Of a stretch of 64,000 bases of DNA, positions 1 to 64,000 are shown piece by piece. The DNA is from Fimbriosthenelais zetlandica (Eukaryota), in contig OZ365110.1 of NCBI GenBank assembly GCA_977030845.1, forward strand, positions 22,320,001 to 22,384,000, in the 5' to 3' direction. Both the position numbers and the translations under genes were made by a program. The notes beneath the pieces are model-generated. The model searched no databases. It was not told where the DNA came from and saw only the letters and a program-made list of their open reading frames with translations. Each line of letters begins with the position of its first letter. Position 1 is the first letter of the stretch.

Positions 1-250
1 TATCTAGAAGATATCAGTGATAAGGTGTTTGGGGCGGCGGACAAGGACAATCCCATACAATAAAAAGGGTGATTGATCATAAGGGAGTGGTGTAGCCACC
101 CTTTCCTGATGCTCATTCCCTCGTTGATTGCCTCTTCTGACACTCGCCTGGGAAGGTGTTATTGTGCAAGCAACATATCTGCAATATTGCTGATCGAGGC
201 AATACTGAATAGGCAATCCTTGACAATCGAATTAAGAAGTAAAAGGAGTG
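1..250 (-). pseudogene. Possible decayed DIRS/Ngaro RT fragment running off the window edge
   Basis: Minus frame IVKDCLFSI..PFYCMGLSLSAAP loosely resembles the DLKDAYF..LPFGLSSAP RT motifs; it contains a stop. Confidence 0.2.
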
Positions 251-2630
251 GTTAATATGTACATGACTAAAGGGGGAAGGGTCAGACCTTTATGTCACCA
301 AGTAATCTCGGGTCATGATGTGTATTTTATTTATAGCCGCTGAAACTGGACATGCTATAGATGAGCTTAGTTTCCCAATTGTGTGAGGTTGAACATTCCT
401 TGGGAAGGAAGCAAGAACCTTATTGTATTTGACCATAACAAATGTCTATCTGGTGGGTCCGATTTTTGTGAGAAGTTCACACATAACGTCACGTCATAGC
501 TCTCTGCATTTGTGGATTTTTCCGCCACTTCCGGTTTCCATTGCAACTTTGTGGCAGTACAGGTGCGTTTGATACCAATTATAAGATCCAGACCTACACC
601 TAGAAGTGGGCCCCCAGTGGGAAAATAATAATAAAATAATAAAGATTGTGAGAGTCTAAAGAGCCTCTTTTGTAAAAGAAAAGTACTCCGTAAACCAAGG
701 TAAAGGCTAATATCACACTATTTTGTTTGAAACAGACCCTTCATTTATATTCCAAGAACAGTATTGAGCATGTATACATGTTTATGAGCTTGTCAGATTT
801 TACTGCGCCTACTGGACTGTTAAGTAGGGAATTTATGACTTTGTTACAGTAGTTAGTTCTTGCTGGTATTTTCGCTGGTCATTAAGAGGCGGATCAAGCA
901 GGTCATGAAAAGTGGCATTGACTAACTACTAAACACTACGTAGTGATTAAAGTTGTCTGATGATGGTGTCAGGGGGCGGGGCGTCCACTCATCTACCTCC
1001 TCTACATGACATTCATTAACCCAGTAAGTACTCCACGGCCAGCACCATGGAGTATATACACACTGGGCAATGAGACCTTATCAATTTACTTGGCTTTAAA
1101 ACCTGACCAATGTTTGTGCTTCCCCTTACTACATCACAAGGACCTCTAAGCAAATCAATCATCATTAAATACTTATAAACAGCCATGTTTAAAAGGCCAT
1201 GCTACCTTCTAACCCTTGTCGGAAGTAATTGCTTTGTTCTTTGCCATGGATGTTTTTGCTCAGTCTTTGTACTGACAAAATATTCCAACTGCAATAGGTG
1301 CTCCGCTCGGCTGTTTATTCCTGTTGACACAGAGGGTTGGGTACACGAACCGAACACAAACGACTCTCGCAATTTAATTTCACAACCTTGTCAATTGAGT
1401 TATACGGGTGTTGAATGGGTCTATTTAATTACCTCATGCCTATAGACACTGAATCAGACAGGTGGAATCGTAGGAATCAATAAAAGAATTTTCACCTTAG
1501 ATAAGCGATAAATGTTTGTGTTACCCTACTTCTATCAATCAGTTTTCTTCCTGATATGACAGGAGCAACTGAATTTGCGCCATGCAGAGAGCAAAGAAAT
1601 AAGAAATGCTGGGTATAAGCTATTCAATGCGTATGCCTTGGCCTCATTACTATTTGTTTGGGAACCCTGCTTGGATGCCTTAAAATTGTGCTAATGGTTC
1701 ATATTATATGTTAAAATAATGTCATGTTTTTTTTCTGCGCTCTGTTGTAATGCACTGTCATGGGAGCCGTTAACAGTAACTACTTTTCCCTTTTAATATA
1801 ATAAGTCCTGTTTTTGAGAGACTAATTGAAAGGTTTCGCATTGCTTTGCCACTATGTACAACCAGGAATGTACATGTACATTCACATTGGCGCATATGGT
1901 CTCGGTTTTATACGCTCACTATATAAGATAAACGGCCATTTCCAAATCAATCTCTATAGCCGGATCTCATATCTATCACATAATGTATTATAATGTAAAC
2001 AATGTATTTTTAGGAAAATCCAGTGAAAGTGGAAATTTCCTGTGTTATGTATCTGTATAAGGACAGTAATATTGGTGGAATCTTATATGTGTGCATTACA
2101 GTTATTAGTCATTTATTGGCAGTTGCCAAATACCTCATGAAATTATAAATACTGTAATCAGTACACATCAAATTCTGATGCTTATTACAGAGGAATACCA
2201 ATGATTTATTGACCTTCTGCCTGTTTTTAAGGCAATTATTCCTGATTATGTTCTGCTGGATTGTATGAAATGACAGCTACACATACTGATAATGTTTCGG
2301 GATGAGTATTGAATGTACATTCATGCATAGTCATATTACTAACTGCGCATCCCGCATTTTAAGTTACTCACATATATATGTAGGTTCAATTTAAGCAGGA
2401 GAACAGATTAAAAATCTGCATCTGCATGCAACAGGCATCACATATAATGTGGTATCCACATCAGGTAGTGTGGTAAATACCCATTCTTTATAGGGTCTTG
2501 GCTAAAAATACACAAGAAACTTCTTAATACATGTATGTGGTCTGTTTTAACATGTGTAGCTTTAGCATAAGCAGGGGAATGGATGAAAATGTTCAACGCT
2601 TGGCCTATCAATTGCTATATATATATATAG

Positions 2631-2996
2631 CAGATACATGCCTCAAACTGCCGCACATACCGGAATTACTCACCAGAAAAACTGGCAGAGCTACTTTCCC
2701 CCATTGACACAATTGACATCCTCAATTGTAATGATCCAAATGTAGGATGGAACTTGCTCCATAAGGTCATACAGGACCAAATAGATAAACTCTGCCCAAC
2801 TAAAACTCACAAAATCCCTGAATCTAACCCTCCTTGGCTTACCCCTGACCTCATTGACATCCTCAGAGATAGAGATTACTTTGTCAGGAAAGCAAAGAAA
2901 ACTAATGACCCAGATCACTGGGACTTAGTTAGAGCACTAAGGGGACGGGCTAAAAAAGCAGTCACTAAAACCAGAGCTGAATTCTTTAAGTCACTT
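2631..2996 (+). mobile_element. 5' segment of a 5'-truncated non-LTR retrotransposon (CR1/L2-group LINE) ORF2, linker region upstream of RT
   Basis: Open frame from 2631: ..NCRTYRNYSPEKLAELLSPIDTIDILNCNDPNVGWNLLHKVIQDQIDKLCPTK..PWLTPDLIDILRDRDYFVRKAKKT..KTRAEFFKSL, typical of the post-endonuclease linker. It joins in frame to 14332 (VEENRDDPKKFWREIN). Confidence 0.9.
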
Positions 2997-3009
2997 CCCA
3001 GCAGGCACA

Positions 3010-3600
3010 GCACGTATAAATCACGTGGTATACACGTTGATTGGTGAAGGGAAAATCACGTTACCTTTTTGGTGGTATATGCAAATCAAATAGACGTGGA
3101 TTTTGTCACGTGGAAAATACGTGGCCAAATCATGTGAAAATCACGTTGTAAAACCACATATTATCCACGTGTTTTGGCTGGGTTCGAATGACGTGGCCAA
3201 ACCTACGTGGTGTTCATGTGGTCTTGACACATGAAAATCACGAGAAATGTTGGTGGTATATGCAAATCAAATAGACGTGAATTTTTCTACGTTGAAATCA
3301 TGTGGCCAAAATCATGTGGAATCCAAAGGTTCTTGACCACATGGAGATCACATGGTCCAATTCACGTGGATTTTCAGGATTTTGGCCACATGGAAATCAC
3401 GAGATATTTTGGTGGTCTATGTTTCATTAAATTACCATAAATCTTTCTCCATAGATATCACGTGAGCAAAATCACGTGATATCCATGTGGTCTGGCCACA
3501 TGTTATTTTGGTGGTATATATGCAAGCTAAATACACATGATTCCTCCCACGTGGAATTCACGTGGTCAAAATCACATGGATTTGATCCATATAGGCAGAC
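3010..3600. repeat. Left subterminal array of the TIR element (CACGTG/AAATCACGTGG motifs, degenerate 80-180 bp units)
   Basis: At least 8 CACGTG copies by eye. The block TGGTGGTATATGCAAATCAAATAGACGTG is repeated at 3070 and 3251. Confidence 0.85.
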
Positions 3601-6170
3601 AATAGAAAGTTGTTTTTAATGTTTATTTCTTTTAATAACATAGGAAGATATACATGAATACATTTCCATTCTGTCCACAATTTTACACTCACATGCACCT
3701 TCATTATGATACCATGCATTGTCACTTATATTCTAACGTGCTGATAGCTCCACAATATTTAGAACACAATATTTAGAACAATAAATATTTAAGAAATTGA
3801 TATCTGCTCCATTCAAACGGTAGTCTCTATCTATTCCTATGGCCCCATGTGTAGTCTTTTAAGCTCAGGCCATCAACATTGTCTTTAGGCAAGTTTTCAT
3901 CACACTCTGAAATGAATAAAATTGAATTATAGTAATATTACTGTATGAACATGTAAAATATTAAGACAGCGATGATTAGACATATTCTGGCTGAATTGAT
4001 CACAAAAGGAAGATGTACAATATCTTCTTGATATAAAAAAGTGATTGATTGATTGATTGATTAACAGTCAGCAAAATCTCATATAATTTTAAAAGTCGAT
4101 CGGTTTATATATCAGGTATTAATATATATTATGTGTTTGCTCAAGTTAACAAAGGCGCCAAAGGTGTCGCTAAAGTCAGGGGTGACAATATAGGCTGGTG
4201 TAAGCTCTAATTTTGTATCTTAGAAATATAGAGGCCTAAGGCAGATCTTCATAGGGGTTGGGGGTTGCAAAAACCTGTCCCGCCCCTGCCCTTCCTCCCC
4301 CTTCCCTATTATTTCAATAAGTTAAAATGATTAAAGTTATATATTATAGTATATTATATAGTATATATTACTGTATGAAGATGTAAAATAACAGCAATGG
4401 TTAGACATATTCTGGCTGAATTGATCACAAAAGGAATGATAATTAAAAAATATTATTCCCCCCCTTATTTGCTCATATGTTATTAGGAATGAAAATCTAA
4501 AAATCTAAAACTACAGTAATACTTTTATTATGATTGGGTCGTGGATTTGGCCTGGGTGAGGGTGGGGGATTTGGCGGCGGTCAGGGTAGGTGGGGAGGGG
4601 GATATAATTTATGTTATCTTTTCAACTATAAAACTAATAACGAAAAATATTCGGCTGAAACCAATTGTGTCTATAATCATGTCTGATTTAAACTCCCATA
4701 TTAGATATATATTACAGTCAGTATTTTAATTCAGAAGCGTTTCACACTTTTCCCTAATGACAAGCAAATCATCAGTAGCATACTAATCCACTTGTAAGTG
4801 ACCATGCCTCTACAGTACCTGTCTTCCCCACCATAGCACGAAAACTAGTTTCCATGCTTGCTCTAAATGTATGGATGCCATAATTATAAAGGATAATGAA
4901 CCATAGTGATAGACATATAATACGAAAATGAGTAGAGGTCGCACTGTCTCTCCTCCATGACTGGTCATTGAGGAAACATGAATCCCACTACATTATGAAA
5001 CCAGTCCATGAACTCGTTGCTTTCCTTTGTCGCAGTGTAGCAATCAATAATAATTTATAGACGCCTATCGTGGTATTTGTTAAGTGTGTATTTTGATCTT
5101 TACTTTTTGGGCTAACAAAATTTGAGTGAAACGAGGGAGGCAGAGATGGGGTGGAAGAGACTAGGGATGAGGGCGGGGGTGAGGGACACACCCAGGCGGG
5201 GCTTATCAGGTCAAGACGGGGTCAGCGTCCCAGCTACTCGCATCTGTTTATAGTTTACTGTGCTCTGATTGGCTGACGGGGCCAAGCCCCCTGACCCAGT
5301 GGACCAATAGGCGGGGAAGGTTAGGCGGGTGTTATAACAGGCAGTAACGGGCCTTTCATGCAAATGTGGATCAATCTTTAACTCCTATAGATACATGTCT
5401 ATTAGCGTACCCCAATGTTTTTCGTTTTCAATGAAATTAGATGATAAACCTGACATTAAATGATAAAATTGGTATGGGGGTGATCCCCGCCACAGTTCAC
5501 TCTCCCTACCCCCACCCACCTCCCCGGGGTCCTCTTTCCCCACCCGTTTATATATGTCGGCCATAATAATTCATACACACCTATGATGGGAGTAGACAGT
5601 GCCATTCAAAGACCAGTTTCACGCTGGGTTTAGCCCCTTCATATTCAGATGACCCATTACCGTAGGGCGTTGGTCTTCAACTAGTTAGAAAAGACAAATA
5701 TAATTAATTTGCTGGGTAAAAAGAAACAAATATATACGGTTTAATATCTTACAAAATTTGATTAGTATACGAGATCTGAAGGCAAGGTATGGAATATCTG
5801 ATTCATTATAAACTTGTATTGATTCTATAAATCAACATTGTGCTTTTTAGTTTCCAAAACGGTGACATAAATTGATAATTACAGTAAAATAATAATCATA
5901 CCTGTCCATGACTTTGTTGGCCGAGTGTATATGAATTCCTCATGTGCGGACTATTTAATATATATGCATCTGAAATATCAGTAAAGGTTTGCATTATAAT
6001 ACATGTAGCTTCAATGTAGGGCCCTCAAAAACGAAGTGGTATTTTAGTGAAGAGTGCAATATCAGTATGTTATAGACAAATTAAATAATGCTTGATTATT
6101 TTTTTTAATGAAAGGTTACATATGTATTCTTAACCAGATGGATCTTCCAACAAATTAAAAAGATAATAGT

Positions 6171-6338
6171 ATATAGCTACCTATATGTACTCATACACAT
6201 ATGGGGATATATCTGGGAGGGAGGGGGACAGGGGGCAGCACTGCTGTGCTGCCTTGACCACGGACTGTGACTGTGTGACTGGTCACTTCCACTCCGCCCC
6301 TCGCTGCTACCACACACACGAACGGACTTAGAGATTTT
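6171..6338 (+). repeat. Split direct repeat A1
   Basis: ATATAGCTACCTATATG..CGGACTTAGAGATTTT, repeated at a constant offset of 3658 bp (9829-9996). Confidence 0.95.
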
Positions 6339-6359
6339 CTTACGTCTTACTTTCTCAAA

Positions 6360-7517
6360 ATGGGGAAATGCGGGGCCTGCGGGTATGAGCATAGATACCC
6401 AGGAGGTAGTTCGTGTCGTTTTGCTAAAGAAGCCGTGGAAAGGTGTAAGGCGGCGGGGGCGGAGGAGTCGAAGTGGAGGGACTTCTTGGACACTAAAAAG
6501 ATCCAAGAGGTCGAGCCGGAGGGTGCCGGGGCCGGGGAGGAGGAGACCGGTTTAGATGAACTCAGGCGTTTGAATGCGGCGCAGCGGGAGCAAATGAATA
6601 ATATGCTCCGGGAAGTGACTACCCTAACCAAGGAATTCAGGGACTTTAAATTATTAGCGTTACCTGGCCTGCCCTCTCCCTTGGAGCGGACTACGACAAT
6701 ACCTGTCACGGTGACAACACCCAGTGTCACAGTGTCAACGTCTACCCTGCCTCTCTTCCACGGTGCACCGCCTGACACGGCCTCCTCTTCTCATCTGACC
6801 GGCCCTCCCCCTTCTATGGTCAGCCACACACCAGTGCTATCGGGCACATCCCCGGCGGCCTTCCTATCCGAGCCACTGACATCGGCTCTGCAGCAACTGT
6901 CATCAGCGATGGACCCCGAAATGGCCAAGAAAAACGCAGGTATGAGTTACAGGCCTCACTATCACGTCCAACATTTACAAGAAGGGCTTTCTCTCAAACT
7001 AACTAGCCATAAATCCATGACGTACAGACAGCTGGTTCACGGTATGGTCCTAGTGGCCAGGCATATTGTTTCGACGGGAGGGGATGTGGACTCTTACCTA
7101 AGTCATATGGAGTTTCTGACTCGCCACGGTAAGGGGGGCGATTATATTGACTCGGCATACGCAGAATATGATAAACAAGTGGTGGACGATTTCATTAAGA
7201 ACCCGTCAAAGGGATTCAACGTGGGGGACCAGATGGGGACATCCCTGTGCTTCCATAACGTGACGCGGGCCTCTGTCAACCAATCACAGCCCTCAACCAC
7301 CACCACGCCCACCCAGACGGGGAACCCTGGGAATCGTAAAAGGAATAATACAGGGAAAGCCAAAGTAGTTCCACCTGAGGATTACCCGGAGGGCAACTGC
7401 TATTTCTATAACTACCTAACCTGTAATAACCCCCAAAGATGTGGGGGAGCACATGTTTGTAGAATATGTGGTGAGGGCCACAGGGCGATGAACTGCCCGA
7501 ATGGGAAACAACAGTGA
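6360..7517 (+). CDS. gag: Gag-like ORF1 of the Ngaro element (385 aa)
   Basis: First ORF after A1. It has an N-terminal CxxCxxxH..C motif, a Pro/Ser/Thr-rich middle and a C-terminal CYFYNYLTCNNPQRCGGAHVCRICGEGHRAMNC zinc-finger cluster typical of Ngaro ORF1. Confidence 0.82.
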   Translation: MGKCGACGYEHRYPGGSSCRFAKEAVERCKAAGAEESKWRDFLDTKKIQEVEPEGAGAGEEETGLDELRRLNAAQREQMNNMLREVTTLTKEFRDFKLLALPGLPSPLERTTTIPVTVTTPSVTVSTSTLPLFHGAPPDTASSSHLTGPPPSMVSHTPVLSGTSPAAFLSEPLTSALQQLSSAMDPEMAKKNAGMSYRPHYHVQHLQEGLSLKLTSHKSMTYRQLVHGMVLVARHIVSTGGDVDSYLSHMEFLTRHGKGGDYIDSAYAEYDKQVVDDFIKNPSKGFNVGDQMGTSLCFHNVTRASVNQSQPSTTTTPTQTGNPGNRKRNNTGKAKVVPPEDYPEGNCYFYNYLTCNNPQRCGGAHVCRICGEGHRAMNCPNGKQQ

Positions 7518-7571
7518 CGCCATCTTGATGCTCTCGCATCCCACGAGAACTGGGGCGAGAAGAGACGAGAC

Positions 7572-8740
7572 GTGAAGTGTCATGGCGGCGAAGGGAGGAA
7601 AACAACATGTAACAGACCTAACACATTGAAGGATTTATCCAACTATGGACCATCTGAAGGTGAGAGCGCTACCTCAGTGAACTGTGTTAACATTATCTCG
7701 AATACTGTCAATCTAGAACGTACAGGGGAGTGTGTTGATGCGGTGGAGAGGCGTGTTACTGACCTAGTTGATCCAGCCACCGGCTCAGGTATGGGAAGAC
7801 ATTGTGTACAAGAAGAGACTGCAGTACTGTGTAACTATGATCGGGGGGAAAAGGATGGGTTGTGCCGTGATTTCCCGGCCGATGTCTTACTACATAGCGG
7901 TCAGTCGTGTGTCACTGTGAGAGTGGACCGCCTAAACCATGTGGGTGGGGGTGATCTTGGCTCATGTGAGCATCGTTCTTGTAGACAATCGGGTCTTTCC
8001 AACAATAATAACACAACTGACTATGACTCTGTAAGCGATCATCTGGGAAGTGAATGCTTGTATTGTACTACTCAGATTAACCAGGGAAATAGTGAGGGTT
8101 GTGTGAAGAGCAGCGATGGATGTTGTGATGAACTCTGTGATAACGGTGATTTCTGTGAATGGATTCCTCCCTCCGCCTATAGGCCTGTCACGCGGGTCTC
8201 CACTCTGCCAATGTACAGGGAGTTTTCAGTCAATACACATGTGATTGGGGGCTACAACTACGGCAAGGGCCTAACCATGTGGACCGACGCATCTGCCACA
8301 GGTTATGGAGTTTATGGAGGCTGGGACTGGCAAGCAGGACTATTCGAGTCGTGCTATGAACTGGAGGGCTTGGGGGGAGACCCCCACAATCACTGGATAA
8401 ATATCTCCAAACCCGTCGTCCTTGCGAGGGACGATAATGTGAACTTCTGGGAACTCCTTGCAGTGTGGCAAGGAGTTCTCAGGTACTCTCAGGCTTGTAA
8501 AAACTATCACCTAGTGTCTGATAATACTCAGACAGTAGCGATGATAAACAATGCATGCAGTGTGAATTTGTCATGTATGAATATCCTGAGGGAAATCTTT
8601 GGATCACAGCTGTAAATAATGTTTACTTGACTGCTAGACATATTTGTGGGGTGGAAAATATCATCGCGGACAGATTATCTCGTGCTTACCAGATGAGTTC
8701 CATCAGTGTTTTTTCTTGTCTGTGTTGCAGTGCAAGCTAA
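7572..8740 (+). pseudogene. Pol-like ORF retaining RNase H but lacking RT; 1-bp frameshift near 8600
   Basis: RNase H motifs MWTDASATGYG, FWELLAVW and VSDNTQTV are in ORF 7572-8615, and ARHICGVENIIADRLSR is in the next frame (8555-8740). No YLDD/YxDD, LPFG or AKxD RT motifs are present in this ORF. Confidence 0.85.
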
Positions 8741-9698
8741 GCTAAAAAGACTGGATGGGGAGATAGGATCAGTGATCTCCGCGGCCTGGGCGGACTCAAC
8801 CATGTCCGTTCGCAACTCTCAGTGGAAGAAATACTTGGGGTTTTGTGCTGAGCATCACTTGGGACCCCTACCAGCGGAGATCTCGACAGTGGCTCGGTTT
8901 CTGATTTTTCTGAGCCATGATGTTAAATATGTCACCGTAAATAATTATTTGTCAGCGGTAATCTCCCTTCATAGGTTATATGGATTTGACATCGATTTTC
9001 GAGCCCCTTTTCTCATCCGCATGATTATGAAGGGCTTGCAGAACACTATAGGCTCACCGTCTCTGGGCAAGTCTGTCCTCTCTGTGAGCCAGCTTGAAAG
9101 GATTTTCTTCGCCACAGTGAGGAGCCCTGTGGACGAAGCCTGCTGGCTGGCAGTCATCATCTGCTTCCGGACACTACTCCGCAAGAGTAATGTCTTACCA
9201 GCTGGTGGGGAGAATAGGCATGTGCTGTGTCGGTCTGATGCAAAATTCAATATGGATCACGTGGTTTTCACAGTGAGGTCTTCTAAGACCAGGGGGAGGG
9301 GCGATGATGCCCTTAAGATCCCAGTAAAAAAGTTATCCAATAGTGTGTTGTGTGTATTTTCAAGACTGTGGGCGCACCTGATGAAGTACCCAGGTCCCCC
9401 ATCAGGACCGCTTCTGTGGAAGCCCCTGACTCGGGGAGCGACTCCCTTAAACTACTCTGATGTGCTCAGTTTCCTAAAAAGGGGGACTGCGGCCATTGGC
9501 CTGGACCCGGCAGCGGTTGGTCTTCATTCGCTCAGGAGAAGTGGAGCGACTCACCTATACTCACTGGGTATACCGCTTAATGATATTAGACTCATTGGTG
9601 ACTGGAGGTCTATGGCGGTCCTAGCCTACCTCTCGGTCCCCTTTTCCAGGATGCTGGACGTGGAAGCACGTTCTGCGGGCTTTCTGGACAATGTGTAA
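8706..9698 (+). CDS. Tyrosine recombinase (phage-integrase family) of the Ngaro element
   Basis: Catalytic set is visible: R (FRTLLRKSN), K (RSSKT), HxxR (GLHSLRRSGAT), W (GDWRS) and Y (LAYLS). It overlaps the RNase H end as in DIRS/Ngaro elements. The true start codon is uncertain. Confidence 0.93.
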   Translation: MFFLVCVAVQAKLKRLDGEIGSVISAAWADSTMSVRNSQWKKYLGFCAEHHLGPLPAEISTVARFLIFLSHDVKYVTVNNYLSAVISLHRLYGFDIDFRAPFLIRMIMKGLQNTIGSPSLGKSVLSVSQLERIFFATVRSPVDEACWLAVIICFRTLLRKSNVLPAGGENRHVLCRSDAKFNMDHVVFTVRSSKTRGRGDDALKIPVKKLSNSVLCVFSRLWAHLMKYPGPPSGPLLWKPLTRGATPLNYSDVLSFLKRGTAAIGLDPAAVGLHSLRRSGATHLYSLGIPLNDIRLIGDWRSMAVLAYLSVPFSRMLDVEARSAGFLDNV

Positions 9699-9760
9699 AA
9701 AAAAAAAAAAAAGAAGAAGAAAGGACGGTATCAAAGGTGATTCAGTGAGATATGGGAGTT

Positions 9761-10098
9761 GGCGGCCTTTGGCAGCCGGCATCCAATGGCAGTTGGAGTT
9801 GGGGTTGACTTATTTACCGACGATCTAGATATAGCTACCTATATGTACTCATACACATATGGGGATATATCTGGGAGGGAGGGGGACAGGGGGCAGCACT
9901 GCTGTGCTGCCTTGACCACGGACTGTGACTGTGTGACTGGTCACTTCCACTCCGCCCCTCGCTGCTACCACACACACGAACGGACTTAGAGATTTTTTTT
10001 CTTTTATTCTCTTGATTCAATAAAGGGCGGCCTTTGGCAGCCGGCATCCAATGGCAGTTGGAGTTGGGGTTGACTTATTTACCGACGATCTAGATATA
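9761..10098 (+). repeat. 3' terminal B1-A2-(spacer with AATAAA)-B2 block
   Basis: B1 9761-9833, A2 9829-9996, AATAAA 10019-10024, B2 10026-10098. B1 and A2 overlap on ATATA. Confidence 0.95.
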
Positions 10099-20962: not shown

Positions 20963-23900
20963 TAAGACATTAAAGGTTATCATTTTATATGGGGCTTTCA
21001 CACTGCCTTGCCAAACATTGTAAAATGATTCCTTCAGTTCTGATGTTGAGACACTGATACATTGATCTAGTGAACAAGACCTATAAGAATGAAGCAGCTA
21101 AGTGAACGTCCTTCTCTTCAATATTTTCCAGGCTGTTGTAGTTGGTACTTTATGAGCACCATCCTCTCAGTGTTGAATGGCTATCGTTCCATCTAATCAA
21201 GTCCATTTACTAATTGCAATTAAAATTGGAAATTAGACGCAGATTGCAAAGGCGGCTGCTTGCCTTAAGAAAGCATTTTGGAGTCAAAGCAGCAGACTTT
21301 CTCAATAAAGATGCACTACAGGCTGTAAGCCTCTATGTATCTAAACTCTAATAAAATCGACAAATGATAATTATTGCATACTTTTATATACAATAAACAC
21401 ATAATTTAAGACTGTATTACTGTGCCAAATGTCTTCGTCTAAATGACAAGAGACCTCCTTAAATGGCCCTAAAAGATTCAGATCAATATTTTATACAAAT
21501 ATGGCACAACCTTATTGCGCGGCCCACGTGTAATTTGTGGCCCGCTGTTTTCCCTCTCTTGCTCCTCCGGTCGCCCTTATTATTTCTAATTTCCTTTCTC
21601 GGTGTCACCTTTCCATCCCATTCATCCTACATCCTTCTTATATCATAATCCAGCCTCTTTCTCCTCCATTTCTATTATTTTCGGGGCAGCAAGGGCAGAA
21701 TTATTTTTACATTTGTTTTCATTTTTTAAACTTCTGTTTTGAGCATTCAATATCTCAAGATTTTGTCCGACTATTCACTTCTAATTAATGCATGAACGGA
21801 TGAATTGATCTACTTTCGTCCACAGTTTTAATCATCTTTACTGTTTATATGCCTATAAATACGCGTACATATATAGGTGAACAATTCCATTTCCATCTAT
21901 TCTCCTATACTTTCTCACGCCTGCTACCTTTATAACACATTCTTTTCATCATTAATATCCCCTCGACTTGTCCTCAGCCCCCCTCATCCCCCGAAGCACT
22001 ACCTCCCCATCTCTATTTCATCACCTCTGCCCATTTTCTTCAATTGTCCCTGCCTCTCTCCCCTTGTTCTTCATATTCCCCTTCACCCTAAGGTCCCTTC
22101 CACCAAACATCTTCCCATAATTAATTTGTTTTGAAAGCAGCTTCACTTTGCCTTGCTGGAAGGAAGTCTTTAATGATGCCATCTTATGTAATGTCCCCCG
22201 AGGGGGCGCCACCAGCATGTCCACAGCGCTCCCATCGGCCAATGAGCTGCTCCCAAAAAAGGCTTTGTCCGCGTCCGCTTTACAAGTTGCTGTCACTTTG
22301 ATCCTGCCATTCATTAGCCACTCTATTCCCAACAGAGGATCCATTGACGGTCTCCACTTGTCCCTACTGAATCCTTGTCCTCAACTTCAAAGCAATCAGC
22401 AGTGAAGCACTGTAGGAGGGGAAAATCCCACCAGCGAGACAAGCCCATGCGACCTATTTTTACAAAATAACCGGCCTTTTAATGCTACTCAATCACTGCC
22501 GAGGCTCGACTCTCTGTTTTAAGTTCTTAATGTGTGATCTTTAGATGTAGGGGGGACTCTGAGCCATTTACCGGTCCCTATTGCCTTATTACAATCCAGT
22601 ATTAGGTTATTGGTTAACTAGCCCGCATGGCTCAAAAGCTAATTATTCTAACCTTCTGTTTCATTTGGTCAAGGAAGTCAAGTGCATGATGCCATTAGGC
22701 AAGTGGTGTAAATATCCTTACAATGAAGGCCTGCTAGCTATTGACCTATCATATTATTATTCAGATGATTTTCCACATTTCAAATATTTGTCAGAATTAT
22801 ACAGATTAAATATTTGTAATGCAGAAGGTACATTCCAATGTTAAGTGAACCTTTGCATAGTAAACATTCGGGAAGTCATTGTCCTCTTATCGGAGCAAAA
22901 TAATAGATTAACTGTTGTCTGCTTTTCTGGGAAAAGCAATACTTCTGGACATCCTACGTGTAGCAGACTGTTCAATTTGTCTCCTCCCATGTTCAGCTAG
23001 AGCCGATGTGGCTCTTCTCTCCACTCTCAACACAGCTAAGTTTTATTGGTTCAGTACCAATATTGCTTTAACATTCGACGGATGGCGATATACACTGATA
23101 TAGAGCATAGAATAATTTCTGCCGTATATATATGGTACATAGATAAGATTATGCTGTATTGACAAGGAGTATATATAGTACATGAGTTTGATTGTTCAAT
23201 TTGTCTTCTGCTATATAATATAATTTGCTTATATCAATGATGTCTTTAACATTGAACTGATACTACTGCTTTCTTCTAGTCCTTCTAGAATGTACCCTTT
23301 CATCTATTTATACCTCTTTGCTATTCTTTCTCTGAATAACTATCTGACGTCTCAGCTATCCCAATGAATACTGAACCATTTACAATCCTCAATCATTTCA
23401 GAATCATTTTACCTTAGCAAGCATTTCCATCAGAGAGCTCGGTGCGATTGAAGGCGCTTTTCAATGTTTTTGCAACTGACGATGAAAGTCATAATAATAT
23501 TGATGTAAGCATCATGGCTGATGGGGTTTGAATTTCTGTTGTCTGCCGGATTCATCTCACTTCATATGGCTTTTTCCATCTTAAAGATGTGTTTTCTATT
23601 GACTTCCCCCTCCTTTGTATGGGCCAACATCAGGTTTAAATGACAAGTTTAACACGTGCATATGGATCAGTTGAGAAACAGTCTCCCGCGGAAAAAGTCC
23701 TTGTCAAAGACACTGATGGCATCCATGATGACAAAGAAAAAATGCGGGAAAATACTAGAGACCAGGTGTGAATGGTCAATAGGCGTGTGCCGAGCGTTGC
23801 CATGGAATCCGGCAATGGCCTTCCTCTGTACGGTATAATTCTTGGTGTACGAATAAAAGGTCCATGGATGCAGCTGCTTCGAGAATATTCTCACAGAGCC

Positions 23901-25049
23901 ACACCATCATCTTCCATTTTATCTTTGAGAGGGCAGTATTTCACAAATATTGCTGGGACAGGAATGCATCAGGAACATATTTTTCACTATGTATTCTCCC
24001 CCACACTACTCAATGCTGCATTTTTTGTGTTGCTCCTCTAATACTTGGTTTGTGAAGAATTTTAGGGCATTACTTATTACTACTATAAACTTCATCGCGC
24101 TTCATTTTCTTGTGGGTTTTCTTTGTGTTTTTTCTGACTAGTCTATATCTGATCAAAATCAAGCAAGACTTGGAAAGTTGATTCTCATTGTAGGCTGCAG
24201 GCGTCTGATTCAACCATGCTCCATGCACTACTATTAAAATGTTTACAAAATTATCGACTCCAGAACGTATAGGTCAAATAATAATATAAACTCCCGATGG
24301 AGATAGTGTGTCAAATTAAATTCAAACCAGCCTGATGATGATCCCAGCTGCATGTCTCATTGCCACCGTTTTACATTTGGTGAAATCCCAGCAAACCCTC
24401 TGTTTACAGGGAACAACTTATTGATTCAGACTCTGCTTATTCTAGTGACAAACCATTAACTGTTTAAACATTACGATATTTGAACTACAAACTGAACAGC
24501 TTGATCTGCAATATCAGCTGCAAGCAGTGCTCTTTACACCCCGACAAGTTTGATTTGTCATTCTACAATCTGCTAATAAATGTAGACATTCAGACATTTC
24601 ACTGCATGGCATTTGGTAACAAATCTCAATTGCAAATCATGTCTCGTTTTATGTCTTTTGTTGAGACATTAAACGCAAACTTAATTATCATTTGTTCTTC
24701 AACTTTTGACATTTCATTTGTCTCGCATCTCGTCTTGCATTACTTACATGTAAGATATTTTAACACTATTCCATGGCAGAGTGTCTGATAGGTCAGTGGC
24801 ATCCATTTGCATCATCGGTTCGATGATAGTTTACTTCTATGCATGTAATATTAATAGGTTTATACGTCCTTAGACTCTAAACAGAGTATAAGGCTTGTGT
24901 ATATAATTAAACACCTCACGATAATAGCTCTGAGATGATTGCCAGATTAAATCCAAAAGAACTGCTGCCTGCAGGAGACTGAGTTGAAAAAGGCTTCCTT
25001 TTCTGCAATGGAGAAATAGGAGAAGATGGAGAGGAAGCAGGAGGTGTTA

Positions 25050-25950
25050 GTGTATAGGCCTTTAGTCCATCTTACCCCCAAAGCTTGCATACCATTCACA
25101 TCTATCATGATTTAGTGATACTCACTTGTATATCCAGGGGGTCGGTGCTTCCCCTTCCAGGTGCCGTGTGAGATGAGAGTCCTGCAGGGCGAGTACTCAG
25201 GGTGAAGGATATGCCCCCTATGTCCTCCCTTCCATCCTCGTATTTAGCGGCTTCGCCCTCCTCTATCCCCTCTATTCCATGCCTTTAGCTTCCTAAGGGG
25301 TTACAGATTCCTTTCCAAGCCCCGGGGGTCAATGATAAATACATACATGGATGGAATATCAAAAGAAAAGCGATGTAAATTGTGAGTGGGTTTGATGGGT
25401 AAGGTGTATTTGAGCTGTTTAACAGAATACTGAGGGTACTGACTGTATGGAACAACATTTGTTTGATACAGGATTTCATTATAAATTCCACCCCTTATGC
25501 TTCAAGCCTGTACATCAATCCCATGAGAGCACATAACCTGCTCTCTGAGCTACTCACATATTTCTCTCATGGAAGATTTCCCCCACACTTCTACACATGA
25601 CGCTCATATATTTATAATTATATATATGTGTGTTGGTATATAGCATCCATGGAGTCGGCAATAAGGGGCGATAGGAAGGAGAGAGAAAAGGATGATAACA
25701 TATTTATGGCTCTTTTTTGATGTATGTCCCAGAGATAGGCAATCCCAAACAAGTCATCTTCAGTTGCAGTGGGATCACCATACATAATACTGGGACTCCG
25801 GGAAGGGTAGATTTGGGGGTGAAAACTAGCCATCGATTTCTTGCCTGCTATGAATGATATAGCAAGGATTCCAGGAGGTGGCGTCTAACCCCAAAGGAAC
25901 AACTCCTCTCCCCATCGCCCACCCACATAAAATCGAACCTGAACTCTATT
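25050..25950 (-). pseudogene. Possible decayed DIRS/Ngaro RT-RNase H relic
   Basis: Minus frames give LTIYIAFLLI (cf. xxYIDDLLI) and WKGKH..IMIDVNGMQALGVRW (cf. WNG..TDAS..GxGxxW). Confidence 0.27.
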
Positions 25951-28900
25951 TCACTTGACCTCAAATAAGCCATTGACCCCATTTTACTGCTTGTTACAAC
26001 CCTAGATATATTCTAAGAACTCCAGCAGTTAGGGTTGAATTTCCATTTTTATCACTGTGAAGTGTGTACGTTTTCCATGCATCTTATTGGCAGGTATGTT
26101 ATCAAGCCCTCAAGGGCACGAGGTCTAATTCATCACTGCTTGGTTTTAAATTCCAATACCAAACATCAAAGGATTATTTGATGGCATTCTTAGTATAAAG
26201 GCAAAAGGACCACTTCAATCATTTGGAATCCTTGGACCTTCAAAGTTGAAAGAGATTTTTAGAAGCGCACAGAAGCTTCTGCTGGTTCTTTAATGAACCA
26301 GGAAGTGACGGAGTGGGCATGCGTGGGAAAAGGGCACGAATATCCGGTCTGTTCTACGATAAACTATGGGAGGGATGCTATATTGATTAGGTACATCATT
26401 GAATCTTTCTGATCTATAAGATTTAATATCTTAAGCTTCACTGAAAAATCATCTGCGAGTATCTCATAATCCATGTGTCCCAGCTTATTCGAAATTGGAT
26501 AGTAATCTACACTTATATTTATGAAAGTTGTATACTAATAAGGAACGAAGAAGGACTTTCCGTTCATTAATTTTGAGGGACACGTAAGTATTTGGCCTCC
26601 ATTTTATTCGATAATCACATAAATATATCGAGAATAGATGATAGTTTAAACAATAGTTGCATGCGTAGCACGTACTTGCAGGTGTGAGGTTTCATTTGTG
26701 GTTCTTTACAGAATTTATGACCAGATTGTTCTCAGGGGACTAGAACATGCAAACTTGGATTTGATGGTCATTAACAACGAAAACAAAGCAATATTTCTGA
26801 CCGTGTTTTGCATTCACTAACTGAGCCAGGCTTACAGTATTTCCCCGCCATATTAGCTAATATCTTAAAGATTTAACTAGCGAACAAAATAGTAAAAGAT
26901 GGCCACATTGAGTGACTGCTGAATGTGATTTCCAATCTTCACGAGATGCTCTCAAAGAAATAATGGAAACTTTCTTCACTAAAAAGATATGAGAAACATT
27001 ATTAGTCCATGTGGCTTCTGGTACCACTTAAAGTTTTTAGCAGCATGGGACAGTAAAATAATAGTGAAGCAGTGTGGGAAATAATGAGGCAATTTATTGA
27101 CTCATGAGTCTGTTAATATGTTATGGTAAAAAGGTATTGTCCATCTATAATTGTGATTCGTCCATTATCAGTAGCTTGGAGGTTCATACCTTTATACTAC
27201 ATATATATTACATACCTCGACATTTATATCTTATGCCAAAATATTAAATATTCACTTCTTGACATACATTATATCCACTGTTTGGTGGGCAGTTAGATGT
27301 TATATGCTTCATCTATGCCCAAACATACATGCTCTTTCTCCTACATACATGTATATTATATAGCATTTTCTGGTCACTCTCAAATTTCCTAAATGAAGGA
27401 AGATGTATCCATTTTCATTCAGAAGTCAGCCTTTTACTTCAGTACATCTCCTGTATATGTTTAGCTTCAATTTTAAGCTTAGATATGCACTATAGAACAC
27501 TCCGTATAGATATAAACTGTTCATGCCAGGAACTAATCTAAGGCTATACTATAATGGTTAGGGTGAAAAACCCAATCGATTGACATTTGACCAGGTAATT
27601 GGAACTGTACATTTGTGATGCTTCACAGTAAAAACGTACCATCCCACCTACATCCTGGTGAGGAACACTTACCTTCCGTGACTGTGTAAATTAAATGCTT
27701 GCTGCTAACAGCAACAGGTCAGCAGATTAAATGTACAACTCCTCCCTTCCAATCGCCTGACTTCTCCTATTCACTATGGTTCAACTATAAGCTAGCTCAT
27801 TATAGGAATGGGTGGAATGACAATCTACATCGTCCTCAAGGATTAAAAGGCCCCACGTGCACTTCTCTGCTATTTGTAGCTCAGATCTTTTTTTCTACCA
27901 AATGGAGGTATACAAAGGAGGGGGCAAATTGTTAATAATTTATAAAAGACAATTTAATGCAGGTCTGATGTTGAGTCTGAGCCTGTATGGACATTCAATA
28001 CTTTCGGTCAGCTCTCACCAAGAGTGCATGTACATGTACATGGGAACATATTGCAGGACTTATACCCTGTACCAAATGTTTATACAAAACACTTATTCTT
28101 TGCTGAAATTCACCCTGTCTTCACTCATTCCTCACAGGTTTTCACTCATTTCAAATTATGTATATTATAAAGGATCTTTTCCCTCAGAAATCCGTTATTT
28201 GTTAGCACACCCTATGTAGACTTCTTAAGTATTAACAGCAATATCAAACCTCGCTTAATATACCTGATAAAACGGAATCATCGATGTGGCCTTTCTGTGT
28301 TAATAATATCAATGTGCATTACTAATGAAACCCATAAAATTACCTGCAAGGAACACAAGTGATATATATGAGGACTCTGAAGGCTAAGATACTACTGAGA
28401 TGGCAACCGTCAGCAAACTGCTGAAAGATTCAGTCGTCAGGGCTTTTCTATGACGCTTCGGTTTGTAGATAAAGAAGGACTATGGCTTTGTTTTATTCAT
28501 CTGAGGATCGGGCCCAGAGATGGAAGTTTACATTAGTGTCTTTCTCTTGCTCTCTTCCGGATTTATCCAACCTTCCTGATCTCAGGTTCTGAGAGCACAT
28601 AATGCTATTTTAAGTGAGTTGAGAGAAATAATTTAAATAATGACATTGAATGAAATAATTTTCAAAAATCCCTCTTTTTGCTCCTTTTGCTGCTGGCTGA
28701 GTATCTGACGTTGAAGCCGGAAAACCAATACGTTAAAAAAATATGTATACAGTATGTTAGCTTCAGTTCTGAAAGCTCTGAGTGGCTTTACTTCTATGAG
28801 AAAGCCACAAAGTGTGTACTCTTGATGTGGAAGTATACCAGCCTAAGCAGCCCGCCCACAGAAATGGTTAGAAGTGTTTTTTTTTCATTTCATATTCTTT

Positions 28901-31471
28901 TTTCTGCAGAATCCATAGATGCATTGACCTTGGTGAACAAGGTCTTGGTCAACCGAACGTTATGTTCACTTCCCATAATTTCCATAGTAATAGGCCTAAT
29001 GGACTCCCAGTTATTCCCTAAATATAAATGCTTCATACATCCTAATATTCATACCACCAATGCCTGCAAAAATAGTGCAATACGAAACGGTATATGTTTT
29101 ACCAACCCAACATTGAATGGAAATGAAAATTAGGAACAAGCAATTATCAAAGTGCAAAAGTCATGTCGAAGGGCCTGGCATGCAGGGCCACTTTTGTGCA
29201 TCGACTCAAAGTGGGCAATGTGAAATGATGAATATCTGATTGGCTTTAAGCTAATTTGGTTATTCACATGACGGTGATTCCCAATTAAAAAACAATTGTC
29301 TTTCTCAATCACAGGCGTATCATTCCAATCCTATTCAGATTTGGAATTGCAACACTAGCAGCACTTCGACCAACAAATTATGGCCACTAAAACAATGTCG
29401 GAATCATTGAATTTCATTCCAGTGCTTTCAATAGCAGGACACGGCAAAACACGTCCAAACACTCAACGAGGAAATCAACATTTCATTTCTTCCAATTTAT
29501 GTTCCTGATTAAATTTCTCCTATTGCAAGGCGTGCCATTATTCAGGAAAATGACCAAAAACTTCCATAGGCAGGGGGCAGGCATCTCGGCTGATTGAAAC
29601 AGATATTGAATTGCATTCGCTTCTCTGAATTAGCTGCCGGCAAGCTTCTCCCGCAGGCTTTGCTGTAGACGAGATGCGTGCCGTGAACTGGTGTTTTTCG
29701 TGGGACGCGACAGGACATTGAAATGGCCTCTTGGGACAGGGTGTCCAGTAGTGGCTACTGGTTCCAGTGGCCTGTAATGATTACCAAATGAACAGCTTAT
29801 CTCTCCATGAGCACACACTCAGTACTCGATCATCAGACTGAGTGAGGACAGCCATGTCAATGAACCTCAGACCCAAGTCAATTCAACCTTCACACCTCTC
29901 ACCTCTTCCCAATGTTTGCCAACTCCCCCAACCTCCACACAATGTTCCTTCTCCCGGAAGATGCCTTTTTGTCACTCTGGTATAAAAGTTACAAAAAAGC
30001 CTTGACAGAATATTAAGCCTGGTTCATTTCAATCAGCAAAACTGCAATGTTGATGATGGATTTGGTTTTTATAGGCAAATAAAAAGTTAGAGAGTGATTT
30101 ATCAAAATCGGAAATGGGGTGTATTGACTCCTAAAATGCACTTCCGGTGATTTGTTTTGGGTCCCACTTACAGTACAAATGCCTGGCTTCCTAAGTGGTG
30201 CCTTTGCCTTTGCTTTCTCCTCTGTGCCCATGGTTGGGGCAGCCCTCCGCCGACCCACCCTGCTCAATCATGATAAAAATGTTTGCACTTTGCTTAATCT
30301 TTGTTTGCCCTCTGTCGGAGCAGACATGATTTCCTATTGGAGTTCTGCCACTTCATGCCGGTTGGGCGTCTCTATTTTAGTGTGACAATGTCATAGCACA
30401 GTGGAAGTCCCCATCTGTACGACAGTGCGCCAGTGTTAGGCTGAGATTTTCACACTATCTACATGTGACTTTAAATGAAAGCTGATAACCGTGAAATAAC
30501 AGAGATCTGGAATTATTGCTGAGAGGACGAAACAATGATTTTATTTAAGGCTAACCTTTCCCTAGAACAAGGCTACATCCATTTAAACGATTCCTCACAT
30601 CTCTTTCATAAAATTTCACAAAATGTCTAGGCAGGCCTTAGCCCACATTTTCATTTCTGTATAATGATAAAATAATATTATACAGATCCAAATTTGCACT
30701 AATATGGTTGCTATGGACTTTACCATGGAATAGTTGCAATTAAGTAGGAAGCAATCAAAGAAATTTTAATTTGAAGCACATAGCATGACACAATGGATTT
30801 TAATGACCTCTGTTGCCACACAGAAAAACGTTCATTTTGTCAAAAAAATCAAAAAAAAAATCTATGAATGGAAATTGCAGTGAAAGCGAGGATGCTGATT
30901 CCAATTAGAATGGCTGTGATGAATCGATCCCTGCGGTGTATATTGTAATTGACTGAAATTAAAAGAAAAAAGGGAATGAGGATTATGATGCTTTGTCATT
31001 TTCACCAGGCATAAGGGCTGGGTGATTATGTGTAGCGTATAATCATCATTTTACTCTTAAATTGTTTTTATCACAGTGAAGGGATGTTTTGTCTCCGTTG
31101 GAAGCTATAGTTTCTCTAGCATGCTGACTGACATAGAAGAAATGTTGTAGGGTCCCCTCTATTTGAACATACGGATACTGTAATTGGATACATTTATCAC
31201 TACTGGTGATAAGCACCCCACTGTCAGCGCTTATTATCCCCTAGTGAAAGTGATGAATACTATAACATAGGTGGTGATATATAGCTTCCTCTGCCAGGCT
31301 TGACTTTATATGTCACTCTACATCTTTATTCCTTTAACAGTGACTACCAGATAGGCTATTTAACTAATTCCTAAATTTTTTATTTGATTAGATTTCATAC
31401 GTGATCAGTAAACTGCCCACTCAGAAATGGAGTGCCGAAATGTGGGAAAGGAGTCGTTTAGTGTGCCAAAC

Positions 31472-31701
31472 AAGTAGTGTAGGGAAATATGGGAGGGGAG
31501 TAGGCTAGGTTACCATAGTAGCATAAGGAAATAGGGGAGGGTAGTAGGCTAGGTTACCATAGTAGCATAAAGAAATGGGGGAGTGGAGTTGGCTAGCATG
31601 TCATAGTAGCATAGGGAAATGGGGGAGTGGAGTAGGCTTATATGCCATAGTAGTGTAAGGAAATGGGGGAGTAGAGTAGGCTAGTATGCCATAAGGAAAT
31701 G
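31472..31701. repeat. 44-bp minisatellite, about 5 copies
   Basis: Unit approximates TAGTAGCATAAGGAAATGGGGGAGTGGAGTAGGCTAGTATGCCA. Confidence 0.9.
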
Positions 31702-34700
31702 TTTCACGGCCTCAGGGTGAACAATAGACCGAAGTATATAACTAATTAATAAGAGTTGAAGGGGATATCGATCTTGGTATTGATTTCCAGTAAGAATCAG
31801 TTATCATGAGAATTGTTAGATCTATTACAAGCTTGAATTGTGCTCACCCTACCGTTAATGTCTAATATGTATGACATTTAGCCAGGATTTACAATGCCCC
31901 ATATGCCTATTACATATCAATCTATGACGAATAAGGCATGCCAAATCCTAGGTACATGCAGGAGAATCCACGTCCACTTAAGAACAAGAAGTTCTAGCCT
32001 TAAAATCTTGCCCCATCAGCTCAGACACTTTGTACAGTTCCTCAAATGTCGCCACAAGATATAAAACCCTATCAGAAACTAGACGGATTCGCCTCCTATC
32101 CACAGAGCTTCTGTAATCAACTTCGCAGAATCAGATCTTTTTATAGAGTGAACACTATTGCTGCTTGTTGAGCTATATGGAGCAACTATGTTTGTTTCTA
32201 TAATTTACAATAAAACATGTTATCGGCACACTGTCTTGTAAATAAGTTCATGTATCATGTAATAAGTCTAAAATAAGAACCTGCTCCCAAAGACAGGATC
32301 CAAGACAGCAATTAATACATTGTTAACCACTTAAATACCTTATTGAATATTATTGTTAGTATCTACTTATTTACTTTGACTAAAGTTTCTTTGATTCACT
32401 TCGACTCTGTATTTGTATTGTTATGGTTCAGTACCGCACTGAGCACCACCGACTCCACCCTCAGCTCCCCATTGACTCCTGTGTCAGAGAGTATGGTTGA
32501 GTATTGTATATGTTTTATACACGTGAGATACTGAGTATGCATCCTCATGGCTCTACTCTCACATATATGTCGTCCACTACACAATACTAAAGCCAAATAT
32601 TGACAAATGTCAACTAATCCAGGCTCTAAGGGGATCTATGGAATTCATACTGTCACTGAGACTTCCCTACAGACACCCCATCCCTGACACTTCTGACTGC
32701 TGGACTTCTGAACATCTGAACTTAATTATCTTTTTTACTTTTTTAAATTCTGCCTTCTGCTTCCAATTCCTTAAAGTGACGTATAGTATGTCACCTTTCC
32801 TGTCTTTAAAGACATGAAAGTGCCTTTAACGAAAACTAACTATTTGAAATGTATACGTTTCAAGGACAGATTTAAGAGATACATAATTATGGTGTTTCGC
32901 TTAGACCTATATAAAATGCCCGACGTCCTTTCATCCAGCAGTATTTTTGTTACTTTGAAGTTAGGACATGAAGCCCCTGTCCATTTATAACATGCCTGAT
33001 ATGCTCCTTACATTCACTGACATACAGGGTCAACCTGTGTCAGGTCAGGTCAGGTCACATCCAGGTCAGATGTCACTCAGGTCAGGTCTTGGGCAGGACC
33101 CCCATCACAGCCCAAATAAATCATGGCTGCTTTATTGCAACAATGTCCATGTAGGGTATCCGCAACAATGGCCTATGTTAGGATGGGAAGGCAGACTGTC
33201 ATACACTGGGAAATTACCAATGGAAATCCCATTCATACTTCATGCATGTCCCATAAGTCTCCCGACAACTGAAACATCAGATATTACGTTTTTGTTATAC
33301 TTTATATTTTCAGATATTTCCGCATTTTCATTTTATTCATGTGCCTCTATCAATGTCATGATGCGCTTCCTAAGCCAATGAGATTTGTGAATTGGGTAAT
33401 GTGACCCATCTTCCTTCTAAAAGGGGCCTCAGATCAGAGTAATTTAGTCAACTGCCGAACAAAATGTTTTGGATTCAAACCATCGAACACACATCGTCCC
33501 ATTCCAATCCCAAGAAACATCACTCAAATTGTCACTGCACCGACTAAACAGGCACCATTTTGAGCACTGTAATTAGAAAAAAACTCGTGCAGGTATTTTT
33601 TAGCTCTCTCGGGAAAATAAGATTGGAAACCGTAATATTATTAGGCAGCGTTCCGATGCTCGCCTAATATGGCTACGAATTATTTGGCCTCGGCCTGTTG
33701 CCAGTAACTGCATTTTCTGCTCTCCGCCTCCATCAAGTTTCAGCAAATCCCTGGGGACCCCTCGCATCACACATGTCCTAACTGGCCCCTTTACTCTGTA
33801 TCTATACCTTGCTGTGTTTTTATTTTTCTATGGAGTAGGCCTACTAGTTATCATTTTAGTGTCAATGGAAGATTCATGGTCGCTGTCTTATGCCAGCTTT
33901 GTACAGATTTCGAACCCATTGCCGGCCACTTCTGTATATATTACATCTTATACCATTTTGCTTTTTGAAACTGTGTTCTAATTTTAAGTTTCACAACTTA
34001 CTCTTAACTGATCCCTCCCTGGATCTCCTCTCTTACTCCTCTCCTTTCTGCATGCCCTGTCTCGTCCTTTGCCCTCCATGCACCTTTCTCATCCCCTCGC
34101 CTTTCATGACAGCCGTGCAACTGAATTCGAAATCGTAAGATATTCTAAAAATTATTGTAAAGATAAAATTTAACTTAAAAGTGCTTGTTCAATGTACCAT
34201 TTTGCCCGAAGGGCGTGGCTCATACCTGAGTCATCCATTCTGCTGGGAATGGGCTCTCACCTTTCCCACTTGCTCACCTTTGCTGAAAACTTGGTTCGTT
34301 ATTAAAGCTAAGATTAATGTCCTGCCAAAAGATGCTTATATATCTCTCTACAATCAGCGGTTGTCACCCATCGTGTTAATTGATTAATTATCCCCTTAAT
34401 TAGCTAGTTGGAATGGCTGGCTCTCCTCTTGTAGGTGGTAGTAATTAGGCATATGTGAAGATAAGATATTACTATGACATGACTGGCGTCAATTAGAAGC
34501 TATTAATTTAACCCTCATTGTGAGACGGACCCAGTGCTGCTCGTTTCGTTGGATTACATACATGTATGCATAAATTTACGTTGCAGGTTTGGGAAATTTG
34601 TCAAATCGCCTTCTGGAATCTTGTATGATTAACTAAGAAATATGCATATAGATAAAACTAATTTGAGATTATGATATTTGTCAAAAAGTACCTTTTACTG

Positions 34701-35527
34701 CCTTGACCAAGACTATAGAGTGCATGAATATTTTAGGTTGATGCTCTGTAGTGGATATCACGATTGTGGGAGGCCTGAATTGAGAAGAAAAACTCATAGG
34801 GTAGAAAGGGGCGGGGATATCGAGAGATAAATCCTTCCTATAGGGCATCAGTGCAAGGTGCAAGAGGGTCTCGGACCCAACCCAAATTCAATTTCAAACT
34901 CACTCCGCTTCCAATTTCCCCATGCACTAGCCAGCCCATTCCAACGACACCCAGTGTCAAATTCCCCCCAAGCGAGCCACAGGAAGTCTCAACATCGACC
35001 TTGTGGACACGTGATTACCACGTGATGTACTGGCCGCTGGCTGTCCATACCTCCTGGATGTATATAAAAGCCGGGGAAAGCAATTTGCTGAGGGAAACTT
35101 AACAATGATGAGACAATTAGAGCAGGTGCCAGCCTTTTCCTGATGTAATACTTTCCACTAAAATACCCCTCAACTAAATCTTTACGCCGTCAAACTTGAG
35201 TGCCTAGTGGCGCCTTCTCCCTGCCACCAATCTTTCAATTCCCAAGTCCGGATGTCCGGTGGGTTTTCTATCAGAATTGGATATTAAATTTCTCCAATTC
35301 AAAGTTGAACAAATTTGAACATCAGGCTTCAGGAACATTTGGGTTGAACAAATGCAGTCTATAAATAGACCTATTATCCAGTCTATTTATATAGCCTTTT
35401 TTATTCTCTACGGGCCCGAGGTAGTTCAAGTGAATTCATCAGCCATTTACTATTATTATCTATTAAATGCATGATGCATGTGTATTTTTCAATAATTGGA
35501 GTACACACTTGTTTTATACGATGCGAA

Positions 35528-35800
35528 TTAACAACGTATTTGCCTTATTAAAGCCTGTTTGCCATACTGATATTCTTTCCATTTTATCCATTGCGTATCC
35601 CCAATAGAGGAGGTATGATGGACGTAGGAAATGAAATAGATATCCTCAAGATCCCAGTAAAGACTCTGCCTCTTTATCCTCCTGTGATTTATATATAGAT
35701 TTAAGACGAGTACACTGGCTCTTCTCGCCCCCCAGGAGAACAGCCTCAACCAATCTGTTCAGAAATACTTTGATAAAAATCAATATTTGGGAACTAATTT
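35528..35800 (-). pseudogene. DIRS1-type RT relic
   Basis: ORF 35528-35749: RASVLVLNLYINHRRIKRQSLYWDLEDIYFISYVHHTSS..KWKEYQYG aligns by eye to RPxxxLxxLNxYI..FKME..DLKDAYFHVPVHxxS..GKxYQF. Confidence 0.55.
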
Positions 35801-35999
35801 CATGCTCGAATGGACTTTATCGCACGCCCTCTAGATCCTACTTATATGGAAGTTTAGATATTTAGCTATCAAATGGGATAAAGCTGTCTAAATGTAGTCA
35901 TGCTTCAGTTCACATCCGGCACTTGAAAATGTGGAGAAATAAAAACCTTAGGTTTATCAGGTTTATATCAACATTGATTAAGAGCCCGGAGACAAGCAC

Positions 36000-38550
36000 T
36001 AATCTTGATGGAATTGGAAGAGCAAGCTACCTACAGAAGCTTCACACACAGGCATATGTGTCTGCGAGGCATTCTCCCACCAGTGTATAGGCCTACTTTA
36101 AGGCGCTTGCATTTTCAACATGGTTGCCCGTATTTTGCCCTCCGCAGGCAATCCGAGATAAAGATTGGCCAATTTGCCACCGCTTACAATGACTTAATTT
36201 CATTTCTAAAACCGTCAATAAACTCAAGTCACTTTAATGATTTCAAATTAGTCAGTGATGAATGATGTTACCATGGCAATTTAAAAGGAAACAAAATAAA
36301 ATAAATTAAAAAGGCTTATTTGGAGGATGTTTACGGGGGAAGCAGGAACATGCTGGATTTCAGATGGCTGTGTTATTTTGTCATGAAGAAGGGTTAACAA
36401 TTAGGTTTCCAATTACCAAAATGCACCCCAGGGGACATCCTGCTGTAGCCTGCCCTAACTGACAATATCTCCTTCCCTCCTCCTGCCATGTTTCTGACTG
36501 CCGTTGCGTTGTGCTGGAATGTGCATGTTGGCAGACTTGTGGCTTGCTAATTCCTCTCACAGTATAAATCACTCATCTGATTTGCAAGAATCCAATTTAG
36601 CTGCAGGACAAACTCATTGCCGAGTCAACATTGAGTGCAATATAATCTGGCCACATTAGATTGCATAGAAATAAGGGGAAATAAAAAATGGGTATCAATA
36701 CACAAGGATGTGAGTCGGGAGCCGGAGGGGGAAGGGTCGGGCATGATGAGTGAAACAAAAGTGAGGTGGAGCTTGAAAAAGCAAAAAGTGGACAGGGTTT
36801 GGAACCTTTTATCTCCATACAGGAACTGATTTGCATTAGAGCAGGCAGGATCTTTCCGTAGGTCACTGCCCTGAACCTTTGAAGACAGCTTCTTGCTTTT
36901 TTAAAGAAGGTACTTTCCTATGCGCCTATAGGGAAGGCATCTGCACGCCCTGCATTCCTTGGGATTAAGATCTTTGTTAGAAAGTAACTTTAGGCCGTGT
37001 TCTGCAACAAAAATCTGCTACCCAAGGAGCTTTGTATTTATAGACTGAAATGGCAGTGAGACTCATACTGGGGTCTGTCGTGGACCAAGTCTTGAATATT
37101 TAACATCTTCATGACGGGCTCCGTAATGAGTATGGCCTGACAGTGGACACTGTCCAGCTCAGTTCCCCCTTAGCACTGACCATAGGCCAGTGGTCAGTTC
37201 GATACCAGTAGCATTACACCTGCCACTGGACCTGTCATCCTACAAGATGAATCACTCCCTTCTGTCGCATTAGACCTGTTTGCCTTTGCACTTTTTGGGA
37301 TTACAAGATCTAAAAACAAATTTGCATGAATGATTTATAACTGACGTCTCAAGTAAGGAAACATTTTGGTCTTTATTTGAGTTTTTAGTTCATGCCCTCC
37401 CTTATATGATTGATTTGACTGCATGATAGACAGTGGGTGATAGAAAAATAGTGGTGTAAATTGGAAGCAGTGCCAAGAGGCCTTGGCTCAAGCTGAGGCA
37501 GTTTTGCTTGAATTTGGCCCCTATAGCAGGTGGGCTGCCAGAAGCTACTATACACAATAACATATATATGAGATCCTAGATTACAAAACATACCTCATTG
37601 ATAGTGAAATGCATCTTCTATCAATTGTGAGCATGCTAAGCCAAGATATGATGGATTGCGCCTGATAGTCTAAGTTGTCTCCAAGAATATCCAATTCCTC
37701 ACCCCATTTCTCAACTTTCAGGATTACCACCTTAGAATGGGATCCTATTTCCCTCAGTAGATATCGTCTGGCATCATACACGATCTGTATGTTTTTTTGC
37801 ATAGCCTATATATGATGGCCAATCTTGAGTTTTATTGCTTTTTCTGAAGAGAGGCTCGGACTTCTGCAATATCAGTCAGGATTTTTTCCCGGAGATGTTA
37901 CCTGGTAAATGAACGCCAGAGGGTTTCTTTCGTAGCCATGGATACCCTGAATGGAAATACACCTCGATCCATCAGTGGATCTTCCGCGGTTCCTCCGCAT
38001 TAAAAACGAGAACTTCCCCAACTGGTGTTAAATTTTGATGATTCCACACTGCATATACCATGCATGGTTTCATAACACATCTCTTCATAATTTGCAATTT
38101 GAAGATGATTGACATTGTTCGTTCCTCGCTGCACTGTTCATTTCGAATCTTGAATGATTATTTTGCAAGTACATGCAACCATTTTCTTAGGCCTCAACCG
38201 GTCCTACTCAAGGACTCCCAAGCAATGGAGAGAACTAATCCCCCTACTTGTACTTAACAATGATAGTCTTGTCAGAAGCCCAGCTTTTAATATTCGCCCA
38301 GCTGTCTGGGTGATCAATTACCACTGTAGAAACCACAACTAATGAATCAGCTCGCCTCACGACTTGCTGCTGTAATAACTGTCAGTTCAGCTTGGGGAAG
38401 AGCCTCATCAATATCCAAGGCTAAGCCTTCTTGACTCCTGTCTCTATACGTCGTCCTCTGCATTCCCTGCTTGCATAAGCTCTCAAAATTAGCCATTGGA
38501 ATGGCTTGCTTAATTGTTTCCTGATTAGTTACGATCATTTAAGAAATGTT
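36000..38550 (-). mobile_element. Decayed Ngaro-like element (RT, RNase H, YR relics in correct order)
   Basis: Descending order: DRGVFPFRVS (~37960), EKWGEELDILGDNLDYQAQSI (ORF 37581-37802), LGSHIYVIVYSS (ORF 37385-37591), MKMLNI and RADAF (RNase H, ~36940-37130), LFAFSS (ORF 36597-36866), RQSETWQ..GCPLGCIL (ORF 36381-36572), CLRRA (~36140). Confidence 0.55.
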
Positions 38551-38799
38551 CCATTTTGTATGCGCCATGAAAGGGAAGACTTTTCAAGTGACAGAACCCT
38601 CTGATTGCCCTTCTTTTCTTCTCATATTGGTGCCATGTATAAAACCTCTTCTGATTTGAAATTGGACGCAAAATTATCAGTCAGTAGAGTTAGTTAATAT
38701 GAGAATTGTGAATACCTGACACCTTTCATAGGTCACATGAGCCAATCAGATTGAAGCTAAAAGGCTTTACTACCAGGTTTTGCTACCAGACAGAGTGAC

Positions 38800-41700
38800 T
38801 GAATCATCTTGCTACCATGAGATAGACCATGAACAGACATTTTGGGACCTCTGGCGCATGTGCCAAGCCCTGATGACGTCACAAGCTATCACAACATGAC
38901 AGCTATGGTGGATATGGATCAGCTCATTGATTTTCTTGATCTCCCTCTTAAAATATTGCATATTTGAGCGCCACATTTTAACAGGTTAGAGTTCTGATAT
39001 CCATCTACAAGCAAGGCCCAACTTGATCTTGGAGTTTTATTTTCCTTTAAGCAAGTGTACAACTTGATCAATCATCTGTCTATGACCGAGGTTCCTGCCA
39101 AGGACAAGTTTCTCCCCCTTTCTGTTCCTGAACAAGACCCAAAGAATTTCGTGAGCTATCCTACTGTTTTGGCTGAGCGACTGGAGTAGTCAAATGTTTT
39201 GGCAAGCCATGTTTGATACCTTTAATAAAGCTAACGGTAGTACGATATTGCCAAGACCATAGATGGCATACATGACTTCACTGGAACAGAGCGCGCAGTC
39301 ATTACAACTGTTTATGGTCCTGATTACCATATGGTTGATATTAAGGCCTGACCTACATTACATGTCATTAATATAGACAAAGCCTGATAAATCGGTGATG
39401 TATGAAATGTCTTCTTATTGATTTTAAAGAAGGTCATTTATCAGGGGAGGAGGTTCAACAGCTGTACTACTGACCTTCAAACCTCTGACTCACCACCGAC
39501 TCTTAAAGGGGCACCCGTTCCTCTGGCTTCCTTTAATAGATTGCCATCAATTCAACTTATTAAATAATTCAGTGCTTATAGTAAAAGCCAGTTTTCTTGC
39601 GTAGAACTTAAATTCAGACGTGGAAAAGTTGCAAACCTCATCTATAGGTGTACTTGTTCAGACATGTTATCTTTTACACTGTACATTATGTACACTGAAA
39701 CATGGTTTTTAGAGTACAAAAAGGTAAATCTTATCTCGGCTTCACCAGTTGTCAAAACGAAGATTGTCAATGCGATCAGAGTCATTTACTTGAAATCCTT
39801 CTGTCTTCAAATTGCTTTCCTTCCAATGAGACCTTCGTGACGCCTACAGGCTTTTAAAGTAAATGGAATTAAAGTCCTTTTTGTCTCGCTTACAAATGGA
39901 TAGAACTCCTTTCGAATTTTAACCATTCCTCTACTCTCTGTAAGTCACTATATAGCATATTGGTGGAATTAACTTTTTCTTGTATTGACTTAGCATGGAC
40001 GTGGGATTTTTCCTTATACAAAACCATATTTACTCAGAAGTCAAAATATTCTGATTTGATATTTGCCTCGGATCTGGGTCAGTTAATCAAGTTTTATTGC
40101 AGTAAAAACTGTGACTGAAAATACCATCTGTGTTACTGAAGTAGGACAATAAACATAATTCCTGGCCTGGCCATTAATGTAGTTCAGGCTTAATATCATT
40201 AAGAAAAGGAAACAAGATTAAACATACACAGAACCTGTTCCTACAGTAGGATATTAAAATGCATTCTATGACTGATCTAAAATGATTTCATTATAGATCT
40301 CTGCCACATTTGAATATTTTCTTTCTTTCTCTATTTGGTTTTATACTGAGATGACCCCAACATTTGTTTTGAATGTTGTATGTTCGTTGCATTTTTATAA
40401 TACCTCAAGTAGTGAATTTTATACTAATAATACCTTTATTCTCTTTGCAGGTATGTCTTTAGTCAATATGTCTATTGGAATCTGTGAGTATAGCTGCAGT
40501 ATCTTACTTTTAGGACAGTACAAGCCAGATAGCAAACCTGTCTTAGGATTTAGTTTGATTTTGAGCTTGGGACCTAGTCCATATCTATGTTTTCTTCCAT
40601 GCCTATTCGGTATTGTCAGGAGCATGTAACAGCTTTACAACATATATATATATATAGAAAACACCCTGAGAACCTAAGGGAATAAGTGAAAATGCTTTGG
40701 TCAGCCTGAGGATTGAACCCTTGACCCGTCATCCTTATAGTGTTTGTTCTTGGCACCCTACTATTGAGACAGTATGACACCTTGGTATCAAGTATCAGTG
40801 AGAAGCTATGTAGGATTCATGGATACAGTCAGTGAGAATTCTGTACTTTAGATCGGCCTACGTATCCGTCGTTTGGAGACTGTTGATCACGATACATGCT
40901 GACCAGACCTCGACATGGCATCTATAAACATAGTCCACTAGTGATACATCTTAATATGTGGACCGATCCATCGCCTTAATATAGACGCATTGTCCAGCCA
41001 TGCTCTATTGATTTCCTCCCAAAAGCCTCCCACTTTATTGATTTAGTGTCTTGCTTTCCCAAATGGTGCGGGATAATTCTGATAGAATGGCAATGTATAG
41101 CACTATATGGGTTTTTGATATGCTATACTGACTTTGATAAGGTGGGTTCCCCAGGGATGCTCTTCTGAATCTCATCCTGTCTCAAAAAACGTGATAAGTA
41201 TGAATTTGATGTCAAAAGGGGATTCACAATGAAAATCATATGTCACATCAAGCGTGCCATGGTTTATCAAAAAAGGATCACATCAAAATCATTTATAAGT
41301 GCCCTCAATCTCCAGGGAGTGCCCCACCCACATTTGCATTATCCGTCAAGTACAAAAAAATGTTATCTTGTTTCAAATGTTGAAAGTTTCAAACATTATT
41401 ATTCGCTTGTCTTTTATAAGGCTCAAAGGAGTGCATTGAATTTGTGGCGTTCCATTTGAGAATCCATCTTCGATTAGACTAAATTAATTGTAAATTTGTT
41501 CCCTGATAGATGCGCCTTTTATCTGTTCTCAGAATCCTCTCACCAGACCATGATTAATGTTTTCCTCAACACCTCATTTTATTGAAAGGAACCAAGATGT
41601 TGCTATGAGAAAAGCGAAGCAATATCCAGATAGGCGATGGGCTGCAATAATGCTGAGTCATGGCATATCAAATGGTGCATCATAGAAAATTAGATAAAGC

Positions 41701-42100
41701 TTGAAGACTTTCCATCCTCAACTCCTCCCTACTGTCTGCTAACTTCATGCTCCCAGAGTATCTACTGAAGGGAAAATAGTCCATTCCCTTAGTTCTGATA
41801 TGAAGGAAATAACAAGATCAATTCCCATTTTTCATTCCAATTGTTGCTCTAGTCGTACATGTTCTGTCATTGTTATTGTTTTTACATGAGGAGAAATGAC
41901 ATATATGGCCGGGGGGAAGGCGGTATATAATCATAAGAAGGGTTTATGGTCAGGGTTTGGTAGATGGGAGATGGATGGTAGCCGTGGTTGGAGAGTGGGC
42001 TAAGATGGTACCATCCAATGGGAGATATCCACTGGGGCATATTATCCAAACCAGGCCAGATCAGGGCCATCTTCCTACACTCTTAGAACGAATTTATAAG
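38800..42100 (-). mobile_element. Decayed DIRS1-like element (RT, RNase H, MT-like region, weak YR)
   Basis: LRMESLQ..ILLRFS (RT, ~41600-41720), WGTHL (~41150), and INKVGG (41025-41042) with FIDAMSRSGQ (40899-40928) in one frame, matching DIRS1 YINKQGG..ADALSR. The YR part (38800-39500) is weak. Confidence 0.5.
40695..40775 (-). other. Possible degenerate tRNA-derived SINE head
   Basis: Minus strand has a B-box-like GGTTCAATCC (40710-40719) with a weak upstream A-box-like CTCAATAGTAGGGTG; no cloverleaf is supportable. Confidence 0.22.
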
Positions 42101-44493
42101 AAAAATTGCATGATTACCAGCCTCATCCAGTGCCCGTTGTTGGAATAGCGGAATCCCCAATTTCAACAATTAGTTGAGAGATTCCCAGCCAACCAGGGGC
42201 TTATGACATAATTTTACCAGCCAAGCTTTATAAACGAAGGGGAATTATACATGGCAGTGAGGCCAATTAAAGGATTACTAGGCCAATTAAAGGGCCACCC
42301 AGGCATGACGGCCGCGCGCGGCCAGGCATGACGGCATGAGGGCAGGTGGAAAGCTTAGGGTATAGGGCAATTAAAGGATTATAATTATATTTCAACTGTT
42401 CACCCCCTCCCCCGACCCACCCCACCCCCTGTTCTATTCTCGAGGATTAAACTTTATTTTTTGCAACATCAATTTCATTCATCATAATTCATCATTTTCT
42501 CATCACACTCTAATGAGACATTTTCCTTGTATTCCTGAGGTCACTTGTAAAGGAGATTGGAGAGCTTTTCTTTTCCTAGAAGATGATATGGTATACATTG
42601 AAAGGCGGGAGGATGATAGTCACAGGAAAGAAAGAAAGAAAGAAATAAAAGGAGAGGGAGAGAGGGGGGATTTTTGGCAAGCGGTTATTCCGACCTTTGG
42701 AATGTTTCCTGCAAGAAAAAACATTATGTTTTAATGAAATATTCATTCTGAATTAATGCTGGACAAGCCTAATTTTATATTTTTCTAACAGTCAGTCTAT
42801 AGTATTCTTATGTCAATTATTTCTTTAATCCAACTTCTAAATTTAGGGTCCATGTAGGCCTTTTGTTCTCTAGGCCTATTGTTCGCCTGTGGCTCTGTCT
42901 GACTGGGGGAGTGGATTCAGGTCTTTGTTGTATTATACCTTGCCCAGTCTCTTAATCCCTCTGAAGTTTCCACCTGTAAATAGAAGAGCAAAGGTTTATG
43001 TTTAATATGATTCAGCAGGAATAAAACATATAAACAATCAGCCTTCTTCCTCATAAGAAATCACCATGGGAATGTTCACACCAAGAAGAAAAGTCAGGGT
43101 GTTAGTGGGATAAATATGTATATATACTAACCCTTTTATCCCAATGCAAACGCGGCCTAACAGCTTTTCATATCCCTGTATTTTAGAATAACCAGTAAAT
43201 TGGGTCACTCCATCGGGCCTTCATCTCAGAGTTGTATATATCCTTTCTCTCGAATCTGAAACAAATGCAGAGCATACTTTATTGAAATGATAACTACTAG
43301 ACCATCCCAGTTGCCGTAGCAAAATGGAATGTTATAAATTCATCGAAACAAATTCTTTTACCTACCAGAATAACTAAAGCAGTTTGAATCATCTATCATG
43401 CCTTAATTGGTCATTTGAGTCTGAAACAAATGTAAAGCATAAAATATATCTTATATTTATTGAAATGAGTGCAAATAATCATCCCATCCGATATGTCTAT
43501 ATACTCATAGAATCTTGTAAATGGACTCGAAAATTCTGTTAATGTAAAGAGTGTTACCTTTTGTACTCTTATGTCCTCCACAGCGTGTGTCCACCATGCA
43601 CATGTTGCCTCTTCAAGAGCTAAGATACAACTATAAGTTTGGGTGTGTTCTCTTCCCCCCAACCCCCAACCCCCAACCCCGCCCACACGCACACACAACC
43701 CTCAGAGAATGTAGAGAGGTACCATGTGAAGCCGGCAGCGGGTAGAGTGGTAGTGACTGGTGTGACAAGCCAGCCACCCACCAGCAACAAACCCCCTCCC
43801 CTTAGCCCCCCTCCCCAATATACAAAGCTACCACCTGGCCGTGGCTCTTCCCCGTACATATATGATCATATGGTAATATATAAGTATATATTAAAAACGA
43901 AATTGTGACATTAAGAAACGCGAGATTAAAAACTTTTAATACACTGGAATAAGAAAACATTGCCAAAAGGCGAATTTAAGAATCGCGAAATTAATCAAAA
44001 ATCGAGAAACTCAAAATTAAAGTGTTTTGAAGTACTGGGGTAGCTAGCTTTCAACTTTCAACAGGATAGGTTGGTTTACTGAGTACTTGTAACATGCATG
44101 TCTTGATCGAGGCTATATTATATATAAAGTTTCTTTGTTTGTAATTTATAATTCACGGTTTCTTATTTGAAAACAAGGTTCTAAAATACTTAGAAGTTTT
44201 AAGAAACAGCATATTGCTGATCAAAATAAATATACCAACATTCAATAGCACCCCATTATCGGGCCCAAATTAAGCAAACTTTGCATGTGATATTTTTCCT
44301 ATCCCTGCTCGCGGCTTGAAGAACATAAATTAGAACTAATACATGACAAAGTCATCTTTATGTCATGCAATTGTAAGCATTATTTTAAAAGTGATAATGA
44401 TATTGATTTTACAATAAAGCTAAGGTATAGGTAGGGGGGGGGGATTAGACCACTGGCTTCACGCACCAGTGACCACTGTGGTTATAAGTGCAG

Positions 44494-46800
44494 TTATAAC
44501 ATTAGGGGTCCCTGCGAGTTGTATTTTTTGCGGCTTAGCTGGAATAATTGTCGGAATAAAGTTAAAAGCCCCTGATGTATCAACTTTTCTTTAGTAAATC
44601 GCCAGCCCACCTTAAGACATAAAAAGTTGTTACTCCAGCTTGGTTTAATGAAAGCTCTAGTGGCAAGACTACCAGGATTTCTTAGAGTGTACATGAAGAA
44701 CAAACACAAGGGTCTATGTGGTACATGTTCAGTGTCTTTTATGTCTCTATAGTCATGAATGATAAAAATCATGGTGGGAACCCGAGGCCTTGTGAGTACA
44801 AAGCCATGTAGTATTTTGGTATCTTTTGTAAGGTTGGGGAGTACACGCCTTTGGCAGAAGACCTCATTGGCTTGGCTACTGATAAGTTGGCCACCTCTGT
44901 CCACCCTACTACAGGGAGACTGACATAGGCATAGAGACCATTGGTCATCAGGGACAGGAAGAGACGCAGGCCCTCAGTGGTACTAGTTATGGCAGTTTCC
45001 ATGGCTATTTAATTCCACGGAGGTCTCCTTGGATGCTGACCCATAGGCTGTCTCCTGTATATATATGCACTTCTGGCCAAATGAGAGTAGACATGGAAGG
45101 ATCTAGCCATGGATAACCTTGGAAACTATAGCAGCAATATCTGAAATATATATACTTCAGGAAAGTATGAAAGTCCTAAGATGGAGTGTTCAAAGTTTTA
45201 GATATAATTATTATAGACCTGTTTCTTGCTTGAATTGGGCCTAAGTACATTACTAGGCAACTCCTAGATTTCTAGATGGGAACACATTTTTCATTCGACT
45301 GAAGTAAAACGGCCTCCTATGTTGGTTGGAATGCTTGCTTGTGTAATGGAATGCTCAAAGCCAATATGTAATTGATTAGCTAAACACTTTTTAAGTTTGA
45401 GTCCTCCAGTTCAAATTGAAGAGTCGATATTTTCTGCATACAATACTGCATTAGTACACTAAGCACAGGCCAAAGCAGCCTGGAAGCAAGAGAGTCAAAG
45501 CATGCAGAAGATGAAGGTATAACAATATGGCAATTGGGGTCACTTGCCCATGTTTACAAATAGGGCAAATGGCTTTTGTGTGCCATGAATGATGGAGGCA
45601 ATTACATGCGCAGCTGCTGTTGGTACTTGGGTGAAATAATAATTGCACATAGGTGCTGCATTCATTGACACAGAGCTTCATAAAAAACAAACTTCATTTT
45701 TAATTGCAACCAAGGCGTTAATTTGGGTCTGTGACCGTGTTTCTAATACAGTTAGAAACTTTACACTTAAAAGAATCAACGAAGAAAGCTTTTCCTTAGT
45801 TCAAGCTATTGCAATATAAACAAATTTTCTCTTAATAATCATGAAATTAACTTTGTAAATGACGTTCTAAAAGAAAGACTCGCAGTGTATTATTGCACGA
45901 TAAAACGGCAGCAAATCACATGCTGGCATAAAGGTAGAAGCATGGATCAAAAGCATAAACCCAATGCATTCAAAAGGTAGCTAACCAGATAAAAATCAAA
46001 GAGACGCGTTACATAATGGATCGGTATTTTCCTTCGTAACTTGAAAGGGATAAAGCAAACATTGAAGCCCATTTACAAAAAGGGTTCTTCGTTAACTTAA
46101 GTCTGCCCTTCAAATATGGAGATTTTTACCCGAGAAGAAAGAGTATCAAAACATATCCCTTTTACCCCAGATTTGTTTCTCCAAAACCATCAACACGATA
46201 ACCACATAGATTTTAAAAAGAAATCATACGGGAAACGGTATCCTTGGTACTAATATCTCGGTTACGCATCAAAATTCCGACGGTTCCTCGTGAAAGCATG
46301 TGTTTTACTGAACTGGAACTTTTTGCTGTTCTGTCATTATTTTGAGTCGTGAGAAACAGGAAACATAAATAGATGACAGAGCAGCAGTTGAACTAAACAT
46401 ATCTGTAATGAAATCTTGGGGGAAATGAGACTCAAGATTATGTAATGAAATATTAGTAGGCAGTTAACACTTTGCAGTTTTCAAGGTAATATCCCTTTTG
46501 GGAGCAGTTTAATTTGCAGAGCTATTGCCTTGGCCTTGATGCCACTAATTACTGAGAAACGGAGAGCTTACATCCTCTAAAAATGTTCTTGTTGAGTGAG
46601 GAGCCATGCAGGCAGGCTGGAAGGAAGTCCACATCTTCAGGCTGTAGAAAAATGCACTGATGTATTCACTGCTGGGAAAATGATACTATATGAAAGTCCT
46701 GATAAGGCTATGGGTGTTTGTTTTACGAGCTCCCGAGGAACTGCTAATGAGTCATGTACATGTTTTGCACAGTATGAAAACAAACCGATGAATTTAATAA
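44494..46800 (-). mobile_element. Decayed DIRS1/PAT-like element (RT, MT-like, YR relics)
   Basis: ACLHGSSLNKNIFRGCK (~46565-46615; cf. TCLPNGLSSAPRIFTK), FDSLAS..CMQKI (~45440-45510), PMGQHP (~45040), TTEGLRLFLSLMTNG (ORF 44769-45002) and PLCLFFMYTLRN (ORF 44494-44904). Confidence 0.45.
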
Positions 46801-47799
46801 AATGGCTGAAGGGAAAATGACATCACGTAGTGCAGGAATATGCATGGAGTATGAAATACACATTGATGATAATGACTATTATCTTTTTATTATTAATATT
46901 CTTTGATTTAATTAGTCTGCTGTTAATGTTCCCAGGCATGCTCGGGATTGGGTGTGACGGAAATTATGTCAAAATGTTCCCACCATTGATCTAACCCATA
47001 TAGCTGAGAACAAGGCTACAGATGTGAAAGCCATCGATGGGTTTTGAGAACAGAACAAAGAGCCATCCATTTGAAAAACCCATGGAATAATGGAAAACAG
47101 GAGTGGCACGGCCGTTTACCTGTTCTGAGGTTATGAAGCATAGAGTATCGACCTCAATTGTACAGCTCCATATAAATCCTCAAAAAACTGGGGTTTGAAC
47201 CTTTTAAACTCTAAAGAGAACGATGTAAAATCAAAGGTTTCCATTCCATCAGTGTCGCTTGTTACAACGAATGTATTGCAATTGTAATGGAATACCCTAA
47301 GAATAAAAAGAAAATGGCTGACTTTTATTGACGGATGCACTCTGTAAATGTACATACACAACTGGCATAAAATGGGAGCAAACCTTTAACTTTGCAAGGG
47401 TTGATGTTGGGTGGGGCGGGGTGGGGGGAGATGTTCCTTCTCTCAGGTTAAAGTGTTGGTCTCCCCAGCATGCTAACGACACGTGCCATCGTATACCAAT
47501 GTCAACAGAGATCTGGTAGCACCTGCCGTGTACGTGCCTCCATCCAGCCGTACCGCTTCAAACCGCCCCCCATCCCTCTCCAGGTATTTGTATGAATAAT
47601 AATCGCAAAGTCCCATGGACATCTCACCGATTGCACCGCCCGCCATTGTCAGAGGAGCTAATGATTGGTGTCGCTGGTCCCCGCCAGGGGGACTCCTGAT
47701 TTGGTGAAGAAGGATTTGGATTTGAAAGGGGGGAATCGATTATCAACATCCGAACTAGACCTTAATGCCTTCCGTATGCATGTGGCCAGGAATTTGTAT

Positions 47800-49170
47800 T
47801 TTGCTCAAGGAATGTGTATTATGATGGATGTGTCTAGGGGCTGGGGGAGGGAGCAGCAGGAGGTGTGAGAATAAAGAGATGTTTGGTCTATAGAGAAGCT
47901 GGGAGGACTGGTTGCCAAGTAAATACATATTGGCTCTATATCAGTATAAGACAATCTAATATAGACATACAATGAGGTAGGCCTATACAACAACAGAGAG
48001 CGCAATATAGACTAGACAGACAGGGGCTGATGTGAACAAATCCCGGCACCAATGTAGGCATTTCCCTGTAAAATTATTTAAAGACCTTACCCCTGAACAA
48101 AAATTCAGCTGGTTGACCAAAAAATATGTCCATTGGCACTTCATAGGAATTTCATATGAAAAGGCATTAATAAACCAACCTAGAACCCCCAAATTGAAGT
48201 TGGAAGGAGTAGGCTATTTGAAGTTTAAATTGCCCCCTATAAGCCTTTATGTGGATGGTCTAAGTGATTACCAGAGTAATGAACCTCCACGTGTTGAGTA
48301 CATTGATTATGTCTAACCCAACATTAACTCAATCAACCCTGAGGAATTTCGATGGGACCAGTCGTTGTGCCCTGAGGAATTTCAAGGAAATTCACCATAT
48401 TTCAAGTCATGTCATGAATCAATGGTTATAGGCTACTAAACTCCTGAATGTTTGAATTTTTATCTCAAGTAAAAGACTTATAAAATTATTAACATTTGCA
48501 CTGAACACAAATCTCTTTGCCATGTCAACCAGGGTAACTGTTGCTATGACAACAGGATTCCCCGAAATCAGAAAAAGAAATCGAAAATCTCAACAAAGCT
48601 GTTCATCCAGTCATATTATTGAATAACATTTTAATAAATAGTAAATTAATATTTGCCACATGGACAAAATAAATAAGAAGACTTATGATAGTATGCAATA
48701 TGTTCCCTTGGGGGAATAATCTGTTGAGGGGATGAATTCTGAACCCTAAAATTAGCACATTAGATATTTTGCACCATTTTGAGAACTAATGGATTAATAG
48801 GTATAATAAATCTAAAAAGGGGAAAATACTAAAATAAATCAAGAAAATATTTTTTCGAAAATGGACTTGAAACATCACACAAACACAAAAACAAATCAGG
48901 ATAGATATCAGTCAAATATTTTGTTTAAAAAAAATTCCACAAAGAGAATTTTATTGATCATGACGTCATAACTAATAAATATTAATTAACCCGGTTTAAC
49001 TCGGGTCTCGGGCTATATGATTTGGCAGGAAACCCGGTTTAACTCGGGTCTCGGGTTGATTGAGTTAAGGCCGCTCTACCTTCACTAATGAACCTTCAAT
49101 CAGGAGTGTAGACTTTCTCCTGCTTTAATAGCCGTCTTTTCCTTTTGGCCCAGAGAGCTGGTCTATACAT
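47800..49170 (-). pseudogene. DIRS1-type RT relic interrupted by a MITE
   Basis: KTAIK..LHS*LKV (49070-49150) continues across the empty TTAA site into LDIINVLN, then EFLFRGKVFK and MSILDCLILI (cf. LRFxFxGKVYQF and xYLDDWLI). Confidence 0.42.
48328..49064. mobile_element. 737-bp piggyBac-like MITE with TTAA target duplication
   Basis: TTAA (48324-48327)|CTCAATCAACCC ... GGGTTGATTGAG|TTAA (49065-49068), a 12-bp perfect TIR. Subterminal repeats are CCCTGAGGAATTTC x2 (left) and AACCCGGTTTAACTCGGGTCTCGGG x2 (48988-49012, 49031-49055). Confidence 0.78.
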
Positions 49171-49689
49171 CACTGCCTTGATTATGATGGGGTGGATATA
49201 CTCATCCCCAGGCTGAATATTTAGCGGAGGATGCGTATTTATATGTATTTTACAGAATTGAATCCGTGTACCTATACGGTCCTGTACATTTTACAGGACC
49301 ACGACCCCACCCTCGCTGTATTTTCTGAAGTGTACATTACTAATGGCATAATGAAACTATTTTGAATAAGGAACTGAAATCACCACTGATAGAATGGTGT
49401 AGAAAAGTGGTACCTGATACCACACATTTTTTTAAACACATTTTCTTACCAAAACTGTGTCGTAAATTCCCTAAGGGTTGGATGCTTCAGGACCCAGAGG
49501 CTATGGCCTACATTTATTTAGAAAAGTAATGCTGTAATTAGAGTTGTTACATCTCAAGGCGAGCTAGCAATTAAATTGCAGCATAATATTACCAATGTAT
49601 GTAGGCGTTCAGCCCTTAATGGGAAAAGCCAATTTCGAAGTGTATCTGTAGATGTATACCTGTATGTATATGTATACCTGTACTATGAA

Positions 49690-51300
49690 GCGAGAGCCTT
49701 GATGAGATTATCAGAAATATATTCCTTTATAAAGAGGATACGCTTCATCTGGAGACGAACAGCACCGTTTGATCTCTTGCAAGTCTGAGAACCAGACCTA
49801 CCCTTTTGATGGTTCTTTTTATTGGCCAATAATTCATCCTATATGTGGACTATGTCTCATATAACTGATATATCGCTGGTACCAATGACTGTTACTCTTT
49901 CCTGGATTCTTCACTAAACAACTTACTCGGTGTTTCAATGTGGAGTAATATCGCCCAATTTGATTTGACACTGTTATGGGCCATGCTTATATAATGAAAT
50001 GAGACCTGGATTTCCCCTGGGGTGCCAAATGCCATCACTAAACCATTGCCATTTTAGCTGATGCTGCCCTAGTAATTTCCCTGTGTGTTTATTGGATATT
50101 TTGATTACACATATATATATAGATACACAATAAAATTAAAAACTGGTGGTTGCAGCGATATAACAATCATGCATTGTAATTGTAATGGCCACTTAAAATT
50201 CAGTGTGGTACAAGATCTGTACAGCTGCTTGAAATTTAAAATCCGTCTCAAGACTGTGCAACGGGCATTGAGAACAAGGAAGGAGGCAGGAGGCCAAGAC
50301 TATTTAAATTATTCCTTAATTTTCTCTGGTTATCAGATGACTGTCTCCTCATGGCAATCAGGACCTCAGATTTCAATGGACGCCACTGCCGAGCCTCAAT
50401 CGTTCAGCAATCAACGAGTGAAATCTAATTCCCCATCACCTCTCTTCACTATTGCATGGAATTTAGCCTCCAGTGGTTTGTAAGCATTTCAAGCTCGCAA
50501 CAGCTTTTTGATGACATTCTTATTTTAAATTCAAGCCTCGAGCTCACTCAGCCTAGGAAATCCCGAATAATTAGAGGAGACAATTTTCAATAGCTCCAAA
50601 GGCTCATGTAACCTCAAGAATGTCTTCCATCTAATTAAAAACCTCAGAATGCATTAGCTGCATTATACATGGCGGTATTAAGCTGAAGTTGGTCGCGGGT
50701 ATAAGAGGTCCCCTCTCCTCATCAGGAACATCAGACCCTGAAGCTGACACCTCAGGACCTGTCCACCATGATGATGTATTAGCTTTAGGACAGGCCCTCT
50801 GGTAGAATACCCATATTCAGGCTGTATTTAATAGACATTAGAGAGAGACTTGGGAGGAGGGTCCATCCTGGGAATGGGCAGAGTCACCAGGGCATTGCTT
50901 TTGCCTACCAGGACCAGTATTGATGGGAAGCCTAGTAATAGTTTGACATTAGGAGAGACAGGCTTGACATGATGGATGTGGCTGGTGCCACCCGCCTGGA
51001 CTCGGTCTGCCACTAGAAATTTACGGTGTGTCACAGTCATGGACCTCCCCTTGGTCTGGACCTCTCCCCTTGGCCCTTCCCCATACAACATTGATTTACA
51101 ATCTCTACTTCTCGGCCCATCCTCGGCCAATTTGCTACGATCTGCAGGTTGATGGCGATAAGGGGAGATCCTCCAGGATTCAACAACTTCTGGACAGGTT
51201 GCCTTGGGAAGGGACCATTCCAGTCGATCAGTCTAGATTACGTGGATATCAGATGGCTAAAGCAGATGACATTCTGCTATATAAGAGGGACACAGTCATA
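49690..51300 (-). mobile_element. Decayed Ngaro-like RNase H + YR relic
   Basis: DWNGPFP..PLIAINL (RNase H, ~51100-51250), FKFQAAVQIL, RGNPGLISL, YMRHSPHIG (cf. HSFRIG, ~49840) and LQEIKR..EAYPLY (cf. IKxxGRWxSxAYxxY). Confidence 0.42.
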
Positions 51301-52179
51301 TATGGCCTGCCAAAGTTCCAAGCCTTTACCTTAATGTTCCATACTTTTACCACCAGGTTAGCTCTTGATTTATTTAATAAATAATCCTTTATCAATGCAT
51401 GCACAATTATTTGAATTTTCCGATATCTGGAAATGCATTGGCAGAAATTACATTTAATTTTTTATCAAGGTTAAAATGTTGGGAACTAATTTGAAAACTG
51501 TAATAGAAAAAAGAATTATTTCCTCAGCAGGCCGTACAGATTAATATCGTGTCATGACGATGAAGGTTTTTTTTCAATTTTATAGTCCTCCAGTCCTCAT
51601 GATTTCCTCATGTTAATTTCTCATGTTTAAAATAGCATTATTACCTTGAAAAGAGCCCTGACTGAAAAGAGCCATGATTGTGAGGGAAAAAAGCATAATT
51701 GTGAGAAAACGAAGCAATACCTGACTGAAAACAATTTTGTGCGAACAGACTAAAAAGAATAGAAAATATATTGTCACTTGGAGGTATACGAGGTTAATAT
51801 TGTTTGAGGTAAAATGAGGAGGGACATGACAGTGTCACATTCCGTTAAGTCCAGGATAAATAAACGATTTTAAAAAAAAGTCTTATTCCTTGAAGCTAAA
51901 AGCGAGGAAAGACTATATAGGCCGATACTATATAGGGTAGTTAGCTAAATATGCGTGTATGTTGAAAACTCTTGAAGCGATGGTTAGAGCAACAAGTACT
52001 GTCTATATTCGCTGGTTAGAGCCATAAGAACAATCTGCCAAAAAGGAAAGTATAGGGAGAAAATACTTGAGAAAAACTAGGACAGACTGAAGGGAGAATA
52101 GCAGGGATGGTTAGAGATGTAAAACATCTCTAGGAAGAAAAGTATGGGGAGAAAAAGGTATGGAGGAAACAGTACGATT

Positions 52180-52390
52180 AGGTGACAATGATCTAACACC
52201 TGCAATGTGTGAGGGAACAGTCGTCCTAATCCATCTCAATCTGTCATTTACTTTATATACCGCTCCTTCACACCTTCGCCAGGTGTTAGGGTCTACCCGA
52301 GGCCACCCTCACAAAACTGACTGTCACCTCGCCCTGAGACAGGAACACCTGCCATATTATCTGTCTTCACAAACCTCACTCAAGTGACAT
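52180..52390 (-). pseudogene. DIRS/Ngaro RNase H relic
   Basis: VKTDNMAG followed about 45 codons later by SHIAGV, matching the TDNxxVV..HIxGxxN spacing. Confidence 0.35.
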
Positions 52391-54729
52391 CTGAAGAAAT
52401 TATTTTGAAATGAACTCTGCCAAGGTTCAACTTTGAAGTTTTGTCAATGGCCCCGGGATGTAGTTTTGTTTCAGGGGGATTTAACGCTGAGATCGTAAAT
52501 CATCCATTGTGAAACTTCAAAATGTCACTTCTCAGAAGATTCATGGGAATCTGTTTGAGGTTATATGACTTCCAAAATTGGCACTTTCTTGGCAAAAGAG
52601 CTGTATGAACTAAAGCTTTATATAGGGAAGCACTTTCATTGAAATGTCATTAATATTCTTCTAAAATTGAAAAACTGTTGTCCATTCTCTGTTCTAATAT
52701 TAGCGAAGTTATGATCTTCCAAAGTTGCATAGGGCCTACCAGTAAATATTTTGTATGAAAGCTTGCCTTGAGCCCGTTAATGGTAACCATCAGAGAACTT
52801 TTTTATGATAAAAAAACATTATGTGAAAACCGAATATTTCCGATAGACATCGTAGCTGTCTGGTGAAATCCGGCTTTCACAAGAAAAAGTTTTCCAAATA
52901 ACAACAAAAATCTGAGAAGGAAACCCTTTCCCACGTGAAGAGTTCTCCTTGAATGTCAGCTCACAGAGGAGTTGGGTTGACTATCTTTGGTGTCCCATGG
53001 AAATCAGGATGAAATGATTGAATTTACAAGTAGCTATAAAAAGTGAGGATGTCGCTTTCACTTTGTCCCAATGCCGTGGCATTGATTCCATTCCAGAAGC
53101 TGGTTCAATTTGTCTTTTAATTCGTCCAGATTTTACTCGCTCTTTCCTGTGTCAAATTAAGTTTTTTTCCGAGACAAGATCCTCATTAAAATCTTCCTTG
53201 TTACCATGAATTTTTCATATATTTTTGGGGGTTGGTATTAAATATTTATCTCATCGAGTCAGTATTTAAAATAGGAATTACTGCAGTTTTCGTTTTGCGA
53301 ATATTATTTTTAGAAGCAGAGTTCCATCTTTTATATCTGGTTGCAATTCATTCGTGGTTGTCAGTCATTGACAAAAGGTTCTGAATGCACGAGGGGATGA
53401 CTTTTAAGACATCACTCGGCAGCTTTGGTCCAGAAATGTCCAGAAGGGTTCTCATGAGAGGGGTAGCTTTTGGCGCAGATGACCAGGAAGCATTGGCCAC
53501 TCGATTTCTGCGGCGATTGTGTTACCATCTTTGATAACCTATGCAGTGTTGATGAATGGCTGACGGCGTGGCTGTGGCAGGGTCCTGTAGTCGTGATGGA
53601 TTGGAATGGGGCGTCAGAAGCCGCATCACACAAGGCCGAGCTTACCCTACTTGGATGAGAAATTGGAAGCACCAAAGAAACACCATGAGTATTCAAGCAT
53701 GTAAAGATTAAACTACTCCTCCCTTGAGGAAAAGGGGATTCGAGTTCACTGGGAAAATGTTAGCTTGAGATTAGCTTTTTTGTGTGTTTTATATTCCTTA
53801 GTGGTGCTTGCTAAAACTGATGAGCTTTTTGGGAGATATGTGCATTTGGGCGTATACTGAAACAAGAAGGGTTAACCCAGGAGGAGTTTGTGGAGAGGAG
53901 CTTTTTATCGGGGAATCCTGACGAAGATTAAAAAAAGTGTATTGGATAGGTAATCAGTTCTATATATGAAAGTCGTACGGTGATGAATATAAGACAAATA
54001 CCCTAAAGATTGCCTGGGAAGGATAAAAGAAAGTCCTAAAAATGCGTACAAGGTCAGGTTAATCTACAGTAGTATTTTTGTTATGGGACTTTCAAAGGAT
54101 CAGTACTTCTGTAAAATAGTTATATTGGATGCCAATGGATAAAAATAGAACATCCTAAATATCTACTATTGCCTAGAGATCCACTAGATCTGTCTGTTAG
54201 AGCTCCAATAGAGATCCAGTATGACAGTTAGAGATCCAGTACGTATACGTATACACTTGAGATCCAGCATTCTGAAACACTTAGCACTTGCTTTTATTTC
54301 TAACTGGCTTTAATGGAGTCAAAAGACATCAGGACTTCTCAAGGGGGCTATAATTGAAGGATCTATATCTACCATTGCCTTATCTTTATTGCACTTATCT
54401 TGGGCACTGGGGCCCAAACTGCACACAAAAGCAACAGTGATTGCTTCAAATTATCTAAAAAGACGGATGAAGATCCACTCAAAGGGCGTCAAAGAACAAA
54501 CATTTGGCAGGTGATGTTAGCAGACTGGCATGATCATTTGATTTGTTCTGCATCTCTCTTGCCTAGTGGTGCGTATGTATCGGTTTATTTAGACATACAC
54601 AGCCACCAATCCTTTCAAGGGATATAACTAATCCTTTCAAATCGTGTGTGTCTCTGGAAGTGGGTGGCCTTCCTTGTTCAAGCTTTTGATCAATAGAAAT
54701 CCGTTGCAATAATTACATGAATTTACTTT

Positions 54730-54786
54730 TCCCACAAGATGATGACCCATCATGATATTATCATGATGGGTCATCATCTTGTGGGA
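54730..54786. repeat. Perfect 57-bp palindrome (28-bp stem, 1-nt centre)
   Basis: TCCCACAAGATGATGACCCATCATGATA-T-TATCATGATGGGTCATCATCTTGTGGGA. Confidence 0.97.
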
Positions 54787-54799
54787 TATTAATATATAC

Positions 54800-56230
54800 A
54801 TTGAAGGATACACCAGGTCTTGGCCTGAGAAGAGGGTATATTGACAGGGACTTATAAGAACTGGAGGAGTAGAGCCGGTGGCTTACCGATCAATTTAGTA
54901 TGGCAATATGTATGCAACCCACAACCGGATCAGCATCGCCTCTAACAAAGGTGGTAGTCCTGGTAATTCTATCCATTTCTCTGTTTGAAAAATTGATGTC
55001 CAGACATCGTGCCCTTGATCGAATTAACCCTTGTAGATTGTTAGCTAGGGTGGTGGATGGGCATTCATGGTGTAAGTATAGGTTGGGCTAAATATGGGGC
55101 TCAGGTTGAAAGTAAAGAGGGTGAGGGTTAAAAGGACCTTGAGGCAATATTGCCGATACAGGAGCTCGGAGTAGGGCCTTGAATGGTATCGACTGGTCGT
55201 GGTCAAGGATTGCTGAAAAAGCTTAAAGAACCAAATGTACATAGTATGTATATGCACGTGGACAAAACATTTTGCCAAACAAGACTTCCTCCTCAGAAAC
55301 ACCTAAAATAGCCCAGTCTTTTTCCTAGGAAGCAAACATGTTTTCCGAAGCTGATGTCATTATTTGTTAGCCTTTGCTGAGTTTCCCGTATTGTCTCTTT
55401 TTAAGGACACAACATGTTGAAAAATCAAAAACTAAATGGTTCGGTACCATTTCCATCTGCAAATCCAAATGTCTGGAAACAAAGGTGTTTTGTCCACGAG
55501 GAGATGCACTTAAGTCTGGTCAAATTAGGAGATCCATCTATCATATAGATAATTATATGAATAGTGTCGACACTAGAATCATGCAAACGATCAAATTACA
55601 ATTATAACAAAGCCAAGAGAAAGATAATACAGTGTCGTCGATACTATCATACACAAGGAAGATCTGCGACAACAATTGTGTTAGTTGCTTGGAGCTTTGT
55701 TGTGAAAATGCCTTACGGTCCCATAACAATCCCCCGTAGAGCTCTATCTAGAATGATGTACTGCTCACTATTTATTAGTTCTATGAAGACAAAGATGAGC
55801 CAATGGCAATTTGATATCTGCATGTGTCTTCAGGAGGCGCGTCTCGTCATTTGAATTATAAAAGCCGAGCCTCACAGGCTCAAACATGACCTCTATAGTG
55901 TCTCCAATGACAAGGTAATCGGAACTGACGCTGTCTATTGTGAAAAGTATATAAGCCTGCATGACAGTCGGACGGATCCTCAGGGAATAATGTATGGCAC
56001 TTGGCAAGCGCTATAAAGAACCCATTAGTTTTACATGGTGTTTGATTTTCCTTGATGGGTGGACTGCCGGGCAACATAAGGGGTTTGTGGCCGTGGTGCC
56101 TGTTGGATGGATGTCTGGATGAATGGGTTCGGAGGGGAAGATTTACACTGGCAAAGGCAGCTAAGTGCAATGCTTGCTCGTGCAAGATTTACTTGTACCA
56201 GCATCGCAACTAATGGCCTTTTTCGCGCCA
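54800..56230 (-). mobile_element. Decayed Ngaro-like element (RT then weak YR)
   Basis: GFFIALAKCHTLFPEDPSDCHAGLYTF (cf. AKxDxxxAFRxxPxHPxDxxLLG) and SDYLVIGD..RLGF (ORFs 55880-56185, 55768-56007), then WFFKLFQQSL (ORF 55045-55302; weak YR match). Confidence 0.42.
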
Positions 56231-56599
56231 TTAGTCACGTTAAGTATGTATGAAATTTGATAAGATTTAGACCTGATCATCAAATTCTGTCGTGAGGGAT
56301 GTCTATGCATCACCCAAAGGGTTTAGGTTATCTATATCATGAATAATATGACATGAGGGACCAATTCCAGGGTAATACACTTGCAATGTTAAGTCCAGTG
56401 TATTAATTGTAGCGCATCTTTCTCCAGATAATTTCCCAGAAGCTCGTTTCAAAATAAATATAGGTCAATCATTACCATTATTAATGGTAAGGCTACTAAG
56501 TTATTTATTGGTTAATTATTTATTTTTTCATCAGTAGGTTGATTGGTTAATTAATTATAAATTTTACCAAACTTTACAGCTTTTCCCCATGTTGGCATA

Positions 56600-56950
56600 T
56601 TATATATAGTAAGTTGGTTCTTGCAGGGTAGGGACTAGAATACGATCTGTACATATTTGTTTTGAGGCTTGGAGATAGAGAGGAAAATAATACCATTGAT
56701 TTCCACTACGACACGCTGTTTACCCGCTCCGTGCCATGAAACTAAGCTTGTTCCGCTTCCCAATATTGGTCTGATATAAATGGCTTCTGGGCGATAATTG
56801 GGGAGTTATGTTGGTCAGTGACATTGGACCTCTATCTAGTCGATAATTGGGATAAAGGTTGGAAGGAGAAGTGTGAATATTATGTCTAACGGAAAGGCCT
56901 TGTGGGTGGTTATTTTGAAAAAATATCTTAAAGGAAATCAAATGGATAGC
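56600..56950 (-). pseudogene. Possible LINE RT relic
   Basis: Minus frame AFP..FIPI..PT*LPNYRP..LVSW..KQRVVVEING resembles LINE RT motifs with internal loss. Confidence 0.28.
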
Positions 56951-57229
56951 CTACGAACTCATTTTATAACAGCCTACCTAGTTAGCCACATTAAGTCCAG
57001 ATTTACCTTTTATTTGTTTTTAATTTAATGTTTTCCATATAATATATGAAGATTTTGTCTTAGGAAAAGACCAGTTCTTAACCATTAGTTCACCCTTCAG
57101 ATGATTAGAATGGCCCCATTAACTATATATGGTCAAGTGCTCAGTCTTAATGTATGGATTAAAAAGAGTACGTTCCACAGCAACGCCATCCGTGGACACT
57201 TTAAAAAAACTGTGGTCAACTCCCAGGTG

Positions 57230-57360
57230 AATCATTCACCAGCGATAGTCCAGGAAATTGTGTTGAAGGTAGAGGCAGCGTGTCTGAAATACTAATTAGG
57301 GGGACGCTAAGATACCAGAACAGATAGTACAGAGGATGGATGTCTGGTGGCGACACCCTA
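57230..57360 (+). pseudogene. Possible YR C-terminal relic on the plus strand
   Basis: AKIPEQIVQRMDVW resembles AGIPExxIQRMGRW. Confidence 0.3.
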
Positions 57361-57634
57361 TGTGCTCCCTGGTAATTAATGACCCTGGATAGTCCTTCAA
57401 TTACCCCGCAGTCTTAGCTCGAGGCTTTTGGCTTGATCCTCAGCAAACTTCATTTATTTATTTGTATGTAACACCGTTCACCCTGGCCAATATATCGGTT
57501 AAGCCCTTTAAGCATCAGACACGTAGTAAAGCACATGTAGGTATACAGAAAGATAGGAGGATTGAGTAAATGTCCTTGTATGTTAATTGAACACAGATTT
57601 CAAATGTATGTTCAAAATTGGTGACGAAAATGAG

Positions 57635-58730
57635 CTAATATGCACAAGACCACGATCTGATTACCTCCAAATTGCAATAATTGATGACATTGTGGATTGA
57701 GAGGAGGATAAAGAAACAAGTCGAATGGTTTGCAATTTGAGACTGGCATTGATCAGCAAATAGCTGTATTGCTGGTAAACTGCGCCAGATAGGACCTTCT
57801 TTAAATAGAATCAAATTCTCAGCAGAGTTTCTTTTGGCCCTGGAGTTGACCGAGAGTGGAAAATGGCTGGTGTTTCTACTGCCAAATGCACTGGGAACTC
57901 TAACCCACAGGCATTTGCAGAGGATGAGCCAAATTAAGATGGCTCCCAACCCCAGATCCTCTTCTCTCATTACAGGCAGAGTTACAGGGCTACAGGCTAC
58001 AGGATGAGGATCAAGCACAGGTCAAAGTCATGCAATTAGTTGGATTGGTTTTCTCTGGAATTCCACAGAGAAACAATTCCAGTGCAGTCCACTGCCGTGA
58101 TTTGATAAATTATTGGCGGAAAGTGAAACAATGAAACCTGACATTGACATTCTATAAACATTTAATATAGAACATGTTTATATTTTGGAATATTTTAGAT
58201 CTTTGTGAATTAGGATTTTACAATCGTATAAATTTATGGCTTGCTAGTTCACTTTTACTTCAATGACATTTATCCAGTAATATTATTGCAGTTATGTTTC
58301 GCCATTAAGTGTACTCAACGTAGCCAAAATAATTATTCATTTTAAACTGTTTCCTGGGACACATTGCAGGAAGAGTATACACAAATACATACTATTATAG
58401 TTTAATTACTTTCATAGAAGTAAGTGGCACAATCAAATAAAATGTTCCCTTAAGTAAGTCCATAAACCTGCACATTGACAAGAAATCCTCTAATTAGAAT
58501 TTAATTGTTGTCTGCTATAAATGTGCGTCTTGAGGGAAAACACATGGGAGAGAGAACATCTGTTTCTTCGCCGTCTGGAGACATTGAATTTCTATAGCTC
58601 TTACTTCAATCCTAGTATTGGTCGGATTTAGACCCTTGATCCATTGTGCAGTATTCACCTGAATTACCTCTTTTTTCTCCAAGTCACTGAAGACAGGAAT
58701 CCAATATCCAGGGTGTTGTACAACCATAGG
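57635..58730 (-). mobile_element. Decayed DIRS1-like RT/RNase H relic
   Basis: ORF 58515-58727 (HPGYWIPVF..EVRAIE..MFSLPCVFPQD) and ORF 57635-58018 (PIWRSLPAIQLFADQ..HNVINYCNLEVI; cf. PxxxLFTDAS..HINxLELxAV). Confidence 0.45.
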
Positions 58731-60099
58731 CTAAAGCATTGTTGTACAATACACTGATAAATTAAGAAGATGCATGATTTATCCTTAGTTGTTTCTTGGC
58801 AGTATAAAGGGCGTATTCCCTATTAGGTTATTGTGCAACTATATTCTAAAGCATTGCTGTACAATACCCTAATATGTTTGCTTGCATGGTTCTCTGCACT
58901 TGCACTCAGTGTGTCTCACCATTGAAGATCATCATCATGCAGGGGCCTGGCTAAGAAGAAAGATCTGCTGCAATAACCCATAGAACTAACATTGCCGAAT
59001 ATCTATGCACGCATTCGGACACAGACCCCAACTCAGCAATGTATTAAATCATTAGGCATGCATTGACCCATTGGAATTCTGATTATTCTGGTACACTTGC
59101 AGTGTGCCCACTAGACAAATAAGGCACAAACTATTGGAGACACTGACCTTTAGAAATGTATGGCTTCAAACATATAATGAAACCTGAAAAAGGTCCACAT
59201 TGCTCAGAATGTTAAAAGTTTAACACTTGTGGGATGTGTATAGTTTATTGCCACATTAATCTGCATCATTGGTTCAATCTTTTTTATATCTGCTCCCACA
59301 CTTATTGTACATGTGAGAGTCGGCAGCAGGTTCCTCACTAATATGGACAAAGTGCCACTCCCATGTCTTGCAATTTGGCCACTATTCCAGATTAATGTCC
59401 CAAAACCAATAGCCCAGCAGCCAGGGTTCAGTCCCAGACACCCAAATCAAGTGGCCAGTGTTAACCTTTGTTTGTCGAATAAAGAATAAAATCTAAATTG
59501 AATACTTTCCTCAGAGGGCTTCTGAGTGCTTATAATCAAAACCTCCACGTCTTTTATCACTGCTTGCTGAATGAGACAGACTGTTAAGAGGCCTAGTTTG
59601 CTAGTACACAAGGCCCCGGACTGGCCCTGCACTACATTCCCTTTGAATGCTCTAGTTTGTGGCCTCTGCACTGGGTAGTGCTATAGCTTGTCACATTACT
59701 ATTGATATACGGTCATGAATGAGTAGTAGAAGGGAGTGATTTCTCTCCCTATTTGACCCTGGTCATCCCTGGTCCCTTTATACAGTCTTTATGTTCCCCC
59801 AAAATGGAATTATGGCCGTACTGGGGCGTAGAGTAAATGATTGCTCAAAGCTGCCTATGGAGTAGTCAGCAATGACTATTTTAAATTAATTATGTATACA
59901 GTTCTACATGTATAAATCTAGTATTATACAAAATCTATAGTTAGGACTCTGGGACTGGATAAAGTTAGCATCACTGTGATTCTCCTTGTGGTTTTGTTAT
60001 TGTGCTTTATTCAAATTTACCTTCCCAATGACGTTCCATGGTCAGAGATGTCTTATTGATTTTCAGTTAATGAATAATAAGTGAGATGCATCTCCTTGA

Positions 60100-63000
60100 A
60101 CCAAGTACTCTTGTTTAAACACCATTGTTCCCACAAATGGGCTCCCTGTTCACTTCATCCTACACTCCAGTGCTCTAGAGTCTGGAAATGTTTCCCTTTG
60201 CAAGTGCCTGGCAACGCTTTGACAAATCCTTGTAATCGCAGTATCAATCATTACAAACCTTGAAGGAGCTGCTAGCAATCTTCCTTTGCCTTGCTCATTA
60301 ATCCGGCCAAGTCTGGAAAACGACTAAAACAAGCACTCCAATGTAGGAGCCATTACTTTTCTCATTTCCCATAATGTTCTTACGAGTAGCATCTCTAAAG
60401 GGCGAATTTAATTTGGATCCCAACCGAATGTGGCCCTGATCGGCCTAAGAACAAAACATGGTAACTAGAGCCCATCCCTTAGGCTGGCCCTTAAGAGCTT
60501 TGATCGCCATACGAGTTTTTATGTGAGCTTGGTGCTGCTGCCGGTGTTCATTTTGATGTATAAACAGGGAGGTAGGCATAAAGAACACTAAAATTCACAT
60601 CTAAAGATGTATGGATCCATATCATAAAAAGCTGCCTTTTTGTTCGTGTATTAAGCAAGGAACTAGGTAAGCGAGCTTGTCGCCTTTAGCATTCTCATGA
60701 GTATGATCATTTGACTCCCTGCCAACATGTTTGGGACTCTTTTCATTTCTGCATTACAGTTTAATTTCGTCTGGAGGATACAAACTTATTTCGATGAGTT
60801 TCAATTAAGCATCAACCTTCAAAAGAAATGATGTGAATGCATACAATTTGTAAATAAGTATGCAGTATTTTCGTAGGGAATGAAACATTAGTCTTTATAG
60901 CTTATGTGATAGAAAATCCATTATGACGCTTCCTCATGAATGGGGCCCAGTTAATGATAAGAAATGACATATTAAGAGGAATATGTTCAGCAGTAATTAG
61001 CAACAAGTTCACTGTCACATCCAAAATGAAGAGATGACAAGAGTAGTGGATCTCTATTGTTTGTCTTTGCTGTCTTTGTAATAATACACCTCTGTACTGG
61101 CGGATTGCATGTGGCAGGCTCGCTTTAGAGTGGGAATTGCCAGCCAATAACGACAGTCCCATGATTATCACTTCATATAATGCTCAGGTATATAGGTGTC
61201 TGAGGGAGGCCGGCTGAACAGGCAGGAAGGATAAGTCATTAATCAAATATTCAATGTCTATCTCAGGAAATGACCCACTTGCACTTTATGGAATAGTGGA
61301 CTTCCTTTGGCCTATGGGACATGATCCTCATATTTTCTTTAAATAATCTTTTTTGTATATCTTTGACTGAATACTAGGTCATGGTTATGTCAGGCTTTGG
61401 ATAGCATACTAAATGTTATATAAATTACAGTATAGGCCAACGAAAAGCTTATACCTCTATCGTTCAAATATTATATGGAATTATATACAAAAACTCACTG
61501 GATGTGGTCCTGTTCGGTACGTGGATAATCGAGCTAATATTTCCGTAATATGATGGTCTCTTGCGGATATTTGTACAAAAAGGATAACTATACCTGCCTC
61601 ATGCCCATGAAAATCCCCTGGGAAAATGATACACATTTTTGCAGGGAAAAGGTTCCTTGTATCCTATTCCCAGTACATGTTAACTGCCTATCTGGGACTA
61701 ACCGCCATCAATTACCCTGTTTATCCTGTCCCTAACAAGATTAATCCCGCCTTTGTGATTTGTTCCACTACTTGAATATCCGCCAGAGGTCGTAATTACA
61801 AGTGCCTCCCCCTCGTGGACGATGCTGGCGTCACTGGCTACGTGCTTGATCATTTTCTCATCATGTGAGTTCAGTCAAGTTTGTTCATCAATTGATAGTG
61901 GCGCAGTGGGGCAAATATCTTGGCAGGAGGAAGCATTTCGTGAATAATCTTTTGCCACAAGATGACAGCCCTGAGAATGTGTGACTGCATAGGGTCCAAT
62001 ACTTGCCTTTAAGTTTAAGTTGGTATGTGGATGAATAAATGTAAAAAGTGTTTTGGACCTTTCACTAATGTTTAACCTATCCTTGCAAAGTTCTAATCTA
62101 ATGTTCAGCTTGTCTGTTTATTGATATGAATGATTTCAATCATAATGTGAACAAGGGATGAAAAGGGATGATATTGCAACAAAGGTTTGCCTGCGGCAAA
62201 TACCCTAGTGATCTCAAGAATGTTGTGTATCCAAAGCCACCTCATGAAGGCAGACGAAAATCATTCCATCCTTTTGATATGAGAAATAATCTCATACTCA
62301 AAAAGACTTCCATCTTGATATCTCTCTTCTTGATAGCAGAGCACACATATATCGATCTGCCGAAATGGAGATACTTTATGGGAAAAGAAGTAGAAATGGA
62401 GAAATGTAGTATGTTCTCTATGTATATTCACTTTCCCCCCGAGAGTAAGCAAGACTTTGGTGTGGAGCATTGGCCTAGCTTGTAGGCAGGTTCCTCTATA
62501 GATGGGATCAGAAGCCTCAAGGTGGACATACTGTCTAATCATTGGAGGCAGCCTTAGGCGTATCAAATTGGTAGAAGCTATAACTCCTTTCTATTCCCTA
62601 TAGATTTATTTCAGAAACCGATAATATACAGGATCGATGTTACATTTTTAGTGTACTACCTCCGACCGAGTTGCATCAAGATCAGATTTGTAATGACCTG
62701 CTCACTGTAGATCTATAGTTCTGACTTAGATGATTGATTTAACTAAATTATAGCCGTTAGATGTTTCAGTAGAGAGAAAACTATTCCTAAATGAGATGAT
62801 TTTCTCTGGAGTTTGTGGAGACATTTGTGGAAGCCACCATGATTGTTTTATCTAAATATGGGATTAACCAAACAGAATGAGCGGTTTATTACCAGTGTTT
62901 CCACTGGAGGGCAACTTTGCTCAGGGCAAGCTGGGATTGGCGACCTCTGATTGTTTGATCAACAGCACGATTTTTAAAAACATGTCGACCATCAGATTAG

Positions 63001-63600
63001 TCTATAGCAGTGGTTATCATATCCAATCTTATTTTATAGTCAATATAAAATACTTGATAGCAGGTGTTTGAGTCAGTCTAATTAAAATAAAGTATATTAT
63101 ATTTTGTTGCTTAGATATTCTCCTCTGTCAAGAAGAAATCCAAAATGGCGTGTTTTATGACTTTGGGATACAATGACCTTGGCGAAGTGAGATAAGTGTG
63201 TATGGTTGTGGCTAGGCTAAAGCTAGCAGTGACAGGGAAGCAAGTGATGAGGATGAAGACGTCAAACTAATTGAAAAAAGTCGAGACACGAGAGGAGATA
63301 GAGGAGAGGATGGAGAGGAATTACTAGCTAGTGGAGGAGAGATTGCTTCTGTTACTCTGGTTTACCTCTCTTTACTTTCATGTCAAGGAGAGTAATTCCC
63401 ACAGCCTGAGTCTTGTCAAGTATAGATGGCCAAGGTAAATCTATATAGAGTGGATTTTGCCTGGCAAAATTTCCTCTTAGCTGGCATGACGCGGCCACGT
63501 GCCTGACAGGAGGGTCACACCAGATGAGCTGGCAGACGGCTCTCTGACAGCATCCCATAATATTCATGCTCGACATTACTGTAGACAGAGTCAAGGCACT
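60100..63600 (-). pseudogene. Several weak DIRS/Ngaro RT and RNase H relics
   Basis: ITRICQSVARHLQRE (~60180-60240), SPFRQIDI..DGSLFEYE (ORF 62261-62566) and QLIWC..VAASCQLRGNFAR (ORF 63352-63594). These are probably separate fragments with undefined boundaries. Confidence 0.27.
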
Positions 63601-64000
63601 CTTTATATATTATGTTGACATTAATTCACACTTAAGGCATTTATACTCAATTATAGCAACTTCTGTGCCAAAATATTGCAGACAAAATACTTTGGGCTTA
63701 ACTTTTACATGACCCTCCCATTATTATAATACAGGGGCTCATGTTTACCTTTGGTTTTTCTGCAGTTTAATGGCTGAAATAGTTGTTAGACCATTCTTAT
63801 CTATAGGCTCTCCACTTATTGTGAGGTCCTGCACCAACTGTCCATTTGTAGCACCTCCAAATTAGTAGGTCTACGTTTCTGCTACTTAGGAGTTAGGGGA
63901 CTTCAACCATAGACGTCCCAACTTCAACTGACCGCCCGCCAGAGGATCACAATATCACGACGCCATCTAGTGAGAAAGGATTCTTTATCATGGACACGTG

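What the first reader, a model, noticed from the sequence alone, without database searches (positions are those of the whole stretch)
6171..10098. Young, structurally perfect Ngaro-type element with gag, RNase H and YR but no reverse transcriptase
Seen: identical A and B split repeats, an open gag, a YR with all catalytic residues, and a pol-position ORF that passes from a Cys-rich leader (..WIPPSAYRPVTRVSTLPMYREFSVNTH) straight into RNase H (VIGGYNYGKGLTMWTDAS) without a stop or any RT motif. Known: Ngaro/PAT elements need RT to build the circular cDNA that YR integrates. Inference: this is either a one-off in-frame deletion after insertion or a replicating RT-less family that supplies its own capsid, RNase H and integrase and borrows RT in trans. 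The second case would be an unusual parasite class between DIRS retroelements and YR-only Crypton-like DNA elements.
Basis: partly seen in the sequence, partly recalled or inferred. Interest (0 to 1): 0.8.

Follow-up and report, generated by a model that had tools for sequence, protein, structure and literature searches.

The report
Ngaro retrotransposon copy missing reverse transcriptase
This is a recently inserted copy of a Ngaro-type jumping gene that has lost exactly its reverse transcriptase by a clean in-frame deletion, so it cannot copy itself; it is an ordinary kind of defective element unless other copies with the same deletion turn up in the genome.

Summary
The element at 6171-10098 is real. 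It has perfect Ngaro-type split repeats (A1...B1-A2...B2), a gag-like ORF, a pol-position ORF and a Cre-like tyrosine recombinase with all its catalytic residues. Seven related elements from public assemblies all encode a 649-740 aa pol with reverse transcriptase (RT). In two of them a conserved H-x-I-G-G motif lies 380 residues upstream of the RNase H TDAS motif; here the gap is 14. So 366 codons (about 1.1 kb) are missing in frame, with the junction near 8250-8255. A family-specific pol HMM finds no RT remnant in any frame of the 64 kb window. The copy is not "structurally perfect". The RNase H is split by a frame change at 8598-8602, which puts its last catalytic Asp out of frame. The recombinase frame has no ATG before residue 33. 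No sibling could be found: the closest gag is 51% identical and the closest recombinase 56%, and none of 82 RNase H homologues shows the same jump. Whether this is a one-off or a replicating RT-less family therefore stays undecided. Non-autonomous tyrosine-recombinase retroelements (TOC1, SIRE) and trans-acting DIRS-1 RT are already published, so even the family reading would be a variant of a known theme.

The parts
6171..6341 (+). Split repeat A1 (true repeat 6171-6338, 168 nt)
   Evidence: Direct repeat with 9829-9999. Perfect to 6338.
6360..7517 (+). gag-like ORF1, 385 aa, with an MGKC N-terminus and a C-terminal CX2CX4HX4C knuckle
   Evidence: 39% identical to ORF1 of L001, E 2e-99. Best database hit is 51% identical. 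No Pfam hit.
7515..7518 (+). gag stop TGA followed by C; the pol frame opens in the same frame at 7518
   Evidence: Translation. The same arrangement occurs in 7 of 7 related elements.
7518..8252 (+). Pol N-terminal leader, 245 codons, Cys-rich, ending in Y-R-P-V...L-P...H-V-I-G-G
   Evidence: Its last 35 aa match L001 pol 104-138, E 2e-5. The rest has no homologue among 1.84 billion representatives and no match to the pol HMM. 0 of 20000 shuffles were stop-free.
8250..8255 (+). Deletion junction: 366 codons (RT and connection) are absent here
   Evidence: The spacing from H-x-I-G-G to the TDAS motif is 380 aa in L001 and L004 and 14 aa here. Pol HMM nodes up to 465 are unmatched.
8253..8600 (+). 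RNase H, N-terminal three quarters (D of TDAS, E of W-E-L, D of S-D-N)
   Evidence: Pol HMM nodes 466-582, E 1.6e-38. The profile hits CaMV and Ty3 RNase H in the PDB. The model has pLDDT 86.7 and its top fold hits are RNase H, though weak at E about 0.1.
8598..8602 (+). Reading-frame change inside RNase H
   Evidence: HMM node 582 is shared by pieces in two frames. Alignment with intact relatives confirms it.
8600..8740 (+). RNase H C-terminus in another frame (H-I-x-G-x-x-N-x-x-A-D-x-L-S-R and a CCS tail)
   Evidence: Pol HMM nodes 582-629, E 4.6e-11. Alignment A2.
8706..9698 (+). Tyrosine recombinase ORF (open from 8706; first ATG at 8802)
   Evidence: 239 homologues, best 56% identical. 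Profile versus Cre E 8e-10, with R, K, H, R, W and Y present. Pfam Phage_integrase E 1.1e-5, below the curated cutoff.
9697..9725 (+). All-purine run (A-run followed by GAAGAAGAAAGGA), polypurine-tract-like
   Evidence: Read from the sequence. L006 has a similar run next to its B2.
9761..9833 (+). Split repeat B1
   Evidence: 73/73 identical with 10026-10098.
9829..9999 (+). Split repeat A2 (overlaps B1 by 5 nt)
10019..10024 (+). AATAAA in the 26-nt spacer between A2 and B2
   Evidence: Read from the sequence. L006 has AATAAA at the end of its A2.
10026..10098 (+). Split repeat B2, right end of the element

Best explanation
This is a recently integrated, internally deleted and therefore non-autonomous copy of a Ngaro-type tyrosine-recombinase retrotransposon.

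Shown: its parent type encodes gag, a UGA stop, and then pol in the same frame, made up of a variable leader, RT and RNase H, followed by an overlapping YR. All of this lies between split repeats A1...B1-A2...B2. In this copy 366 codons are missing in frame, from just after the conserved H-x-I-G-G motif to just before RNase H, and that removes the whole RT.

Inferred: the deletion was probably already present in the cDNA that integrated. It could have arisen by an RT template jump while copying a full-length RNA; relatives carry 'ATT G..' on both sides of the gap, a possible microhomology. Alternatively, a deleted master RNA was copied by RT supplied in trans. After the deletion, or through an assembly error, the RNase H also acquired a frame change.

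The copy keeps every cis part needed for the DIRS/Ngaro cycle: both repeat pairs, the internal B1-A2 junction that bridges the ends, and a polypurine run. It also keeps an apparently competent YR. It could therefore still be mobilised by a full-length sibling, but it cannot reverse-transcribe itself.

My working guess is a one-off or low-copy derivative, not a distinct parasite class.
For: - Repeat layout, with perfect repeats.
- Seven relatives (L001-L007) all carry a pol of 649-740 aa, or its two fragments, with RVT_1 between gag and YR.
- L006 has the identical A1/B1-A2/B2 layout and is 4900 bp long, against 3928 bp here.
- BLASTP places the end of the leader on L001 pol 104-138 and the RNase H on 492-613.
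- Motif spacing is 380 aa in relatives and 14 aa here.
- The family pol HMM matches only nodes 466-629, in two frames, and nothing else in the whole window.
- RNase H identity and YR identity are supported.
- Trans action of a YR-retroelement RT on an RT-less transcript has been shown for DIRS-1 (PMC7192593).
Against: - Only one copy is available, so neither the timing of the deletion nor its copy number is shown.
- The microhomology is inferred from relatives that are only about 50% identical, not from the true parent.
- The intact 245-codon leader, gag and YR are equally compatible with a lineage that has replicated for some time.
- An assembly collapse at 8252/8253 cannot be excluded without reads.
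Confidence: 0.75

Rival explanations
1. This is a member of a replicating RT-less Ngaro subfamily. A deleted master is transcribed and packaged by its own or a sibling's gag, reverse-transcribed by RT from full-length elements in trans, and integrated by its own or a sibling's YR.
For: - The repeats are perfect and gag, leader and YR are all open, which fits recent retrotransposition of an already deleted template.
- The deletion is in frame and exactly domain-bounded.
- DIRS-1 RT acts in trans.
- The non-autonomous YR retroelements TOC1 and SIRE exist.
Against: - No second copy in the window.
- No sibling in protein or contig collections.
- None of 82 RNase H homologues shows the jump from about node 130 to node 466.
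- This copy's RNase H is frame-shifted.
- No Ngaro-type RT donor lies within 64 kb.
- Intact ORFs are expected in any very young copy, whether or not selection is acting.
Confidence: 0.3
2. A full-length element inserted, and afterwards lost 1098 bp by an ordinary genomic deletion.
For: Deletions between short repeats do occur in genomes. An in-frame outcome has a 1 in 3 chance.
Against: There are zero differences in 241 nt of paired repeats, which leaves little time. Large deletions are far rarer than substitutions per unit time, whereas template-switch deletions are frequent during reverse transcription (established knowledge for retroviruses and LTR elements).
Confidence: 0.15
3. Assembly artefact: a collapse or mis-join removed the RT segment, and a homopolymer miscall made the frame change.
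For: The frame change lies at a short T run, which is a typical long-read error site.
Against: A collapse would need repeated sequence at both break points, and none was found inside the element other than the A and B repeats. The junction also preserves the reading frame.
Confidence: 0.05
4. The 'leader' is a very divergent RT, so the element is autonomous.
For: A forced global MAFFT alignment lined up a few leader residues with RT motifs, for example R-x-x-T-x-C-x-R-P, V-D and D-F.
Against: - No RVT hit in Pfam at E<=5.
- The family pol HMM at maximum sensitivity gives no alignment of the leader to nodes 130-465.
- The leader's end matches the pre-RT motif instead.
- The 245 aa are too few for the leader plus the RT fingers, palm, thumb and connection, which take 380 aa in relatives.
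Confidence: 0.02
5. The copy is a retro-copied spliced subgenomic RNA, with the RT segment removed as an intron.
For: The removed segment is precise and in frame.
Against: Relatives show no conserved GT...AG at the two borders.
Confidence: 0.03

Closest known systems
Ngaro-type YR retrotransposons (e.g. DrNgaro1; Xenopus DIRS-53_XT; PMC9210276)
   Same: Split direct repeats A1...B1-A2-B2 that are 100% identical; a gag-like ORF; RNase H; a Cre-like YR; no methyltransferase domain; no target-site duplication.
   Different: The RT domain, 366 codons, is absent. RNase H is frame-shifted. There is no SGNH hydrolase ORF of the amphibian type.
TOC1 (non-autonomous DIRS element of Chlamydomonas) and SIRE (truncated VIPER of Trypanosoma cruzi)
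   Same: Derivatives of YR retroelements that lack RT and depend on an autonomous partner.
   Different: Those are proven multi-copy families that have lost most or all coding capacity. Here gag and YR remain open and the copy number is unknown.
INT1 of the Chlamydomonas MT+ locus (PMC9940879)
   Same: A DIRS-derived sequence in which RT is missing but RNase H and YR remain.
   Different: INT1 is DIRS-type with a methyltransferase domain. It sits in a tandem 17 kb repeat and is not flanked by functional element termini.
trDIRS-1 helper/donor construct (Malicki et al. 2020, PMC7192593)
   Same: An RT-less YR retroelement transcript that is reverse-transcribed by endogenous RT in trans.
   Different: It is an engineered DIRS-1 with ITR/ICR ends, and a full transposition cycle of the truncated construct was not observed.
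Crypton DNA transposons
   Same: They encode a related eukaryotic YR.
   Different: Cryptons have no gag, no RNase H and no split repeats. The element here keeps all the cis features of a retroelement, so it is not an intermediate in any tested sense.
TR-GAG, LARD and TRIM non-autonomous LTR retrotransposons (from my own knowledge, not checked here)
   Same: Terminal repeats are kept and pol is lost; mobilisation is in trans; some keep gag.
   Different: They belong to a different order of retroelements, using integrase rather than YR.

Membership tests
Ngaro (YR retrotransposon, order DIRS) | Split direct repeats: A1 at the 5' end and B1-A2-B2 at the 3' end, with A1=A2 and B1=B2 | tested here: met
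   A is 168/168 and B is 73/73 identical, and B1/A2 abut with a 5-nt overlap. The relative L006 has the same layout. Definition from PMC9210276.
Ngaro (YR retrotransposon, order DIRS) | Tyrosine recombinase ORF with the catalytic R-K-H-R-(H/W)-Y set | tested here: met
   Profile versus Cre, E 8e-10 over the full length. R159, K194, H274, R277, W300 and Y308 are present.
Ngaro (YR retrotransposon, order DIRS) | Reverse transcriptase domain in ORF2 | tested here: not met
   No RVT hit. Pol HMM nodes 1-465 are unmatched in all six frames. 366 codons are missing relative to L001 and L004. I file it as a deletion derivative, not as an autonomous member.
Ngaro (YR retrotransposon, order DIRS) | RNase H fused downstream of RT | tested here: inconclusive
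   The domain is present and all four D/E/D/D positions are encoded. It is supported by PDB profile hits and a fold model. However, it is split between two frames at 8598-8602.
Ngaro (YR retrotransposon, order DIRS) | No methyltransferase-like domain (this separates Ngaro from DIRS-like and PAT-like elements) | tested here: met
   RNase H ends at 8740 and already overlaps the YR ORF, which starts at 8706. No Pfam domain was found. The pol of relatives ends about 30 aa after L-S-R.
Ngaro (YR retrotransposon, order DIRS) | Placement in the Ngaro clade by RT phylogeny | not testable with these tools
   RT is absent. As a proxy, the nearest YR, gag and RNase H homologues all lie in elements with the Ngaro layout.
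Replicating non-autonomous retroelement family | Several copies at different loci sharing the same internal deletion | not testable with these tools
   The source genome is not searchable here. There is no other copy in the window and no sibling in the public collections.
Replicating non-autonomous retroelement family | An autonomous partner with matching terminal repeats | not testable with these tools
   No Ngaro-type RT in the 64 kb window. The B-repeat 28-mer is absent from metagenome contigs.
Crypton (YR DNA transposon) | YR as the only element-encoded function, with no retroelement genes or repeats | tested here: not met
   gag, RNase H and the split repeats are all present.

The most novel reading that the evidence does not exclude
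The copy belongs to a replicating RT-less Ngaro lineage that keeps its own gag and YR under selection and borrows only RT (and RNase H) from full-length elements. In a more extreme version, it can also excise and reinsert as DNA through its own YR acting on its ends, in the manner of a Crypton.
Probability: 0.25. Interest if true: 0.55.

Novelty: new member of a known kind. Interest (0 to 1): 0.3.

Why it matters
If this is only a single defective copy, it is routine annotation: a young Ngaro insertion that marks recent activity of the family in this genome. If copies with the same junction are numerous, it would be a natural counterpart of the DIRS-1 helper/donor experiment. It would show which Ngaro functions must be supplied in cis (gag? 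YR?) and which can be borrowed (RT). It would also add a gag-and-YR-retaining type to the short list of non-autonomous YR retroelements. Separately, the conserved in-frame UGA-C between gag and pol in every relative examined suggests stop-codon readthrough as the Gag-Pol strategy of this clade. That is cheaply testable.

Tried and rejected
- **Global MAFFT alignment of ORF2 to full-length pols.** It spread the leader over the RT and produced tempting motif matches. I rejected these after the family HMM gave no leader alignment at all, and after local BLASTP placed the leader's end on the pre-RT H-x-I-G-G motif.
- **Search for siblings.** The YR and gag homologue searches gave best hits of 56% and 51% identity. 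An exhaustive phmmer search of ORF2 matched only the RNase H part, and only one hit, a relative's pol, matched a second stretch. Two metagenome scans, one with ORF2 peptides and one with a B-repeat 28-mer, found nothing. One viral-contig scan with gag found nothing.
- **Independent RT-less pols among the 82 RNase H homologues.** All are colinear full-length proteins or C-terminal fragments.
- **L008.** It looked RT-poor in the precomputed Pfam column. In fact it carries the N-terminal half of RT followed by unrelated sequence, a different rearrangement.
- **Splicing as the cause of the deletion.** Relatives have no conserved GT/AG at the borders.
- **Rfam on the window.** No hits.
- **The only RT in the window (14251-16200).** It is a LINE-type RT unrelated to Ngaro pol, so it is not a plausible helper.
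- **Host species.** It could not be identified with these tools.
Full report
**What is there.** The stretch 6171-10098 stands out from its surroundings by composition: about 50% G+C against 35-40% on either side. It carries two pairs of direct repeats in the order A1 ... B1-A2 ... B2.
- A1 is 6171-6341 and A2 is 9829-9999.
- B1 is 9761-9833 and B2 is 10026-10098.
- B is 73/73 identical.
- A is perfect over 168 nt. The one mismatch the repeat finder reports lies past the true end of the repeat.
- B1 and A2 overlap by five bases, 'atata'. The same five bases form the outer ends of the element, so joining B2 to A1 would recreate the internal B1-A2 junction.

This is the split-direct-repeat layout that defines Ngaro-type elements (PMC9210276). 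No flanking target duplication is visible. No second copy, or fragment of one, lies in the window.

**Genes.**
- ORF1 (6360-7517, 385 aa) is 39% identical (E 2e-99) to ORF1 of a related element and ends in a CX2CX4HX4C knuckle.
- Its TGA stop is followed directly, in the same frame, by the pol-position reading frame (7518-8615).
- The last ORF (8706-9698) has 239 homologues, the best 56% identical.
- A profile of 14 of these homologues aligns with Cre recombinase over the whole length (E 8e-10). The window protein keeps the Arg, Lys, His-x-x-Arg, Trp and Tyr that correspond to the Cre catalytic residues.

**The missing RT.** I fetched contigs that encode the nearest recombinase and gag homologues. 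All of them show gag, then a pol of 649-740 aa (or two fragments of one) with Pfam RVT_1, then the recombinase. These are L001-L003, L004, L005, L006 and L007. L006 lies in a 619 kb contig. It has the same A1/B1-A2/B2 repeats, also perfect and also with a 5-nt overlap, and measures 4900 bp against 3928 bp here.

Local comparison with the L001 pol gives two matches:
- Window residues 221-255 (Y-R-P-V ... L-P ... H-V-I-G-G) match pol 104-138 (E 2e-5).
- Window residues 243-361 match pol 492-613, the RNase H (E 5e-38, 57% identity).

The H-x-I-G-G motif is conserved in most full-length pols, just before the RT region. From it to the (W/F)-T-D-A-S motif of RNase H there are 380 residues in both L001 and L004, and 14 in the window. 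So 366 codons, or 1098 nt, are absent and the frame is kept. The junction lies at about 8250-8255. In relatives both borders read 'ATT G..', so a short microhomology at the break is possible. It cannot be shown without the true parent.

**Is an RT hidden in the leader?** A forced global alignment suggested a few colinear residues, so I tested this directly.
- I built an HMM from 13 full-length pols (634 nodes) and ran it with all filters off. It matches the window ORF only at nodes 466-582 (E 1.6e-38).
- The leader on its own gives no alignment.
- A six-frame scan of all 64 kb gives only two significant hits: 7518-8612 (nodes 466-582) and 8525-8737 (nodes 582-629).
- Pfam finds no RVT family at E<=1 or at E<=5.

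The leader is nevertheless a genuine open frame: 245 codons, and 0 of 20000 shuffles were stop-free. It has no homologue among 1.84 billion cluster representatives, apart from its last stretch in one relative. That fits the hypervariable, Cys/Ser/Asp-rich N-terminal leaders seen in the relatives.

The RNase H assignment rests on several lines:
- the conserved D (TDAS), E (W-E-L), D (S-D-N) and D (A-D-x-L-S-R) positions;
- profile hits to the RNase H parts of cauliflower mosaic virus RT (E 5e-4) and of Ty3 (E about 4e-3);
- a confident model (pLDDT 86.7) whose best structural neighbours are almost all RNase H domains, though only at E about 0.1.

However, homology switches reading frame at 8598-8602. 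Up to E-I-F it is in the frame of 7518. From W-I-T onward it is in the frame of 8555-8740. As written, the ORF stops at 8615 and lacks the segment that holds the fourth catalytic Asp. Relatives L001, L004 and L006 are continuous at this point. The site is a short T run, so a sequencing error is possible. The recombinase frame also has no ATG upstream of codon 33, while the conserved N-terminal block starts at about codon 17. How it is translated is open.

**One-off or family?** This is the point on which the finding's interest depends, and I could not settle it.
- The source genome is not in any searchable collection. The best gag hit is 51% identical and the best recombinase hit 56%.
- Two metagenome scans and one viral-contig scan found nothing.
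- Among 82 RNase H homologues, none shows a jump from the pre-RT region to RNase H. All are full-length or colinear fragments.

What can be said by inference is limited. Zero differences in 241 nt of paired repeats puts divergence below about 1.2% (95% bound), so the insertion is young. In that time a 1.1 kb genomic deletion is much less likely than a deletion already carried by the integrating cDNA. Such a cDNA arises in one of two ways: by template switching while a full-length RNA is copied, which gives a one-off; or by copying a deleted master RNA with RT supplied in trans, which gives a family. Open gag, leader and YR frames do not discriminate between these, because a copy this young has had little time to decay. 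My estimates:
- one-off or low-copy: about 0.6-0.65;
- replicating family: about 0.3;
- artefact: about 0.05.

**Mechanism.** In the DIRS/Ngaro model the transcript is reverse-transcribed, the internal junction (here B1-A2) serves to bridge the two ends, and the YR inserts the product without a target duplication. For DIRS-1 the need for the internal complementary region, and single-stranded cDNA intermediates, have been shown experimentally (PMC7192593). This copy keeps all of these cis parts and a YR with a complete active site. It lacks RT and, as assembled, a complete RNase H. It is therefore non-autonomous. Mobilisation would need a full-length sibling. The only RT in the window is a LINE-type enzyme at 14251-16200 that is unrelated to Ngaro pol.

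**Comparison with what is known.** Dependence on RT supplied in trans is not new for this order.
- TOC1 is described as a non-autonomous DIRS element (PMC9940879).
- INT1 is a DIRS derivative that keeps RNase H, methyltransferase and YR but lacks RT (PMC9940879).
- SIRE is a truncated non-autonomous VIPER (PMC6681497).
- Endogenous DIRS-1 RT made cDNA from a truncated, RT-less DIRS-1 transcript (PMC7192593).
- Xenopus Ngaro copies with a shortened RT domain are mentioned in PMC9210276.

A Ngaro derivative that keeps gag and YR while losing only RT would, if multi-copy, be a new variant of this theme and not a new class. Nothing links it to Cryptons beyond the shared recombinase family.

**Verdict.** The RT deletion is real in the assembly and precisely mapped. 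The more exciting interpretation is neither supported nor excluded. Interest is modest (0.3) until the source genome is searched for the junction.

Noticed in passing
window 7515-7518; L001 1400-1403, L004 1433-1436, L005 1094-1097, L006 3810-3813, L007 1496-1499, L008 2427-2430: In all 7 elements gag ends in TGA and the pol frame is open in the same frame immediately after it. In 6 of 7 the next base is C, and in 5 of 7 the context is CAG TGA C. This suggests Gag-Pol is made by UGA readthrough in this Ngaro clade. A literature search for 'Ngaro' plus 'readthrough' found nothing relevant.
   Followed up: partly
window 6360-6425 and the gag starts of L001, L004, L007, L008: The gag N-terminus M-G-(K/L)-C-x-x-C-G-(Y/F)-x-H-P-x-P-G-x-K-x-C-R-F is conserved across elements that are otherwise 35-50% identical. 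The Met-Gly start looks like an N-myristoylation signal, as in retroviral Gag.
   Followed up: no
window 9697-9725; L006 about 7295-7336: An all-purine run (an A-run followed by GAAGAAGAA...GG) resembles a polypurine tract. In the window it lies 35 nt upstream of B1. In L006 it abuts B2. The difference in position is unexplained.
   Followed up: no
window 10019-10024; L006 7278-7283: An AATAAA signal lies at or just after the end of A2, ahead of B2, in both elements. It may be the polyadenylation signal of the element's transcript.
   Followed up: no
window 6160-6175 and 10090-10110; L006 2466-2516 and 7405-7435: L006 sits inside a (TA)n microsatellite, and its B repeat ends and A repeat starts in 'atat'. 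The window element's ends share 'atata'. This suggests a TA-rich crossover core for the recombinase, with no target duplication.
   Followed up: partly
window 8706-8802: The recombinase frame opens at 8706 but has no ATG before 8802 (codon 33). The conserved N-terminal block L-D-x-x-(V/I)-x-x-x-I-x-x-A-W starts at about codon 17. Translation may depend on a non-AUG start, or on coupling to the overlapping pol frame.
   Followed up: no
window 14251-16594, with 13141-13785: A 649-aa ORF has a strong LINE-type RVT_1 match (8.7e-36), no upstream endonuclease ORF, and no similarity to Ngaro pol, so it is probably a 5'-truncated non-LTR retrotransposon. Just upstream is a 101-nt tandem array of 6.4 copies. 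The whole 12-18 kb stretch has strongly negative GC skew.
   Followed up: partly
L008 2430-4569 (Logan ERR14707600): A relative whose pol matches HMM nodes 47-317 (leader end plus the N-terminal half of RT). It then continues for about 330 aa with no similarity to pol and has no RNase H. This is a different rearranged derivative.
   Followed up: partly
window 20622-20962 and 31483-31693: Two further tandem arrays: period 185 with 1.8 copies, and period 44 with 4.8 copies. Not examined.
   Followed up: no
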